Virus record (IMG/VR): IMGVR_UViG_3300021387_001585 | Location: 1-64,000 of that record | Strand: one strand, 5' to 3' | DNA from: a virus | Taxonomy: Duplodnaviria; Caudoviricetes | DNA: 64,000 nt | Shown here: in pieces, positions 1-64,000 of the stretch | How positions within the stretch are numbered: the stretch's first letter is position 1 | Layout of the letters: the number at the start of each line of letters is the position of its first letter | Made by a program: the position numbers and the translations under genes | The notes under the pieces: generated by a model | What the model saw: only the letters and a program-made list of their open reading frames with translations | Database searches by the model: none | Told to the model about the DNA's origin: nothing

Positions 1-72
1 GTCCGCGACAATCTTTGCATAGCATACATTGTCGGAATTGAGAATGAGATTTTGTTGAATAAATACGACCAT
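1..72 (-). CDS. 5' part of a tail-associated ORF, truncated by the window edge (MGRIYSTK...)
   Basis: ATG at 70-72 after an A-rich leader; open to the window edge; N-terminus resembles the neighbouring MGQIIYGK. Confidence 0.45.
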   Translation of the reverse strand, partial: MVVFIQQNLILNSDNVCYAKIVAD

Positions 73-95
73 AATTCTATATCTAAAAACTTCAC

Positions 96-1085
96 TTAGT
101 AATAGAAACCGCCTTCAATCTCGTTAAGGAGAGCCTGAGCGGCATCAGCACCACACACATCGGTGGAAGCATAAGAGGTTGTCTTGTCGATGCCATGAAT
201 AATCGCAAGACTTGACGCATCACCCGTCACACCCGTATCACCCTTCGGCCCCTGTGGGCCTGGCACGCCCTGGATGCCTTGCGGCCCCTGAGCGCCGGTT
301 GCCCCCTTCAGGTTCTGGAAGCTGAGCGACAGCGTGCTGCCACTTACCGATGCACTGCCCGATGGTGTGCCGGTGTTGTTGTCCACCGTCACGTTCACTG
401 TGCTGATGGTATCCTGCTTCGCGTCGATGGCCGTCTTCACACCGCCGCTCTTCACGGGATTGTTGCTGTTGGCGGTCGGAGCATTGTCGAACGTTAGCGT
501 GTCCTGCTTCGCTGCCAAAGCAGTGTTCATCGCAGCAGGCTGCACAGCTGTCGCACCAGCGGCAGCACCGCTGCGAATCGTGGAGAGGTCGCTGATAGCG
601 TCTTGTTTCGCACTTACCTCGTCAGTGGTTGCAAGAGATAATTCGCCAGCCATCCATCCGTTGGCGACGGTCCACTTGTAATAATATATCGTTGCCTCGT
701 TAATGTCTTTTTCTGAGAACACCATGTGGGTCGGTGATATTTCCTCAACAGGCAAGTAGTTGCCTTCAGACACTAATATCACCGGCTTGCCGGACATAAA
801 GTCGTTGTAAACCTTGTTTCCGTCGACAGTCTCCCATGCTTCGACGATTACTATTCCACCATTATCGTTTATCAGTTCTACGGTGAGGTTCTTAGCAGCC
901 GTGCTGCCGTCACCCTTGATGTAAGCGTCGTAGACACCCGTGCCATTCACCTTGGTGGCGTTGGTGGTATCAACCAGCCATATCTCGCCGTTGGCAAGAA
1001 CAGTATCAGCCTTACTGCCACCCGTCTGGATGGCGGCAAGATTGCAATACCTTGGCATTTGTTTACCGTAAATTATCTGTCCCAT
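96..1085 (-). CDS. tail fibre-like protein with a short collagen (GXY) segment
   Basis: GATGAQGPQGIQGVPGPQGPKGDTG; repeated AKQD motifs; PTANSNNPVKSGGV motif typical of fibres. Confidence 0.7.
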   Translation of the reverse strand: MGQIIYGKQMPRYCNLAAIQTGGSKADTVLANGEIWLVDTTNATKVNGTGVYDAYIKGDGSTAAKNLTVELINDNGGIVIVEAWETVDGNKVYNDFMSGKPVILVSEGNYLPVEEISPTHMVFSEKDINEATIYYYKWTVANGWMAGELSLATTDEVSAKQDAISDLSTIRSGAAAGATAVQPAAMNTALAAKQDTLTFDNAPTANSNNPVKSGGVKTAIDAKQDTISTVNVTVDNNTGTPSGSASVSGSTLSLSFQNLKGATGAQGPQGIQGVPGPQGPKGDTGVTGDASSLAIIHGIDKTTSYASTDVCGADAAQALLNEIEGGFYY

Positions 1086-1106
1086 ATATATTCAATTTTG
1101 TGCTTT

Positions 1107-1679
1107 TTAATTTGGATAATATTCTCCGCTCAGCAAATCATCCACTTCACTCTTTGTATAGAAGTTATCCCTCAGCAAGTCTGCCGAAATAAGCCTTCCC
1201 GTAGTTTCCGTTCCAGCATCAATCTTCGCCTGAGTAAGTGCCGAATAGGTAGTGTTGTTGTCAGTGCTATGCCCCAGGAACACCCAGTAAGTGCCATCAT
1301 ACATATAGTTGATGTACCTGTTGGCATACCCTGCAAAAGCACTCTTCGCAGCAGCCAGTACAGCATTGTTATACCAAATCCTGATAGCCCCCGTTCCATT
1401 CACGTTAAGCTCTGGGGTGGTGCTTGTCGAAGTATTTGTAGCAGAGAACTTCACAGAGATAAGCGTACCCACAAGCGGCTTGCCTTCAGCATCAAGAGGG
1501 AAATCCTCAACAGTGCATATCTTCGGATTTGTGGCAGCAGCAGTAGAGCAGGAACCCACGTAGACCCTTGCAGTAGGGTGAGCCGCCAGGTCACTCTTCT
1601 TGGCGAAGGTAGCCTTCATCCTTGCCCACAGGGTAAGGACACCCGCCTTATCCAGGTATTCCCTTAACGTGGTTGCCAT
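1107..1679 (-). CDS. tail fibre-associated protein
   Basis: TPELNVNGTGA...YDGTYWV fibre-type domain; N-terminus shared with the adjacent gene. Confidence 0.6.
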   Translation of the reverse strand: MATTLREYLDKAGVLTLWARMKATFAKKSDLAAHPTARVYVGSCSTAAATNPKICTVEDFPLDAEGKPLVGTLISVKFSATNTSTSTTPELNVNGTGAIRIWYNNAVLAAAKSAFAGYANRYINYMYDGTYWVFLGHSTDNNTTYSALTQAKIDAGTETTGRLISADLLRDNFYTKSEVDDLLSGEYYPN

Positions 1680-1685
1680 ATATCG

Positions 1686-3206
1686 TTACACGCAGTTTTC
1701 AGTGATCCAGGTCTCGTCGATACGTGATACGTTCAAGTTGCTCTGCACAACGCTGAAGTCGCTGGCCTTGAAGGCAGTGCCGTAGTCGGTTACGCAGAAG
1801 ATCATGTCGCCGACCTCGCAAGTCTCACCGGCATACTCGCCTGCTGTGCCCACAATCCAGTACATGCCTTTCTTGTAGTTGGTGGGAGCGAACCCGGACG
1901 TTCCTGCAGCAGGAACCGTGCCCTGGAAGTTTGCAGCGCCCACCTGTGCTGCCGCGATGGCATCGGCCACGGCCTTCGACGTGGGAACGTTAGTGCTTGT
2001 GCTTCCTGCGGGAATGGAGGTGTCGACACCCTTGGCGCAAGCAGCAGCAAGCGTATAGCCGTTGTAGGTCTTGTTGGTCAGGGCCTGTTCGTCGTCGAGG
2101 TTCACCGTTTCCTTGCTGTTGCTATAGAGCTTGTTGCCGGTAGCAAACACACCCGCCTGCGAGAATGTCTGCGGGTTTGCGCCCTGCGTCTTTGCGCCGA
2201 CCAGGAACAGCTTGGCAACGTCGTTGGTACTGCCGGTGGTGTTCTTGGTATCAGTGCCGATGCTGTCGGCACTCTTCCCGGAGTCCACGAGGTTGCCGTT
2301 GGCATCCAGCGTGACCACGTTACCGGCGGTTGCGCCGCTGACTTTGTCGGCCTTTCCGCTGATGTCCTGGTGCGCTGTGAGTACCGTCGCACTGAGTCCT
2401 GTCTTCAGTTGGATATTCGTCTTGTCGGCATTGGCTCCCGTTCCCGGCGTAATGGCCAATTCTGATACATTAGCTTTGCTAGTGTCGCTCGGGTGCTGAT
2501 GGTCGCCGCGTGCGAATGCCGTCTCCGTACCTACCACTGCCGTTGCTGCGTCCATTTTCGGAGCTGTCGAAGAAGCAGCTGCGCCTTCCGGCACGTCGTC
2601 CTGCGTGATGAAGCCGCTGTCGTTGGTGAGCTCCGACGTCTTCTTCGGCGTAGTGACACTGATGGTCAGCTTGTCGTTGGCAGCATCCGGCGTGATGGTC
2701 ACGTCGCCCCCTGCGGCAATCGTCAGTGTGTCCGTCTTCGTGTCGGCGGCGATGGTCGTGCTGCCGACCTTCACGTTCGAGAAGGTGTTCTGGTTCACCT
2801 CTGCACCCTCTGCGATGCCTCCCAGCTTCGTTTTCTCGGCAGCGGTGTAAGCCTTGTTGTCGGTTCCGTCCTGGATCATGTCGGCCGACAGCTTGTGCGT
2901 TGCATCAATCACGTCCTGCTTGCCTGAGATGTCCTGATGCGCGTTGAGCACCGTGGCACTCGTTCCGTCTTTCAGCGTGATGGTCGTCTTGTCGCCACTT
3001 GTACTGACGCTCATCTCGCTCTTGTCGGCCTTTCCGCTGATGTCCTGGTGCTCAGTCAGTGGCGTGACGCTGTCAGTGCCGATGTGGATAGTCGGTGTGC
3101 CGTTGGTCGTGGTGATTTTGGCATAGCCTTTCACCCATGCTTTCATCTGGGCCCAGACAGAAAGCACGCCGCTCTTATCCAAATACTCTCTTAAAGTCGT
3201 TGCCAT
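1686..3206 (-). CDS. tail fibre protein
   Basis: Three HQDISGK repeats; KLGGIAEGAEVN and FARGDHQHPSDTS fibre motifs. Confidence 0.7.
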   Translation of the reverse strand: MATTLREYLDKSGVLSVWAQMKAWVKGYAKITTTNGTPTIHIGTDSVTPLTEHQDISGKADKSEMSVSTSGDKTTITLKDGTSATVLNAHQDISGKQDVIDATHKLSADMIQDGTDNKAYTAAEKTKLGGIAEGAEVNQNTFSNVKVGSTTIAADTKTDTLTIAAGGDVTITPDAANDKLTISVTTPKKTSELTNDSGFITQDDVPEGAAASSTAPKMDAATAVVGTETAFARGDHQHPSDTSKANVSELAITPGTGANADKTNIQLKTGLSATVLTAHQDISGKADKVSGATAGNVVTLDANGNLVDSGKSADSIGTDTKNTTGSTNDVAKLFLVGAKTQGANPQTFSQAGVFATGNKLYSNSKETVNLDDEQALTNKTYNGYTLAAACAKGVDTSIPAGSTSTNVPTSKAVADAIAAAQVGAANFQGTVPAAGTSGFAPTNYKKGMYWIVGTAGEYAGETCEVGDMIFCVTDYGTAFKASDFSVVQSNLNVSRIDETWITENCV

Positions 3207-3227
3207 ATACTTTTTGTTTTGTGTTGG

Positions 3228-3431
3228 TTATACTAAGTTCTCCACCAGCCACTCCCAGCTGATAGGTTGTATGGGCACCTGCTCGTCGAGCTTCACCTTG
3301 TCCTCCTTGCTCATGGTGCCGTCGGTACGCTGGGTGGCATTCTCCAAGTCCTCGATCTTGTTGAGCAGTTCATCAACGTGCTCACCAGACCTGACAACTC
3401 CGTCACGATTTGATATATATCCTTTAGCCAT
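3228..3431 (-). CDS. small fibre-associated protein
   Basis: ATQRTDGTMSKEDKVKLD fibre repeat motif. Confidence 0.55.
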   Translation of the reverse strand: MAKGYISNRDGVVRSGEHVDELLNKIEDLENATQRTDGTMSKEDKVKLDEQVPIQPISWEWLVENLV

Positions 3432-3437
3432 ACCGAA

Positions 3438-3755
3438 TTATTTAACCTTGAAATATCCTTCCTCGACGATGAACGGGCCTTCGCCCACATAGAACACCTT
3501 GTAGTTGAGCCCAACCTTGCAGACCAGACCGACTGTCACCTTCAGTTCTGTATTGCGACAGCTCGCGGTGATGTCAGGAATGGAATTTTTGCATTGGGCT
3601 TTTACGACAATTATCACATTCCTGTTTTCGGCTCCTACGGACATTTTCTCCTGCGCGGGTATGACAGAAACGACAGGAACGCTGTTCCTCGCTGTAACAT
3701 TCGTTTTAATGTCACAGGCTGTCTTATCCCATATTTTTACTGTCAAGCACCCCAT
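3438..3755 (-). CDS. hypothetical protein (tail module)
   Basis: ORF in a tightly packed operon. Confidence 0.5.
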   Translation of the reverse strand: MGCLTVKIWDKTACDIKTNVTARNSVPVVSVIPAQEKMSVGAENRNVIIVVKAQCKNSIPDITASCRNTELKVTVGLVCKVGLNYKVFYVGEGPFIVEEGYFKVK

Positions 3756-3765
3756 AGCAGTGTTT

Positions 3766-4083
3766 TTATTTTGAGCATGTCACCGTCTTGATATAGCACA
3801 GGTCGCGCACCAGCACTTCGCGGCGATACCCTTTCTTGAAATCGCCGTCATTGACCTTGGCCGTGACAATCATCTTCACCAGTCCGGTACCAAGGCGCGT
3901 AGAGTCGACACACAGGTAGTGTCCATCTTCCCCGTCCACGATTTCCGATTTCGGAATGACGATTTGTGCATCGTCGCTCTCCAGCCGGATTTCGTAGTCG
4001 TCCTCGTCCTGATTGAAGCCTGGCGCCTCAATCGTCAAGAGGAACTTCAGGTCTGTGCCAACGTAATATCCGTTCAGTTTCAT
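3766..4083 (-). CDS. hypothetical beta-rich tail or baseplate-associated protein
   Basis: Operon context; Ig-like beta-strand pattern. Confidence 0.5.
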   Translation of the reverse strand: MKLNGYYVGTDLKFLLTIEAPGFNQDEDDYEIRLESDDAQIVIPKSEIVDGEDGHYLCVDSTRLGTGLVKMIVTAKVNDGDFKKGYRREVLVRDLCYIKTVTCSK

Positions 4084-4095
4084 GTCGGTCAGTTT

Positions 4096-4266
4096 TTAAC
4101 TTTCGTAATACTCTCCGTGCAGCGCAGCAAAGACACCCTTGCTGCTGACGGGATAATCGCTGTCCTCCGCAGGAGCATCGTCGACTTTCTCCACCTGATG
4201 AAGGATTTCGTCAACCTCCTTGCTGCTGTAGGAAATGTATCTCGGGTCAATGTTTACTCGTGCCAT
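4096..4266 (-). CDS. 56-aa tail-module protein (MARVNIDPRY...GEYYES), below the ORF-track cutoff
   Basis: Translated by hand; shares SKEVDEIL and GEYY motifs with neighbours; promoter-like motif upstream. Confidence 0.6.
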   Translation of the reverse strand: MARVNIDPRYISYSSKEVDEILHQVEKVDDAPAEDSDYPVSSKGVFAALHGEYYES

Positions 4267-4341
4267 TCGTTTTTGCGTTGTTGTTTTCGGTCAATATACA
4301 GATTTACCAGTTTGTCATCAAGGGCACATCAGGAAGTCGTG

Positions 4342-7300
4342 CTAAAAGATTGCCGTCGATTCGACGATTGCCCAGAAGTACTGGCTTTCACTTTGCGCGA
4401 CGCCAGTCTCAAAGATTGGCATCGACACAAACGTCGTTTTCTTTCCGGCGGCCAAAATAGCAGTGTAGCTGACATAAGTGTAGTCAACCATCAGTTTCTT
4501 ATACTCCGTCGATATATATACACCTTCAAAATCGGACTGGCTGGTATTGGAAACCTTGGCAAACACGTTGCTACGGTACCGGATGTTGTCATAGTAAGAA
4601 TCAGGGTTGTCATTCGGAGAATCGGCACACTGCACATTCACAGACTGTGATGTATGGTTATATATTTCCACCATCTTGCCCGGGTACAACCTCGGAGAAG
4701 GAAGATAGATGCAATCAAAATCGGCACCAGGAATGACAAAGACCTTCTGCTTGTTGCCCGTAACGGGGCACCACCCTGGAGGCAACGTCTCATCAGGGAA
4801 TGTGCTGCTAAAGAAGGCTGCCAAATCCTGTCGCTTAGCCAGGTCGACAATATCTCCCTCTGAAAATGCCTGACAGACGTCGTACCATTCACTGCCGCTC
4901 GTCGGGTAATTACTATGTCCCCGGAACGTGTCTCTATACAGCAACGCGATACACGTATCAGTTTCCACATCCCCGACGAACATCGTAGAGACGTAGAAGT
5001 TGTCGGCCCGCACCGTACCGCTGATATTGGCGGCACCCTGGAAAGACTCACCCGTGCGCAGGTTGACGGCCCAGTTGGGCGCAAAGGTCGCCCTTGCGCC
5101 CCCTTGCGGATATTCAGGATTGAACCAAGCATACGGCACTGCCGTGTTACCGTCGAACGTATAGGGTGTCTCGTAGTTTGCCTCGTTGACTTCCGTATAT
5201 GCGTTGGCCGAGGTGTAGAGTTTTCCGTACTGCGAATACATCCAGTCGCCACAGAAAATGGAACTGGCCATCTTTCCGTAGTCCATGATGCCAAACTTGG
5301 CATAGACCACGTCCACTTGCGACATGAGCGTCCACTTGGAAGATGTGCCCGGCATGTCAGAGGCAGAAGCGCTGGTGGTGTTCAGGTAGTAATAGCTGTT
5401 GTTGGGCTGATAGAGCACGTAAGGTCGGCTGTCGCCGTTGGCCGTGTAAGTCTTTGCCTCCCAGATGCCTGCAGGATAGAGCATGGCACCCGCAGAGCCA
5501 GGGGTGCCGTCGGCGCCCCTTTTGTTGCCAACGACCGTGATGGTGATGTTTCTCGACACATTGTCGGCCGTAGCCTTCACGACCACGCGTCCCGCGTTGG
5601 AAAGGTCTCGGTTGGCCGGGTTAGTATATCTCGTGCCATTGTACATGATAAAGACAGTTCCCGCACTTGTCACAGAACCTACGGCCTTGCCATTGGCATC
5701 ATACACAGCGTCTCCGGCAGCGACTTGTGGGTAGTTCTTTTCCGTATAGACAACCCTTGAACCATTCTTCCAGGCCACGCCTGCATAGATCAGTACCGTG
5801 GAACCCGTCACGCGAGCCACGCAATTCTCGGCGCTCTCCACCACCGCAGTGAAGTCGACCTGCCCGGTGCCTTTGTACATTGTGAGTTCAACCTCCTTGG
5901 CAACATTCTCGATGCACAAGCCTGAAGAATTGCATTCAAAGGACACCGACGGTGGGTCGGCTGTCAATGAGTATGCGTCTTCGCCCGGTTCGCCCGGTTC
6001 GCCATCTTCGCCGTCCTGTCCGTCAGCCACGACCGGTACCGTCTCGCGGTCAATCAGTTCCGTGACGTCGTCTTCAGAAGTAATGGTGTCGGTGCTGTTC
6101 GTGCAAAGAATAAACTCGACGGCATCGTAAGTGGCAGGAGCCACGCCTATTGTTGCGAGCGCAGCATAAGCATTAGCAGAGCCATAACGATAGTAGGTGA
6201 ACCATTTTTTTGAAGACCTTGAACGCAGTCGGTAGTAGATGTAGTAAGTGTTATCAATCAAGTTCTTCTCATCGGCGACGATTGTAAACACGCCCCCTTC
6301 GTTCTTGACGTATCCACATGTCAGCACGACATTTGTGGGTGTATAGCCCCCAGCGTCGGTACGTGAGACATTGATCTGACTGAGACTTGGCTTCAGGTTG
6401 TAGATGACTGCGTCACCGCCGTTGGCTCCCGGGCGGATGCCGTTGACGGTGAAATGCAGCGTTCGTGTAACAGTTTCGTCAGCATTGGCCAACGTGATTT
6501 CGTAGTCGTCTTTACCGTTGATGGTGGCAGTATTGATGTAAGTAATTGCCACCGTGTGCGACAGAGCAGTGGTATTGGTGGATGTCTGTGCCACTCCGTC
6601 AATTTTCACGGTGACACCCGTTCCCATCGTTGACGAACTGTTTCGCTTGACAGAGACGATCTTGAAATTTTGAGGGTTGCTGCCATAGTACAGGGCAAGT
6701 GTCGTCTCCACTTCTTGCGTGCGCGATGGTCTTCCGCTGAAGTTGCATGCCACGCTATCCATTTCGTTGTCGAGGTCGGCCACCCACGGCGAGGTGCCGT
6801 CGGCTCCCTTCACATAGTTCCATTCGTAGAGCTTGGCGGCGGCCAGTTTTTCTGCATCCGTCTGTGCGTTGGCCCCTGGGTCTGTCTCATTGTGGTCAAC
6901 ACGCAGTCCTATCCACGGATAGTCGTCGCGCTGCTTCGTGACAGAGAATCCAGTGACGGCCGTCACCACACCTCCGACGAGCGTCACCTCCTCGGCGTAG
7001 GCAATGTGCATATAGCTGTTCTCGCCCGGCTCGCCTTTGAACTCGCCGAGGTCTTTCCAGTTGTCAGGGAAGCTGCCTTCCCCCGTATAGAAATAGAGGT
7101 GCCGGTTTGCATTCACCACATAGCAGTCGCCGACGGCCACGCCCGTCAGTCCCTGCAGGGAGGTCTGTCCGCTCTGGGCATCAGCCGAATACAGCACATC
7201 GACGCTGTCGCGCAGCTGCACGCCCGTGCCGTCGGAGCCCTCCGCCTTGATGTCGGTCTTCTCGCCGTTCTTGTACCAGTAGCCATCATCGCCGATGGTC

Positions 7301-9723
7301 CACACGTCGGCATCCTTTGCCCACTTCGACCAGAGCGACATCTTATAGTCGTTGTTCTTACCCGTGAACTTCGTCCACGCACGGCTGCCGTCGGCAGCAG
7401 CACTGGCCTTGCTGCGCATGGCCACCCATTCGTAGGGGTACGTCTCGTCAGGCCCTGCCGGTTCGTCCGTCGTCTTCAGCTGCTCTGCCTGGGAAGCGGT
7501 GCGGCTTGCTGCCGTGATGTTCGGCAGGAACTCGTCAGACAGGTAGCCATCCTGCGTGGAGTCCATGACAGGCGGCACGGCCTTCTTGGTGCGCATGAAC
7601 ACATACTCCGTGCCGTCGCCGTCCATGCCATTGCGTCCGTAGTGACTCCAGAGTATCGGCGCATCGGTGCTGGAACCCGTGCCCTGACGGCCTCGCCAGG
7701 CGCCCCAAGCACGAGTATCTGTCCCCGTGGCTGTCTGCGTGCGGTAGCAAGCATATTCATAGATATATTCAGAGTCGACGCCCTGTGGGTGGTTGCTCCA
7801 TCCTTCAGGCACGTAACCGTCGCGGTCTTCGCTCGTCGTGGGAAGGGCCGGCACGCCGTCGGACTCCCTCACCTTCTTATAGATCCACTCCGTGCCGTCG
7901 CCGTCTTCACCCGGCGTGCCGTTGTCACCGCTGATGCGAACAGGCGTTGCCCATTCGTCGACGGTATTATCCTGCGTGTTGAGCTGTCCCGTCGACATCC
8001 AGAGAAAACCGTTGTCGGTGCGGTTGGGGGCCGACTTATACCACCCAGTGCTCGCGGCAGGCGGGTAAGCCTTGGAGGCAGGCACGGTTGGCGGCGTGTC
8101 GCCGCTGGCGTCCCACTTGAAGATGCTCACCGTATTGCCGCCGGGACTGCCGTCGGCACCATAATGGCTCCAGATGACAGGAGCATGGAAGTCGCCCCAC
8201 TGGTTGGTTGTGTTGTCATGGTCGCGCCACGACGCATATTCAGTATCGCCCGACTCGCTGACACCTACAGGGTCGTCGGTCCAGTCGACCGGCACAAACT
8301 CATCATCCTGAAATTCCTTGCCGCGGTTCGCCACCTTACTGTCGTAGCCCTCGCTGCTGTTCAGTCGGTATATCCATTCACGGTCGCTACCATCCTCTCC
8401 GTCGCGCACGAACGCAATGCTGGCGGCCGACAGTTCAACGCCTGCCGCATTCCGCAGCCGCACGTCGAGACTTTTCTGCGCTGAGAATGCGCTGATGGGA
8501 ATATTCGCCTTTGCTTCTGCTGACGACGTACCTGCGAACTCCAGCTCGGTAGCGCTGTCATCGGATGCACCCGATGCGACATAGAGCACCGTGAGCTGTG
8601 CGGCATCGAATAATGCCTGCGTGAGAAAGAACACCGAGCCGTCCTGCTTCACGGCACGGATGCGCACGTCGATGCCCTCACTGGGAGAATACTGCTCCGT
8701 GACGGGGCTATAGCTGGCGATATGCGTGCTCAGGGCCAGCTCGTATCGCTCTGCCGTTTCGGCGAGAATGGTGATGGCGGCTGAAGCCAGTTCAATGAGC
8801 ACGGGTTCTTCCTCAGTATCTTCAGGGTTTCCGGAGGAATCGGAGCTTTCGGAATTTTCCGAATCATCAGAAGGTTCCTGTTCGCCCCACGCCGTGATGA
8901 CAAATGCCGCTGCCGGAGCCCCGTTGAAGTCGTCGGCATCATGAGCGTGAGAGAGCGTCACCTGTCCGTTGGTCATGGTGCGTGGAGTCGGTTCCGCCTC
9001 CGGATCGGCATCCTCTGCCACCGGGAAGTTCCACGCCGCGTCAGCTTCGGCATCGCCCGTGTCGCGACGGATGGTCCACCGCTTCACCTTACCGGCGTCC
9101 ACGCTGCCGTCCCATCCTTCCACCAACTTAGCCACAATGTTGATATTCTCCTCCCATGCAACGTAGGGCACGCCAGCCTCCTTGCTGTTGGTAATCTCCA
9201 CGCGCAGCGGCAGTTCGTCGGGATTCAGTTCCCATTCCTCATTGTACTGGTCGGTGCCGAGAATGCCCGTATCGTAAGAGACAGAGCGCTGACCTCCCTC
9301 GGGCAGACTGACATCTCCCAAACGAATGAACCAGTAGGACTCGATGGCGCTGATGACATCGGCCGAAGGCGTATAGCTGATGATGCTAAACCCGTCTTTC
9401 GTGACGCATGGGTACTTGTCGGAGAAGTTCACCCCGTCCCACACCTTTGGTGCGAATACGAGGTAGCCTGCCGTTCCGTTCTTCTGCAGGCGTGCATAGA
9501 TGGTGTAAGGAGAATCTGAATTAGCCAGACGGCGGTTGAGACCAGACAGCAGCCACTCCTGGTAATTGCCGTTTACCGTATTGATGCCTGCAGCAGCCGA
9601 GAATACCTTTATCTTTGCGTTCTCGGTGACAGATACCGCCAGGTCGTTTTGTGAGCCGTTGGCATTGGGAATGATGCTGATAGCAGATGGTGCTATGTAG
9701 TGAATAGGTGATGTACGTGGCAT
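4342..9723 (-). CDS. large tail fibre or host-specificity protein (about 1790 aa)
   Basis: Repeated DGxDG linkers, repeated W-rich modules (WSHYG) and Ig-like segments; ATG at 9723 (TTG at 9732 is an alternative). Confidence 0.75.
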   Translation of the reverse strand: MPRTSPIHYIAPSAISIIPNANGSQNDLAVSVTENAKIKVFSAAAGINTVNGNYQEWLLSGLNRRLANSDSPYTIYARLQKNGTAGYLVFAPKVWDGVNFSDKYPCVTKDGFSIISYTPSADVISAIESYWFIRLGDVSLPEGGQRSVSYDTGILGTDQYNEEWELNPDELPLRVEITNSKEAGVPYVAWEENINIVAKLVEGWDGSVDAGKVKRWTIRRDTGDAEADAAWNFPVAEDADPEAEPTPRTMTNGQVTLSHAHDADDFNGAPAAAFVITAWGEQEPSDDSENSESSDSSGNPEDTEEEPVLIELASAAITILAETAERYELALSTHIASYSPVTEQYSPSEGIDVRIRAVKQDGSVFFLTQALFDAAQLTVLYVASGASDDSATELEFAGTSSAEAKANIPISAFSAQKSLDVRLRNAAGVELSAASIAFVRDGEDGSDREWIYRLNSSEGYDSKVANRGKEFQDDEFVPVDWTDDPVGVSESGDTEYASWRDHDNTTNQWGDFHAPVIWSHYGADGSPGGNTVSIFKWDASGDTPPTVPASKAYPPAASTGWYKSAPNRTDNGFLWMSTGQLNTQDNTVDEWATPVRISGDNGTPGEDGDGTEWIYKKVRESDGVPALPTTSEDRDGYVPEGWSNHPQGVDSEYIYEYACYRTQTATGTDTRAWGAWRGRQGTGSSTDAPILWSHYGRNGMDGDGTEYVFMRTKKAVPPVMDSTQDGYLSDEFLPNITAASRTASQAEQLKTTDEPAGPDETYPYEWVAMRSKASAAADGSRAWTKFTGKNNDYKMSLWSKWAKDADVWTIGDDGYWYKNGEKTDIKAEGSDGTGVQLRDSVDVLYSADAQSGQTSLQGLTGVAVGDCYVVNANRHLYFYTGEGSFPDNWKDLGEFKGEPGENSYMHIAYAEEVTLVGGVVTAVTGFSVTKQRDDYPWIGLRVDHNETDPGANAQTDAEKLAAAKLYEWNYVKGADGTSPWVADLDNEMDSVACNFSGRPSRTQEVETTLALYYGSNPQNFKIVSVKRNSSSTMGTGVTVKIDGVAQTSTNTTALSHTVAITYINTATINGKDDYEITLANADETVTRTLHFTVNGIRPGANGGDAVIYNLKPSLSQINVSRTDAGGYTPTNVVLTCGYVKNEGGVFTIVADEKNLIDNTYYIYYRLRSRSSKKWFTYYRYGSANAYAALATIGVAPATYDAVEFILCTNSTDTITSEDDVTELIDRETVPVVADGQDGEDGEPGEPGEDAYSLTADPPSVSFECNSSGLCIENVAKEVELTMYKGTGQVDFTAVVESAENCVARVTGSTVLIYAGVAWKNGSRVVYTEKNYPQVAAGDAVYDANGKAVGSVTSAGTVFIMYNGTRYTNPANRDLSNAGRVVVKATADNVSRNITITVVGNKRGADGTPGSAGAMLYPAGIWEAKTYTANGDSRPYVLYQPNNSYYYLNTTSASASDMPGTSSKWTLMSQVDVVYAKFGIMDYGKMASSIFCGDWMYSQYGKLYTSANAYTEVNEANYETPYTFDGNTAVPYAWFNPEYPQGGARATFAPNWAVNLRTGESFQGAANISGTVRADNFYVSTMFVGDVETDTCIALLYRDTFRGHSNYPTSGSEWYDVCQAFSEGDIVDLAKRQDLAAFFSSTFPDETLPPGWCPVTGNKQKVFVIPGADFDCIYLPSPRLYPGKMVEIYNHTSQSVNVQCADSPNDNPDSYYDNIRYRSNVFAKVSNTSQSDFEGVYISTEYKKLMVDYTYVSYTAILAAGKKTTFVSMPIFETGVAQSESQYFWAIVESTAIF

Positions 9724-9777
9724 TTTTTTCAAACTATAAGTTGACTGATGCCAATTTACAATTCCACACGCGCCCTA

Positions 9778-9802
9778 TCAAGGGCATTTCAAATGCCCTT
9801 GA
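9778..9802. promoter_or_regulatory. back-to-back GCCCTTGA late-promoter motifs (also 4318-4325 on minus, 14297-14304 on plus)
   Basis: Same octamer 50-55 nt upstream of four structural or lysis starts, each with a degenerate -7 box 19 nt downstream. Confidence 0.6.
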
Positions 9803-9857
9803 CCCAATGAATGGAGGTGCGTATTTTCGCTGATATATAACGACGACGTATCAGCAC

Positions 9858-12800
9858 ATGGAACATCTGTCACTTGAAATATTCGACCTCACCGGCAACG
9901 GCTCAAAGTACGCCATGCTGCCGGAGGACACCAGCATCACCATCACCGACACCAGCGAAGTCTTCGCCTCGGGTGACGTGTGGTCCTATACTTTCACGCT
10001 CAACACCGAAGCCAACACACACATCTTCGGCTCGGCAGGCGAGATGCACGGCGCACGGCTGCACGAGCAGATCAACAAACGCCGCGCCCGTCTGTGGGTG
10101 GAGGGGCTTCCTCTATATCTCGGCTACCTGACACTTGACGACGAGGTGGAAGTGGACGAAGACGGAAATGTGGAAGTGGGTTTTGAAAGCGGCCAGAAGA
10201 CTTTCCAGGAGATGATAGACGGCGCCAAGGCTAACCAGGTGCCGATGATGAGCGACGTGCGGATAGGTGTGGCATTATGGAGGAAGCGAGTTGTCAGATG
10301 CTTCCTGAAGCTAAAGGCACAGGGCGTCTTTTCCAACAAGTATCCGACTGAAGAATGTCCGGTAACAGGTCCGAACGGTGAGGTCTTGGTATTTGACAGC
10401 GACGACGAGCACAACCCTGCTCAGCAATACCCGCGCATGGTATTCCCCAACGGAGAGTTCAAAGTGTTCACTGGTAACACGGATGATTCGGGCACCAGCT
10501 TCACGCCAGACTGCATCAACACCGACGAGCCCTATGCCGAAGACGAGAACGGCACGCCCACCCATCCCTATTGCAACGTCGCCCTGTGCTACCAGAAATA
10601 CAGCTACGACAAGAAGCAACAAGACGGCAGCATTGTTCCCGACTACACCAGCGAACCAGAGGCTGAGCGCGAGTATGAATACATGCCCGCCAACCGATTG
10701 AACTCCGCGCCGAACTTCTTTGTGCTCTACTGGCTGAGGGCACTGATGAAGCACCTGGGCATACATATCGAGGAAAACCAGATGCTGGCCGTGGAAGACC
10801 TGCGCAGGCTTTTCTTCGTCAACACCAACTGCGCCTACAGGGAACCATCGCGCAAATTCGACTACAGCAACCACATCGGATGGTACAAGTTCGGCGACTC
10901 CGGAAGGCTGGTTCCCGAACACTTCGACTACAAGAAAAGCATCGGCATCACGAACGAGGAAAGTTTCTTCGTCAGTCTGGATGGCTTCACGGCAGGCGAA
11001 CCAGAATACGATAGCTTCTATCATCTGACAGCGGACATCCCAGACTTAGAACGCATCAAGGTAAGCATCAAGGAAGTTGACGACCGAAACGCTGCCGGCA
11101 TCAAGCAGACCTACATGAACAACAACAGCTACCTTCATGACGCCTATGCCACCAGCGACTGCTTCCCGGATGCTGACATATCAGACGTGATCAAAGCCAT
11201 CGAGAGCGGGTTCGGCGTCCGCTTCCTATTCTCCGACAACTTCCAGCGCGTCCGCATAGTATTGCTGCGCAACCTATTCCGCAGCGAGGAGGTGCAGAGC
11301 ATAGCATGCGACATTATTTCCGTGACCAAGGAAGAAAACTCCATACGCGGGTTCCGCATGACTTACGACGGAGGAACGGAGGACACCCACTTCTACTACA
11401 AAGGATTTGCCGACATGCTCCCTCACAAAAAGGAACTATGGGTAGACACGTCGGACGACCACGATTATTCGAAATGGAACCTGAACGCGGACTACGCCAA
11501 CATCATCCACAAGGTGTCTGCGTTCGACAAGACCTGCTACGTGACGCCCGTCACGGGTAACGCCTACGGCATCAAGGTAGACAAAGACGCCAAGCGCTAT
11601 GACGAACTGCACCCTTCGCTCTTTGAGTTCGCCGGGTTTATGGATGCAGAAGACGGCGACTGCACGGGAGAGGAGAACACCATTGAGACTATCAACGTCG
11701 GCTTTACGCCCGCCATCATGAACGACCTGAACATGAAAGACGAGCGAGAAGGTGATGCGAGACAGCGCTTCGCCCTGTTTGTCGACGAAAAGATGCGCCC
11801 GAGAAGACCCGACCTCCATGACGGCGACTACAACTCTCCCGACGTTTTCTATGACGTAGAAGGAAAACTGTATGCCAAGGAAGGCAAGCGCTACGTCTAT
11901 GAGAACATGATGAGCGAGGGGTTTGTGAAGCCCGGCGAATTTGCCATCAAGTCAGACATCTACGCCAGTGCCCAGAACCTTACAGCCAAGTTGATCGTGA
12001 AGGTCAATGGCACGGACCTGGATTTGCGGACATGCGAAGTACCAGTTTCCATTCCTGTCACCTTCGATATTGACGGACATATCAACGAAGGCTACCGCCT
12101 CTACCTGCAAGACAACTTCGAGCCCAACGACGACGGTGTGTCGCCCATCGAGACGCACGACTGGGGTCTGACGCTCGGCATCATGCGAGGAAGCGGCAGC
12201 GATGCCTACGTGGACTACAGTGCCGACCCTGACGACCAGGAAGGTAACGACACGTGGGAGATTGCTCCCGGCAGCAGCGTGACGGCACACCCAGATACCT
12301 GCGACAGCTACGGTGAGGAATGGGACTACAACGGCAGCATCCGGGTAACACAAAACCAGGCTAAGGCGAAACTGCAAGAAATGTTCCCGGACAGTGATGC
12401 TCCCTTCGTTGACAGCGAATTAGGTTTCATCACCAAGACGATGACGTTCAACGTGCGCGATAATTCCGGCAACCTGAGAACAGTACTGATTGCCAGTGCC
12501 TACAGCAAGGCGGGAACGACCGTTACCGGTGGTGCAGGCGACATCAGGTATTTCGTGACGCGCACGCTTGAAGAGCTACAGGAAATCAGCCGTTCAGGCA
12601 GACACATGCTTGTAGAGGTAGACAGCAGTGAGGAGCGAGGGAAAACCCTTGTACAGCTTTGCAAGATGGCTGCAGTGCCCAGTCACGGATGGATGGTTGT
12701 AGACAACGGTGTGGGTTCTCGCTATGGCCGCTTCTCGCTGAAGCTCAGGGCAGAGAAGCCGAATCCAGAGTATAATCCGCAAGAAGCACCGAGCAGCTAC

Positions 12801-13064
12801 AACCGTCGCTACCTTGCCATCGGCAACGAGAATCTGCGTCGTCGCGGACTTGCCGACCAGTTCTACCAAGAGTATTCCTATTGGGTGCGCAATGCCCGTG
12901 TCGCAAAAATGACCGTTCGTATGGAACTGGCACAACTGCTGGCCATCGACAAGACGAAGCAAGCGACCTTCGGCGACATCACCGGTTTTATCAGGAAGCT
13001 GCAATATTCCGTCAACAACAAGACTGGACTGAGCATGGTCACGGTTGAGATGTTGTATATTTGA
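9858..13064 (+). CDS. large virion tail or baseplate hub-like protein
   Basis: 1068 aa; N-terminal WSYTFTL..N pattern like Bacteroidetes phage tail proteins; structural-module context. Confidence 0.55.
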   Translation: MEHLSLEIFDLTGNGSKYAMLPEDTSITITDTSEVFASGDVWSYTFTLNTEANTHIFGSAGEMHGARLHEQINKRRARLWVEGLPLYLGYLTLDDEVEVDEDGNVEVGFESGQKTFQEMIDGAKANQVPMMSDVRIGVALWRKRVVRCFLKLKAQGVFSNKYPTEECPVTGPNGEVLVFDSDDEHNPAQQYPRMVFPNGEFKVFTGNTDDSGTSFTPDCINTDEPYAEDENGTPTHPYCNVALCYQKYSYDKKQQDGSIVPDYTSEPEAEREYEYMPANRLNSAPNFFVLYWLRALMKHLGIHIEENQMLAVEDLRRLFFVNTNCAYREPSRKFDYSNHIGWYKFGDSGRLVPEHFDYKKSIGITNEESFFVSLDGFTAGEPEYDSFYHLTADIPDLERIKVSIKEVDDRNAAGIKQTYMNNNSYLHDAYATSDCFPDADISDVIKAIESGFGVRFLFSDNFQRVRIVLLRNLFRSEEVQSIACDIISVTKEENSIRGFRMTYDGGTEDTHFYYKGFADMLPHKKELWVDTSDDHDYSKWNLNADYANIIHKVSAFDKTCYVTPVTGNAYGIKVDKDAKRYDELHPSLFEFAGFMDAEDGDCTGEENTIETINVGFTPAIMNDLNMKDEREGDARQRFALFVDEKMRPRRPDLHDGDYNSPDVFYDVEGKLYAKEGKRYVYENMMSEGFVKPGEFAIKSDIYASAQNLTAKLIVKVNGTDLDLRTCEVPVSIPVTFDIDGHINEGYRLYLQDNFEPNDDGVSPIETHDWGLTLGIMRGSGSDAYVDYSADPDDQEGNDTWEIAPGSSVTAHPDTCDSYGEEWDYNGSIRVTQNQAKAKLQEMFPDSDAPFVDSELGFITKTMTFNVRDNSGNLRTVLIASAYSKAGTTVTGGAGDIRYFVTRTLEELQEISRSGRHMLVEVDSSEERGKTLVQLCKMAAVPSHGWMVVDNGVGSRYGRFSLKLRAEKPNPEYNPQEAPSSYNRRYLAIGNENLRRRGLADQFYQEYSYWVRNARVAKMTVRMELAQLLAIDKTKQATFGDITGFIRKLQYSVNNKTGLSMVTVEMLYI

Positions 13065-13091
13065 GTTGAGAGTTTAGAGTTTAGAGAAGAT

Positions 13092-14234
13092 ATGGCAGTA
13101 ACAGTATCAGGAATGTTTGGCAATGGCAAGACATACTTTGCCGGCAGTCCAGTAGTGATAGATATCAGCGGTCTTGAATGGGCCGACAGCAGCGGTGTTG
13201 TCGCATCGCCATTTACCATTGTTCGTGTGAATGTGATTTATAACGGTGCAGTGGTAGGCAAGTTCCATGCCGACACAGGCGGCCAGACCAGCATCAGTTT
13301 TGACATCAGTTCCGCACTGCGAGCCATCTGGAGCGACTTCGACTACACGGAAGAAGTAGCGTCGGCCAATCAGGCTGCAGCGGCCACGTCTGGCAATGAC
13401 GGCTTCAAGCCGGGAACCGACGGGATTTACCAAGGAGGTGTGCGCCGCTACCGAGCCTACTCGCTCGACATCTACACGGAATACCTCGACAGCCAGGACG
13501 GAGAGTTTGTCACCACCTACAGCGGCAGGATCACCGGTGGCCAATGCGCCATTGGAGGACTGACGGAGTGGGAGCGCCGCATGGCCATCATCGACGTGGG
13601 CGACAAGCGGAATGCCGATGTGTCATACAGAGAGCACAACAACCTGCGCAATGGCGATGCCAGCACCAAGCCTACTTCCTCGCCGGAGAGAGTGGGAAAA
13701 GACAGCATCACGTCGTGGGTGGACGTGACGAGCCAGGGAACGGAAAGCGTGTTCTATCCTGCAAGTGCAGCGAGTGGTGCCGGTGCCGTCGACAGTCAGT
13801 TGGCACACGCCCCGATTGTGCTGCGCGACGACCAGCGATATGTTGACTTCCTGTTTGTAAACCGGCGCGGAGCCGTGGAAACATGCAGCGCACAGACGTT
13901 GGAGGGAATGGAGATTGACGTGGAGACACAACAATACAGCCGCGTGGAACGTCCGACATTCAACCAATCGCGCACTATCATGGCCATCAGCAAAGGCGGC
14001 CGCCGGTCGTGGAGCATGTCGAGCGGACATCAGACACGCGACTGGGCAGAGTGGTGGACGATGGAATTTCTGCGAGCTCGTCAATGGTGGATGCGCTATC
14101 CAGTCGGCAAAGCGACGGGTGTTTTCGTACCGGTCACCGTTGAGCCTGCCAAGAAGAGCATCGGTATCTATGACAGGAGCAAGCAGGAGATGCCCAGCGT
14201 GGAGTTTACGGTGACGCTGGCGTTGGAGGGGTGA
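13092..14234 (+). CDS. virion structural protein
   Basis: FDISSAL and FLFVNRRGAVET motifs seen in Bacteroidetes phage tail proteins. Confidence 0.55.
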   Translation: MAVTVSGMFGNGKTYFAGSPVVIDISGLEWADSSGVVASPFTIVRVNVIYNGAVVGKFHADTGGQTSISFDISSALRAIWSDFDYTEEVASANQAAAATSGNDGFKPGTDGIYQGGVRRYRAYSLDIYTEYLDSQDGEFVTTYSGRITGGQCAIGGLTEWERRMAIIDVGDKRNADVSYREHNNLRNGDASTKPTSSPERVGKDSITSWVDVTSQGTESVFYPASAASGAGAVDSQLAHAPIVLRDDQRYVDFLFVNRRGAVETCSAQTLEGMEIDVETQQYSRVERPTFNQSRTIMAISKGGRRSWSMSSGHQTRDWAEWWTMEFLRARQWWMRYPVGKATGVFVPVTVEPAKKSIGIYDRSKQEMPSVEFTVTLALEG

Positions 14235-14354
14235 AAGGTAAAAAGGTGAAGGGTGAAGGATGAAGGTAAAAGGGGAAAAGACGGGTGGGGATTGTCGCCC
14301 TTGACAAAAAGGGTCAAGGAAGCGATATTACGGATGTAAATTTAAGGACAACAA

Positions 14355-14816
14355 ATGGAAACGATGACAGAAATTATCCAAGTGATAATCGGAGTGATTG
14401 CCGGTGGGGGTCTGACAAGTCTCTTTGCGTGGCGGGCGAACAAACGGAAAGCGAACGGAGAGGCCACTCAGACCGAGGCTGACGCTATGAAATCCGTGCA
14501 GGACGTGTATCAACAGACTATCAGCGACCTGCAAGAGTATAACAAGCAGCTGCGCTCAGACCGCGACCACCTTCGCCAAGACCGCAATGAGATGCGGCGC
14601 GAGAACGACGAACTGCGCAAGCGGCAAAACGAACTCGACGAAAAAGTACGGCAGCTGGAAAACGACGTTGCACGCAACGGCAGGATTCTTGAAATGCTCC
14701 GCCCTTTTCTATGCGGACGCGTGAACTGCCCGAACCGCACGATGGTAGACCTGGGAGGCAGTGACGTCAACACACCGGCAAACAGCAAGGTGAAAGAAAA
14801 AGTAGCAAAAAAATAA
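14355..14816 (+). CDS. holin-like membrane protein with coiled coil
   Basis: N-terminal TM helix (IIQVIIGVIAGGGLTSLFAW), coiled coil, C-terminal CxxxxC. Confidence 0.55.
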   Translation: METMTEIIQVIIGVIAGGGLTSLFAWRANKRKANGEATQTEADAMKSVQDVYQQTISDLQEYNKQLRSDRDHLRQDRNEMRRENDELRKRQNELDEKVRQLENDVARNGRILEMLRPFLCGRVNCPNRTMVDLGGSDVNTPANSKVKEKVAKK

Positions 14817-14923
14817 GACAGGTTTTTTCGTTAGTTATAGTTATTAGGTTTTTAGTTATGATGTAAAATTTTAGGGAACTATATACCTGTTGACTCCAAA
14901 AAATAATAGATAAAAATACAAAT

Positions 14924-15247
14924 ATGAAAAAAGGAATTGAACTAATTGCTGAAGAACGTCAGAGACAAATTGAAATTGAAGGTTATAGTGCACAACATGA
15001 CTCACAGCACAATGCAAGTGAGTTAATCTATGCTGCTATTGCATATATTGAATCTGCAAAAGTTGGTGTGAACTGTGCTGAAATGGGTAACACCAATGAG
15101 CATGAAATTATGAGAAGAAAAACAGAAATGGGAAGATACTATCCATTTGGATGGTCGTTCAAACCTTCAACTGATATTCGTGACTTGGTTAAGGCAGGTG
15201 CGTTGATTGCTGCTGCGATTGATAGGTTAGAGTCAACAGGTATATAA
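14924..15247 (+). CDS. conserved phage hypothetical protein (low GC)
   Basis: ERQRQIE..G..HD and RDLVKAGALIAAAIDRL motifs of a common phage family. Confidence 0.65.
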   Translation: MKKGIELIAEERQRQIEIEGYSAQHDSQHNASELIYAAIAYIESAKVGVNCAEMGNTNEHEIMRRKTEMGRYYPFGWSFKPSTDIRDLVKAGALIAAAIDRLESTGI

Positions 15248-15267
15248 TCCCCAAATTTTAAAGTGTG

Positions 15268-15302
15268 AAAGGCCACTGTCCGCGATGGATAGTGGCCTTT
15301 TT
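15268..15302. terminator. intrinsic terminator between convergent genes
   Basis: AAAGGCCACTGTCC-GCGAT-GGATAGTGGCCTTTTT hairpin with T tract. Confidence 0.75.
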
Positions 15303-15307
15303 AATTG

Positions 15308-15628
15308 CTAATCAAAACCGAAGACTCGATCCAATTCTTCTGCCTGTTCATCGGGTGGGCTGTCGCATGTGCCGGCGGGCGGCTCTACCTGCATCAGCAA
15401 GTACGTGGGCAACCATGCCTCGTCGGGTTTCCCGCCTGGAGTGTCATAAAAACGGAGAAGGAAGAAGTCGTGCCGTTCTCCGACGCATTCCCCGACACGA
15501 CCACGCCATCGGTCTACGAGCCGCTGCAGAGCCTGTTCGAACTCACGTCGCGACTCCCATCCGTGAATAAGATAGTCACGGACGGGCGCGTCGCCAATAT
15601 TGGATTTCACCTGATAGAAATTACTCAT
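15308..15628 (-). CDS. hypothetical protein
   Basis: Last ORF of the leftward operon. Confidence 0.6.
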   Translation of the reverse strand: MSNFYQVKSNIGDAPVRDYLIHGWESRREFEQALQRLVDRWRGRVGECVGERHDFFLLRFYDTPGGKPDEAWLPTYLLMQVEPPAGTCDSPPDEQAEELDRVFGFD

Positions 15629-15641
15629 TATGCTGACAGGT

Positions 15642-16067
15642 TCATCTTATGAGCCCTGCTTTAAATAAATCACGACGTAGTGTCGCGTAAAGGGCATACT
15701 TGTCTGTGGCATTGAGAATCTTCACTTCATTCAACGAGTAACATGTCAAGCAATACTCTCGCTTCTTCATTGTGGGCCTTCCTCCCTTCGGGACTGGGGC
15801 ATAAAGATTGTCACGCGACGGGTCGCGGTAAAAGCCGTAGCTCTCGGTAAGCAATTCATCGGGGATTTCCATCGTCACGCACCAATCGGGATACGTGCAG
15901 CCGCTCAGCCAGTGTATAGCTTCGTCAGGGTTCTCTACAAAGAAGCAGAAGCCAACGGAGTTTGTCTTTGCCTTACTCTCCTTATGGTGGTCGGTGGCGT
16001 TCATCAACTTAGCGCCACTCTTCAGACACTCGTATTCGGCGTCCGACATAAAACGGTGTACTATCAT
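15642..16067 (-). CDS. hypothetical protein
   Basis: ORF with ATGA overlap to the upstream gene. Confidence 0.65.
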   Translation of the reverse strand: MIVHRFMSDAEYECLKSGAKLMNATDHHKESKAKTNSVGFCFFVENPDEAIHWLSGCTYPDWCVTMEIPDELLTESYGFYRDPSRDNLYAPVPKGGRPTMKKREYCLTCYSLNEVKILNATDKYALYATLRRDLFKAGLIR

Positions 16068-16459
16068 GCTTGTTTCTTTTTCGTGTAACTAATGACTTCG
16101 ATACTATCCGTATTGCGCCAGAGATTCTGCCACCTGCGGTTCTGGGTGAGGAGTAGCGTGTAGATCAGGTCGTGCGGATACTCGGCTTCGACCACATGGA
16201 GGGCGAAGGGATGCTTCAAGTACTGTGGACCCTCCTGACTTCTCCATCCGGCGTAGGCACGGATGCGGATGACCGTGTCAGGTATAGCCTTCCGGAACTG
16301 CTCTTGCGGATTGTCGCCTTCGGACATAGCATGCAGAGCCGGTTGGGTGACGTAGGCTTCGTGTTTCTCGGGCATCACTTCGAGGAAGCCTTTCTCTTCG
16401 TAGGTACGCAGCATCTCGAAGTAGTCAAGCCACGGCTGCAGGTCAGTTTTCTTTGTCAT
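16064..16459 (-). CDS. hypothetical protein
   Basis: Operon ORF. Confidence 0.6.
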   Translation of the reverse strand: MTKKTDLQPWLDYFEMLRTYEEKGFLEVMPEKHEAYVTQPALHAMSEGDNPQEQFRKAIPDTVIRIRAYAGWRSQEGPQYLKHPFALHVVEAEYPHDLIYTLLLTQNRRWQNLWRNTDSIEVISYTKKKQA

Positions 16460-16622
16460 TGTCGTGTGATTTAATGTGATTACCGAATGCCACGAGCGTG
16501 AACAGCTGAACTACCAGCAGCACGCAGAGCGTTACCTTGTCGGGCAACAGCCACACCAGACCGGCGCATACTGCCACGATGAGCAGCAGCACCAAAAGAT
16601 TAGAAATAATGATTTTTTTCAT
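16443..16622 (-). CDS. small two-TM membrane protein (MKKIIISNLLVLLL...)
   Basis: Translated by hand, 59 aa, hydrophobic. Confidence 0.5.
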   Translation of the reverse strand: MKKIIISNLLVLLLIVAVCAGLVWLLPDKVTLCVLLVVQLFTLVAFGNHIKSHDNDKEN

Positions 16623-16770
16623 TGTTGTTTGTTTTTTTGGGGGTTTACTTCTTTCGGCGTGATTCTAACCACTCTTCAAATGTCGTTGAAGACACTATCC
16701 CACGGTCGGATTCTAAAGCCTTGTAGTGGATATACTCGCGGTAGAGCGAATTATCTGGGTCGGCCATGGG

Positions 16771-17103
16771 TCAGTCCTCCCTAACAATTATAATTTTTAC
16801 TTTGTCACCAACATCGAGTGTGTTGTGTTGGAGAAACAACATTCCTGCTGATGAGTCAATAGTAGAGCCACATGCCGCTCCATTAGATATGCAAATGCCA
16901 TCCACAGCATTCCCAGTCATCCGATTAAGCATCATTTGTGCGCCGTCCCTTATTCCTCTCTCGTAAAAGTTCAGCACAATATCAGTAAACTTCCTGTCAT
17001 CGACAAAACCAGGAATCATCTTTTCTAATTCTTCCCTCTTGCTTTTGGCAAAGTTTTCAACGACTTCATTCTTCTTTGCTGAAGAAATAAAAACATTGTT
17101 CAT
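16771..17103 (-). CDS. hypothetical protein (low GC)
   Basis: ATG at 17103; C-terminal GDKVKIIIVRED motif common in Prevotella phages. Confidence 0.55.
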   Translation of the reverse strand: MNNVFISSAKKNEVVENFAKSKREELEKMIPGFVDDRKFTDIVLNFYERGIRDGAQMMLNRMTGNAVDGICISNGAACGSTIDSSAGMLFLQHNTLDVGDKVKIIIVRED

Positions 17104-17107
17104 TTGG

Positions 17108-17881
17108 TCAGTCCTCCTTCCTGATTGTGTCAAACACTTCGCCTGCGATGTACTCCACCCTGCTGCCAGGCTTCACCTCGGGAAACAGCAGCGGGTTCAG
17201 CTCCACTTGGTTCGGGCTGCGGAAGTCGTGGTTGTCGCCCCAATGCGGATAGGCAAAGTGCAGGAGCAACTTGCCGTCACCGTCGCGGCTGACGTACAGC
17301 TCCGTCTTGTGGCCGGGGTCGTAGCGGAACTCGTTGCAGGCATCGGCCAGTTCGTTGCCGTCGGGACAGAAGCGGCGCAGCATCGCCATCGTCAGCCCCG
17401 CCGACATGCCGCTGTGACCGGCATCGTTGAAAATCTTGTAAGCCTTGCGCAGTCGCTCTATGCGGCTCAGCGTCTCGTCGCGCATCACCCTGGCGCAGTC
17501 GAGCACCTGGTCAAGCTCCATGCCACGGTAGAGGTCGCCGAGACGGATGGGCACTATCTCGTCCCAATACTCCAGTTCGCTCTCGATGACCACGCCGCGA
17601 GCCACCTTGCGGTAGTGTTCTGTCAGTTCGGGGATGCGGGCCTCGTGCGCCTTTCGCTTGGCCTCGTAGTCCTCCTGCCACTTCCTCACATACTCGTCGT
17701 GTTCGGCCTTCGTCTTGCCCGTGATGCGCAGATAGGCATCATCGTCGGTATCGGTCGAAAGCAGATACTTGTCGTTGAACACGGCCTTCAACACCTCGCC
17801 GCTCTCGTCGTTAGCGGCCATTTCCCTTAAACTCTTCAGGCAGCTGTCAATCGTGCCGCCATACAATGTTATTTCTTTCAT
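17108..17881 (-). CDS. hypothetical protein
   Basis: 257-aa ORF; GHSGMS motif. Confidence 0.7.
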   Translation of the reverse strand: MKEITLYGGTIDSCLKSLREMAANDESGEVLKAVFNDKYLLSTDTDDDAYLRITGKTKAEHDEYVRKWQEDYEAKRKAHEARIPELTEHYRKVARGVVIESELEYWDEIVPIRLGDLYRGMELDQVLDCARVMRDETLSRIERLRKAYKIFNDAGHSGMSAGLTMAMLRRFCPDGNELADACNEFRYDPGHKTELYVSRDGDGKLLLHFAYPHWGDNHDFRSPNQVELNPLLFPEVKPGSRVEYIAGEVFDTIRKED

Positions 17882-18191
17882 AATCGCTTCTTTTTAAATG
17901 TTTAGATTATACAAATTTGATTCAAATTATTCAATGATGTGGGCCGAAGTAGCACTGTCTGCAGCGGTTGCACCTGCGCTTCTCAGATTTTAGATGACAC
18001 TCGTAGCCGTAGGCGTAATGCAAGCCAAAACCTTTCTTGTCTGTCTTGTGGCAATACTTACAGTCCTTGATGATGTCCTCCTTGCCGAAAGACACATACA
18101 CTCCGCAATTTTCGTCCATACACTCAGTCCTCCTTCATAGCATTCAATTCTGGTTTCTCCATCGTGCGCCACCATAGATGGTTTCTATTAA

Positions 18192-18494
18192 CTACCAGAT
18201 TTCCATTTCTGGTTGTGAGGTGGGGGAGGGTTGTTGTGACGAGGTCACGATATACGGGACGTCGGGCTCATCTTCCCAACGGCGGTGAGAGAGGTAGCCC
18301 TGCGCGTACATCATGGCGATGCCGCGCTGCTGGCAGTCGGCGCGGTAGGCCGGCACCCCTTTGAGTGCGGCCCGCCGGTCTTTTGCTGAGAGCCTGTTCC
18401 AGGCACGCTCGGCAGCCATGCGGTCACGCTTCAGGCCGTAGGCATTCCAGAACGTCTGGAAGTCGGGTGTGGGAGTGGAAGCACGTTGTGTCAT
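18192..18494 (-). CDS. phage replication-protein C-terminal-like domain protein
   Basis: FQTFWNAY...AERAWNRLS...YLSHRRWEDE motif. Confidence 0.55.
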   Translation of the reverse strand: MTQRASTPTPDFQTFWNAYGLKRDRMAAERAWNRLSAKDRRAALKGVPAYRADCQQRGIAMMYAQGYLSHRRWEDEPDVPYIVTSSQQPSPTSQPEMEIW

Positions 18495-18736
18495 AAGCTA
18501 TCCTCCTTATGCTCTTTATCCGTGAGGATGCACCACGTGCCATCGTAGTTCTCGCACAGCCAGTCGGAAGGACTGGCGACAAAGAGTCCTACCTGTGGCT
18601 TCAGGCAGTTGATGTCTATTTCAACTTTGAAAGACGAGTCCTCAGTCTTCCAAATCGAGCGGACGCATGGCAGTCGGAAAATGTCGGCGATGTTTTTGTC
18701 GTCGACCTGAATTGTTTGTTTGAAGTTCTGTTTCAT
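18491..18736 (-). CDS. hypothetical protein
   Basis: Overlapping operon ORF. Confidence 0.55.
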   Translation of the reverse strand: MKQNFKQTIQVDDKNIADIFRLPCVRSIWKTEDSSFKVEIDINCLKPQVGLFVASPSDWLCENYDGTWCILTDKEHKEDSL

Positions 18737-18908
18737 GTTATTGAAAATTTGTAAAAACTTTAATTCCCATTCCTACAATAAAGCAGACTACAGCCATACT
18801 AAGCCACCCCAGATAGGGTGATTGCTGAAAGGCCAAATATATCAGCATGCCTGAAATTATTAACAGACACAGTGCTAACAGTATATTCGCTACGTATTTC
18901 ATCATAAC

Positions 18909-19391
18909 TTATTCTCCTTTCTGTGCTAATCCCAATTCAAAGAAATGACGAGCAATTTCAATAAAAGAGTCAATATGTAAACAGGCAATAGTGTCATTCG
19001 GATTTGCTGCGCATCTTCCCCACATTTCAGTCACTCTCATATCAAACGTCTTCAAGTCCACCTCTTTCACCCCAATGGGGCAATCGACTTCTATTTCTGT
19101 GATGTCCCTGCCATAAGCATCCTCGTTACCTTCAAACTGCTTGCAGTACTCCTCTGCTTCTTTCTCACTAAAGAATGCCTTCTCTACATAGTCGGAATGC
19201 TCCTCGCATCTTGTGACAACATAGAGTTTCTTTTTCTGGAACTCTTTCACTTCAAGAGTGTCGAGGAAATCTAACAAATCTTCATACATATAAGTCGAAG
19301 AAACCCAGCACCCACTTTTCATTTGGAAGTCACGCTCTTCGATTCTTTTCTTTATCTCCGCCACTATAGCGTCTTTGTCTATCAGTTTCAT
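18909..19391 (-). CDS. hypothetical protein (low GC)
   Basis: MKLIDKDAIVAEI and IARHFFELG motifs. Confidence 0.6.
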   Translation of the reverse strand: MKLIDKDAIVAEIKKRIEERDFQMKSGCWVSSTYMYEDLLDFLDTLEVKEFQKKKLYVVTRCEEHSDYVEKAFFSEKEAEEYCKQFEGNEDAYGRDITEIEVDCPIGVKEVDLKTFDMRVTEMWGRCAANPNDTIACLHIDSFIEIARHFFELGLAQKGE

Positions 19392-19402
19392 AATTATTAC
19401 TT

Positions 19403-19609
19403 CTAATCATCAATTAAATCAAGAAATGCACAACAGGATGCTTCACAACTAAATGTGTCGGAATCCAAATCATGTCTTTGCCTATAAATCGAAAGTTCTT
19501 CTAATACCTCGTGAGCAAGGTCTGCTGCCTGTCTAATAACATCGTCTACATCAAGTCCGTCAAGTGTAGCAATAACAGATGTAGTAGTTGTAACTTTTAA
19601 CTGTTTCAT
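19403..19609 (-). CDS. hypothetical protein
   Basis: Operon ORF. Confidence 0.5.
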   Translation of the reverse strand: MKQLKVTTTTSVIATLDGLDVDDVIRQAADLAHEVLEELSIYRQRHDLDSDTFSCEASCCAFLDLIDD

Positions 19610-19635
19610 AACTTTATTCTCCTTCCATGTGTTAT

Positions 19636-19800
19636 CTATTCGTCAAGCGGATGTTCCGCGCCGTTAAACAGCCAGTCGAGCGTTGCCTTGATTCCTTGCT
19701 CATAGGTCATTCCTCTATAAGCACTTTCATTCCTGTTCTCCGACTCCACACAACGGTCGAACAGATCATCAATCTCTGCCTGTGTCTTTTCTGTTGTCAT
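19636..19800 (-). CDS. hypothetical protein
   Basis: Likely start MTTEK; YRGMTYEQGI motif. Confidence 0.55.
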   Translation of the reverse strand: MTTEKTQAEIDDLFDRCVESENRNESAYRGMTYEQGIKATLDWLFNGAEHPLDE

Positions 19801-19958
19801 AATTTTATTTTTTATTACGTGAACATTTTGGGCAATAATGAACGTGAAGGCCATCGCCAAACGTCCATCCTTTTGGTAATGGCTGTTCTTGGTCCAACAC
19901 TTCCGTCAGTGCGCCACAGTTGTCACATCCGTATTGTACTAAGTTGTATTCCATAACT

Positions 19959-20750
19959 TTACAATTTCTTTAATTCATTACACAAATAACTTAAAACCCG
20001 AACCTCTGATGGAAAAGAGACCTCGTTGTATGCTTTAATACTCTTTTGAAGAACTTCAATCTGCTCTTTCGTAGGCTTCCACCTGCTCCGATATCTGAGG
20101 GATTTGAGCCAATCAAGAATTATGTCTTGTGTATTTCCTCCCCAAGTATTTATCACAGCCTCTTTAATATCTTCTAACATATTTTCATCCTTTTCACTCC
20201 ACTCTTGTTTTGGCTGAGATGCAAGAAAAATCTGATATAGTTTACTAAGCCAATTTATATGTTCTTCTATATTCTTTTTAACAGAATCGTTGTCAGATTC
20301 ATCCTTAAGAATACGTAGATAATGATAGATTGAATGTAAGTGATTATCGTCCTCCACACTCCACTCAGCAGGCTTCTTCTCACCTTGCTTTTGAAGCCCA
20401 TATTTTTGAGGATTTTCAACAATATCCTTTCTTTCCTTTAGCCTTCCAGTCATTTCAGCAGCAGCAAGTCTATCAGCAGTCAATAACGCTTTCACGTTGA
20501 TTTCTTCTGATTTTTGCTTTTCAAGCCAAGCATGAATATCTTCTACAGATACACCAAAAAACATCTCATAATCTTTATGTGTAGCAAAAACATTGATTAG
20601 AGCTTTCCTTATCCTCTCGTCCGTGGACTCGCGGAGTTCGGGAACTATTTTGTCAATAACGCAGCAATATCGCTCGTCATTGACACTGTTATCTTCTTTC
20701 GCTTTTTTCAGCCTTTCAATGAGGTCTTCGTATTTCGGTTCGTAGTTCAT
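19959..20750 (-). CDS. hypothetical protein with EWSxED repeats (low GC)
   Basis: DERIRKALI, PAEWSVED and QEWSEKDE modules. Confidence 0.6.
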   Translation of the reverse strand: MNYEPKYEDLIERLKKAKEDNSVNDERYCCVIDKIVPELRESTDERIRKALINVFATHKDYEMFFGVSVEDIHAWLEKQKSEEINVKALLTADRLAAAEMTGRLKERKDIVENPQKYGLQKQGEKKPAEWSVEDDNHLHSIYHYLRILKDESDNDSVKKNIEEHINWLSKLYQIFLASQPKQEWSEKDENMLEDIKEAVINTWGGNTQDIILDWLKSLRYRSRWKPTKEQIEVLQKSIKAYNEVSFPSEVRVLSYLCNELKKL

Positions 20751-22420
20751 ATAGCTTTTCTTTTGATGTTGATGGTTTTTAATTTCGTTGAGAGGGCTTC
20801 GCAGAGGACGCGACTCATGTTCACTTCCACGGCGTTGCCGATGAACTTCTTCTGCTCGGCCTGGGTGCCTACGAGGATGTAGTCCTCCGGGAAACCCATG
20901 ATGCGTTTAAGCTCCATGATCTTCAGCATGCGCATCTTGATGTCGATGATGCCGTAGGCGGCCATGAACTGCTTGATTTTGCGGCTCATGGGGGTATCCT
21001 TCTCAGTGATGGCGATGGCCAATTCACCTTGCTCCGTCGTGACCAGGTAGGGCGGCATCTTATCCATGCGGGCAATGAGCGTGAAGCAGGGTTTGTCGAT
21101 GCTGCCGCCGGGGCTTTGGTATTGAGGGTTCATCAGGAACTTGGTGGCGATAGTATCGCCACAGACGGAACAACTGACGAGCTGCTGCTTGGGTCTGGTC
21201 AGCACGGCGGGGTTAGGCTGATCAAGGCTCGACAACTGACCGCCGCCGCTATATTCATTTGCGATGAACTGGCAGTTGACGATGCTCAGACGGTCTTTCG
21301 TCGTGACGGTGGGAGCAGGGTCATTGATGCTGGAATTATAGCCGTTGCCGTAATAGGCGGTGACGAAGGCGTGATGATCGATCGTGGTGACGGTGCCTGC
21401 CGGTTGCTCGATGCTCTGGTTCTTCGACATGGGGTCGCCGCTGAACTGCTTGGAGAGAAACTGCGCCTTCACCAAGCCGAGGCGATTCTGCACGGCCACG
21501 ACAGGACATGGCTCATCAATGCCGGGTGGATTGTGATGGCCGTTATGATTGGTGGAGTTGTATTTCAGAATCCATGTGTCGGCCTTCTCTTTTCCTCCGG
21601 CCACAAACTTCACCAGGCCCGCATAGATGCGCTCCAGCGTCTTCTCGCAGAGAGGTTTCTTCTTGGTGAAAATGCTGCTGCCTTCGTCCGTCAGGTCAAG
21701 AACTTCGCGGACGGGTTTCCAGGGGCGGTACTGGGAAGGGAAGAGAGTCGGAGTTTTAGTTGCGACAGGGTCGCAACATACAGGACTCGATTTGGCGTGG
21801 GTCTGGGTGGGGAAGGCGATGGGGAGGCCCTTGCGAGCGAACTGACCGAAGAAACGCTTGCGGGAGGTGTAGGCACCAAAGTCGGCGGCGTTGAGCAGAT
21901 GCCAGTCGTAGGTGTAGCCGTAGTCACAGACGTGCTTCACCCAGCGTATGTAGGATATGCCTTTGTGGCGGGAAATGGGTTTGCCGTTTTTGTCGAGCTC
22001 GCCCCAGCACATAAATTCCTCCACGTTCTCTATCTGCAGATAGTCGGGCTGCAGGGCTTCGATGTAGCGGAAGAGATGTTCCGCCAGTGTGCGACTGTCG
22101 GCATCGCGGGGCTGTCCGCCCTTGGCCCTGCTGAAGTTGGTGCATTCGAGGGAGGCCCACAGCACGACGTAGGCATCGGGATATTCGGTCTTCATGCGGT
22201 GCAGATGTTCCACCATCGGGGAGAGTTCCAGTGTGCGGATGTCCTCGGTGAAGTGGAGCGCGTCGGGGTGGTTGGCCTGATGGGAGAGGATGGCGTTACG
22301 GTCGTGGTTGACACAGGCCACCACCTTGGCGCATTTCTCCCCGTCAACACGGGCATATTCCACACCGGAAGACGTGCCTCCGGCGCCGCAGAAAAGGTCG
22401 ATGTAAAGTAGGTTTATCAT
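20747..22420 (-). CDS. DNA (cytosine-5) methyltransferase
   Basis: Motif I DLFCGAGG, catalytic SLECTNFS, motif VI IENVEEF, motif VIII TSRKRFF, motif X IGNAV. Confidence 0.92.
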   Translation of the reverse strand: MINLLYIDLFCGAGGTSSGVEYARVDGEKCAKVVACVNHDRNAILSHQANHPDALHFTEDIRTLELSPMVEHLHRMKTEYPDAYVVLWASLECTNFSRAKGGQPRDADSRTLAEHLFRYIEALQPDYLQIENVEEFMCWGELDKNGKPISRHKGISYIRWVKHVCDYGYTYDWHLLNAADFGAYTSRKRFFGQFARKGLPIAFPTQTHAKSSPVCCDPVATKTPTLFPSQYRPWKPVREVLDLTDEGSSIFTKKKPLCEKTLERIYAGLVKFVAGGKEKADTWILKYNSTNHNGHHNPPGIDEPCPVVAVQNRLGLVKAQFLSKQFSGDPMSKNQSIEQPAGTVTTIDHHAFVTAYYGNGYNSSINDPAPTVTTKDRLSIVNCQFIANEYSGGGQLSSLDQPNPAVLTRPKQQLVSCSVCGDTIATKFLMNPQYQSPGGSIDKPCFTLIARMDKMPPYLVTTEQGELAIAITEKDTPMSRKIKQFMAAYGIIDIKMRMLKIMELKRIMGFPEDYILVGTQAEQKKFIGNAVEVNMSRVLCEALSTKLKTINIKRKAI

Positions 22421-22626
22421 TTTGATGAGTTTTGGTTTTCTTTGTTCCACTTGTCAAACAGAACCCGTCCATGTTCAGGGCCAAACAGGGCCATCATGGC
22501 TTCCTGTTTTTCTTTGTCTAAGCACTTGCGGCAGTAGGGGTGGCTCGGTATGTCCGGGTCGATGACCGGCCAGAAAGCCACCGCCTGCTTGCCACAGACA
22601 ATGCACTTACAGTCACTTGCTTTCAT
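22417..22626 (-). CDS. small zinc-finger protein
   Basis: CIVC...CRKC. Confidence 0.55.
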   Translation of the reverse strand: MKASDCKCIVCGKQAVAFWPVIDPDIPSHPYCRKCLDKEKQEAMMALFGPEHGRVLFDKWNKENQNSSK

Positions 22627-23083
22627 TCTTATGCTCTTTTGGCTTGTGCTCAAACACATCAAGAATCTTCGTCTCGTCGATGGCGCATGCTTCGTAGTCG
22701 ATCATCGTGCCTCCCATCACTTCGTCCACGTTCTTCATGGCCCCGTGGAGATTGCTGGCCTGAACGAGGTAGGTCACGCGGCTGCGCTTCTCCTTCTCCG
22801 TCTTCTCGTCGATGGTAAGGAAGTCGAGTTTTGCCTTGTAGTAGCGGTCGTCGTTCTCCATGTCAGAGAAGAAGATTTCTTTGTAGGGGGCCTTCTTCAG
22901 GTCTTTCACCTCGAACTCGCCTTTGATGTAAGCAGACATTTCCTCCGTGATGCGCTGCTCTGCCTCGGTATAGCTGAGGGCATCGACTACATACTGCTCG
23001 GTCACTTTCTTCTGCAGGCCATCTTCCTGCGTTTTTTCATACTGGATCTTGGCTTCAAACCAAGTGGCTGTAATACTTCTCAT
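22613..23083 (-). CDS. DUF4494-family protein
   Basis: WFEAKIQYEK...YVVDALSYTEAE...ETKILDVF signature. Confidence 0.8.
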   Translation of the reverse strand: MRSITATWFEAKIQYEKTQEDGLQKKVTEQYVVDALSYTEAEQRITEEMSAYIKGEFEVKDLKKAPYKEIFFSDMENDDRYYKAKLDFLTIDEKTEKEKRSRVTYLVQASNLHGAMKNVDEVMGGTMIDYEACAIDETKILDVFEHKPKEHKNESK

Positions 23084-23112
23084 AGTTGTTAATGTTTTAT
23101 TGGGTTAAACAT

Positions 23113-23265
23113 TTAAAAATTGTCTTCGATGTACTTCTTCAGTCCGAAAAACACGCGGCGTTCTTCCAGGCAGGCAGAAAGGATGGTCTGTCGCAGCGCC
23201 TCGATGTCATCGTCGCTGATGATGATCTGCAGTTCATCGCTCTGTGTTTTGCCGTAATGTACCAT
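23113..23265 (-). CDS. 50-aa hypothetical protein
   Basis: Translated by hand (MVHYGKTQ...); fills the operon gap. Confidence 0.45.
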   Translation of the reverse strand: MVHYGKTQSDELQIIISDDDIEALRQTILSACLEERRVFFGLKKYIEDNF

Positions 23266-23267
23266 AG

Positions 23268-24077
23268 CTATTTCGGTTTTTTATTGCTTAACATCAACGT
23301 GATAGGATTTTCGAGCACCTTCATCTCTTCACGGTGCAACCGCTCAAAGTTCTTATACAGGCGGCAACCCTTGCATGGACGCGAAGCCTGCATCTTGCGG
23401 AAGGCTTCACTTACGCCGTCGCTGACGTGGGCCACGGCAGGGCACAGCCACGACTCCGACATGTGGATATTTCCGTTGGGGTCGATGAGCGGCCGGCAGA
23501 ACTTGGCGGCCATCGCAGCCATAGTGAGGAAGTGGTTGAACGAATGCGCCTGTACGGCTATGAGATGGCTGTTGATGCAGGAGGGAACATGGTCGCTCTC
23601 CCGCACTTCATCCTGGCAGTTCACTCGGGCGCGGCCCAGATCCTGCATGAAGATGGGGTCTGTGAAATTAGGCAGGCAGCCGATGGCCTTGAACAGTTTC
23701 TCGTGTTCTACAGTCCAGTCGTGGTCCTGGTAATACTTAGGGTGGCTATACACCTGTACTTTCACCCGAGGTTTATTGTCTCGGATGAGCCGGGCCATCT
23801 TGATTCGTTCCTTTGAGTCCTCAATCCATGCGCCGTTGGTAAGGATGCAAAGCATTTTTACGCTTGGCAGAGCGAGCAGAGCGCGTGTCATTGTGTACCA
23901 CTGAGGGTGCTCGGTGAGTTCGCCCCCCGTCACGCTGACAAGCAACGGCTTTGCCTCTCGACAAAAGTCTAACACCTGCTCAAATGTTTCGTCGGTCATG
24001 TGCGGACCATTAGGATTGCTGTCCTGCATGCAGTGTGGGCATTGCATGTGGCAGCGGTTTGTAATTTGTATCAGCAT
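23268..24077 (-). CDS. radical SAM protein with C-terminal Cys cluster (SPASM/twitch-like)
   Basis: ITNRCHMQCPHC, TGGE, TNG; C-terminal CxxC. Confidence 0.88.
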   Translation of the reverse strand: MLIQITNRCHMQCPHCMQDSNPNGPHMTDETFEQVLDFCREAKPLLVSVTGGELTEHPQWYTMTRALLALPSVKMLCILTNGAWIEDSKERIKMARLIRDNKPRVKVQVYSHPKYYQDHDWTVEHEKLFKAIGCLPNFTDPIFMQDLGRARVNCQDEVRESDHVPSCINSHLIAVQAHSFNHFLTMAAMAAKFCRPLIDPNGNIHMSESWLCPAVAHVSDGVSEAFRKMQASRPCKGCRLYKNFERLHREEMKVLENPITLMLSNKKPK

Positions 24078-24097
24078 CGTTTTTGTTTTGTTTAGGT

Positions 24098-24391
24098 TTA
24101 ATCAAAAACTTGGTAAAGTGCAGTGTCGAGCTGTTCCTTCATCATCTTTCGGTTGCGCTCGGCGCAGTAGCGGCAGTTGCCTTTGTGGGCGAAACCATAC
24201 GAGTACTGAATGTACTCACATGAGTCAATACGGATAACATGAAGACCAAGACTTCTTTCCGGATCATAAGAACCGTCTGGATTCTTTCTATCACAGCTCA
24301 TCAACAGGAGTACTGCGAGGATGATTGATCCGAACCACCAGCCATAATGGATGGAGAAAATCCTAATTGGGAAATACTTTTTAACTTTCAT
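24098..24391 (-). CDS. lipoprotein-like hypothetical protein
   Basis: Hydrophobic stretch followed by SC; IDSCEY..HKGNCRYC. Confidence 0.55.
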   Translation of the reverse strand: MKVKKYFPIRIFSIHYGWWFGSIILAVLLLMSCDRKNPDGSYDPERSLGLHVIRIDSCEYIQYSYGFAHKGNCRYCAERNRKMMKEQLDTALYQVFD

Positions 24392-25271
24392 TGTCATTGT
24401 CGTTATTGTTTTGATTCTTGATTGGTTGACCGTCCATGTCGACGGTGTGGGAAAGGAGTGCTTCATAATCGCCAGGCTGCAGGAATTGACGGAGCAACAG
24501 ACGGGTGCTTTCTTTGAGGTAGATAGTCATACCGTAAAGCTCCACAGTTTTCACGATGCGCATGATGGCTTCGCCGCTCTCGCTAATATCGTAGTAGTCT
24601 TTCTTCACGCCACTACGAAGCCCGAGCTTGAAGTGGTCGCACCATGCCATTGCCGCTGCCTCGCGCACCATACGTTCAGCCGAAGGCCAGTCAATGACCG
24701 GCTCGATGCTGGCAAAGGTGGGGAATCCTTTTAAGCTCATCCATTTCATTGCATTGATGCGTTCATGGTTAGAGCAGGCATGCGGTTCCATATCGTCGCG
24801 GCCCGTGAGTGTAAAGCCGAAATGGATCTGGTTCCTGCACTTTGGGCTTATGCGGTCTATATCCTCCATGAAATCTTCATCATAAATAAAGGTCGAGTTC
24901 TTTGTCAGCACCCATACAGGGATGCCTCGCATGGTCGCCTCGGTAATAGCGACTCCTGTCAACTCTCGCGTCCTGAGAATCATCGGGTCGGTGGTGAACG
25001 ACAGGAAGATGCCATAGCGCTGGCACTGCTCCAGATGCTTGTCAAGTTCCCGTCGCAGCACGTCGGCTGCATGTTGCTCATCCCGAAAGCACTTCTTCAG
25101 CCGCACCTCCGTGCCTCCGAGTTGCTTGCTGGGTGCGCCGCGCTTCAAGTAACAGTAGGTGCAGCCATGCGGACAGCCTGTATAGAAGTTGCAACCGATG
25201 CGCCCATATTCCCGTGCTGCACCTTTGGTGGTGTAGATGGCTCGGCCGCTGAATGGTTTCAGTTCTTTCAT
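24381..25271 (-). CDS. radical SAM protein (spore photoproduct lyase/Rv2578c-like)
   Basis: NFYTGCPHGCTYCY, FTTDP, LTK, ASIEP. Confidence 0.82.
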   Translation of the reverse strand: MKELKPFSGRAIYTTKGAAREYGRIGCNFYTGCPHGCTYCYLKRGAPSKQLGGTEVRLKKCFRDEQHAADVLRRELDKHLEQCQRYGIFLSFTTDPMILRTRELTGVAITEATMRGIPVWVLTKNSTFIYDEDFMEDIDRISPKCRNQIHFGFTLTGRDDMEPHACSNHERINAMKWMSLKGFPTFASIEPVIDWPSAERMVREAAAMAWCDHFKLGLRSGVKKDYYDISESGEAIMRIVKTVELYGMTIYLKESTRLLLRQFLQPGDYEALLSHTVDMDGQPIKNQNNNDNDNES

Positions 25272-25495
25272 GAGTTATTGTCTTTCAGTTGTTTTGTTTT
25301 TGCTTTTACCCAGTTTTTCTGTACGATTGCTTCGTCTATCATGTCTTTAATCAACTTCAAGGTGGTGATGCCGCCAGGATGAATGTATTCCGTAGGACTC
25401 ATATAGACGCTATCGTAGGTGTCGCTAAGTAAAGCCAGTATTTTTTCGTAGTGTTCAGCGACCTTCTCCAGGCGCTTAATGTCTCTTGCTTTCAT
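25268..25495 (-). CDS. hypothetical protein
   Basis: Operon ORF. Confidence 0.5.
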   Translation of the reverse strand: MKARDIKRLEKVAEHYEKILALLSDTYDSVYMSPTEYIHPGGITTLKLIKDMIDEAIVQKNWVKAKTKQLKDNNS

Positions 25496-25516
25496 TGGTT
25501 TGCAAAGTTACTGATT

Positions 25517-25957
25517 TCAGAATGGGAGTCGTTCTTGAGGGTAGCGCAGTCGGTTCCAGAGACGTCTCCACCAGACAGGCGGAAGTGGTTCGTCTATGAC
25601 GTGTGTCCCGTAACAGTCACTGCATACGCCGAGGACTCTCACTCGCGACCATCCGTCTTTCCATGTGCGGCTCTCAAACTCCTCGGGACAGTACTTCCTA
25701 TAGAGAGCCACTTCATCTTCGGTAGCAGGGCGAAGGTCGCGGTCGCCGAAGCACGAACAGGCTTCGTCACTCCACCACTTGCGGTCATAAACGCCGTTGC
25801 TGTCAGGTTCTCCCATAGAGCCGTCGCGCATACAGTTGATAGCCACGTCGAACCAGCCGGACGAGTGGCACAGGGCGATGGCGCGAAGGTGCTTACCCTT
25901 GTACTCGTTTTCCCAAGACATAACAGTCTTGATTCGGAGATTTCTTTTCTTTTTCAT
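25517..25957 (-). CDS. hypothetical protein
   Basis: LRPATEDE motif. Confidence 0.55.
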   Translation of the reverse strand: MKKKRNLRIKTVMSWENEYKGKHLRAIALCHSSGWFDVAINCMRDGSMGEPDSNGVYDRKWWSDEACSCFGDRDLRPATEDEVALYRKYCPEEFESRTWKDGWSRVRVLGVCSDCYGTHVIDEPLPPVWWRRLWNRLRYPQERLPF

Positions 25958-26979
25958 TTTTTCTTGATTTTAGCATTCATTTTTTCAATTTCCTTGGCCT
26001 CCTTGGTCATCGTGTTCAGGATATCGAGCACGAAGGGGAGGTTGCTGTCATAGACCTGTTGTTGTTCGGCGTAGCCCGCATACTTCATGATGGTGTTAAT
26101 GGTTCCCACCTCACCTGTCAGCGCGTCACGCATGGGATCGTTCTTGCCACTGTCGCCGAACAGCAGGGGATAAACCTTCTCGTAGTAGAGGATGGCCGTC
26201 TGATAGACTTGAAAGCAGATATGAAATAGGGGCCCCACCCCCCGCCCCTCCCCCGTAGGGAGGGGAGTAAGTACATCTTTTGCTAACTGTTCTTTCCAGA
26301 AATCAACGGTCTGCTCGGCACGCTCGGCGTCGTAGCGGAAGATTGTCTTCGGCCGGAACTTGTCAGTTGTCGACTCCGGCGATTTGGCGGGCACGAGGCA
26401 CTGGGCAAGGAACTGCGCCTGCAGGTCAAGCGTCTGCTCGTCGGTGATATCTTCAGAGAAGAGCTGCGGAGCGATGGCCTGCATCGAGCGGTATTGCTGC
26501 CACGTAAGGTTATTACAAGCCACCTGCGGCAAGGAGAAGACAATGCCGCCGACAGTCATTTCCGTCTCAGGCAGCACCATCGCATCACGCATCGCACTGA
26601 CGTACCCGGCGACGGGTTCCCGACGCTCCTTCACGACCTTCCCTTTCTCGTCCCTCTCTTCCTTCTCGCCTGGATCACCGTAGGGCCAATCAAACCACGG
26701 AAGGGCCCGACGGGCCATCTGAGAGAGCTCGCGTGGAGTAACCGACCACAGACTGTTATTCTCTCCCTTCAGGCGGTAGATGGGTTCGCCGGTTGTCTCG
26801 TCATAACGCAATGACGTAATGGCGTTATGGCGACACGGTTTCAGCCCACAGAGTTCCAGCAATGCCGCGGCCCGAGCCACGTCGGCATTACCGCCATAGC
26901 GCATCTTGACGCTCCAGCACAGGCACAGCTGCTGCCACGAGAGTTCGCTCCAGGAGTGGGGTAGGGAAATGGTCATCAC
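25954..26979 (-). CDS. hypothetical protein (possible tail-assembly chaperone-like)
   Basis: LPHSWSELSWQQ motif; carries an in-frame palindromic repeat. Confidence 0.6.
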   Translation of the reverse strand: MMTISLPHSWSELSWQQLCLCWSVKMRYGGNADVARAAALLELCGLKPCRHNAITSLRYDETTGEPIYRLKGENNSLWSVTPRELSQMARRALPWFDWPYGDPGEKEERDEKGKVVKERREPVAGYVSAMRDAMVLPETEMTVGGIVFSLPQVACNNLTWQQYRSMQAIAPQLFSEDITDEQTLDLQAQFLAQCLVPAKSPESTTDKFRPKTIFRYDAERAEQTVDFWKEQLAKDVLTPLPTGEGRGVGPLFHICFQVYQTAILYYEKVYPLLFGDSGKNDPMRDALTGEVGTINTIMKYAGYAEQQQVYDSNLPFVLDILNTMTKEAKEIEKMNAKIKKK

Positions 26980-26985
26980 TGAGAA

Positions 26986-27306
26986 TTAAGCCTTTGTTTC
27001 TACGTTTTCTGATTGCTTGTTTTTCGTTTCAGCAGAATCTGATAGCTTCAGCACAGCAAAGCAACGTAGAGCATTCTTGAATAATGATTGACTTTTTTCA
27101 TCATCTGCCACTTTGTCTTCCGATAAAACAAACTCAGAGACACCTTCGTCAAGAGCTCTTTTGAGATTACTAAATGTCAAGATATCGGCAAATGCCGCAA
27201 GAACATCACATTTCTCGACTGACTCGACGATTCTTGCATGAATTTTATCAGGATCCGCACAGTCACGGATATACTCGTCGCTTACTTCAATAATAAATTT
27301 TGCCAT
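26986..27306 (-). CDS. hypothetical protein
   Basis: Operon ORF. Confidence 0.55.
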   Translation of the reverse strand: MAKFIIEVSDEYIRDCADPDKIHARIVESVEKCDVLAAFADILTFSNLKRALDEGVSEFVLSEDKVADDEKSQSLFKNALRCFAVLKLSDSAETKNKQSENVETKA

Positions 27307-27344
27307 AGTTGTTTTTTTGTTTTTAAGCCATCTTCTGATGGCGG

Positions 27345-27578
27345 TTAATCAATTTTTTCATCGGGATACAACCGGTAGAGTTCTTCATCAGGCGTTGCGG
27401 AAAGGACTTCCTCCGCGATGGCGCGAACGTAGCTCATGGCAACCGCCTCAGTCTCCTCCTCGCTCTTACCACGAGTTGCTTTCAATCGCGGAAGCCACGT
27501 CTCGCGCAAAGCATCCTCTGCTCGGAACACAGTGAGCACAACGCTGGCTACATGATTGATGATTTCTTCTTTTGTCAT
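27345..27578 (-). CDS. hypothetical protein
   Basis: Operon ORF. Confidence 0.55.
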   Translation of the reverse strand: MTKEEIINHVASVVLTVFRAEDALRETWLPRLKATRGKSEEETEAVAMSYVRAIAEEVLSATPDEELYRLYPDEKID

Positions 27579-27601
27579 AACAAGTCCTATTTACTTGTTC
27601 A

Positions 27602-27952
27602 TCACTTATCTGCATTTACTTTTTTTATCGTTACTGTACAGGCATCGTTGCCGAACATATCTTGAAAACGACGGAGGGCATTCATGGCCGACTCCTCGAA
27701 GTGCTCGATGACCGTTTTCAGTTTCTTCGCCTCCTCGAAGTTCTCGTTCTCAACAAGTTCGTTGAAAGTGGATTTCATGTCATTCAAATCATTGAACGTA
27801 TTCCGAAGATGATCGCTCATGACAAGCATCAAAATTTTCACTTGCATGCGGCGAAGTTCCCTAAGTTTGTTGAAAGAATAACACACGAAGAATGTCATAG
27901 CCAGATAGGAAATCATTGCCACGATATAAAACGCTACTTTTAATATTGCCAT
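27602..27952 (-). CDS. membrane-anchored protein with UVR-like motif
   Basis: N-terminal TM; ENENFEEAKKLK. Confidence 0.55.
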   Translation of the reverse strand: MAILKVAFYIVAMISYLAMTFFVCYSFNKLRELRRMQVKILMLVMSDHLRNTFNDLNDMKSTFNELVENENFEEAKKLKTVIEHFEESAMNALRRFQDMFGNDACTVTIKKVNADK

Positions 27953-27965
27953 ATCCGTTGTTGCC

Positions 27966-28652
27966 TTAATGTTGTTGTGAATTATTTCTCAGCCAGCGCA
28001 ATGCCTGCCAGGTGTTCCACGTGGAGCGCAAGGCGTCGTAGAGTGCATCGTGGGCCTCCCGTCCGGCAGCATACTCCTCGGGCAGCGGGTCGTAGAGCGT
28101 ATAGGCTTTGGAGGGTTCTGCGAGGATTTCCTGCTGCGTAGTGGCGATGGTATCGCCACATACAGAACAGCGTATCAACGCTGCTTCCAGAATCACGGTG
28201 CGGCAGTCGCGGAAGGAGGTATGGGGAATGTCCTCTTCCAGGGTTACGTCGTATTTCCGGCACAGGTTGCGGAGGATGGCGATATCAAAATCCGACCCCT
28301 GGCTCCAAAGGCAGATGCTGTTGATGTGATACTTTCTAACAGCTTCGCGTATATAGTCGAGTATGCACAACAGAACTTCGTCAATGGGCTCCGGACAGCC
28401 TTCCAACACAGCTTCCCGCGCCTTCACGCTACGTCCTGCCCACCACTTGATCGTGTCAGGGTCGAAGTCAAAGCCGTCAACGACGCACGTCCGCAGGTCG
28501 ACATAGCCCACATAGGGTTCGAGTTCATTATCGTTCACAAAAGGGAGCTCAACGTTGTCTCGCATCCACGGAACGACAGCCACCTGCATGACGGCCGCAT
28601 TGGCTGACGTGCTGCAGGTTTCAAAGTCAATGGTAAAATCTAAGTGTCTCAT
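27966..28652 (-). CDS. DEDDh 3'-5' exonuclease (exonuclease VIII/DUF5051-like)
   Basis: IDFET, WSQGSDFDIAIL, RDCRT, HDALYDA. Confidence 0.88.
   Translation of the reverse strand: MRHLDFTIDFETCSTSANAAVMQVAVVPWMRDNVELPFVNDNELEPYVGYVDLRTCVVDGFDFDPDTIKWWAGRSVKAREAVLEGCPEPIDEVLLCILDYIREAVRKYHINSICLWSQGSDFDIAILRNLCRKYDVTLEEDIPHTSFRDCRTVILEAALIRCSVCGDTIATTQQEILAEPSKAYTLYDPLPEEYAAGREAHDALYDALRSTWNTWQALRWLRNNSQQH
28141..28168. repeat. short palindrome family GTKGCGAY-N-RTCGCMAC with an ATACAGAA-like tail (also 21144-21171, 21759-21785, 52642-52665)
   Basis: Four intragenic in-frame copies. Confidence 0.65.
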
Positions 28653-28659
28653 GTTAATT

Positions 28660-28887
28660 TCATTTTTGTTTGTTGAAACGGTAGGATATGCGGCCTCTGG
28701 TCAGGTCGTAGGGCGACAGTTCTACTTCCACCCGGTCGCCCGGCATCACTCGAATGTGCTTCTGGCGCATGCGCCCGGAGAGCGTGCCGAGGATAACGAT
28801 GCCGTTGTCGAGTGCCACTCTGAAACGGTCGCCGCCGAGGGCTTCCGTCACCTGGCCTGCGGCCTTGATAAAGTCTTGCTTGCTCAT
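28660..28887 (-). CDS. infA: translation initiation factor IF-1
   Basis: MSKQDFI..GQVTEAL...FRVALDNG...SGRMRQKHIRVMPGDRVEVELSPYDLTRGRISYR. Confidence 0.95.
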   Translation of the reverse strand: MSKQDFIKAAGQVTEALGGDRFRVALDNGIVILGTLSGRMRQKHIRVMPGDRVEVELSPYDLTRGRISYRFNKQK

Positions 28888-28894
28888 TTCGTCT

Positions 28895-29086
28895 TTACTT
28901 TAAGCGTTGCATCATTTCCATGCGTTCGTGCGCACGTCGTTCCATCTCGCCAACCTGGCGCAACAGGTGTTCACGTTCCGGCGAACCGTATGGAGCGAAG
29001 TCCAGTTCAATGTGTAACGACCGCAGTCGGTCGTAGTAGGGTGAAGCGGCAGGAATGCTGCGCGTTGTGGTCTGTAATGTTTCCAT
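28895..29086 (-). CDS. hypothetical protein
   Basis: Operon ORF. Confidence 0.5.
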   Translation of the reverse strand: METLQTTTRSIPAASPYYDRLRSLHIELDFAPYGSPEREHLLRQVGEMERRAHERMEMMQRLK

Positions 29087-29126
29087 ATTCTATCAAGTTT
29101 TTAGCTGTTTATCATAATAATGCTTA

Positions 29127-29522
29127 TCATATCTTTCTTCTTTCACGCATTTTGATGCGCAGTTCCTTGTTTTGCTTTCGTCGGTGCCGTTCTTCCAGAA
29201 TATGCTCATAGAAATCCCGGTTACAAGCGAAGTTTTTTCGTTCGATGGCCTGCAACCGTCGCACGGCATCTTGTTGTCGCTGTGTGAGTTCTGCATTGAT
29301 TGGTATCTCTGCCAGGCAGTCGTTCAGTAGCCGTTCGATATTTGCCATGCGGCGTGCCGCTGTACTTGCCCAGTTGCGCACGCGCTCAATTTCAGCGCGG
29401 CACGCCTTCCAGTAAGCTGTCTGGGCACTGCTCTTCGATGAGCCCTGATAAATCCATACTGCATTACCCGTGATACACGAGCGCCGTATGTCGGTAAAGG
29501 AATGTTGCTGTGTTCTGTTCAT
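29127..29522 (-). CDS. hypothetical protein
   Basis: Likely start MNRTQQ. Confidence 0.55.
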   Translation of the reverse strand: MNRTQQHSFTDIRRSCITGNAVWIYQGSSKSSAQTAYWKACRAEIERVRNWASTAARRMANIERLLNDCLAEIPINAELTQRQQDAVRRLQAIERKNFACNRDFYEHILEERHRRKQNKELRIKMRERRKI

Positions 29523-29559
29523 CACAATGGGGTGTTTAGGATAGTTGTATTCTTTTTTT

Positions 29560-32500
29560 TTAACACTCGTCAGCTTCAGGGTCTTTCTCTGGTGCCGGTT
29601 GCACATAATCCTTGTCGCCAATATGCGCCGGGTCGAAGAAGTATCGCGGAATAGCACTCTTGCGATAGAAATAGTAGACTCGTTTCGCCATCTTCAGTTC
29701 GCGTGGCAGGCGGGAACCGTCCTTGTCAGTCGCGATGCCCCACCCGTCTACGTCCTTCGGATATTGCCAGGCCGCACATTGCCTGTAATGGTTTGCACGG
29801 TCGGTAGGTGTCAGCAACACTACTTCCGGGTCGACCACATAGATGGATGTGCGGATATAGTCTGAGAGGTTATCGCGGATGCGCTTGTATGCTGACTTGA
29901 TGGTCTTTTCGCCAATGGTGACACCGCAGTAGTCGAGCAAAGAGATAGCCAGTTCGCGCTGAGCGATGGGCACGCCGAGGTGGCGCTTGTCGGCGAGATA
30001 GCCTGCTATCCAACGCGTGAACTGCTCGTCCTTCGACGATGCGAGCGCCTGTCGCAGCAGAGCCCGGCTGTCCTTCGGTGGCATGATGGTCTCGTCTGGC
30101 AACTGAAAAAACAGTTGCACGCAGCCCAGCAGTAGGTTGCGGGCTTCGTCGAGCAATGTGGGTGAGAGATTTCGTGCAATCTCTTTCAAGCCGTATTGCT
30201 TACGGAAATCATCTGCAGGAGTATGGGCCGGCCGGGCGCCATCCATTGAGCGGGGATGATACCAGTCGCCTACCAGCACCTGATAGGTACGTCGCGATGT
30301 AGAGTCAGACGACAGGTCGAGCTGCTGATTGGAGGCCACCACAAACTTCGGGAGGTCGTCGCCTTTCAGCACCACCGAACCGCGGTATAGGCCACGGGAG
30401 GTCAACGAGAGCGTGTAGTTATACAGCGACTCCGGATTGAAGCCCTGCGGCAATTCGTCGATGGCCACGATGTTGTGCAGTCCGGGAACAACCTTGTCGA
30501 GTTCCTGAGAGAGTTTGATGTTTCCACCCTCCAATGCCTTGCCGTCGACGCTCAGCACGCGGCGCACCAGTCCGAGCAGTTCAAGGATGGCCGTCTTACC
30601 CGTGCCGCCCGACGCAAGATCCTCACGGCGCGTGCCGTTGTCGGTGATGTGAAGGTATTGTTGTCGGTTGGCCGAGCGATGGCGCACCAACGCCGAGCCG
30701 ATGGCATGCAGCATGGCAATGAGATACATGTCCTGCACCTGTTTCTCCGCAGAGGAAAGTTCGTGCAGTTGTTCTTTCTCCCAGAAGATGCGACAGGTAT
30801 TGTACAGGAAGCGGAAATGCACCGGCATTTCGTCCAACGGTCGGTCTAGTTTCAGCAGGTAGTGCCAGAGCGACGACCAGGAATCCCAGCGCATGTTCTC
30901 CTGGGCACGTTCCGCATCGGTCCTGGCAGCGGCCAGCATTTCTTCATGCTTAGTCAGTTCGTCGGCGTAGCGCGGATTTTCCACTACATGCCATGCCTGC
31001 GGCATCAGCGTAAACTTACCTTCCAGTATGGCCTCCGAGTTCGTCCACTGCTTCATTTTGCTATACGCCACCTCTGTAATCTCGTCTTTCGTCACTTTGA
31101 CGGCCGTATTCTGAAAGAAAAAGTAGTCGAAGTCTTCGCCATAGCTCTTCTCGTTGAAGTCCATCTGCTCGATGGCTTCCATCGTGCCCTGCTCTAACTT
31201 GGCCGAGTATATGGAGCGGCTGAGCGCACCCTTCGGGTCGTTATACTCTTTGTGCGCACGAAGCCATTCGGCCATGAGGTCGCGGGCCTGAGCAACAAGT
31301 TTGTTGTTACCTTTCTCTCCGGGGAACATTTCAATGTAAGTATTATCATTTCCCAAAAGGAAGAAGCGCGAGAAGGTTTCCTTACCCTGCTGCACAACGC
31401 GTCGCACCATGCCACGGGCCCGCAGGAACACGGGTGTATTTCGAAGGTCGAACTTGTAACGTGCGCGTCCCGTGCCATCGGAGTCCTTGCGCTCGCTCTC
31501 CCACTGCCAGAACTGGCAGGAGGGAGTATCAAACAGCGCGTTTTCAAACCACTCCACCGGGTCGTCGTGCTGCACGTCGGCCGGCATCAGCTGTTCCACG
31601 TCTGAAAAGCGCGTCACGAAGTCGGTGACGTCCTTGCACTTTTTAGTGGAGAGTGGAGAGTGGAGAGAGGAGAGTTCTTTGGGCAGACGCAGCCAACGCA
31701 CCTGCGGATTGTTCAGGGCAATGGCCTGGCTGGCAGCCAGTCCTGCCTCGTCCTCGTCGTAGCACACGTACAGACCGCCTTCTTCGGTCACGGCCTGCAG
31801 ACGCCGGATGAACGCGCGAAGCCAGCGGTCGGGGCGCATGGCACCGCCCTTTCGGGAAAAACCTGCCTGTTCGGAGTGTAGCCATACCACGTGGGCATCG
31901 CTATGAGAATAGACAGCGATGGCGTCTCGTGGACCGGAGCACAGCACCACACGACGGAAGCGCACCTTGCCAGTTTCCTTGCCATCCTTATCCTTGGCTT
32001 TTGAATAAGGATGCCGTTCGTCGTTGTCAGGAATCGCAGTGCCAGGGGTGAGCACGTCGGTGAGTGCCGCATCGGCATACCACTGGTGAGAAAGATCATC
32101 CTCGCCCGTGACATTCCACCACGTCCACTTGTTGGAGCCGTAGATGTCTTTCGGCTCATATTTCTTCGTGCCCCAAGGGTATGGGAACATAAAGATGGGG
32201 TAGTTTCTTGTGGCCCTCACGATGCGGGCGCACTCGCCTCCCTGCTTCGGCTCAACACGCTGGATGAACCGTGCTACGGGTTGAACGCCAAACAGACGTT
32301 CCACCTCCGCACCCCACTGGGCAATGGTCTTCACTTCGGCCTTCTTCGGGTCGCGGTAGTAGCCCGCACCCAGCGAGCAACGGTAAAGGGCTTCACCTGT
32401 ATCAGGGTCAAACTGGGTGACGACATCGTCTCTCTTGATTTCCGATTTCTCAGAATATTCGGAATATTCCGACTTCTTGATCTTGCGTGAGGCAATCGTC

Positions 32501-33012
32501 ACTTTCAGACCCAAGGCTTTCAGGTGTTCTTCCGTCCACTCTCCACGCTCAAAGAGAGGAGCATCACCAGACCAGTCGGCATATTGCGGTTCTGACGCAC
32601 GGAACTCCGTCATACCCACCAATGCGGTGCGTAGCTTGTCAGTATGCCATTTGCCATCGCCGTTGCCCTCGTCCTCCAGGACTACGTCGTCGCAGCGTGT
32701 CGCCAGTTCTCTGAGAACGCCGTCAAGTTCTTTTCCCGACACCTGACCGCTCGGCTTTCCCATCAGCCTGGCAGCCAACTGCACAGCGCCATAGCCCGTC
32801 TGGCCGCACGCAGCCCCAAAGCACTTGAAGCCAAGGTCGGTGGCACCATGCCGCACCTTCTTGTCGACCGCGAACGACTCGTGCTTTTCCTCGTGGAACG
32901 GGCACAAATACCATGCCGATGCTTCGTTCTCTCGCCTCGGCACGTATCCCCACGCTCGCATCACCTCCACGAGCGGCAGACTGTTCAATATGTTGAAATT
33001 CTTTTCTGTCAT
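29560..33012 (-). CDS. DNA primase-helicase (CHC2 zinc finger, Toprim-like and P-loop domains)
   Basis: CPFHEEK...FKCFGAAC; CYDEDEAG and KDVTDF Toprim motifs; GGTGKT Walker A; AIDE Walker B. Confidence 0.85.
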   Translation of the reverse strand: MTEKNFNILNSLPLVEVMRAWGYVPRRENEASAWYLCPFHEEKHESFAVDKKVRHGATDLGFKCFGAACGQTGYGAVQLAARLMGKPSGQVSGKELDGVLRELATRCDDVVLEDEGNGDGKWHTDKLRTALVGMTEFRASEPQYADWSGDAPLFERGEWTEEHLKALGLKVTIASRKIKKSEYSEYSEKSEIKRDDVVTQFDPDTGEALYRCSLGAGYYRDPKKAEVKTIAQWGAEVERLFGVQPVARFIQRVEPKQGGECARIVRATRNYPIFMFPYPWGTKKYEPKDIYGSNKWTWWNVTGEDDLSHQWYADAALTDVLTPGTAIPDNDERHPYSKAKDKDGKETGKVRFRRVVLCSGPRDAIAVYSHSDAHVVWLHSEQAGFSRKGGAMRPDRWLRAFIRRLQAVTEEGGLYVCYDEDEAGLAASQAIALNNPQVRWLRLPKELSSLHSPLSTKKCKDVTDFVTRFSDVEQLMPADVQHDDPVEWFENALFDTPSCQFWQWESERKDSDGTGRARYKFDLRNTPVFLRARGMVRRVVQQGKETFSRFFLLGNDNTYIEMFPGEKGNNKLVAQARDLMAEWLRAHKEYNDPKGALSRSIYSAKLEQGTMEAIEQMDFNEKSYGEDFDYFFFQNTAVKVTKDEITEVAYSKMKQWTNSEAILEGKFTLMPQAWHVVENPRYADELTKHEEMLAAARTDAERAQENMRWDSWSSLWHYLLKLDRPLDEMPVHFRFLYNTCRIFWEKEQLHELSSAEKQVQDMYLIAMLHAIGSALVRHRSANRQQYLHITDNGTRREDLASGGTGKTAILELLGLVRRVLSVDGKALEGGNIKLSQELDKVVPGLHNIVAIDELPQGFNPESLYNYTLSLTSRGLYRGSVVLKGDDLPKFVVASNQQLDLSSDSTSRRTYQVLVGDWYHPRSMDGARPAHTPADDFRKQYGLKEIARNLSPTLLDEARNLLLGCVQLFFQLPDETIMPPKDSRALLRQALASSKDEQFTRWIAGYLADKRHLGVPIAQRELAISLLDYCGVTIGEKTIKSAYKRIRDNLSDYIRTSIYVVDPEVVLLTPTDRANHYRQCAAWQYPKDVDGWGIATDKDGSRLPRELKMAKRVYYFYRKSAIPRYFFDPAHIGDKDYVQPAPEKDPEADEC

Positions 33013-33109
33013 AATGAATAAAAACGGGAAGCGGTAGTGCAAGCTTTACTGCTTGACCGCAGGCTTTCGCCTCTTATCAGCACTTCTTCCCGTCGGGTAT
33101 GCGAGATTT

Positions 33110-33412
33110 CTATATATTGAGGGCAGTTTTATTGTCATTGAGCAACTCGTCACGAAGGGGTTCGAGCAACGCCCTATATAGCACGCGCTTCTCGTCGGGG
33201 ATGTCCGACTCCTCGATGGTTGCCAGCATAAGGTATGATTGTGGTATGCCGAAAGCCTGGCACATCTTCTCCACGGTGCTCTTCGGCGGGAAAGATTTGC
33301 CTGTTTCAATCGAGCATATTGCATTCGTGCTCATGCCACACCGCTCCGCCAGTTGGGTTTGCGTAAAGCCGTTCTTCAGGCGAAGCGTCTTGATTGCTTG
33401 TCCTACGTCCAT
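33110..33412 (-). CDS. XRE-family HTH regulator
   Basis: IKTLRLKNGFTQTQLAERCGMSTNAICSIETGKSFP; start at 33412 avoids overlap with the tRNA-like gene. Confidence 0.9.
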   Translation of the reverse strand: MDVGQAIKTLRLKNGFTQTQLAERCGMSTNAICSIETGKSFPPKSTVEKMCQAFGIPQSYLMLATIEESDIPDEKRVLYRALLEPLRDELLNDNKTALNI

Positions 33413-33433
33413 TTTTTCTTTTGAATTGATTCG

Positions 33434-33595
33434 TCGAGGGAGCAGGACTCGAACCTGCGATACGGGAACCAAGCGACTTTCGGGTGCGCACCCCACCATC
33501 ATTTACAATTTCCGCAGGCCGCTATTCTATGCGCATCTTATTCGCGGCCGTCTCCCGCGCCAAAGCGGGTGTGTTACCAGTTACACCATCCCTCG
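33434..33595 (-). tRNA. aberrant tRNA (Gln/Pro-like) with an insertion of about 90 nt in the variable arm
   Basis: Acceptor CGAGGGA/TCCCTCG, D-arm GTGT-AACTGGTA-ACAC, anticodon arm CCCGC-TTTGGC-GCGGG, T-arm GCAGG-TTCGAGT-CCTGC. Confidence 0.7.
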
Positions 33596-33708
33596 GTAAA
33601 ATGCCCCTCCGCTGAGGGGGCCGGTTGATTGAATATTCTTCTTTTACACCATGACTAAGCGTCTACCCTCACGGGCTATCATCTCATGTGTTTTCTGCAC
33701 AGACGATG

Positions 33709-34791
33709 TTATATTGCCTTATCTGTCTGAATAACCTTGTATTTCTCCTCTAGTTTTTTGAATCCCTCCTCCATTTCCCGCTGTTTTTTCGCCTCTTGTT
33801 CTCGCTCCGACTCTTCCAAGACGTGCTCGTAAAGCGCCTTCGACTTCGGGTTCAAGTCCAATGCTTCCCTGGCAGCATTGTCGATGATGTCGTCGTCGCG
33901 CAGGTCGTCCATGAACTTTAACCAAGCCTGTTTAAAACGCAGGTTTTTCGACGGTGCAAATCCTTCAAGCGCATAATAGCCATACTGGTCCTTGCACGTC
34001 TTGATGCCGAGTGCGTCGCATAACATCGCAAACCTCTTGACCATTGGCTGAAGATCGTCAGCAGCAAAGCAACGAGAGAAGTCTATCCCCAGCTCTTTCC
34101 TGAAATCGTCAAAGAAGTGCTCATACGATGCTCCAGCCACCTCGCCCATCAACAATGCCACACAACACCGTGCTTTCAGTTCCACGTCGCGCCAGCGCAG
34201 GTAAATCATGTAGTCACGCAATGCCTCGTAGACCTTCTCCATCTTCGGCTCCACAGCATCGTAGGCCAAATCCATGTGGTCCTGTAGCACGAACCATGCC
34301 GTGCGTTCCGTATCAAGGCGGCGAGGGCGCACGTAGCTCTCCCATAAAGCCTCTGTCTGCGACTGGCATTTCTTTATGGCAAACCGCAGGCGACCTTCTC
34401 GTTCAAGCAAGTCGTAGACCCTGACCATCGCCTGATGCAACACGTAGTTCACGCGGTGGATAATGATAAACAACGACTTCGCCTTTTCAAAGCCTTCGTT
34501 CAAATCGGCAAAGGTAACGCGCTCGCTATCGACATCGACCTTTCCCAGTATCTCCTGCAGCGACAGCACCCAATCCGCAAAATGCGAACCATCCACCAGG
34601 TTCAGACCGTTGTCGGAGATGTACTGGTTCACCAACTTTGGGTTCGTCATCCACAGCACAGGCATCTTGTTGCCGAGTGCGGTAATATCTTCCGGCGGCA
34701 TCGCCGGCCTGTTCAGCAACAGGCTGATGTTGCCAGCAAGCCCCCTTGCAATTTCACGCTTTTTCCCCATAGTAGTCAATTTCTGCACCAT
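33709..34791 (-). CDS. hypothetical protein
   Basis: 360-aa ORF. Confidence 0.7.
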   Translation of the reverse strand: MVQKLTTMGKKREIARGLAGNISLLLNRPAMPPEDITALGNKMPVLWMTNPKLVNQYISDNGLNLVDGSHFADWVLSLQEILGKVDVDSERVTFADLNEGFEKAKSLFIIIHRVNYVLHQAMVRVYDLLEREGRLRFAIKKCQSQTEALWESYVRPRRLDTERTAWFVLQDHMDLAYDAVEPKMEKVYEALRDYMIYLRWRDVELKARCCVALLMGEVAGASYEHFFDDFRKELGIDFSRCFAADDLQPMVKRFAMLCDALGIKTCKDQYGYYALEGFAPSKNLRFKQAWLKFMDDLRDDDIIDNAAREALDLNPKSKALYEHVLEESEREQEAKKQREMEEGFKKLEEKYKVIQTDKAI

Positions 34792-35083
34792 GATTGCGCA
34801 GCGCGAGCTGCATGCGTTGTATTTCTTCGTCCTTCTCCTCGATTCGCCGACGCAGGTTTTCTACCAACCGCTGTTCGTTGGCCGCTTGCCCCCTGGCTTC
34901 GTCGAGCAGTTCCTGGGACTTATAGTATAAATCTGTCAGCGTAGCTACATTCTCCGCCACCTTCTCGTACTGCTCACGCAGTTCAGCTAGTTCAGCGCGG
35001 AACGGGTTCCTGCCCAGCAGGGCACGAAACAAGTTTCGTAGGTAGCGCCTTAATGTTTCAAAAATGTGACTTTTTTGTCTCAT
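34754..35083 (-). CDS. coiled-coil hypothetical protein
   Basis: First gene after the leftward promoter. Confidence 0.6.
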   Translation of the reverse strand: MRQKSHIFETLRRYLRNLFRALLGRNPFRAELAELREQYEKVAENVATLTDLYYKSQELLDEARGQAANEQRLVENLRRRIEEKDEEIQRMQLALRNHGAEIDYYGEKA

Positions 35084-35121
35084 AAATGCGGATTTTTGGA
35101 AAAATAATTGTAACTTTGGTG

Positions 35122-35154
35122 CAAAGATACAATAATTTTGTGAATCGCCGCAAT
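35122..35154 (-). promoter_or_regulatory. Bacteroidetes sigma-A promoter for the replication operon, with CAATAATTTT operator-like repeats
   Basis: Minus strand TTG-N21-TATCTTTG; CAATAATTTT occurs twice; lies opposite the repressor gene. Confidence 0.65.
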
Positions 35155-35195
35155 AATTTTATGATTTTTTGTCTTAATTTTATAGTAATACGTAT

Positions 35196-35903
35196 TTGCT
35201 TATGAACATTCAACTCAACAACAAACTCATCAGCAGCTTGGGTGATGTCCTTGGAATGCCCACGTCGGAGATGATTGCAGCCACTGTCACCAACCGCTCA
35301 ACATGGTATCGCATCATGCACCAGCCAGAGGTCATCACGGTGCAGCAGCTGCTTGCCATCTCTAACGGTCTACACATTCCCGTGCGGCGGTTTTTCTCGT
35401 CAGGGAAAGCTGACTTCATCGGAAAAAAGAGCGACTATGTCACTGACCCCTATCTGCCATGCCACTACGAAGCCGAGACACTGCAAGAATTTGTCAGTAC
35501 ACGCCCGTCAGCGACCTGGAAGCATGCAGCAAAAGTCACAGGCATGAGCCGCGATAACCTGCGAAACTCATTGCTGGCCATCAGGCGCACTCCTGTCACG
35601 CGTTTTCTCGCTGTGTGCAACGCGTTTGAGGTTGACCCGTTCAGCATCTTGTCTGACCCGAATCCTCAGCTGACTCGGCAGAAGGGGCGAAATAAAGATG
35701 ATGAACTAAGAACCGAGATTAGTTCCTTGCGTAAGGAGATTCTGATGCTCTCCTCGGCCGTCGACGAATTGAAAAAAAAATACGAGACTCTGCTTGCCGA
35801 CCACAACGACCTGGCCAAGCGCGTGAACATCAACAGCGTAAACATACAGAACTTTACCGACAGCAGCCTTAGCATCGCGGCCGATCACCTGGACCCGCGC
35901 TAA
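35196..35903 (+). CDS. repressor-like protein with tandem HTH domains
   Basis: Two XRE-like halves and a C-terminal coiled coil; divergent orientation. Confidence 0.65.
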   Translation: MLMNIQLNNKLISSLGDVLGMPTSEMIAATVTNRSTWYRIMHQPEVITVQQLLAISNGLHIPVRRFFSSGKADFIGKKSDYVTDPYLPCHYEAETLQEFVSTRPSATWKHAAKVTGMSRDNLRNSLLAIRRTPVTRFLAVCNAFEVDPFSILSDPNPQLTRQKGRNKDDELRTEISSLRKEILMLSSAVDELKKKYETLLADHNDLAKRVNINSVNIQNFTDSSLSIAADHLDPR

Positions 35904-35944
35904 ACAAAAAAAAAGGCTGCCTCGCTATCACAGCGAAGCAGCCC
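35904..35944 (-). terminator. intrinsic terminator
   Basis: Minus strand GGCTGCTTCGCTGTGATAGCGAGGCAGCC followed by a poly-T tract. Confidence 0.75.
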
Positions 35945-36023
35945 CAAACTCAAAATCATTTAGTTATGACACTAAATGTGCTTTTACGTGCGCGTGCGCA
36001 CGTTATGGTGATAGGTGTGTGAA

Positions 36024-36239
36024 TTACAAACCTCCGTATTCCTCGCCCATTTCCATGTAGGCGATGAGTTCGCGGAGTTCGTTTAGCACTTCGTCGAAGA
36101 CCTTGGAGTCGCGTATCTCTCGCAACTCCGAGGCTTCCATAAATTTATAGAGTTCCTGAAAATCGGCTTTCGTGCCTGTGATTTTCAGAGTCGCCGTGTA
36201 ATCTTTCTTCGGCGGATGAGTGGTGAAGTCGGTAGTCAT
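36024..36239 (-). CDS. hypothetical protein
   Basis: Operon ORF. Confidence 0.55.
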   Translation of the reverse strand: MTTDFTTHPPKKDYTATLKITGTKADFQELYKFMEASELREIRDSKVFDEVLNELRELIAYMEMGEEYGGL

Positions 36240-36487
36240 TGCTCGTCTGCTTTTTCCAAAAGCTCTATGTCACCGCATACTCTCGGCATAGCCAGTCCGT
36301 TGATGCCACGGCTAATCGAATACAATCTGTCGCGTAGCGCATAGAGTGTTGCACCTACTTCATCATCTACAACACCGTCATTATTTGGGAAGAGTTCGTC
36401 AAGGAGACCTGTTTCACCCTGACCCAGCCAATGGTTTAAATCGTTGTAAAAAGACTCTGCTTTTTCAAGAAATTCTGCTGCTTTCAT
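36236..36487 (-). CDS. hypothetical protein
   Basis: Operon ORF. Confidence 0.55.
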   Translation of the reverse strand: MKAAEFLEKAESFYNDLNHWLGQGETGLLDELFPNNDGVVDDEVGATLYALRDRLYSISRGINGLAMPRVCGDIELLEKADEQ

Positions 36488-36505
36488 ATTTCGTTTCCTT
36501 TCAAG

Positions 36506-36934
36506 TTAGTTGAAGTAATCGTAGAGATAGGCGATGCGTCCGTCGCTCAACACTTTCTTGTCAAACACAAAGATATACTTATCACGGTCGGTCTCTCCTG
36601 GAGATGGAACTTCAAACCAGTCGACGTGTTTAAACTTTCCATCTCCCACCTTACGGAAGTACACATCGCTTTCGGCCTTATAATGACCGAAATCGAATAT
36701 CTCACCACTCATGGTCGTATGATAGTCAGAGTCTTCATCCCAAAATGTGTAGCTCTGGTTCATTCCGTGCCCATCCAATTCCGTCCGGACGAACTTTACC
36801 CCAACAGGACTGTCAAGCAAATTTTCCTCGGCGGCAGTGAACACGTCAATGATACTGTCTTCTGGTTCAAATTCAAAGTCGTTGTTCACGACTGCGGACT
36901 GGATAACCCCAAGTAGATAATTCTTTTTTGCCAT
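36506..36934 (-). CDS. acidic hypothetical protein
   Basis: Start MAKKNY, downstream of a promoter. Confidence 0.6.
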   Translation of the reverse strand: MAKKNYLLGVIQSAVVNNDFEFEPEDSIIDVFTAAEENLLDSPVGVKFVRTELDGHGMNQSYTFWDEDSDYHTTMSGEIFDFGHYKAESDVYFRKVGDGKFKHVDWFEVPSPGETDRDKYIFVFDKKVLSDGRIAYLYDYFN

Positions 36935-36967
36935 AATGATTATGAGTTTTGTTTGTTGTAGCCGATG

Positions 36968-36998
36968 CAAAGATACGGCATTTTTTTGATTTGCGCAA
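36968..36998 (-). promoter_or_regulatory. Bacteroidetes sigma-A promoter
   Basis: TTG-N20-TATCTTTG. Confidence 0.7.
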
Positions 36999-37340
36999 TA
37001 GTTGGACGGGAATATTTTCCCGTCTGCTTACCCGCGCTTCATGCAGGCCAGAAGAAACAGGACTGTGACGATCCAGTTCTCGACGGTGCTGTCGCCGTCG
37101 CCACCGCAAGAGGTAAGCATAAGTGACGCTGCCACGACGGGCAGCAAGTTTGAAACAATCTTGATAACTTTCTTCATTTCGCTTTGTTTTTGGGTTATTT
37201 GTTGATGGTTACTGTCAGCCCGTTGCGTCGGGCTTTGTCGTGGAAGTCCTGGCGCACCGCCTCGGTGGGGAACCACGCCAGTTCGTGTCGTTCCCGACCG
37301 TCGGCAGTACGCAGGGTGAGTTCATAGATACCCGTCATAG

Positions 37341-37658
37341 TCAGTCCTCTGTGATACAGTTCTCTCTGAGGGAGTGGAGAATATGCCGGATAATTCGCTG
37401 CTTGGTGCGTTCATCGGTCGTGTTCGCCAGATTTCTCAGGCATGACTCGATGTTTTGATAGAGATACTGGCTTATCGCCATATTGCTTTCATCCACCACA
37501 TGAAAATGCACCAACTCTAAGTGCTCGCCGTCGCTGACGTGCGTCTCGGCTTTCACTCTGGATGCCTCTTCCCTGTCTTTGTAAAGGGGGTCTAAAATCT
37601 CATGGTCAAAGTCGCCATGCTCATCTGACCAAATCTTCATTATTCCGTGTACTTGCAT
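37341..37658 (-). CDS. hypothetical protein
   Basis: Operon ORF. Confidence 0.55.
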   Translation of the reverse strand: MQVHGIMKIWSDEHGDFDHEILDPLYKDREEASRVKAETHVSDGEHLELVHFHVVDESNMAISQYLYQNIESCLRNLANTTDERTKQRIIRHILHSLRENCITED

Positions 37659-37669
37659 AGTGTCATGTT

Positions 37670-37906
37670 TTATGCGTCGATAACTTGTTGTATTGTGTCG
37701 ATAACATCGCCATCCAGATTGTCAATGGCAGCCTGAAGGTTGTCGATGTTTTCCTGCATGGCTTCGCCACGCTCACTCTCCTGAAGACTTTCCGGCAGGT
37801 TGTCGTAGGCTTCCTGCTCTTCGTCCATGACGGCCTCGATGCCGTCCTTGATTTCATTCAGCTGGTCGATCAGGTCTTCCAGCTGCTTACGTCTTACTTT
37901 GTTCAT
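37670..37906 (-). CDS. conserved acidic phage protein
   Basis: MNKVRRK...EEQEAYDNLPESLQESERGE motif. Confidence 0.7.
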   Translation of the reverse strand: MNKVRRKQLEDLIDQLNEIKDGIEAVMDEEQEAYDNLPESLQESERGEAMQENIDNLQAAIDNLDGDVIDTIQQVIDA

Positions 37907-37927
37907 AGTTGCTTACTTGTTTCAAAT

Positions 37928-38200
37928 TCATTCTCCCAAGTCGTTGAAATACTCTGTCCAGCTATCGTGGCACCACAAGTGATGCTCAGGGTCATACGGC
38001 CAGCAGTGGCCATCGTTTCCAAACTCGTCAGTGATAACACCTACCATGTGTTTTGCATCTGGCTGATACTCGTTTTCCGGATAAGGTGTATCTCTTTCGC
38101 ATTTATAGGTGTTACCTTTCTTGTAATAGACCTTACGAACTTTCCCAATTACACTTTTCTTGCATAGAAATCTGTGTCCTTTAATCAGTCTTGGTTCCAT
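37928..38200 (-). CDS. hypothetical protein
   Basis: Operon ORF. Confidence 0.55.
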   Translation of the reverse strand: MEPRLIKGHRFLCKKSVIGKVRKVYYKKGNTYKCERDTPYPENEYQPDAKHMVGVITDEFGNDGHCWPYDPEHHLWCHDSWTEYFNDLGE

Positions 38201-38459
38201 AGTTTTTATTTTTTTCTTTCACTCCAAACATTTCGAGGTTACGGCTCTCCATGATGACTATCGGTGACATGTTTAATGCCTTGCCCAACTTGCTTGCCAT
38301 CTCTGGAGTGATTGGTCTTCTCCCGTTCAGGAGTTTGTAGAAGTTCATCGGGTGTTCGTCAACCAGTTCAGCAAGTTCTTGAACATCCATTCCTCTGTAT
38401 CTCATAACGGCTTCTACTAATCGGCCTGTCGTAAGATACTTTGTCTCTTGCCTTGCCAT
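38181..38459 (-). CDS. HigA-like HTH protein
   Basis: ELAELVDE...LLNGRRPITPEMASKLGKAL. Confidence 0.75.
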   Translation of the reverse strand: MARQETKYLTTGRLVEAVMRYRGMDVQELAELVDEHPMNFYKLLNGRRPITPEMASKLGKALNMSPIVIMESRNLEMFGVKEKNKNYGTKTD

Positions 38460-38643
38460 AATGATTTTGAGTTTTACTTGATTGTCATGCTACACGTTTG
38501 TATCTGTTGCGAGAGTAGTAAGGCGTATGCCAGTTAGTGCGATATACGGTCTTACGCTTCGCCCTCGGCACGATGGCCGCGTCGAGACGCATCAATCAGC
38601 TGGCGCATTTCTGCGTCGATGTAACCAGGACATTCCATAGGTG

Positions 38644-39714
38644 TCACAGCTTGGTTTGTTCATCCGCCGTTGACTCCGCATAACTCAGGCCGAAACATTC
38701 TCTCCGGTGGTTCTGCAGGGCCTGCTCCTCCGTCAAGCCGTATGCTACACGGCATGTGCCAGCGTCACCGTTCTTGCAGTACGAGTAGAGAATATGGGTA
38801 GGTTTTTCCAGGATCTCCCCAGTCCGTTCGTCCACATAGGGCTCACTGTGCAGGCTGTTTGATTTCATCGCGTCGCTCAGAGTGAGGAATGACGGCAGGT
38901 CTTCCTCGTCGTAGACGTTGCCGACCTCGTTGATGACGTAGCGCCATTCCTCCCTGAAGAGTTTCATTTTATTCTCAATCTCCCGCTGTTCTGCCTTGTT
39001 GGCCCAGCGTGCCAGCTGTCGTCCGTTGACTCCCTTGGCCTCACGGATATAGCCGAGTGCTTTCAGTCGTTCCCACTCGTTTACCACGAAGTCAACTACC
39101 GGTCGGCGCATGTGAGGACAACCGGTACCGATGTCATCGAGGTCTATGCGGCGGTTCTGAATGCAGATGCGGTTGCAGGCAGCATTTTCGGCACTGGCTT
39201 TGTCTTTGTACAAGTCCTTGCGCTTGGTGGTCAGCAGGTCACGCAATGTCGTGGCAAGTCCTGCGGGATAGAAGTCGCGGTACAGCTGGCGCTCATCCTC
39301 TTCCGATACTGTCACCAAGATGTCTCCGTAGTTGTCAGTCCAACGGTACTTGCACGACTGCATGTTGCGGAACATCGTTTCCATCTTCCCGACACTACCC
39401 TTCTCCACCTTGCCGGAGATGTCTTGCGGATGACAGTAAAGATACTGTGCTCCCTTTATTAGCTCTGGGCATGCGCCGGGGCCATATTTCTCTTTTCGTA
39501 GCTTCCATCCGTCTGCCAGTAGCAGTTGCACCACCTCATTGTCGAAGGCGGTGACGGCTCGCTGCTCTGCATCACGAGCTTCTGGGCTGTAATCGTTCAG
39601 GGCGCGGTTATATTCCGGGATGTCGATTCGGTAATGCACGTCGGCCAGTAACTGCCGGCCACAACCCTCGTATTTTTTCACTTTGGGTCTCAGGTCAATT
39701 ATTGTTGTTTCCAT
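38644..39714 (-). CDS. hypothetical protein
   Basis: 356-aa ORF with AAACTCAAAATCATT leader. Confidence 0.7.
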   Translation of the reverse strand: METTIIDLRPKVKKYEGCGRQLLADVHYRIDIPEYNRALNDYSPEARDAEQRAVTAFDNEVVQLLLADGWKLRKEKYGPGACPELIKGAQYLYCHPQDISGKVEKGSVGKMETMFRNMQSCKYRWTDNYGDILVTVSEEDERQLYRDFYPAGLATTLRDLLTTKRKDLYKDKASAENAACNRICIQNRRIDLDDIGTGCPHMRRPVVDFVVNEWERLKALGYIREAKGVNGRQLARWANKAEQREIENKMKLFREEWRYVINEVGNVYDEEDLPSFLTLSDAMKSNSLHSEPYVDERTGEILEKPTHILYSYCKNGDAGTCRVAYGLTEEQALQNHRRECFGLSYAESTADEQTKL

Positions 39715-39728
39715 AATGATTTTGAGTT

Positions 39729-40370
39729 TTATTGTTTGTCAGTTGCCATTTTACTAATTGCATCCAGACCGCCAAGGATGTCGCGCACCATCTTGCGGAA
39801 TGGGTAGCGGTCGAACAGTGTGATGTCACGGCATTCGATATTGTCATTTTCATCTTTGAACTCGCAGCAGAAGTTCAATGCTTCCTCATAGTGCTCGAAC
39901 AGCGGGCTCCCGCTATCCTCGCAGTCGAGGTTCGGGTCGAAGCCGATGCAGAAAACCTTGCCGTCAGGGAAATTAGGCCGGCGCTCGTCTTGGATGGAGT
40001 GCGTCAGGTTGATGGAGCACTCTTCGAGGCGAAGCACGAACCGCCCGTCGCTTTCCATGCTCCACTCGACACCCGGCAACTCCCGGCCTTTGCATGCACC
40101 GTAGTTGTAGAACATCTGCAAGCGCTGGTAAAGCAGGCGGAGCAAGCTGGTCATATCCTTCACCTTGTAATACTTCATCCCGTCACGTGTTCTCACGTTC
40201 TCATTCAGCATGAGTTGCAGGGGAACCAGTTCACAGAACAGCCCGCTGTGCTCCACGGCATTTGCAAACGTATCGCTCCCCTGCAGTTCGTCCGTAGCAG
40301 CACACAAAGCATGGAGAAGCGCTTCACAAGTCTCAATAGAGAGGCGGTTAAAGTCTTTCGTTGTTGCCAT
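39729..40370 (-). CDS. hypothetical protein
   Basis: Operon ORF. Confidence 0.65.
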   Translation of the reverse strand: MATTKDFNRLSIETCEALLHALCAATDELQGSDTFANAVEHSGLFCELVPLQLMLNENVRTRDGMKYYKVKDMTSLLRLLYQRLQMFYNYGACKGRELPGVEWSMESDGRFVLRLEECSINLTHSIQDERRPNFPDGKVFCIGFDPNLDCEDSGSPLFEHYEEALNFCCEFKDENDNIECRDITLFDRYPFRKMVRDILGGLDAISKMATDKQ

Positions 40371-40382
40371 TGTCGTTTTGTT

Positions 40383-40815
40383 TTAAAGTTTCAGTAAAAT
40401 ATCGTCAATATCTCCTTCGTTCTCCCACCAGCCTTCGGGCAGGTCGTTGTCCTGTCCGTATTCCTCCAGCAGGTCGATGACCTTGCCGTCTTCGGTCACA
40501 CAGTCGCCAGGCGCCATGTGGTAACGGTAACTGCGGTCCACCTGAGCACGGATTATCGCCACTGTTTCCTCGCCCAGCTGCTCACGAACGTAGTCAAGAG
40601 CGGGTTTCAGAGGATCAGTATCGGCATCCTCCTCGCACTCGCTGACCTCGTAGATGTCGAAGTCTGTGCAACTGTCGGGTGTCGTGCAATACTGGTAGGG
40701 GTTACTGTCGAGCTTTTCTTTTGCAAGTTGCTCGGCCTGCTCTTCATTCTCCGCATCAATGTAGATGCGCTTGGTGACGCGGAAATCCACGTCGATTGCA
40801 AACTGTTTAGTCATA
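40383..40815 (-). CDS. acidic hypothetical protein (DpnD/PcfM-like N-terminus)
   Basis: Start MTKQF; IDAENEEQAEQLA motif. Confidence 0.6.
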
Positions 40816-40899
40816 ACTAAATTCGATTTTGATTGTTTTTGATTCCGTTTTTTGTAGCTTTCCTGCAAATGCAGCACTTAGAATGTGATTTTATCACGA

Positions 40900-43800
40900 T
40901 TACGCAGCCTGGGCAAGAGGCTGGTGTGCCTCTTGCTTGTCAGCTGCGTGCAGTTCTTTCTCGATCTTACGGTCGAGAGCTTTCAGTTCCGAGCGGAGCG
41001 TGGCGAGTTGTTCGTCCTTGCCCCACTGGCGAGTGAGGATAGCGTCGAGTTGTTCGATGCTCACCTTGTTGGCTTCTACAGTCTCTTCCCATGCTGCGAT
41101 GACAGTAGGAATGCCCTGCAGTACCTGCAGCGGATACTCACTGGCCAGACGTGCCGACACATGGTTGAGCTGTGCCTTGTTCGTCTGCCACTTGATGCGA
41201 CCGCCTTCCACGAAGAAGTAGTTGTGGTACTCGTATTCCTTGTCGAGCAATCCCCTCACCTTCTCCGTGCGGACGAGAATCGGGAAACCATAGATGCTGC
41301 CTACCTTCTGGCAGTTGCCTTCGGTGCGTGCCTCGCAGTCGATGCGCAGCAACTCAGCACCGAGAGCCTTGGCGTAGTCGGTGGTACCGGGAACGACATC
41401 GGCAGGAACCGTCCAGTCGTCGACGACCGCGTCGTTGACAACAAGCCCGTCCTCCGTCAGTCGGCGTGCCTTGTTGAACCGCGCCCAGTCTTCTCGGGCA
41501 TCCTTGATGTCGCGGGCCAGCCGCTCGTTTTCATTTTGCAGCTGGGTGCGCTTCTCCGTCTGCTCCGTCTGGTCTCTATAGAAACTCTTGCGCTCGGCTT
41601 CCAGTCCGGCAATCTTCCGCTCCAGCTTCGCACGCTCCAGCAGGTCGGTGTTGCCGGAGAGGATGGCCATGTACTCCGAGAAGTTCATGCCCGTGTTCTC
41701 GTCCATGGCACCCTCGTCGAGGGTACGGATGGAGAGCTGTCCGCGCTTCAGCTGATTGATGAAGGTCTGTTTGCAGTGGAGCAAGTTGAACTTATAGCTG
41801 TCCAGACTTCTTTCAACAGCGTAGATGATGATATCCACCTTGTTGTCGGCATAGAGCTTGGCTATCTCGTTACCCTTGCGCACAGCCCTGCCGTCGCGCT
41901 GCTCCAGGTCGGAGGGTCGCCACGGCGTGTCGAGGTGATGAACGGCCACCACACGCTGCTGGGCATTCACGCCGGTGCCGAGCATCGTCGTCGAGCCGAA
42001 GAGTACGCGGATGTTGCCTTTGTTCACCTCGGCTATCATCTGCTGCTTGGCGCGGTCGCTCTTGCACTCTTGGATAAACCGTATCTCAGAGGCAGGAATG
42101 CCATACTCAGTGACCAGCTTGCGCTTGATTTCAGAGTAGACATCCCAACCCTTGTCCTTGCCTTGATAGGTCGAAAGGTCGGAGAAGATGAGTTGCGTGC
42201 CCTTCTGGCTGTCGTACTTGTCGTAGTACTGCTTGACGAGCTTGGCACAGCGGCTGGCCTTGTTGTTCGGGTGGTCGCCGTAGGCAGGGTCTATCATTCG
42301 CATATCAAGCGACATCTTGCGTGCCAGGTCGGTGGCATAGAGCATCTTCGCCTTAACCTGCTTGTCGGTGGGGTTATGGATGCCTATCAGCGAGAAGTCG
42401 CCGTCCTTGGCAAACTTCATCAGCACATTGATGAACTCCTCCTGGTCCGGCGTCGGCTTGATGTTCAGGAGCATGGCGTGCTTCTCCGGACGCTCGATGC
42501 CCACATCCTCTGCCGTGCGGAAGTCCGTTATCTCGTTGTAGAACATCGCCAGCTCCGGCACTTTGATGAAGTAGCGGAAGCGCTCTTTCATGACGATGGC
42601 GTTGGTGATGGAAAACTCGAACTCCTTCGACTTCTTCGTGAAGATAGCAGCCCACGCATCGAAACAGGTGATGCGCTGCTTGGCCAGTGCCTTCGGTCGC
42701 AGGTAGCGGAACAGCGAGTAGAGTTCCGTCAGCGAGTTCGTCACCGTCGTACCACTGAGGAACGTCGCTCCGAGATCGCGGCCCGTGCGGTTCTGGATGG
42801 TGCGGATGGCCATGAGCATGTTGAATGCTCGCTTCGAGCCCTCGGTATTGCCAATGCCGGCCACACGGTCGTGACGGGTAGAGAAACCGAGGTTCTTAAA
42901 CTGGTGGCTCTCATCCACGAAGATGTGGTCGATGCCCATCATCTCGAAGTCCACCACGTCATCCTTACGGTTGTTGATGGAGTCCATCAGCTTCTCCAGG
43001 GCAGCCTCCTTGTTGCGCTTGCGCTGCTCCAGACCCTTGCGCATCCTCGACGAGATGCCGTAGCTCTCGCTTTCCAAGAGCTGCAGGGCATCGTCCAGCT
43101 GCTGTATCTCGTCCTGCAGCAAGTCGCGCTGCACAGCGTCCGACTGCGGGATGCGTCCGAACTGCTCATGGCTCATGATGATGCAGTCGTAGTCGTTGTT
43201 CTTCATCTTATTGAAGAACTCCACGCGGTTCGCTGCGCTGTAGTCGCTGGCCGTGGCAAAGAGGATTTTTGCATCGGGGTAGGCCGTCTGATAGGTCTCT
43301 GCTATCGCACTCACGTTGGCCTTCAGCCCGATAATCATCGGCTTGTGGCACATGCCCAGTCGCTTCATCTCGTGGGCAGCGATGCACATGATGAGCGTCT
43401 TGCCTGAGCCTACTTCATGGTCGCAGATGCCACCGCCATTCAAGAGAAGCATCCAGATACAGTCCTTCTGAGAGTCATACAGGTGTTCCACGCCGTACTT
43501 CTCACGAAGCCCCTTCATGTTCAGACCGGGGAACGTCTGGTGGCTGCCGTCGTACTTCGGCTTTACGAAGCAGTTGAACCGGCGGTTGTACTTGTCGGCC
43601 AACTCGTCGCGGAATGCCTTCGGCTGACGCTGTAGCCACTCCTCGTAGCCACGACGAATCTCTTCAATCTTTGTGGCGGCGAGCTGTGTCTTCTCGGGAT
43701 CCTCCACTTTTATCTTGTTGTAGTCATCGTCATACATGATGTGACCGTTGCTGTCGCGCTGATACTTCATCAGCGTCGGCGTGGTATCCTGCAAAGCATG

Positions 43801-45816
43801 TGTCAGCAAGTCCATGCCGTCGAGACGCTTGCTGGCCTCACTGGCAACAGAGTACTCCGTCCACACCTTCTCGTTAGAGTTATGGCAACTCACGGCATAC
43901 TGGTCGATGGCCGCTTCATACTTCACCTCCACCTCTGTCTTTCCTCCACGCCAACTGCAGCGCGGATCGACTGGCATGGAAAAGAACTCCGATGCAAACC
44001 GGCTATACACATCGGCATCCACCCAACGCTCTCCCAGGTTGAAGTCCAACTGCTCGAAGGGGATAGGCGTTGGGATGGCTGCTTTCAGCGCAGCCAGCGA
44101 TGCAGCCACTCGTGGGTCTTCACTCCCCTCGCCCTTTGGAGAGGAGCCGGGGGTGAGGCTTTCAATCTTCTCAATCACATTGCCTGACACAAACTTCGCC
44201 TTAATTTCGTATTCGTTGATCAGCGGGTTATAGAACACCTCGCCCTGCAGTTCGTCGAGCAGTTGCTCCTCGTCCATGCCCGTCAGGCCCACCATATATC
44301 CGATGTTGGGCTTGCCATACTCATTCAGGCTGGCGGCCAGGGCCTCCTTCGCCGTGTAGGTCTTATTCTCGTCGGCGGCAGCAAAGGCAATAGGGCGCAG
44401 CATGATGTCCGCTTTCTGCCAGTGGCCATCCGTCTTCACCTCCAAACCCAGCAACTCGTCGGCCTTCAGGTTCTTCACGCTGTTTTTGTTCAGTGCATCG
44501 TTCAAGAAGCCATACTCCTTCACGAACTCATCGTAGAGTTCGTTCAGTTTGTTGCGCAGCTCCGCATTCTCCTTCTGTTCGTTCTGCTCATAGCTATACA
44601 ATTCCGCATAGCACTTCTGCATATCCACAAGCCGTGCCTGCTTCTTTGTCAGCCGTGGCTTCTTCTCAGCCGGCTTTTCACTTTTCGCTTTTCGCTGTTC
44701 ACTCAGGATGCTGGTGAAGTTTGCCGTGAGGTCACGAGCAAGAACTTCACGAACAGCCTGTGCAATCCCCGTCACCCCATCCTTATGCAGATAGGTGAAC
44801 CCCGGCTTGCCATAGGCATCGGTGTCGCGCCGTGTCTCGGTGGCAATTACATGGTCGGGCTTCATGGTGAAGTAGAGGTTGGTCGGGCAGTCGTTGTCCG
44901 TATAGGTAGAGAGCAGCATCGTCTCGTCGAGTGTCAGGTCTCCCCTACCCTCCTGCTTCTGCATCACCAGCAGGTCGGTGCCCACCTCCGTGCCGCTGTC
45001 CTTGAACAGGTTGTTAGCCAGACGGTAGGCACCAATCAGACGGGCACTCTTCAATGCCTCTGCCAGTTGCTCCGTGTCGCGGTTCAGGTAGTTCGAGGTG
45101 ATGATGTAGGCCAGCAGACCACCGTTGCGCAGGCAGTCCAGACCTTTCAGCACATAGTAGCGATGAATCATCCGTGCTGCATCCCGTCGCACCTGGCTCT
45201 TGCTGTTGCTATAAGCCGGGTCATACACCTTAATGTCGCCGAAAGGAACATTCGTGGCCACAAGGTCGAACGTGCCGAGGTCGCTGGCAGGGATAGTCTC
45301 GAAACCCTTCACACGAACATCCATATACTGCGAGAAAGCACCGCGCTGCAACAACAGACCTGTGAGTAAGTCCTTCTCGTAGGCCACCGTATTCTGGTCG
45401 TTCTTGTACTTCGACCAGTCCATGCTGCACTTGGCAAACTCACCGTTGCCAGCTGCAGGGTCGAGCACCTTTGCGTATTTCAGTCCGCCTTCCCAGATAG
45501 TCTGCATCAGGTAGGAAACAAGTACGTTAGGCGTATAGAAGGCCGTCAGCGTCGATGCCTTCAATGATTGCATCCATGCCTTGAACTCGCGCTCGTCCTT
45601 GCTGTTGTCGCGCAGCAGGTTATGAAGGCGCATCGTATCTACGAAGCAGTCCAAATCATTTGCTGCCCATGCCCCGGTGTCGAGCGGATTGAGCACGAAG
45701 CCCAAGCCGCCGAAGCCTGTATATTTAGCCATCAGGCCCGTATAGTCCGCATTGCCTGAAAAGGCTTGTTTCAATGCTGCGATATTGTCGCGCAGCCTCT
45801 GTAATTTCGTTGCCAT
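40900..45816 (-). CDS. DarB-like N6-adenine methyltransferase / SNF2 helicase fusion
   Basis: YTGFGG, AFYTP, VLDPAAGNG, TNVPF; HEVGSGKT, VDESH, LSGT, GTGVNAQ, WRPSDLEQRDGR. Confidence 0.9.
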   Translation of the reverse strand: MATKLQRLRDNIAALKQAFSGNADYTGLMAKYTGFGGLGFVLNPLDTGAWAANDLDCFVDTMRLHNLLRDNSKDEREFKAWMQSLKASTLTAFYTPNVLVSYLMQTIWEGGLKYAKVLDPAAGNGEFAKCSMDWSKYKNDQNTVAYEKDLLTGLLLQRGAFSQYMDVRVKGFETIPASDLGTFDLVATNVPFGDIKVYDPAYSNSKSQVRRDAARMIHRYYVLKGLDCLRNGGLLAYIITSNYLNRDTEQLAEALKSARLIGAYRLANNLFKDSGTEVGTDLLVMQKQEGRGDLTLDETMLLSTYTDNDCPTNLYFTMKPDHVIATETRRDTDAYGKPGFTYLHKDGVTGIAQAVREVLARDLTANFTSILSEQRKAKSEKPAEKKPRLTKKQARLVDMQKCYAELYSYEQNEQKENAELRNKLNELYDEFVKEYGFLNDALNKNSVKNLKADELLGLEVKTDGHWQKADIMLRPIAFAAADENKTYTAKEALAASLNEYGKPNIGYMVGLTGMDEEQLLDELQGEVFYNPLINEYEIKAKFVSGNVIEKIESLTPGSSPKGEGSEDPRVAASLAALKAAIPTPIPFEQLDFNLGERWVDADVYSRFASEFFSMPVDPRCSWRGGKTEVEVKYEAAIDQYAVSCHNSNEKVWTEYSVASEASKRLDGMDLLTHALQDTTPTLMKYQRDSNGHIMYDDDYNKIKVEDPEKTQLAATKIEEIRRGYEEWLQRQPKAFRDELADKYNRRFNCFVKPKYDGSHQTFPGLNMKGLREKYGVEHLYDSQKDCIWMLLLNGGGICDHEVGSGKTLIMCIAAHEMKRLGMCHKPMIIGLKANVSAIAETYQTAYPDAKILFATASDYSAANRVEFFNKMKNNDYDCIIMSHEQFGRIPQSDAVQRDLLQDEIQQLDDALQLLESESYGISSRMRKGLEQRKRNKEAALEKLMDSINNRKDDVVDFEMMGIDHIFVDESHQFKNLGFSTRHDRVAGIGNTEGSKRAFNMLMAIRTIQNRTGRDLGATFLSGTTVTNSLTELYSLFRYLRPKALAKQRITCFDAWAAIFTKKSKEFEFSITNAIVMKERFRYFIKVPELAMFYNEITDFRTAEDVGIERPEKHAMLLNIKPTPDQEEFINVLMKFAKDGDFSLIGIHNPTDKQVKAKMLYATDLARKMSLDMRMIDPAYGDHPNNKASRCAKLVKQYYDKYDSQKGTQLIFSDLSTYQGKDKGWDVYSEIKRKLVTEYGIPASEIRFIQECKSDRAKQQMIAEVNKGNIRVLFGSTTMLGTGVNAQQRVVAVHHLDTPWRPSDLEQRDGRAVRKGNEIAKLYADNKVDIIIYAVERSLDSYKFNLLHCKQTFINQLKRGQLSIRTLDEGAMDENTGMNFSEYMAILSGNTDLLERAKLERKIAGLEAERKSFYRDQTEQTEKRTQLQNENERLARDIKDAREDWARFNKARRLTEDGLVVNDAVVDDWTVPADVVPGTTDYAKALGAELLRIDCEARTEGNCQKVGSIYGFPILVRTEKVRGLLDKEYEYHNYFFVEGGRIKWQTNKAQLNHVSARLASEYPLQVLQGIPTVIAAWEETVEANKVSIEQLDAILTRQWGKDEQLATLRSELKALDRKIEKELHAADKQEAHQPLAQAA

Positions 45817-45854
45817 AACTCTTGTGATTTTTGATTGTTGATGATTGATGATTC

Positions 45855-46334
45855 TTATTTCAATTCCGCCTCCATGTTTTCCAGCAGGAATTGAGGCGTG
45901 AACACCTGCTGCATCTTAGTGAGGTTGGGTGTTAGCTTGAAGCACATATAGCCACGTTGTTTCAGGTAGTTCAGGCAGTAGTCCTCATTCAAGGCCACAC
46001 GCCCTGTCTCCTTTTCCTCCGTCACCGGTGCCTTCTTGGGCTTCGGCGACCTGCCGTTATAGAAATCGCGTTCAAGACCCTCGAAACGAGAGAATGGTAT
46101 CTGCTCCTTCGGTACCATGTAGTAAGTGCCGGAGGCCTTTCCGTGACGCAGGAGCAGTTCGTACTTCACGGCAAGCTGGAATACCTTGGGCGATTCAGAG
46201 GGCAGGCCGCACAGTTCTATCAGCGCATCGGCTTCCTTGCGGGACAGCCGCTTGCCTACATTCTTCCTCCGAAGTCCTTCATAGTCGCTGTAAACACCTT
46301 GGTTCACGTCGACGTCGTATCTTACGTATGCCAT
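45855..46334 (-). CDS. hypothetical protein
   Basis: Operon ORF. Confidence 0.6.
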   Translation of the reverse strand: MAYVRYDVDVNQGVYSDYEGLRRKNVGKRLSRKEADALIELCGLPSESPKVFQLAVKYELLLRHGKASGTYYMVPKEQIPFSRFEGLERDFYNGRSPKPKKAPVTEEKETGRVALNEDYCLNYLKQRGYMCFKLTPNLTKMQQVFTPQFLLENMEAELK

Positions 46335-46379
46335 AACTGTTACTTTTGAGTATAATTATCAATTTTCAATTTTCAATTA

Positions 46380-47354
46380 TCAAGCTGCCAGCCGTGCCAG
46401 CAGCACGGCCCGCAGTTTGTCGGCCATCGTAGGTTGGGCGGTAGCCTGTTCTGTCTGCTGCGAGATTATCGCAGCCTTGGCAGCGCGTGCCTTTGGCTTG
46501 GTTTCTTTTTGAGCAGACGCCACCTTCGGAGCATCCAGCCACTTCTCGAAAGTGAATACATCAATATCCCTTTTATCAATTTTACAAACAGGAATATCGC
46601 TGCAAGGATCCAACAGCGGCATCAGCAAGACCAGCGTGTCGTCGCCATGGAACATCACGGCCTTTGAGTTGTCGTAGAAGCGCATCCCCGTAGGCTCGAA
46701 AGCCAGCACGTCACGCAACTTCTTGCAGTTGAACGACACAGACACCTTGTACGGCATGCTGCCCACCTCCACGTCCTTCTGCCACGTCTCATCGGTGACA
46801 TCATCGTAGTAGTTCAGTGCAATAGTCTGAGACTTCTTCTCAGCATAGAGACGCATTGGGTAGGTGGGGTTGTCTTTTCCCATCTTCGTCAGCATCTCCT
46901 TCAGCACGGAATCCCACGCTTTTGCATTCACGTCAATGCTGCGTCCCGACGACCACGGCATAACCGCCCGCCAGTTGGGATAGCGGATCTCCTGCTTCAC
47001 CTCGCCGCACACACCGTTCTCGTCGCTGGCTGAAACCACGGTGTCGGAGCCATCGGAAGTAATCTCCACCGTCACCTGGCCTTTCATCTTCAGTACCTCC
47101 ACGGGCAGCATATAGCAGCCGTTCATCACAAATACACCATCGCCCAGCTCGCAGCGGTAGTCCTTCGCTTTATGCGCAGCCAGGATATGACCGTCGGTAG
47201 CCAACAGCAGCCCCGTTTCCACCTCGATGGCGGGCATCTGAGCAAACTGTCTTTTGTCGCGCTTGTCCAGACATCTTTTCAGGTTCTGTACCATCTTGTC
47301 GGCCACGAATGTTATTCGTGACAACACTTTGCTTTTAGTTTCTTTCTTTGCCAT
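46380..47354 (-). CDS. DNA polymerase III beta (sliding clamp)-like protein
   Basis: ATDGHIL, YPNWRAVMP, FNCKKLRDVL and LLMPL match the middle and C-terminal clamp domains. Confidence 0.7.
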   Translation of the reverse strand: MAKKETKSKVLSRITFVADKMVQNLKRCLDKRDKRQFAQMPAIEVETGLLLATDGHILAAHKAKDYRCELGDGVFVMNGCYMLPVEVLKMKGQVTVEITSDGSDTVVSASDENGVCGEVKQEIRYPNWRAVMPWSSGRSIDVNAKAWDSVLKEMLTKMGKDNPTYPMRLYAEKKSQTIALNYYDDVTDETWQKDVEVGSMPYKVSVSFNCKKLRDVLAFEPTGMRFYDNSKAVMFHGDDTLVLLMPLLDPCSDIPVCKIDKRDIDVFTFEKWLDAPKVASAQKETKPKARAAKAAIISQQTEQATAQPTMADKLRAVLLARLAA

Positions 47355-47385
47355 AGTCGTATTATTTTAGTTTCAAGTTTCACGT

Positions 47386-47421
47386 AAAAAAGGCTACCGC
47401 GTCATCACGACGCAGCAGCCG
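47386..47421 (-). terminator. intrinsic terminator
   Basis: Minus strand GGCTGCTGCGTCGTGATGACGCGGTAGCC followed by T6; homologous to the 35.9 kb element. Confidence 0.7.
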
Positions 47422-47510
47422 CAGACTCAAAAATTCACAAGTTATGATTCTTGTTTGTGCTCCGCATCCTTTCAGCAGGTAGGCTCTCAGGCCGTGCGGA
47501 GCTCGTAGGG

Positions 47511-47906
47511 TCAGTCTTCTATTTCAAAATAGAAACTCACTGTCAGGACACCAAGCACCTGCTTGGTCTCTACCACCAAGCCGGGATTATCCTCACACTG
47601 CAACGCTTTGAACACTTGCTCATAGTGGTCGAACACTTCACGTCGCACATCGTCGATATCCTCCGTAGGCTGGAAGCCGATAACCTGAATGTCGATGGTG
47701 TGCTCACCCCAACACCATTTTACGTCTATCAGAGCGTCATAGTTCTCCGTCTTCACCTGTCCAATCATGTGTCGGCGCTTGCTGCCTGTCCTATGGTCGG
47801 GCGCCCAATAGAAGTTCTGAAACTCATTGTCCTCGAACGCATCTTCCATCAGGTTCTTGTTGTCAATCGGTGCATAGATTTTCTCCATAGTCGTAATCTT
47901 TTTCAA
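47511..47906 (-). CDS. hypothetical protein
   Basis: Operon ORF. Confidence 0.55.
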   Translation of the reverse strand: MKKITTMEKIYAPIDNKNLMEDAFEDNEFQNFYWAPDHRTGSKRRHMIGQVKTENYDALIDVKWCWGEHTIDIQVIGFQPTEDIDDVRREVFDHYEQVFKALQCEDNPGLVVETKQVLGVLTVSFYFEIED

Positions 47907-48280
47907 ATTTCAAAGCAATAGTGACCGCATGGTGTTTCTTCTGTCACCTCGCTATAGTGTAGCATATAGTCGGCGGGGTGTCCGTTGTAGAACTCGTTGA
48001 TACACTCCACCACATCGTCATCGTTCATGTCCTCAATATACTGTTTAGCCTCACTAATTAGCCTTTCAGTATAACCGTCCTCCTTGGTCACATTCTTTAC
48101 GAACTCCGTTATTGGGATAAACACGAAACACGGCTCCAACAGGCGCCATGCACCCTCGCCGTTGTCCTCGCTCTGATACAGATAGCCGTCCAGATGCACC
48201 TCTTTTCCTCCCCTGCCGTCGTTCATAACCGTAAAGAACTCCAGTTCCATAGGTTCCGTAACTCCATTAAATTTCTCCAT
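47903..48280 (-). CDS. acidic hypothetical protein
   Basis: First ORF downstream of array A. Confidence 0.6.
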   Translation of the reverse strand: MEKFNGVTEPMELEFFTVMNDGRGGKEVHLDGYLYQSEDNGEGAWRLLEPCFVFIPITEFVKNVTKEDGYTERLISEAKQYIEDMNDDDVVECINEFYNGHPADYMLHYSEVTEETPCGHYCFEI

Positions 48281-48316
48281 AGTCGTTACTCGTTTAAAAT
48301 TTTCTTTTCCAGACTG

Positions 48317-49211
48317 CCTCGCGGTGTGGCATAGTACTTTATGGGTTCGATATGAAGAGTGTTGACAGCTTCAGACAAGAGGCCGCCATCTTATTGATGG
48401 CCGCCTTGTCAGTCTGAGCTGGTCAATGTACTCTTAAATTAAATCCTCCGCTCTGCAGTCTCACATAGGCGGTATGCGCCGCCATACTCCCCTCTCCTTC
48501 GGGGAGGGGAAGGGGGTGGGGCCTGCTCATCATCCATAGCGCATCGCTTTACGTTGCCGATAAGTTCCGGTGTAACTTACCTGGATGATACTGGGAATCG
48601 CCCAGTTAAATCCAGGTAAAATTGTGAACCGGAATTTTAAAACCGTTGGATGCCTTGCAGACCGTCGGGGTGCGCTCCCCTACCCTGCTCACGAACTCGG
48701 CACATCTGCTTTACTTGCTCGATATAATAACAGTGCTATACGAAGGTTCCGATGACCGGCGTCGTATAACAGTAGGGATACGACGCCGGTCATCGAACCC
48801 TTCTGTATCACTGTTTATTAAATGTGTGTCCGTCTTGCAGGATTGTCCCTGTGCTGGGATAGAATAGTCCTTACCTTGCGTCATGGCATAGTTCTATAAT
48901 CTTGCGATGGAAAGAGATCCGACGTAATTTACGGGTCCCTGAGACGTAGGGTCAGGGCCCCGCAAATGTTCAGTCGGATCTCTCTGAAAGATGACGCCCT
49001 GTAAGAACACGGCTGTATGCGCAGCCCATATCATCCTCGCTCTCCGTGCCCGGTGCGTGGCTATATAGTGCCGATGTGCCAGCTCAGGATGACCTGTCAG
49101 GTCATCTCGTCGGTCCACATACCATAGGGATGTCGGACCACGAGATGAACTCACAGGTTTAACCTGAGCTGCTAAAACGTTGCACGTCTTGCTTGGATAG
49201 GTCGCACGCCT
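48317..49211 (-). ncRNA. RT-associated structured ncRNA array A (5 units: 48317-48483, 48526-48680, 48688-48861, 48874-49026, 49042-49211)
   Basis: Shared scaffold with a covarying closing stem and small terminal hairpin; a unique long central hairpin in each unit; no credible ORF. Confidence 0.85.
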
Positions 49212-49225
49212 TTTCTTGGGTGGGT

Positions 49226-50305
49226 TTACTTACGCTTCTTGGCTGCTGCCCACTCCTTCATCTTAGCCTCGATGTCGATGCCGTTCTCGTCGAGCATCTG
49301 CTTCATAAGACCGAACAGGCGCCAGCCCTCACCGTCAGCATAGGCATTGGCAGCGTTCTCCAGCATCTGCAGCCCCGTCAGTCGGCGGTTATAGAAGTCG
49401 TTGTCCTTTGGGAACTGGCAGCCATGGAAGCGCAGCAGGTTCTGCATCGTGGCATACGCACCCATTCCCTTGTAGGCATCCTTCCATGCAGCACACTGGT
49501 CGTAGCAGCCACTTCCGCAAGGAGTGGCCTGCCAGAACTCACGCACAGCCTTGTAGAGATGTTGCGGAGTCTTGGTGACGTTGATGCCAAACATCAGGTG
49601 GCGAAGCGGACTTATCAGTTTCTTCTCAATGTCAGAGACGAAATAGTGCTTGTGGTCGATGGTTACGTAGGGCACACCCTTGCACTTGTGGCGCGGACGG
49701 TTCTGTACATCCTTCTCCAACTTCGTGATATAGTCCGCAGACATCGTCACGGCCAGCTCGCGGTTGAACCAGCGGTTACGCGCCGCAAAGTTCTCCATGT
49801 CCTTGCCATAGAGCTTCGCCTGCACTCGCAGCTCCTCCACCAGCATCTCCCACTGATACTTGTAGCCGTGGTTCTTTACCCACTCCGTGAATCCCCAACG
49901 GGAAGAAAGACCGTGGAAAACCTGCGACATCACCCATCTGCGGAACAGCGAGCGGTTGGGCACCGTGCCCTGCTTCACGATGGCCGCCATGATGGTGTCA
50001 TCAGCAGTTACGGCCACGGGAACACCCTCGTCCGACATCTTCATCAACTGCTCACCACCCGTGGGGAGCTGGATGGAGAAGTACTTGCTCGTGTCGATAC
50101 CGGAGGCGCGGAGCGCGTCGCCCCTCTTCGAGACGGGCAGGAATACCTCGCCCAGCCCTGAGTCCTTGCCGATAGCAATGCCGTTCTTCACCTTGTGCTC
50201 ATGTTCGCCAATAGCGAACTCCGTACCGCATACGGGGCACATCACCTTTGTTTCGTTGTTCTCACTCATGTTCTTGTTCACGTTTGAATTGTTCTTTGTT
50301 GCCAT
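49226..50305 (-). CDS. RT-array partner protein with N-terminal CPVC motif
   Basis: 359 aa; lies between the two arrays on the same strand as the RT. Confidence 0.75.
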   Translation of the reverse strand: MATKNNSNVNKNMSENNETKVMCPVCGTEFAIGEHEHKVKNGIAIGKDSGLGEVFLPVSKRGDALRASGIDTSKYFSIQLPTGGEQLMKMSDEGVPVAVTADDTIMAAIVKQGTVPNRSLFRRWVMSQVFHGLSSRWGFTEWVKNHGYKYQWEMLVEELRVQAKLYGKDMENFAARNRWFNRELAVTMSADYITKLEKDVQNRPRHKCKGVPYVTIDHKHYFVSDIEKKLISPLRHLMFGINVTKTPQHLYKAVREFWQATPCGSGCYDQCAAWKDAYKGMGAYATMQNLLRFHGCQFPKDNDFYNRRLTGLQMLENAANAYADGEGWRLFGLMKQMLDENGIDIEAKMKEWAAAKKRK

Positions 50306-50354
50306 AACTAAAAAATGATTTTAAGTTTAATAATTTTGTTCACTGTTTCGCTCG

Positions 50355-51232
50355 TCTTACGGATTGGCATAGTGCTTTAATTCGCTGATAAGAGGCGGTT
50401 CGTTGGTCTTCTGCAGAGAGTCTGCAGACGTGCTGATAAGACGTCTGCACGACTCACGGAAGAAGACTTAACGCCGCTACTTTGAATCGTTCCGTCCTGC
50501 GAGCATTAGGCAGTATGCGCTGCCATTTTCGTCAGCTATCCTCGCGGTGTGGCATATCGCTTTAGTTGTTTGATGAGTTCCCGCGTTAGAAGCACCGCCA
50601 CAGGTGGCAGCTGTGCGCTAGCACAGAAGCCCATGTGTGGGGGCTTATTGAAAACGCGGGAATCTGAAACCGTTCCGCTCTGATAGCCGTTGGCAGTATG
50701 CGCTGCCATTATTATCGCCTTGCGGCATGGCACATCGCTGTATTGCGTTGATGATAAGTACTGGTTTACCAGAATTGGCATCTGTTCCAGCTCGAAATTC
50801 TCGAGCTGGAACAGATGTGCAACTCTGGTTAAAAAACCGGCACCTAAAGGTGTACCGCCCTACGATAAATTCAGGTTGTGCGACCTGATGTTTCTCTGCT
50901 CCTTGCGACTCGGCACATCGACTGTAACTCGTCGATATTACCAGCGTGTGCCAGAACGAGGCGCCAGGACGCCGTCGGGTGGCAACCGGAACGGCGTCCA
51001 GGCGCCTGCTCTGGTTAAGCACGCTGGATATTAAATCATGCCGCCCTGAACAGCCAGGCTGTGTGCGCAGCCTTGTTATCCACCCTTGCGGTGTGGCATA
51101 GTTCTTTATGGGTTTGATTTAACGTCCCGAACGGGATTCTTACATCTCTTGTGCTGAGCACATCTCTTGTAAGAATCATCTTTCGGGCAGCGATGAATAA
51201 ACCGCCCTGGTGGATGTCCGGTATGCGCCGGA
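50355..51232 (-). ncRNA. RT-associated structured ncRNA array B (5 units: 50355-50524, 50540-50708, 50718-50888, 50901-51073, 51084-51232)
   Basis: Period about 183 nt; same scaffold as array A. Confidence 0.88.
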
Positions 51233-51239
51233 GTTATGA

Positions 51240-51437
51240 TTAACTAATCAATGCCATGCCGTATGGCTTTGCATAGATTACATAGAAGGCCGTCGGCGCA
51301 TCGACACCGAGTAACATGAAGCCATCCTTATCAAAGTAGAGCTCTCGTGCTTCCTCAAAAGTTTCGACATTGTCGACATGTAACTTATGGTCTTCGCTCT
51401 CGCTGAACACCTGATAAACAGCGTAATTAGTTTCCAT
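51240..51437 (-). CDS. small protein between the RT and array B
   Basis: 65 aa; starts 4 nt after the RT stop. Confidence 0.55.
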   Translation of the reverse strand: METNYAVYQVFSESEDHKLHVDNVETFEEARELYFDKDGFMLLGVDAPTAFYVIYAKPYGMALIS

Positions 51438-51441
51438 TTTT

Positions 51442-53034
51442 CTATTCTTTATTAGTCCAACTTCTCAGCACCACCAAGTCGGGGTCGTTCTCGCTCTGCC
51501 AGAACCAGCCCGCACCCTCGGGCATCTGGAAGCCCTGCAAGGCTTTCTCCAACTCCCGCTCGGCCTGCTCACGAGGTACGCCATAGAGCATATCCTCGTT
51601 GCTCAGTTCGCTCTCCGGCAGCGCATAGAAGCGCGGTGTGCGGCTCATCGTCCGCTCCGAGGGGATAGAGTGCTTATAGATAGCATAGAGCGTTTCGAGC
51701 GTTTCTACATCAACGGCGGCAGCAGGTTGTTCACTCTTCACTTTTCGCTTTTCACATCCGTTCAACGAGCGGACCAGCGACTCATACGCCGCCTTGCTCG
51801 TGCGGATAGCATTTTGCATACAACCCAGCGACAGATAGCCGCTGATGTCGTCGCCCGTCTTACGGCGGTTTGCCGACACGTTGCGACCCTTGCCACGGAC
51901 GATGCAGCCCTCACGGCCCTGCTTGTCATAGCCCAGGCCGCCCAGCTTCGTCTTACCCGTATGCACGGCACGCAGACAATCCATCACGAACACGTTCAGC
52001 GTGTCGATGTCCTTACGCACATTCACGATAGGCAACACTTGCGTTGCCCACGAGTGCCCCTGCCCGTCGCCACGGTAGAGATAGCGATTCACACGGTTAA
52101 GCGCCGTCCTGTATGTCGTCGTACCACGACGACGCACCGTCCTCGCCTCAATCTCCCGCTGAAAGCTCTTGATGCGAGTAGAGCTCAGGCTGATGCTCTT
52201 CCCCTTGATAGAGAAGCCCAGGAACTTAAACCAGTGGTCGGCATCCAGCCACTCCACCTTCTTCGGGTTCAGCTTCATGTCCATAGCGGCCAGTTCCTCC
52301 GTGAGTATCTGCATAGCCTTTTCAGCATCCGGCCCGATGAACAGCATATCGTCCGAGTAGCGGACGTAATAGCCATTCAACTGCGCCAGACGCTCGTCTA
52401 TGTGATAGAGAATGACGTCGGCCAGCCACGAGGCCACCGAACAGCCCTGCTTCAGCGACTGGTACTTGCTTTCCAGCTCGCCTTCCGGCGTGAAGTACAG
52501 GTCAGCATGATAGTACTTCCTGAGCACATCCAAAAGGGCACTCTTGCCGTGCCGTTCTTCCACCATGTCGAATGCCTGGTCGATATAGCGCAGAGGCACC
52601 GAATCGAAATACTTGCTCAGGTCGGATTTCCACCCAAGCCGTCCTGTGTGTTGCGACGTCGCAACGATAGCCGCAGAAACTTCCTGCACCACCCTGCCAC
52701 AGCCCACACCCTTCAGGTACGACTTGCAACGCGGATGCACCCTGTCAGCCATCAGTTCAAAGAGCAGGTCGTTGGCAATAGATAACAACACACGGTCAGC
52801 CGCCTCGTTCACATACACCGTGCGGAACTCGCCCGGCGTATCTTTCGGAATAAGCGCCGTATGTGGCGGTGCAATCTCGTACTGCCCGTCACGGATAGCC
52901 TTACACATCCGCAGCCGCATTTCCGGCTTGCATAACTGGAAGAGCACGTTCTTCGGAACGTCCTTACCCACGCCCTTGGCGATGGCGTATTCCCACCGCC
53001 CACCGTCGAAGAACATTTCTAAAATTTTATCCAT
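51442..53034 (-). CDS. reverse transcriptase, unknown-group type (possibly UG27-like)
   Basis: IPK..GEFR, DRV, SDLSKYFDSV, LKQG, YVRYSDD, LNPKK, FLGF. Confidence 0.93.
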   Translation of the reverse strand: MDKILEMFFDGGRWEYAIAKGVGKDVPKNVLFQLCKPEMRLRMCKAIRDGQYEIAPPHTALIPKDTPGEFRTVYVNEAADRVLLSIANDLLFELMADRVHPRCKSYLKGVGCGRVVQEVSAAIVATSQHTGRLGWKSDLSKYFDSVPLRYIDQAFDMVEERHGKSALLDVLRKYYHADLYFTPEGELESKYQSLKQGCSVASWLADVILYHIDERLAQLNGYYVRYSDDMLFIGPDAEKAMQILTEELAAMDMKLNPKKVEWLDADHWFKFLGFSIKGKSISLSSTRIKSFQREIEARTVRRRGTTTYRTALNRVNRYLYRGDGQGHSWATQVLPIVNVRKDIDTLNVFVMDCLRAVHTGKTKLGGLGYDKQGREGCIVRGKGRNVSANRRKTGDDISGYLSLGCMQNAIRTSKAAYESLVRSLNGCEKRKVKSEQPAAAVDVETLETLYAIYKHSIPSERTMSRTPRFYALPESELSNEDMLYGVPREQAERELEKALQGFQMPEGAGWFWQSENDPDLVVLRSWTNKE

Positions 53035-53048
53035 AGTTTCGTTTTAAT

Positions 53049-53435
53049 TTATAGTTTCAATTCACACTCATTAATTTCACCGATAGTGCGGTTGGCATAA
53101 CTATCCTCGAAGCGAAAGTCGTCTTTGCTTTTCGTGCTTACCTCCTTGTCATACTCATTCTCGGAATTCAGCGTCTGCCATTCATCGTCCAGGCACTTGC
53201 GAGCTTCCTCCTCGGTAGCGAATACATTCACCGACACGCCAGGTGGGCCATATTTAAAGTCATTCAGGAACGTAACGACATAGACCTTCTTCCGCTCTTC
53301 CGCCGACTTTACGGCGGCAATAGTTTTTAACGAGTTTGCGATGTCACTCAGCAGGCTTGGCACCCGCTCCATGAATCTCTGTTCTAATACTGTCATAGCC
53401 GTTGGTTTTTGTTTTTTATTATTCATACTTGGCAT
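53049..53435 (-). CDS. hypothetical protein
   Basis: Immediately upstream of the RT; VFATEEEA motif. Confidence 0.6.
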   Translation of the reverse strand: MPSMNNKKQKPTAMTVLEQRFMERVPSLLSDIANSLKTIAAVKSAEERKKVYVVTFLNDFKYGPPGVSVNVFATEEEARKCLDDEWQTLNSENEYDKEVSTKSKDDFRFEDSYANRTIGEINECELKL

Positions 53436-53584
53436 ATTCCAGCCCCTTTTTCTTTTTCAATAGCGTTCCCTGAAAGCGCATTGCGCTAATAAAGTCTGGG
53501 AAACTCTTTCGTTGTTCTGCCTTGCCGGCATACTTCCATACCACTGTTGTCATAGTCTTATTTGTTTAATTCGTTGTTCTGAAA

Positions 53585-53620
53585 AGCCCCTCCCTGCAGG
53601 GGAGGGGTTGGGGTGGGGCT
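53585..53620. repeat. GC-rich REP-like palindrome family (also 26229-26268, 44122-44160, 48487-48524, 54277-54311, 55383-55415, 63414-63440, 63489-63522)
   Basis: CCCCTCCC-N-GGGGAGGGG-TTGGGGTGGGGC consensus. Confidence 0.75.
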
Positions 53621-53621
53621 T

Positions 53622-54110
53622 CTAATAGTGATAGTCTATGATAGCCCCGATGTATATGTGGTCGCCCTCCTTCAACTGAGAGTTCGCCCACTCGAACAGC
53701 TCCCCAAAGGGATAAGCCACGCCGCCACACCAGTCCTCAATGGTGACACGATAGGAAATGTCAACATGTGTACGCTCCGTAACCTCACGGAGGCTGAACA
53801 ACCGCAACTCCGTGAGGAGATTGTCTGCGGTCAGTTCGTTAGCCATCTCCTTGATGCGGTCGGCCCACTTCTGCTTGAACTCGTGAAGGGCTTCCTTGCC
53901 CTTATAGACGAGCACGCCGTCGCCGACGGCAGTGAACACGTCTTTCACGCTAACGGCAAACCAGCCGATGTAGTTTTCACGCTCTTCGCCCAGAACCTCG
54001 TCGCCGATGTAGTCGGCAAAGTCGCCGCTATTATCATAGAAGTCCGAAGGACTTGCGTAGTCCTCCTTGCTGATAGGCTGACTACTGATTTGATAAATCT
54101 TGCTGTGCAT
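53622..54110 (-). CDS. hypothetical protein
   Basis: MHSKIYQIS...YIGAIIDYHY; candidate RT-system member. Confidence 0.65.
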   Translation of the reverse strand: MHSKIYQISSQPISKEDYASPSDFYDNSGDFADYIGDEVLGEERENYIGWFAVSVKDVFTAVGDGVLVYKGKEALHEFKQKWADRIKEMANELTADNLLTELRLFSLREVTERTHVDISYRVTIEDWCGGVAYPFGELFEWANSQLKEGDHIYIGAIIDYHY

Positions 54111-54310
54111 AATTGTTGTGTTTTATTAGTTCATAATGTCACTCATAAGGTCGTACAGCGACCCCCAATCCGTAGGCATCTCGCCATTGATGGCGGCCTC
54201 GATGTTCCCATTATTTTCGTCCATAGTTATTGCCCGTCATGCCGATAGCGCAGCGTTAAATTCGTTGTTCTGAAAAACCTCTCCCTACGGGGGAGGGGTT
54301 GGGGAGAGGC

Positions 54311-55342
54311 TTACGCTGCCTTCATGTGGCGCTTGATGTTCTCGGGAATGTCGCCGCCTGCCATGATGGCCTGAAGAATCTCGGCTACGTCCTTGTCGGT
54401 GTGGCCCTTGCTCGCCCCTACCTCGGGCGCGGTGGTTGGGCTGCTCTTGGGAGCCTTCTTCGCCGCCCACTCAGCCTTCTTGGCCTCCCAGCGGGCCTTG
54501 CCGTCGGCCTGCGCCTGCTCATGTTCAGCCTGGCAGTCTGCTTCGGCCTTGGCAATAGCCTTGGCATCGCCACTGTTGTAAGCGTCGCAGAGCGCCTTGG
54601 CGCATTCCATATAGCGAGTGCCGAACAGCAACACGTACACCTTGTCGCCGTTCAGGTCGCGGCGATAGGAAGCTGCGCACCACTTGTGTCCCTTGTCCTT
54701 GTGCGACTTCCAGCGCGGGTCGTCCTCACCCGTGAAGCCGATAATCTGCGGAGCGGTGTCGCCACGCTTGGTCTTGTATGTGGAAAACTTCACCACAGAG
54801 GTAGCGGTAGCAGAGGGCACAGAGACTTCCACGCGCTCGGTCTCAGGCTTCTGCTTCTTCTTCAGCGTCACCTTCTTGGGCTCCTCCTTGATTTCCTCGG
54901 CGACGGCATCCTCGGCAGGTCGGGTAGAGAAGCCCGGCTTGCCGATAACGAGCGTACCGTGCTCGCCCAGCGGCACCGTCACCGCCTTGTCCTCCTTCTT
55001 CTTCGGAGCCTCCAGTTGGTCGCAGATAGCCACCCTCTTCCCAGCCTTAATGAGCTTCGGCAGGTAGGTGTCGAGGGCATGATAGGGGAAGCCGGCCATC
55101 TCGTAGCCGTCAGCATGTTTCGTGAGCGTGATGCCCAGCACCTCTGCAGCGACCTTCGCATCCTCCTTGTAGGTCTCATAGAAGTCGCCGCAGCGGAACA
55201 GGAGCATAGCATCGGGATGCTTCTCCTTCAACTGCTTGAACTGCTTCATCATAGGGCTCTCGTGGTTAGAAACTTGTGCGTTCTGCACGTTAGCACTCTC
55301 GGTCTTGTTAGTGGCATTCTTGCCAATGTTTAACTTTGCCAT
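54311..55342 (-). CDS. MutS domain I (mismatch-binding) protein without an ATPase domain
   Basis: [23 protein letters not shown]...LGITLT...[14 protein letters not shown]...G.RVAICDQ. Confidence 0.88.
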
Positions 55343-55416
55343 AGCTTGTTTTTATTTTGAGTTTGTTTGATTTGTTTTGTAAAGCCCCTCCCTTGGGGAG
55401 GGGTTGGGGTGGGCTC

Positions 55417-56439
55417 TTAGATGCCCAGTCCGTAGCGGTCTGAGATATATTCCACAAAACTTTCGTTCTGCGGAAGGATGTTCGGCAGGTCCATAGAGGC
55501 TACCTTATAGAGCGCCGTAGCACTCTGATATACATCGTACAGCGCCACCTCCTGCTTGCGGCTGAACGTCAGCAGCAACGACTCCGTGAAGCGGCTTATC
55601 TGCGTCTGTGTCAGCGGATAGCAGTTGCCTTGTGCCATGCCGCGAATGTCGCGGTTGCTGCTGTCGAACGCCACACGGGTAGCCGTCAACTCGCCGACCA
55701 TCTGGAACAGGTCGTTTGGAGAGACGGGAATGCGCTTCATGCGCTCCAGCACCTCCATGTCGTCGGCAAAGCGATAGCCCTGCACCATCTGGCGGACACG
55801 CTCAATGAACGTCTTCACATCCATCTGTGTGCGGTCGCCGTTGCCGTAACTGCTAACGAGGTGACTGGCACCGAGGATAGTCTGGTTGCGGCATGCCTTG
55901 CAGTTTGCACCGATAGCCACCTGCAAGCCACGCTGATTCGTGGCCACAACAATGTTTGCCATATGGGTGTCGGTAACGTATCTTGTGAGCGAGATATTGC
56001 AGAACACGCGGTTGAACGTCACCGCTGCAAAGGGGATGTTCTTTGTTCCCGTTCGCTCCTGGTACTGCTCCGTCAGCTGCTTGTTGATAGCGATTCCGTT
56101 GCCCTGTGCGCGGTTCTTGTTGTCGGCCACGAACAGGTCTTCAATAGTACACTCTGCATGATACTGCTTTGCGATTGCAGTAACCTTCATAATGAGCGAA
56201 TAGGCATTGATGCCGTTGCTCAGATTTCCATCGCGGTCGGTCAGGTCGGCACTTGCCTGCAGCTGTGCCATAGTGATGCCCTTCGTCTTGCTCTCGTCAA
56301 GCGGGGCAAAGTACACTGTATTGTCGCTGATAGGCGCGATTCTTTTGTTCTCGTCTACGAGGCTCAGCAGAATGTCCTCGTTCGTAATCTCTTGAATGAC
56401 GGGTGCTGCAACCACCCCCTTGTTAATAGAAAATGCCAT
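55417..56439 (-). CDS. hypothetical protein (possibly DUF932/DUF3871-like)
   Basis: G.N...C.NQ motif and LYDVYQSATALYK; weak resemblance only. Confidence 0.5.
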   Translation of the reverse strand: MAFSINKGVVAAPVIQEITNEDILLSLVDENKRIAPISDNTVYFAPLDESKTKGITMAQLQASADLTDRDGNLSNGINAYSLIMKVTAIAKQYHAECTIEDLFVADNKNRAQGNGIAINKQLTEQYQERTGTKNIPFAAVTFNRVFCNISLTRYVTDTHMANIVVATNQRGLQVAIGANCKACRNQTILGASHLVSSYGNGDRTQMDVKTFIERVRQMVQGYRFADDMEVLERMKRIPVSPNDLFQMVGELTATRVAFDSSNRDIRGMAQGNCYPLTQTQISRFTESLLLTFSRKQEVALYDVYQSATALYKVASMDLPNILPQNESFVEYISDRYGLGI

Positions 56440-56487
56440 AGCTTTAATGATTTTGAGTTTCAAGTTTCAAGTTTTAAGTTTCGAGTT

Positions 56488-56967
56488 TCAAGCCGCCAAT
56501 TCGATTTCACCCCACCATCCGTTCACGCTGCGCAGGTCGTCCTCATAGAGTTTGTCGAGGCAGCGATAGAACAGCTCAGCCACCGCACGATGGGCGGCAT
56601 CGTTCTCAATCTGATAGAGCACGCAGTTGAAAAATTTGAACATCGAGCGGCGGAATGTCGACTTGTCCATCACCTCTTTCGTTTTCGAGAAGATGATGCC
56701 GTTCGAGGACGTATAGCCCTCGGTGCGGATGAGTGCGCCCATCTTGCGATAGGCTTCAAACACATCGTCGTAGTTCTCCTCATCGGGCATCACTTCGTCG
56801 TCGTACCGTTCGCACACGCTCGCCACGTTTAGCGCATAGGCATGCTCGAACTGCTGGCGCACGTTGTCGATAAACCACTTGTGCGGGTCACGCTTGGCTT
56901 CCTCGAAGCCACACATCAGGCCAGCGGCCTTGATGTACTCCTTTTTGTCAATTACAAAACTGCTCAT
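56488..56967 (-). CDS. hypothetical protein
   Basis: Operon ORF. Confidence 0.6.
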   Translation of the reverse strand: MSSFVIDKKEYIKAAGLMCGFEEAKRDPHKWFIDNVRQQFEHAYALNVASVCERYDDEVMPDEENYDDVFEAYRKMGALIRTEGYTSSNGIIFSKTKEVMDKSTFRRSMFKFFNCVLYQIENDAAHRAVAELFYRCLDKLYEDDLRSVNGWWGEIELAA

Positions 56968-56972
56968 AGCCG

Positions 56973-57341
56973 TTATTGTTTTTCATTAATTAAGTTCATT
57001 ATCTCAATCATCGCCTCGGCCATCTCGTCGCCATACTTCCGGCGCATTTCAATCTCTCCGGACGACACATAGAGCCGCCCCACCACATAGTCGGCATAGG
57101 GCGACAGGATATTCTGCTCACCACGCAGCCACTCGGCCACCTCGCGGTTAGCATCATCACGTTTTCGGCCCTCCTTCAGCAGGGCCACCAGTCGCGGACG
57201 GGTCTCGCCAAGTATCCGCAGAGCCTCCTTATGAGGCAACATCACGTTTGCTACTTCCATAGTCGTTTTCTTTTGAGGGTTACTTTTCCACCATCCACAC
57301 GTCACGGATGACTGCTCATAATTACGTTGTTTAGATTTCAC
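56973..57341 (-). CDS. hypothetical protein
   Basis: Operon ORF; true start probably 57261. Confidence 0.5.
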   Translation of the reverse strand: MKSKQRNYEQSSVTCGWWKSNPQKKTTMEVANVMLPHKEALRILGETRPRLVALLKEGRKRDDANREVAEWLRGEQNILSPYADYVVGRLYVSSGEIEMRRKYGDEMAEAMIEIMNLINEKQ

Positions 57342-57663
57342 ACAAATTCCTCACCATTTCCTTCAGCTCTTGCTCCGTCTCCACACCAAGACGGCGATAC
57401 TCGCGGTTGAGTTCTGCCGTGGTAATGTACTTTGGCATAGCGTAATACTCCGCTGGGTACTCCACGCGGATAGCCTTCGCCTCGTCTTCCACGTAGTCGT
57501 AGTCACCAGTGTCCTCGGCCTCGTAGAGGTCCATAGACACGTTCATCTTGTATGCGCGGCCGCTCATCGTCACCACGCTTGCCTCGGCCTTGAAGCCGAG
57601 TTCCTTTGCCGCCTTGTTGATGAAAGCGGCAAAGGTCTTCGATACTTTCACTTTCATAGTCAT
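57331..57663 (-). CDS. hypothetical protein
   Basis: Operon ORF. Confidence 0.6.
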   Translation of the reverse strand: MTMKVKVSKTFAAFINKAAKELGFKAEASVVTMSGRAYKMNVSMDLYEAEDTGDYDYVEDEAKAIRVEYPAEYYAMPKYITTAELNREYRRLGVETEQELKEMVRNLCEI

Positions 57664-57977
57664 GCTGCTTCTAAGTCCTTCATCATTCCCGATGCCACCA
57701 CATCCTCACAGTGATAGCCGTCGGGCGTTGCTATAATCTCGTAGTGCGCATCGTCGCGGCAGAGCGTAGCGAACAGCGTAGTCCACCCTCGCTCGATAGC
57801 CTGCTTGCGCCACCCCTTCAGGTAGTTTAGGGCCGTCTCCTTGCGCTTCACCGATACGCGGTTGAAGTCGTGCCCGTACTCCTGGGGGTTGTGCCCCTCG
57901 TTAATCTCACGTCGTGCCGCCTCGATATAGGTCGGCGCACCATACCAATGCTGAATGATAAATGTCTGCTTTGCCAT
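57660..57977 (-). CDS. hypothetical protein
   Basis: Operon ORF. Confidence 0.6.
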   Translation of the reverse strand: MAKQTFIIQHWYGAPTYIEAARREINEGHNPQEYGHDFNRVSVKRKETALNYLKGWRKQAIERGWTTLFATLCRDDAHYEIIATPDGYHCEDVVASGMMKDLEAA

Positions 57978-58003
57978 AATTCAATTCGTTTTTAGTCCAC
58001 ACT

Positions 58004-58291
58004 TCATGCCGCCATAGCCATCTGCACGGGCAGGGCCATATTCAGAAGCGGCACATTTACTTCGGGAAGGAAAGGCATCTGAAGCCACACAACCGTATAG
58101 CCCCAATCCTCGTCTATAGGCGAGAACGTCCCAAAGAACGCCTCGCAAATCATTCTAACGTCAGACATTACAGGCACGTTGACCTTGTCGATAGCCAACT
58201 GGTCTTCATCCGACCAGTCGCAAAAATTAGCACCATGTGCCTCGGCACACCGCTGCATAGCCTGTTTGAGGTTTTCCAAATTTGCTTCCAT
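58004..58291 (-). CDS. hypothetical protein
   Basis: Start MEANL. Confidence 0.55.
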   Translation of the reverse strand: MEANLENLKQAMQRCAEAHGANFCDWSDEDQLAIDKVNVPVMSDVRMICEAFFGTFSPIDEDWGYTVVWLQMPFLPEVNVPLLNMALPVQMAMAA

Positions 58292-58295
58292 AATT

Positions 58296-58625
58296 CTAAG
58301 CTGCTTTAGGTAGTCCTTGTTCTTCTCGTTCATCGTAGGGGATATAGAGCAGGTCGGCCTTGATGAGTGCGTCGATAGCCACACGGGCACACTTGCAGGC
58401 CCATTCATCACGCGGATCGTACCAGCCCTTACGCTGATACATGGCCAGCACCTTCAGGTACTCGATGGCCAGCTCTCCACGCTGCCCCACCAGATAGCGG
58501 TGGTCGCGAGCCATAGCCCGCGCCACGTCGCGCTTGTGATAGAGACCACCGTTGATAAAATCGCTCTCCGTCTTCACGAACTGCTGTTCGCTCTCTGTCA
58601 GGTTCAGTTCTCCGTCGTACATCAT
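58296..58625 (-). CDS. hypothetical protein
   Basis: YDPRDEWAC motif. Confidence 0.6.
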   Translation of the reverse strand: MMYDGELNLTESEQQFVKTESDFINGGLYHKRDVARAMARDHRYLVGQRGELAIEYLKVLAMYQRKGWYDPRDEWACKCARVAIDALIKADLLYIPYDEREEQGLPKAA

Positions 58626-58628
58626 AGC

Positions 58629-58925
58629 TCAGTCCTCCAATTTAATCAGAAGAATGACGGTCAGACCGCCATTGCGGTTGTCTTTAGAGTCGGTAGGTAC
58701 GATTGTGTACGGTCCACCGACATAGTGGTCCTTTAGCTTCTCCAAGTCAACGGACAACACGCAGTCTGTCCATACGGCCACATACTCGCCTGGCTCCGCG
58801 AGCCATAATGGCGGATTGCCAAAGTACCCCTCATAGTCAAACTCGTTGTCGATAGTCACGGTTTGCATTGACTCAGTGTCAATAGAATTGTCTACCAACC
58901 ACTTCAAAAAATCTTTTGCTTTCAT
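58629..58925 (-). CDS. hypothetical protein
   Basis: Operon ORF. Confidence 0.55.
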   Translation of the reverse strand: MKAKDFLKWLVDNSIDTESMQTVTIDNEFDYEGYFGNPPLWLAEPGEYVAVWTDCVLSVDLEKLKDHYVGGPYTIVPTDSKDNRNGGLTVILLIKLED

Positions 58926-58941
58926 AGTCGTGTCCTCCTGA

Positions 58942-59130
58942 TTATGCGAGCATCCCGTCGAACGGGTTCCACGTATAGTTAATAACTGTCCCGTCCATGG
59001 GAATGTAGTCCTCGCCGAACTCTTTTTTAAGGTCGGCGATAGCAGTCTGTGCTGCCAGTGCAGCCATACTTACCACGACAGCTTTCTTGGCGCTTTTCTT
59101 GGCTGCGCCTGCCATTTTCTTTGCCTTCAT
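58942..59130 (-). CDS. hypothetical protein
   Basis: Operon ORF. Confidence 0.5.
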   Translation of the reverse strand: MKAKKMAGAAKKSAKKAVVVSMAALAAQTAIADLKKEFGEDYIPMDGTVINYTWNPFDGMLA

Positions 59131-59163
59131 AACTTTTTGTGATTTTGAGTTTGTAATTTTGAG

Positions 59164-59391
59164 TTAGCGTGTACCGAATCGCTTTAGTCCGAGAATGAGG
59201 AATGCCTCGACGGCAAGGCCCACTGTAAGCCCAATAGGAGCGAGAGCCAGCGCCAAAAACGTGCCAGCGATACCAAACACGTCGGCCAGATAGTTCAACG
59301 TACACATGCAAGACATGAAACTTACCATGCCTACGACGAACACGATGACGATAAACGATGCCCACGATAGGGCGTTCTTAATCTTTTTCAT
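59164..59391 (-). CDS. small membrane protein
   Basis: Two hydrophobic helices. Confidence 0.55.
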   Translation of the reverse strand: MKKIKNALSWASFIVIVFVVGMVSFMSCMCTLNYLADVFGIAGTFLALALAPIGLTVGLAVEAFLILGLKRFGTR

Positions 59392-59591
59392 GCTGCTTTT
59401 TTGTTTACGGGGTTAATAGACTCTGTGTTCTCTGCTTTCTCTGTGTGCTCCGTGCGAGCGTCAGCGAGATGGAAACACCACCACGCTGCGCCCATCAACA
59501 CGAGCGCATAGATACCCTGAATAGGGTTCTGCTCCACGCCTGATGCCAGGCAGAAGGCGAGAGCTGCAATAAATCCTCCGATTGTTTTCAT
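59388..59591 (-). CDS. small membrane protein
   Basis: Two hydrophobic helices. Confidence 0.55.
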   Translation of the reverse strand: MKTIGGFIAALAFCLASGVEQNPIQGIYALVLMGAAWWCFHLADARTEHTEKAENTESINPVNKKAA

Positions 59592-59615
59592 TCGTTTGTC
59601 CTCCGATGATTATAG

Positions 59616-59804
59616 TTAAACTTCCTCGATTAGTTCGTATCCATGATTGAAACACCACTGCAACGCACGCTCAAAGCTGCGTGCCTTCAGCGTCTCGATA
59701 GGTGCCCAAAGCCCCTTGCTCGTGTCGACAACACGAAATCTCTTCATAGGCTGCACGTTCACAGGCTGCACGATAGTAGCCTTCAGTTTTATACAATTCT
59801 CCAT
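59616..59804 (-). CDS. hypothetical protein
   Basis: Operon ORF. Confidence 0.5.
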   Translation of the reverse strand: MENCIKLKATIVQPVNVQPMKRFRVVDTSKGLWAPIETLKARSFERALQWCFNHGYELIEEV

Positions 59805-59831
59805 AGTCCTGTCCTCCAGATTTTTCTTAGC

Positions 59832-59899
59832 AGGAGAGCACGGTCTCGAACCGCATAGACACCCGTCTGGGTATCCATAGTCCAGCTATATGCTCTCCT
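59832..59899 (-). ncRNA. tRNA-like element T1
   Basis: AGGAGAGC/GCTCTCCT stem and GCGG-TTCGAGA-CCGT T-arm. Confidence 0.55.
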
Positions 59900-60635
59900 T
59901 ATCCGTCACGCTGATAGTTCATACTCGATGTTACGGCTGACAATGTCGTGGGGAAGATAGTGGCAATCGTGCAGGGGCACAATCATGAGCCCCCGCACGA
60001 TGTACGCGGTAGGCTGCTTACTTCTTCACAGTAGCCTTCACGCAGATAGCCTGACCCTCCAGTTCCTCGTCCGCGAACGTGTCACGGATAGGAGCATCGG
60101 GCACAATCTTTGCTGTCAACATAGTCTTGCCGATGTTAGCGTTAAACAGATAGTATCATTCGTATCCTGACGACATAGGGCGCAGCCCGCCACCTACTGC
60201 ATTATTCGCGATAGTTCCCTACGTTCGCCACATTGAGAGTAGTTCGCACTGCGGATAGCCCAGCCACCCAGCTATATTGTCGCTGCCACACTCTTGATAG
60301 TGCTTTGTTTCCTTACAGTACGCGATAGTTCTGTTCAATCCAAATGACGCCACCGCCAGAGGCATACGTGCATACGGCGATTATGTCCTGTCACGCATAG
60401 GATCTCTCTTGCCGACGCCATCCACCACTCGCACTCATGTCCTCACGGATAGAGCCTTTGTGGAGTTTACTGTCATAGTCTGTCTATCCCATAGCATCTC
60501 CAGTCTGCACACTTGCATTCTGAAACCAAATTATTCTCAATAGCTGACCAAGGTATTACTTTTGCACAGCAGAAATAGTAGGGTGCATTCTCGTCCCTTG
60601 GCCTGTCTATCTCCACGAATAATAAAACTCACTGT

Positions 60636-60724
60636 GCCCACAATGGGAGTCGAACCCAAAGGGTGATGCAGCCCGCCACCTACTGCGTTATTCGCGATAG
60701 TTCACCCTGCCACGTTATTGGGGC
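60636..60724 (-). ncRNA. tRNA-like element T2
   Basis: GCCCCAAT/ATTGTGGGC stem and TGGG-TTCGACT-CCCA T-arm. Confidence 0.5.
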
Positions 60725-60734
60725 TACCTTTGCG

Positions 60735-61022
60735 TCAAATTCCCATGTGCTTATAGCACACGGTTATATGACTGTTTGAGAAACGCTTTGTCCTCATAGA
60801 CGGACGAACTCCATGCCCGATAGCGGTGCTCGGCTTTTTAGGCCCACGCTTGGTCTTGCAGTCACGCACGACCTTATAGCGCTTGGTCTCCATGATACGG
60901 AAGTACGCCTCACGCGATGCTTTCTCGCGATGATAGGTGCGCAACATCTCCCGCATAGCTTCTGCTTGCTTAGCACTCTCAATAACAGCACACTGACGCT
61001 CGTAATAGATATTCTTTTCCAT
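60735..61022 (-). CDS. basic hypothetical protein
   Basis: ORF with an A-rich leader. Confidence 0.55.
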   Translation of the reverse strand: MEKNIYYERQCAVIESAKQAEAMREMLRTYHREKASREAYFRIMETKRYKVVRDCKTKRGPKKPSTAIGHGVRPSMRTKRFSNSHITVCYKHMGI

Positions 61023-61085
61023 TTTGTTTGCTTGTGTTTAGTTGATTGTCTTTCTTTCTCGCATAGAGTGTTCTCCCCCGATAGT

Positions 61086-61149
61086 CCCCAAGGTGGGTGT
61101 CGAACCCACCTGGTGCGTGTTTACACCTTTCCCGGAATTTCACTTGGGG
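61086..61149 (-). ncRNA. tRNA-like element T3
   Basis: CCCCAAG/CTTGGGG stem and GTGGG-TTCGACA-CCCAC T-arm. Confidence 0.55.
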
Positions 61150-61160
61150 CGCCCGATAGA

Positions 61161-61808
61161 CTACTCGTTCACGTCGTCGATGCGAACTGCAACCTTTACG
61201 AGCTTTCCGTCACGATTCTGAACGATGTAGAGACCTTGCTTCTTCAGCTCCTCGAATGCCTCCTTAGACTTCTTGGCGCGTTCCTGCTGGTCGGCAATAG
61301 AACGGCTCTGTTCGAGTATCTTCACCAATAGGCGAGGACCCCACCCGAACTCGTTCACCATGACCTTGCGATAGAGCTTGACCGTCTGTGCGCTCTCGCC
61401 CTTCACTTTCTTGTCGGCCTCCTCGCTCGTATAGAGCGATTCGTCCTTAACACCCGTAGCATCGTTACCGACAGTCACCTTGACAACGCGGTCTACATAG
61501 ACATAGTTGCCTACGACCTTGCCGTCAGTTCCGATAATCTTCAGGTCGGCATCGGTAGCATCGTTGTACATCTTGGGCGTATAGCCCAGGCATGCGCCCT
61601 TAGATGTCACCTTGGGCTCCAGTCCTAACTTGGATAGCTGCTCACGCTTGGTCACGTCATAGACCGTGACCTTGCCGTCCTTGTCCTTCGACTGCAGCTG
61701 ATAGCCACATTCGTGCGATAAGGCTTTCAGTTGTGCTGCCTTAGTGCATGAACTGTTTACAACTGCATTGTTCAGTCTCTTCTCGTTTGCTTTTTCTTGC
61801 TTAGTCAT
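61161..61808 (-). CDS. hypothetical early protein
   Basis: First ORF after the consensus promoter at 62.2 kb. Confidence 0.7.
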   Translation of the reverse strand: MTKQEKANEKRLNNAVVNSSCTKAAQLKALSHECGYQLQSKDKDGKVTVYDVTKREQLSKLGLEPKVTSKGACLGYTPKMYNDATDADLKIIGTDGKVVGNYVYVDRVVKVTVGNDATGVKDESLYTSEEADKKVKGESAQTVKLYRKVMVNEFGWGPRLLVKILEQSRSIADQQERAKKSKEAFEELKKQGLYIVQNRDGKLVKVAVRIDDVNE

Positions 61809-61848
61809 AATTGTAAATTTTTAAGTTATGTTCTGCAATATTGCATTG

Positions 61849-61933
61849 TGGAGGAGTAGGGATTCGAACCCTATAATACACCCGTCCACACTTCATCGAG
61901 ATAGATAGACAGACTCCTTGCATCGCTACTCCC
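61849..61933 (-). ncRNA. tRNA-like element T4
   Basis: GGGAG...TAGGG-TTCGAAT-CCCTA-CTCCTCCA. Confidence 0.5.
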
Positions 61934-62196
61934 GTTTTAGGGTTGGTGCCAACTATTGCAGTAGCGAATCCGCAGGCACAAGCGTCCTTTCATACCTTGC
62001 CAGTCGGGTATGGGCATTTTTCATAGCGCAAACACAATATGGGCTTTTGCGAGTTTCCTTGCGTACGTTTGCGAGCTTCTGAAAGTTTCCGCAAACTTTG
62101 CGCTAAATGTACCTAAACATTTCAAAGGTCGATGTTTCCGTTTCCGTTCTTGTTTCCGTTTCCGTTTGTCAGTCCGTTGTTTCGTTCTGACGTTTG

Positions 62197-62228
62197 CAAA
62201 GATACTACTTTTTTTGTTTTTCTCCAAA
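62197..62228 (-). promoter_or_regulatory. consensus Bacteroidetes promoter for the early region
   Basis: TTTG-N20-TATCTTTG with an upstream A-rich tract. Confidence 0.8.
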
Positions 62229-62625
62229 CTTTTTTCAAACTTTTTTCGTTTTTCCTCAAACTTTTTTATTTTCACTTGAAATTTCTAAATAATGTTCGCG
62301 TATGTGCGTACCTTATTCAAAATCGAATGTGCTGCCTTTCTTTTGCCGTTCTTTTCTCGTACCTTTGTACTCGCATATTTGCAGAAACGCCAGAAACGCC
62401 CGCACCCACCCCACGATCCAGCGAGGCGCGGGGTCTTTTTCGCATAATGAAATCAAAAAAAAAGGAATTGGGTTGTTGAATGATGTTTAATATGACGAAC
62501 AACCATATAAAACAACGGCAGGATTTCCGCTTTGGAAACCCTGCCACAATCAAACAAAAAGGATATAAATTAAAGGTATTTTATACTTTTTATGAAATAT
62601 AATCGAACAAAAAGAACATTCTTAT

Positions 62626-63135
62626 TTATTCACACTCGGGCACTACTTCGTAAGAAGAAAGTACGCCCGCGACGGATAATAGCTCAGCGTTGATGCGGTC
62701 AACGTCTGCCTGCGATACATTCCCATATACAGGAGAAGACTTGACAGAAAGCACCATGTCGCGCTTCCCCTTATTCCATCCTAACACTCTCTGGGCAAAA
62801 TCTTTCATATTGAAATAGTTAGCTATCTTGTCAATAGCCACCATCGTACCTGGATCATAGGTGATACCGCGCTGATTGGTAAACGTCCTGTCGCTTCCAA
62901 AAGTAATCACACCATCACGCAACTCATTGGCTATCTGATGAATAGCCAAGTTCAGTTTTTCAATATTCGCCTTAGAGAACTTCAGCGGTTTGCCGTGGCG
63001 GTTCAGCGCATGACGGAAGCTACCGCCCACGATGCTCTCGCTCACCCCCATCATTCTCGCTATCGACACTGTGGTAATGTTGTGTTCCTGCAAATACTTA
63101 TACAGAAAGTCTTGCGATACTTTGATTTTTTCCAT
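62626..63135 (-). CDS. HTH-containing regulator
   Basis: ITTVSIARMMGVSESIV; start MEKIK downstream of a promoter. Confidence 0.65.
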   Translation of the reverse strand: MEKIKVSQDFLYKYLQEHNITTVSIARMMGVSESIVGGSFRHALNRHGKPLKFSKANIEKLNLAIHQIANELRDGVITFGSDRTFTNQRGITYDPGTMVAIDKIANYFNMKDFAQRVLGWNKGKRDMVLSVKSSPVYGNVSQADVDRINAELLSVAGVLSSYEVVPECE

Positions 63136-63168
63136 ATCGTTGTAGCATTTAATATTACTTTTCGGCTG

Positions 63169-63200
63169 CAAAGATAATTGTTTTTCTGCAAACCTCCAAA
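63169..63200 (-). promoter_or_regulatory. consensus Bacteroidetes promoter
   Basis: TTTG-N20-TATCTTTG. Confidence 0.75.
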
Positions 63201-63244
63201 TCTTTCCGCAACTTTTTTCAAAAATTGTTTTGTGACAAGAAAAT

Positions 63245-63371
63245 AAGTTGGGCAAGAAGTTATCACAAGTTGGGCAAGAAGTTGACACAAGTTGGGAAAG
63301 AAAGCAGCATAACTATCAGCATAACTACCAGCATAACTACCAGCATAGCTATCAGCATAACTATCAGCATA
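63245..63371. repeat. tandem 22-mer (about 2.4 copies) and 12-mer CAGCATA[A/G]CTA[T/C] (about 5.5 copies)
   Basis: Seen directly in the sequence. Confidence 0.85.
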
Positions 63372-63452
63372 GGAAACGGCCCACGGCAGGTCGATGCTGT
63401 CGTGGGCCGTTAAGTCCCCTTCCCTTCAGGGGGGTGGGATAGTTAATGCGTG

Positions 63453-63926
63453 TTAAATATTCTTTCCTAAATCGCGCTTTTTGTCCGCAGCCCTCCCTAC
63501 GGGGGATGGTTTGGGTGGGGCTTCGCGCCAGAATCCTTTCTGGTTCTTCTGATACTTCAGTTCCTTGCGCTTGCGGATGATGGGGTCGTCGGGGTGTCGC
63601 TCGAAGCTGCGGCGCGAGGGGTCGAAGATGCCGGCTTCCACTTCGCGTCGGAGGTTGCGCGTGGGTGCAAACTTCAGACGCTTGGTGGGGGCCACGGTGC
63701 GGATCTCGTCGCGTCCGCCGTAGGTGTAGTGGTACTGGCGTTCGGGGATGTCGACGACGGCGAAGGTTCCGAAGCTCTCGATGGGCACGCAGAGGCAGCC
63801 CTCGGTGAGCTGGTGCCGGATCTCGTCGAACACGGCGGGCAGCACCTGTTCTACGGTGGCGCGGCAGATGCCGCTGCGCTTCACGACTGCGCTGATGAAA
63901 TGGGATTTGTATTCGTGGGGACGCAT
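63453..63926 (-). CDS. HU/IHF-like DNA-binding protein
   Basis: IESFGTFAV...P.R...TKRLKFAPTRNLR. Confidence 0.8.
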   Translation of the reverse strand: MRPHEYKSHFISAVVKRSGICRATVEQVLPAVFDEIRHQLTEGCLCVPIESFGTFAVVDIPERQYHYTYGGRDEIRTVAPTKRLKFAPTRNLRREVEAGIFDPSRRSFERHPDDPIIRKRKELKYQKNQKGFWREAPPKPSPVGRAADKKRDLGKNI

Positions 63927-64000
63927 AAACTACTTAGTTTCAAGTTTCAAGTTTCAAGTTTCAAGTTTCAAGTGAATGAGAATTAGAATCAGCGAGGCGG

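What the first reader, a model, noticed from the sequence alone, without database searches (positions are those of the whole stretch)
50395..51187. The variable hairpin cargo could act as a library of dsDNA decoys
Seen: the central hairpins share no sequence but are long and bulged, for example CATCTGTTCCAGCTCGA-AATTC-TCGAGCTGGAACAGATG (50779-50817) and CGATGACCGGCGTCGTAT/ATACGACGCCGGTCATCG (48750-48795). They contain restriction-type palindromes such as CTGCAG, GACGTC, CTCGAG, GGCGCC, CAGCTG, CCWGG, GGNCC and GATC. The locus sits in the early region near a DarB-like antirestriction gene. Inference: multicopy hairpin cDNAs could titrate host restriction enzymes, DNA-sensing defences or transcription factors, with each unit covering different specificities. 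Palindromic words can also arise by chance in GC-rich stems.
Basis: inference. Interest (0 to 1): 0.75.

Follow-up and report, generated by a model that had tools for sequence, protein, structure and literature searches.

The report
UG27 phage hairpin-cDNA template array
The variable hairpins are the template parts of ten RNA units of an already described phage reverse-transcriptase system (UG27) that makes short hairpin DNAs of unknown purpose, and my tests give no support for the idea that they are a library of restriction-site decoys.

Summary
The hairpins are real and sit at the stated coordinates. They are the central stems of ten ncRNA units of a UG27 reverse-transcriptase system on the minus strand: an RT fused to the small accessory protein, the large accessory protein, and two arrays of five units. 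A September 2026 preprint showed that homologous systems copy exactly this stem into 50-100-nt hairpin cDNAs; their function is still unknown. This scan has already met UG27 arrays in several other genomes.

The restriction-decoy reading is not supported. In this window, palindromic words are at or below chance, and only one of the quoted 6-mers lies in an unbroken duplex. Across 288 cargo families from 189 related loci, total palindromes are not enriched. The most over-represented stem words are non-palindromic. Words avoided by the phage genomes tend to be avoided in the cargo as well. Palindromic sites are not better conserved than other words.

One exception remains unexplained: GATC is about four-fold depleted in these phages but not in the cargo.

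The cargo does behave like a diversifying set of structured DNA ligands. Stems covary, arrays almost never repeat a family, turnover is cassette-like, and no genome matches were found.

Verdict: a new member of a known kind; the broader decoy or bait idea remains open.

The parts
51442..53034 (-). UG27 reverse transcriptase (530 aa, YSDD active site) with the small accessory protein (sORF, RTas346) fused at residues ~437-529
   Evidence: PADLOC RT_UG27 E 1.6e-211 over residues 1-424 and RTas346 E 8e-23 over 437-529. Pfam RVT_1. Y226, D228 and D229 are invariant in alignment A1.
49226..50305 (-). Large accessory protein (bORF, RTas337), 359 aa, lying between the two arrays
   Evidence: PADLOC RTas337 E 2.7e-111. 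Present next to the RT on the same strand in 138 of 140 full-length related loci. No informative fold match.
50345..51235 (-). ncRNA array 1: five tandem units between the RT and the bORF; contains the finding's span
   Evidence: Five ATC-N7-TA-N-AG motifs at 50375, 50560, 50738, 50922 and 51104. Scaffold alignment and complementarity consistent with a pseudoknot and a closing helix.
48307..49215 (-). ncRNA array 2: five tandem units downstream of the bORF
   Evidence: Five motifs at 48337, 48547, 48709, 48894 and 49061.
51116..51201 (+). Predicted cDNA of unit 1 (the + strand is the cDNA sense; the template is the minus-strand RNA from UUYA to AUC)
   Evidence: Boundaries set from the published start and stop motifs. 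DNA fold z -4.6.
50934..51035 (+). Predicted cDNA of unit 2; carries GGCGCC in intact duplex
   Evidence: z -9.0. Cargo family shared with L002, L004, L006, L007 and others.
50750..50848 (+).
   Evidence: (z -9.9). No homologue in 189 loci.
50572..50668 (+). Predicted cDNA of unit 4
   Evidence: z -6.9. Singleton cargo.
50387..50486 (+). Predicted cDNA of unit 5; its CTGCAG x2 and GACGTC sites are interrupted by bulges
   Evidence: z -6.0.
49073..49176 (+). Predicted cDNA of unit 6
   Evidence: z -9.4. Homologous cargo in L001 and L120.
48906..48988 (+). Predicted cDNA of unit 7; a GATC in its basal duplex is kept in all six homologues
   Evidence: z -5.2.
48721..48822 (+).
   Evidence: (z -11.0). 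Homologues in L001 and L004.
48559..48641 (+). Predicted cDNA of unit 9
   Evidence: z -7.1. Homologues in L001 and L004.
48349..48443 (+). Predicted cDNA of unit 10
   Evidence: z -6.4. Singleton cargo.

Best explanation
The hairpins are the central template stems of ten ncRNA units of a UG27 (class 2 UG/Abi) reverse-transcriptase system carried by a 109-kb Bacteroidales phage.

Shown here from sequence:
- The RT-sORF fusion, the bORF and two arrays of five units all lie on the minus strand.
- Each unit has a basal hairpin, a stretch complementary to its loop (pseudoknot), a closing helix, and the motifs UUYA and AUC-N7-UA-N-AG bracketing a long, imperfect, unit-specific stem.

Taken from experiments on homologues (one of them, the Alistipes putredinis system, is my locus L187, with an RT 66% identical): the RT, together with both accessory proteins, starts at the AUC, copies the stem and stops after the UUYA. 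This gives a 50-100-nt single-stranded DNA that refolds into a hairpin with common short ends (5' GAT..., ...TRAA 3').

Inferred for this locus (about 0.85): ten different hairpin cDNAs of 83-104 nt are made.

Function (inferred, about 0.35-0.4): the cDNAs act as a diversifying set of structured DNA ligands. A common handle is held by the system's proteins, and the variable stem is recognised by its shape plus local duplex sequence. They would bait or sponge variable proteins in phage-host or phage-phage conflict. They are not a library of restriction-type palindromes; that specific reading is about 0.05-0.1.

The confidence given is for the identity, the biochemical output and the rejection of the palindrome library, not for the functional guess.
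For: Identity: PADLOC RT_UG27 1.6e-211, RTas346 and RTas337. There are ten motif hits on one strand only, all in the arrays. Pseudoknot-type complementarity changes from unit to unit (GCGCA/TGCGC, GCACA/TGTGC, GCGTG/CACGC) and each unit has its own closing helix. All ten cDNAs are far more stable than shuffles. The published description matches point by point. bORF and sORF co-occur with the RT in 138 and 135 of 140 full-length loci.

Against a palindrome library: the window counts are at or below chance. Over 182 families, duplex palindromic 4-mers are 175 against 165 expected, p 0.19, and the top words CAGG, CCAG, ACAG and ATCC are non-palindromic. Word bias in the phage genomes and in the cargo correlates positively (rho 0.38; for palindromes alone +0.11, +0.22 and +0.26 for k = 4, 5, 6). 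Retention of palindromic words within families equals that of other words (p 0.77).

For structured ligands under diversifying turnover: paired columns are 90% identical against about 75% for loops, and 116 of 467 pairs show two-sided compensatory change. G.U is not favoured over A.C (61 against 72), which would fit pairing mattering in both RNA and cDNA, among other readings. Only 4 of 162 loci repeat a cargo family; there are 288 families in 107 distinct arrays with near-linear rarefaction, and shared cassettes are collinear with gains and losses. Five of this phage's ten stems have no homologue in 189 loci. The arrays match nothing else in the phage or in two host genomes.
Against: - No experiment exists on this locus. 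The cDNA boundaries are transferred from homologues and could be off by a few nucleotides, because the choice of UUYA was manual.
- The functional part is inference only. Neither the published work nor I have a partner protein or a phenotype.
- Some 4-bp palindromes are individually over-represented in duplex: AGCT 33 against 10.9, CCGG 27 against 14.7, GATC 28 against 15.4.
- GATC escapes the strong genome-wide avoidance: O/E is 0.26 in the phage, 0.30 in the scaffolds and 1.2-1.7 in the cargo. A narrow site-specific decoy role is therefore not excluded.
- Units were found with a motif-plus-fold heuristic in one RT clade (48-83% identity), so families are not fully independent and the folds are MFE predictions.
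- REBASE motifs of the hosts could not be tested.
Confidence: 0.8

Rival explanations
1. One reading: the hairpin cDNAs are multicopy dsDNA decoys that carry restriction-enzyme recognition sites. Each unit covers other specificities, and together they titrate host restriction enzymes.
For: Hairpin RT-DNA can titrate DNA-binding proteins in cells, as shown with engineered retrons (bioRxiv 10.1101/2023.09.27.556556, found). The phage is under restriction pressure: GATC O/E is 0.25, and CTCGAG, ATGCAT and GCGCGC are each 0 against 12-15 expected in 62 kb. In the cargo, GATC, GGCC, CGCG and GGWCC are not avoided as they are in the rest of these phages. AGCT, CCGG and GATC are about 2-3 times above shuffles in duplex. 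One GATC is kept in all six homologues of unit 7.
Against: There is no excess of palindromes in the window or as a class in the family. Most of the quoted 6-mers are broken by bulges. Non-palindromic words are enriched more strongly. CTAG, CATG, GCGC and TGCA are as rare or rarer in the cargo than expected. Genome avoidance and cargo content correlate positively. Palindromic sites are not retained more than other words. At family level, GATC in whole hairpins is only at about random expectation (O/E 1.22). The DarB-like neighbour is not conserved. The phage already has its own C5 and N6/N4 methyltransferases. By inference, a decoy that must first be transcribed and reverse-transcribed comes late for restriction of incoming DNA, and Type IIP enzymes would simply cut such hairpins.
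Confidence: 0.07
2. A retron-like guard encoded by the (pro)phage. The hairpin cDNAs, held by the RT and accessory proteins, are sensors whose modification, cleavage or binding by proteins of a competing phage triggers an effector. Several different hairpins widen the range of triggers (superinfection exclusion).
For: UG/Abi RTs are mostly defence systems, and UG27 is a class 2 member (PMC9226505). The tested UG27 systems sit in integrated prophages, and I found relatives in genomes of Segatella, Alistipes, Bacteroides, Phocaeicola and others. The three-protein plus DNA architecture and the need for both accessory proteins recall retrons. High cargo turnover fits an arms race.
Against: No recognisable effector or toxin domain was found in bORF or sORF. 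Mestre et al. found no association with defence islands. In this phage the locus sits among early/replication-type genes on one strand. No toxicity was reported on expression in E. coli; the preprint describes only cDNA output.
Confidence: 0.2
3. Guide function: part of each cDNA pairs with a complementary host or phage nucleic acid and directs the protein complex to it.
For: The layout is modular and array-like, with a conserved handle and a variable part, which recalls CRISPR RNAs. Units are gained and lost.
Against: The arrays have no significant match elsewhere in the phage: best 14-17 nt, E >= 0.3. The resident arrays of two prophages have none in their host genomes: best E 0.06-0.1. The preprint reports the same. 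Both arms covary to keep self-pairing, so little sequence is free to pair with a target. Loops and bulges are the least conserved parts.
Confidence: 0.05
4. The cDNA hairpins serve the phage's own DNA metabolism (primers, replication or packaging cofactors, or regulators of the lysis-lysogeny decision), or the RNA is the active species and the cDNA is secondary.
For: The locus lies in a block of replication/repair-type genes: a processivity-factor/RusA-like hit, a MutS domain I protein and a helicase-methylase. G.U is not favoured in the stems, so the element is not a plain structural RNA.
Against: A housekeeping role does not explain ten mutually different stems, near-linear rarefaction of cargo families or cassette turnover between close relatives. 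The neighbouring genes are not conserved around the system.
Confidence: 0.1

Closest known systems
UG27 reverse-transcriptase systems of gut phages (Mestre et al. 2022, PMC9226505; Li et al. 2026, bioRxiv 10.64898/2026.09.22.753630)
   Same: The RT family, both accessory proteins, tandem ~150-185-nt ncRNA units with a basal hairpin, pseudoknot, UUYA and AUC-N7-UA-N-AG motifs, a variable central stem, phage context and a Bacteroidota host range all match.
   Different: Here the small accessory protein is fused to the RT C-terminus, a feature shared with its closest relatives. The ten units are split 5+5 around the bORF. Both are within the variation the preprint mentions (gene order varies; extra units occur in neighbouring spacers). 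cDNA synthesis has not been shown for this locus.
Retrons (msr-msd ncRNA, msDNA hairpin, RT plus effector)
   Same: An RT copies part of a structured ncRNA into an abundant short hairpin ssDNA, and accessory proteins are required. This is similarity of working principle.
   Different: The RT scores only weakly against retron models: 3.4e-9 for RT_Ec107-like and below the cut-off for NCBIfam retron_St85_RT, against 1.6e-211 for UG27. There are many templates per RT instead of one, no recognisable effector domain, a phage rather than a host defence-island context, and an unknown priming mode.
Engineered retron 'decoy' DNA (bioRxiv 10.1101/2023.09.27.556556)
   Same: Reverse-transcribed hairpin DNA carrying protein-binding duplex sites sequesters DNA-binding proteins in vivo.
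   Different: It is synthetic, with known operator sites. In the natural cargo here I find no class of recognisable binding sites enriched.
Phage nucleic-acid or mimic decoys against defence: RNA anti-CRISPRs (repeat mimics) and DNA-mimic proteins Ocr/ArdA against Type I restriction (from my own knowledge, not checked here)
   Same: The concept is the same: a phage floods the cell with a mimic of the defence system's ligand.
   Different: Those mimics have an identifiable likeness to the ligand (a CRISPR repeat; B-DNA shape). No such likeness has been identified for UG27 hairpins.

Membership tests
UG27 RT system | RT belongs to the UG27 group | tested here: met
   PADLOC RT_UG27 E 1.6e-211, 700 bits, covering 419 of 420 profile positions. 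The next best is UG26 at 3.8e-34.
UG27 RT system | Catalytic YSDD motif intact | tested here: met
   Y226, D228 and D229 are invariant, with the consensus ...VRYSDDMLF... in alignment A1.
UG27 RT system | Small accessory protein (cluster 346 / sORF) present | tested here: met
   RTas346 E 8.2e-23 at residues 437-529 of the RT polypeptide, so it is fused. Homologues are present in 135 of 140 full-length loci.
UG27 RT system | Large accessory protein (cluster 337 / bORF) present | tested here: met
   RTas337 E 2.7e-111. Present in 138 of 140 full-length loci, on the same strand.
UG27 RT system | Array of ncRNA units with AUC-N7-UA-N-AG and UUYA bracketing a variable central hairpin | tested here: met
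   Ten exact motif hits, strand-specific and confined to the arrays. A UUYA precedes each stem. The hairpins are significant.
UG27 RT system | Basal hairpin loop pairs with the 3' scaffold (pseudoknot), and a closing helix is present | tested here: inconclusive
   A simple complementarity scan finds unit-specific 5-8-nt partners with covarying sequences in several units, for example GCGCA/TGCGC, GCACA/TGTGC and GCGTG/CACGC. No covariance model or R-scape-type test was run.
UG27 RT system | RT-dependent 50-100-nt cDNA from each central hairpin | not testable with these tools
   Shown for five homologous systems. One of them (Alistipes putredinis DSM 17216) is my locus L187, with an RT 66% identical.
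Retron | RT of the retron clade | tested here: not met
   The best retron models are far weaker than UG27: RT_Ec107-like 3.4e-9, and NCBIfam retron_St85_RT 32.9 bits against a cut-off of 235.
Diversity-generating retroelement | A template repeat with a near-identical variable repeat in a target gene | tested here: not met
   The array has no second copy in the 109-kb phage record beyond short chance matches.
   Window: p 0.36 and 0.77. Family total: 175 against 165, p 0.19. Individual words AGCT, CCGG and GATC are enriched, but less than non-palindromic words.
   Spearman correlation of genome O/E with cargo O/E is positive for palindromes (+0.11, +0.22, +0.26). GATC is a lone clear exception.
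   This needs plating assays.

The most novel reading that the evidence does not exclude
UG27 arrays are a phage-borne, rapidly diversifying library of hairpin-DNA ligands. Each cassette would be tuned to bind (bait, sponge or be modified by) a different host or rival-phage protein. A subset carrying GATC-type sites, exempt from the genome's own site avoidance, might address GATC-specific methylases or nucleases. This would be a natural nucleic-acid counterpart of protein sponges and of engineered retron decoys.
Probability: 0.3. Interest if true: 0.8.

Novelty: new member of a known kind. Interest (0 to 1): 0.35.

Why it matters
UG27 is one of the most abundant reverse-transcriptase systems in gut and rumen phages. 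Its biochemical product is now known, but its purpose is not.

Showing that the obvious restriction-site-decoy idea fails simple sequence tests narrows the search. The cargo behaves as covarying, mutually distinct, fast-turning-over duplex cassettes with no genomic targets. The next experiments should therefore look for protein partners of individual hairpins rather than for complementary nucleic acids or restriction sites.

The GATC exemption is a concrete, cheap lead.

Tried and rejected
- **Rfam scan** of 46-54 kb: only sub-threshold miRNA-precursor look-alikes of the perfect stems, and no curated family.
- **nhmmer profiles** of the 5' and 3' scaffolds found too few units, 24-69. I replaced them with the motif plus an upstream-hairpin filter.
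- **bORF.** No Pfam, NCBIfam or PHROG family. The AlphaFold2 model from 17 sequences has pLDDT 73.7. Foldseek against the PDB gives nothing at E <= 0.001. VIA-align wide gives only generic helical-bundle rows, Z <= 6.9, covering residues 141-268. This is uninformative, not evidence of a new fold.
- **Fixed scaffold motif as an explanation** for the AGCT/CCGG/GATC excess: rejected, because positions and contexts are scattered.
- **Palindrome doubling by the two arms as an artefact:** it affects the variance, not the mean, so only 5' arms in stacked duplex were counted.
- **Conservation gradient along the stem** (basal against apical): essentially flat, 0.87-0.90.
- **MutS domain I and DarB-like genes as conserved partners:** rejected, found in 21 and 0 of 189 loci.
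- **Dam-type (D12) methylase in the phage:** none found.
- **Not done:** a REBASE-motif test (no such library here), a covariance-model search, and CRISPR-spacer matching.

Full report
**What is there.** The region lies in a minus-strand gene block of a 109,175-bp virus record, of which the window is bases 1-64000.
- A 530-aa ORF (53034-51442) is a reverse transcriptase (Pfam RVT_1). It matches the PADLOC model RT_UG27 at E 1.6e-211 over residues 1-424, and the UG27-associated small protein RTas346 over residues 437-529.
- The 359-aa ORF at 50305-49226 matches the second UG27 partner, RTas337, at 2.7e-111.
- Between and after these genes lie two ORF-poor stretches. The 15-nt pattern ATC-N7-TA-N-AG occurs on the minus strand exactly ten times in 64 kb: five times in each stretch and nowhere else. 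The other strand has five scattered hits.

**The units.** Each unit, read as minus-strand RNA, has these parts in order:
- a small GC hairpin;
- a linker;
- a UUYA;
- a long unit-specific imperfect hairpin;
- the AUC-N7-UA-N-AG motif;
- a stretch complementary to the loop of the small hairpin;
- a closing-helix strand.

**What is known.** UG27 was defined by Mestre et al. 2022 (PMC9226505) as a class 2 UG/Abi RT of gut phages with two partner gene clusters and a structured intergenic RNA. A preprint of September 2026 (bioRxiv 10.64898/2026.09.22.753630) describes exactly this architecture. It reports arrays of ~150-nt units with a basal hairpin, a pseudoknot and the motifs AUCNNNNNNNUANAG and UUYA.

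For five systems expressed in E. coli, the preprint shows RT-dependent 50-100-nt ssDNAs. They start at the AUC and end after the UUYA, they need both accessory proteins, and they refold into bulged hairpins. [quoted passage not shown]

One of their systems, in Alistipes putredinis DSM 17216, is my locus L187; its RT is 66% identical to this one. The multicopy hairpin cDNA premise is therefore well founded by homology, though untested for this locus.

Applying the published boundaries gives ten + strand cDNAs of 83-104 nt. All fold far better than dinucleotide shuffles, with z from -4.6 to -11.

**Test of the decoy idea in the window.**
- Naive counts of palindromic words are at or below shuffle expectation. 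In the finding's span, 4-mers are 43 against 54.3 and 6-mers 10 against 13.8. Over both arrays, 6-mers are 17 against 30.7.
- Counting only words that lie in stacked duplex of the 5' arm of the DNA fold, which is what an enzyme would see, gives 11 against 9.6 (p 0.36) for 4-mers and 1 against 1.4 (p 0.77) for 6-mers.

**Test in the family.**
- I collected 189 related loci from viral contigs and bacterial genomes, with RT identity of 48-83%. Units were found by the motif plus an upstream hairpin. This gave 1,140 units (781 and 359), 708 distinct hairpins and 288 cargo families.
- With one hairpin per family (182 families at that stage) and shuffling confined to duplex segments, palindromic 4-mers total 175 against 165 expected (p 0.19).
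- The strongest excesses are non-palindromic: CAGG 76 against 28, CCAG 70 against 28, ACAG 58 against 22, ATCC 61 against 24.
- AGCT (33 against 10.9), CCGG (27 against 14.7) and GATC (28 against 15.4) are enriched, but GCGC, CATG and CTAG are depleted. Positions and contexts of the enriched sites are scattered, so they are not a hidden scaffold motif.
- A decoy library predicts that words the phage avoids are the ones it carries as cargo. The opposite holds in general. Observed/expected in the rest of the loci and in the cargo correlate positively (rho 0.38 for all 4-mers; +0.11, +0.22 and +0.26 for palindromic and quasi-palindromic 4-, 5- and 6-mers).
- Within 21 families of five or more variants, palindromic duplex words are retained no better than other words (p 0.77). 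The best-retained words are again CCAG and CAGG.

**The exception.** GATC is about four-fold depleted in these phages.
- In this window it occurs 54 times against 219 expected.
- Pooled over the loci, O/E is 0.26 in the rest of the sequence and 0.30 in the ncRNA scaffolds. In the cargo it is 1.7 over all arrays and 1.2 at one hairpin per family.
- GGCC, CGCG and GGWCC show a milder relief, whereas CTAG stays strongly avoided.
- One GATC in the basal duplex of unit 7 is kept in all six homologues while its flanks change.
- This does not amount to positive enrichment over random expectation, and GAT/ATC trinucleotides are generally frequent in the stems. It is still unexplained and worth a direct test.

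**What the cargo does look like.**
- In 24 families of six or more variants, paired columns are 90% identical against 75-76% for apical and internal loops. Of 467 consensus pairs, 116 show two-sided Watson-Crick compensation, evenly along the stem.
- Isolated mismatches show no preference for G.U (61) over A.C (72), and C.U is the commonest (108). Stems selected only as RNA would favour G.U. The pattern fits a duplex that must form in both the RNA and its cDNA complement, or mismatches kept as features.
- Arrays are made of mutually different stems: 4 of 162 loci repeat a family. There are 288 families in 107 distinct arrays, 199 of them seen in a single array, and rarefaction is nearly linear.
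- Families shared with this phage keep their order (46, 31, 8, 11) between insertions, losses and replacements. Five of the ten stems here have no homologue in the set.
- Some apical modules recur on different basal stems. By eye, the apex of unit 8 recurs in a hairpin of L019.
- The arrays match nothing else in the phage. The arrays of two prophages match nothing in their host genomes beyond chance.

**Context.** The DarB-like gene is real: an Eco57I-type methylase domain plus SNF2/helicase domains. It is absent from the 6-kb flanks of all 189 relatives, and the MutS domain I gene upstream is present only in 21 close ones. The neighbourhood therefore says little about the system.

The phage has other anti-restriction means. 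It shows strong site avoidance, and it encodes a C5 methyltransferase and an N6/N4 methyltransferase.

By inference, decoys that must first be transcribed and reverse-transcribed would arrive late for restriction of incoming DNA, unless they are packaged. Ordinary Type II enzymes would cut them rather than be trapped.

**Mechanism and odds.**
- Near certain: this is a UG27 system.
- About 0.85: it makes ten hairpin cDNAs with common ends and different stems.
[quoted passage not shown] They would work as baits or sponges in phage-host or phage-phage conflict.
- About 0.2: a retron-like guard in lysogens.
- About 0.1: a role in the phage's own DNA metabolism, or an RNA-level function.
- About 0.07: restriction-site decoys.
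- About 0.05: guides.

**Limits.**
- Unit detection is heuristic, and the loci come from one RT clade.
- Families are not fully independent.
- Structures are MFE predictions.
- BLAST would miss targets shorter than about 16 nt.
- Host recognition sequences from REBASE, including bipartite Type I and III sites, could not be tested.

**Verdict.** The element is a new member of a system already described in 2022 and 2026, and already met several times in this scan on other genomes. The specific decoy reading is not supported, and the broader question of what the hairpin DNAs do remains open.

Noticed in passing
window, whole (outside 48300-49225 and 50306-51240); pooled loci L001-L197: GATC is about four-fold under-represented in the phage: 54 against 219 expected here, and pooled O/E of 0.26 in the rest of the loci and 0.30 in the ncRNA scaffolds. 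It is not avoided in the cargo hairpins (O/E 1.2-1.7). CTAG stays avoided everywhere.
   Followed up: partly
window, whole: CTCGAG, ATGCAT and GCGCGC each occur 0 times in about 62 kb outside the arrays, against 12-15 expected. The only CTCGAG in the window is at the tip of unit 3, at 50800.
   Followed up: no
cargo stems of 182-288 families (related loci); window units at 50750-50848 and 50934-51035: The stems use a skewed vocabulary: CAGG, CCAG, ACAG and ATCC are 2.5-3 times above duplex shuffles and are also the best-retained words. A word TAACCAGA opens the apical stem in at least 8 families (AACCAGA in 13), including two units of this window.
   Followed up: partly
window:54311-55342 (-): A 343-aa protein with a MutS domain I (the mismatch-recognition domain; E 1.2e-32) lies 1.3 kb upstream of the RT. 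It is present near the RT only in 21 of 189 related loci. The mismatched hairpin cDNAs make it a curious neighbour.
   Followed up: partly
window:40900-45816 (-): A 1638-aa protein with an Eco57I-type N6-adenine methylase domain and SNF2/helicase C domains (DarB-like) is not found within 6 kb of the RT in any related locus.
   Followed up: partly
window:51442-53034 (-), residues 437-529: The small accessory protein is fused to the RT in this phage and in its closest relatives (L001-L009, L011, L012, L033, L036 and L042 match to residue ~526-530). In most others the RT match ends at about residue 424 and the sORF is separate.
   Followed up: partly
window:20792-22402 (-); G000:C1:76077-76700 (+), outside the window: The phage encodes its own C5-cytosine DNA methyltransferase (568-aa frame) and an N6/N4 methyltransferase (262 aa). 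No D12-class Dam was found.
   Followed up: no
window:48721-48822 and L019:~7650-7741: The apical stem-loop of unit 8 (GTCGTATCCCTA..GT.ATACGAC) recurs on a different basal stem in a phage whose RT is only 66% identical. This suggests that the stems are themselves modular (seen by eye).
   Followed up: no
window:51240-51437 (-): A 65-aa ORF between the RT and the first unit has no homologue in any of the 189 related loci and no family hit. It may not be a gene.
   Followed up: partly
cargo stems of 182 families: Among isolated stem mismatches, C.U (G.A in the cDNA) is the most frequent type (108). G.U is no commoner than A.C (61 against 72), which is unlike ordinary structural RNAs.
   Followed up: partly
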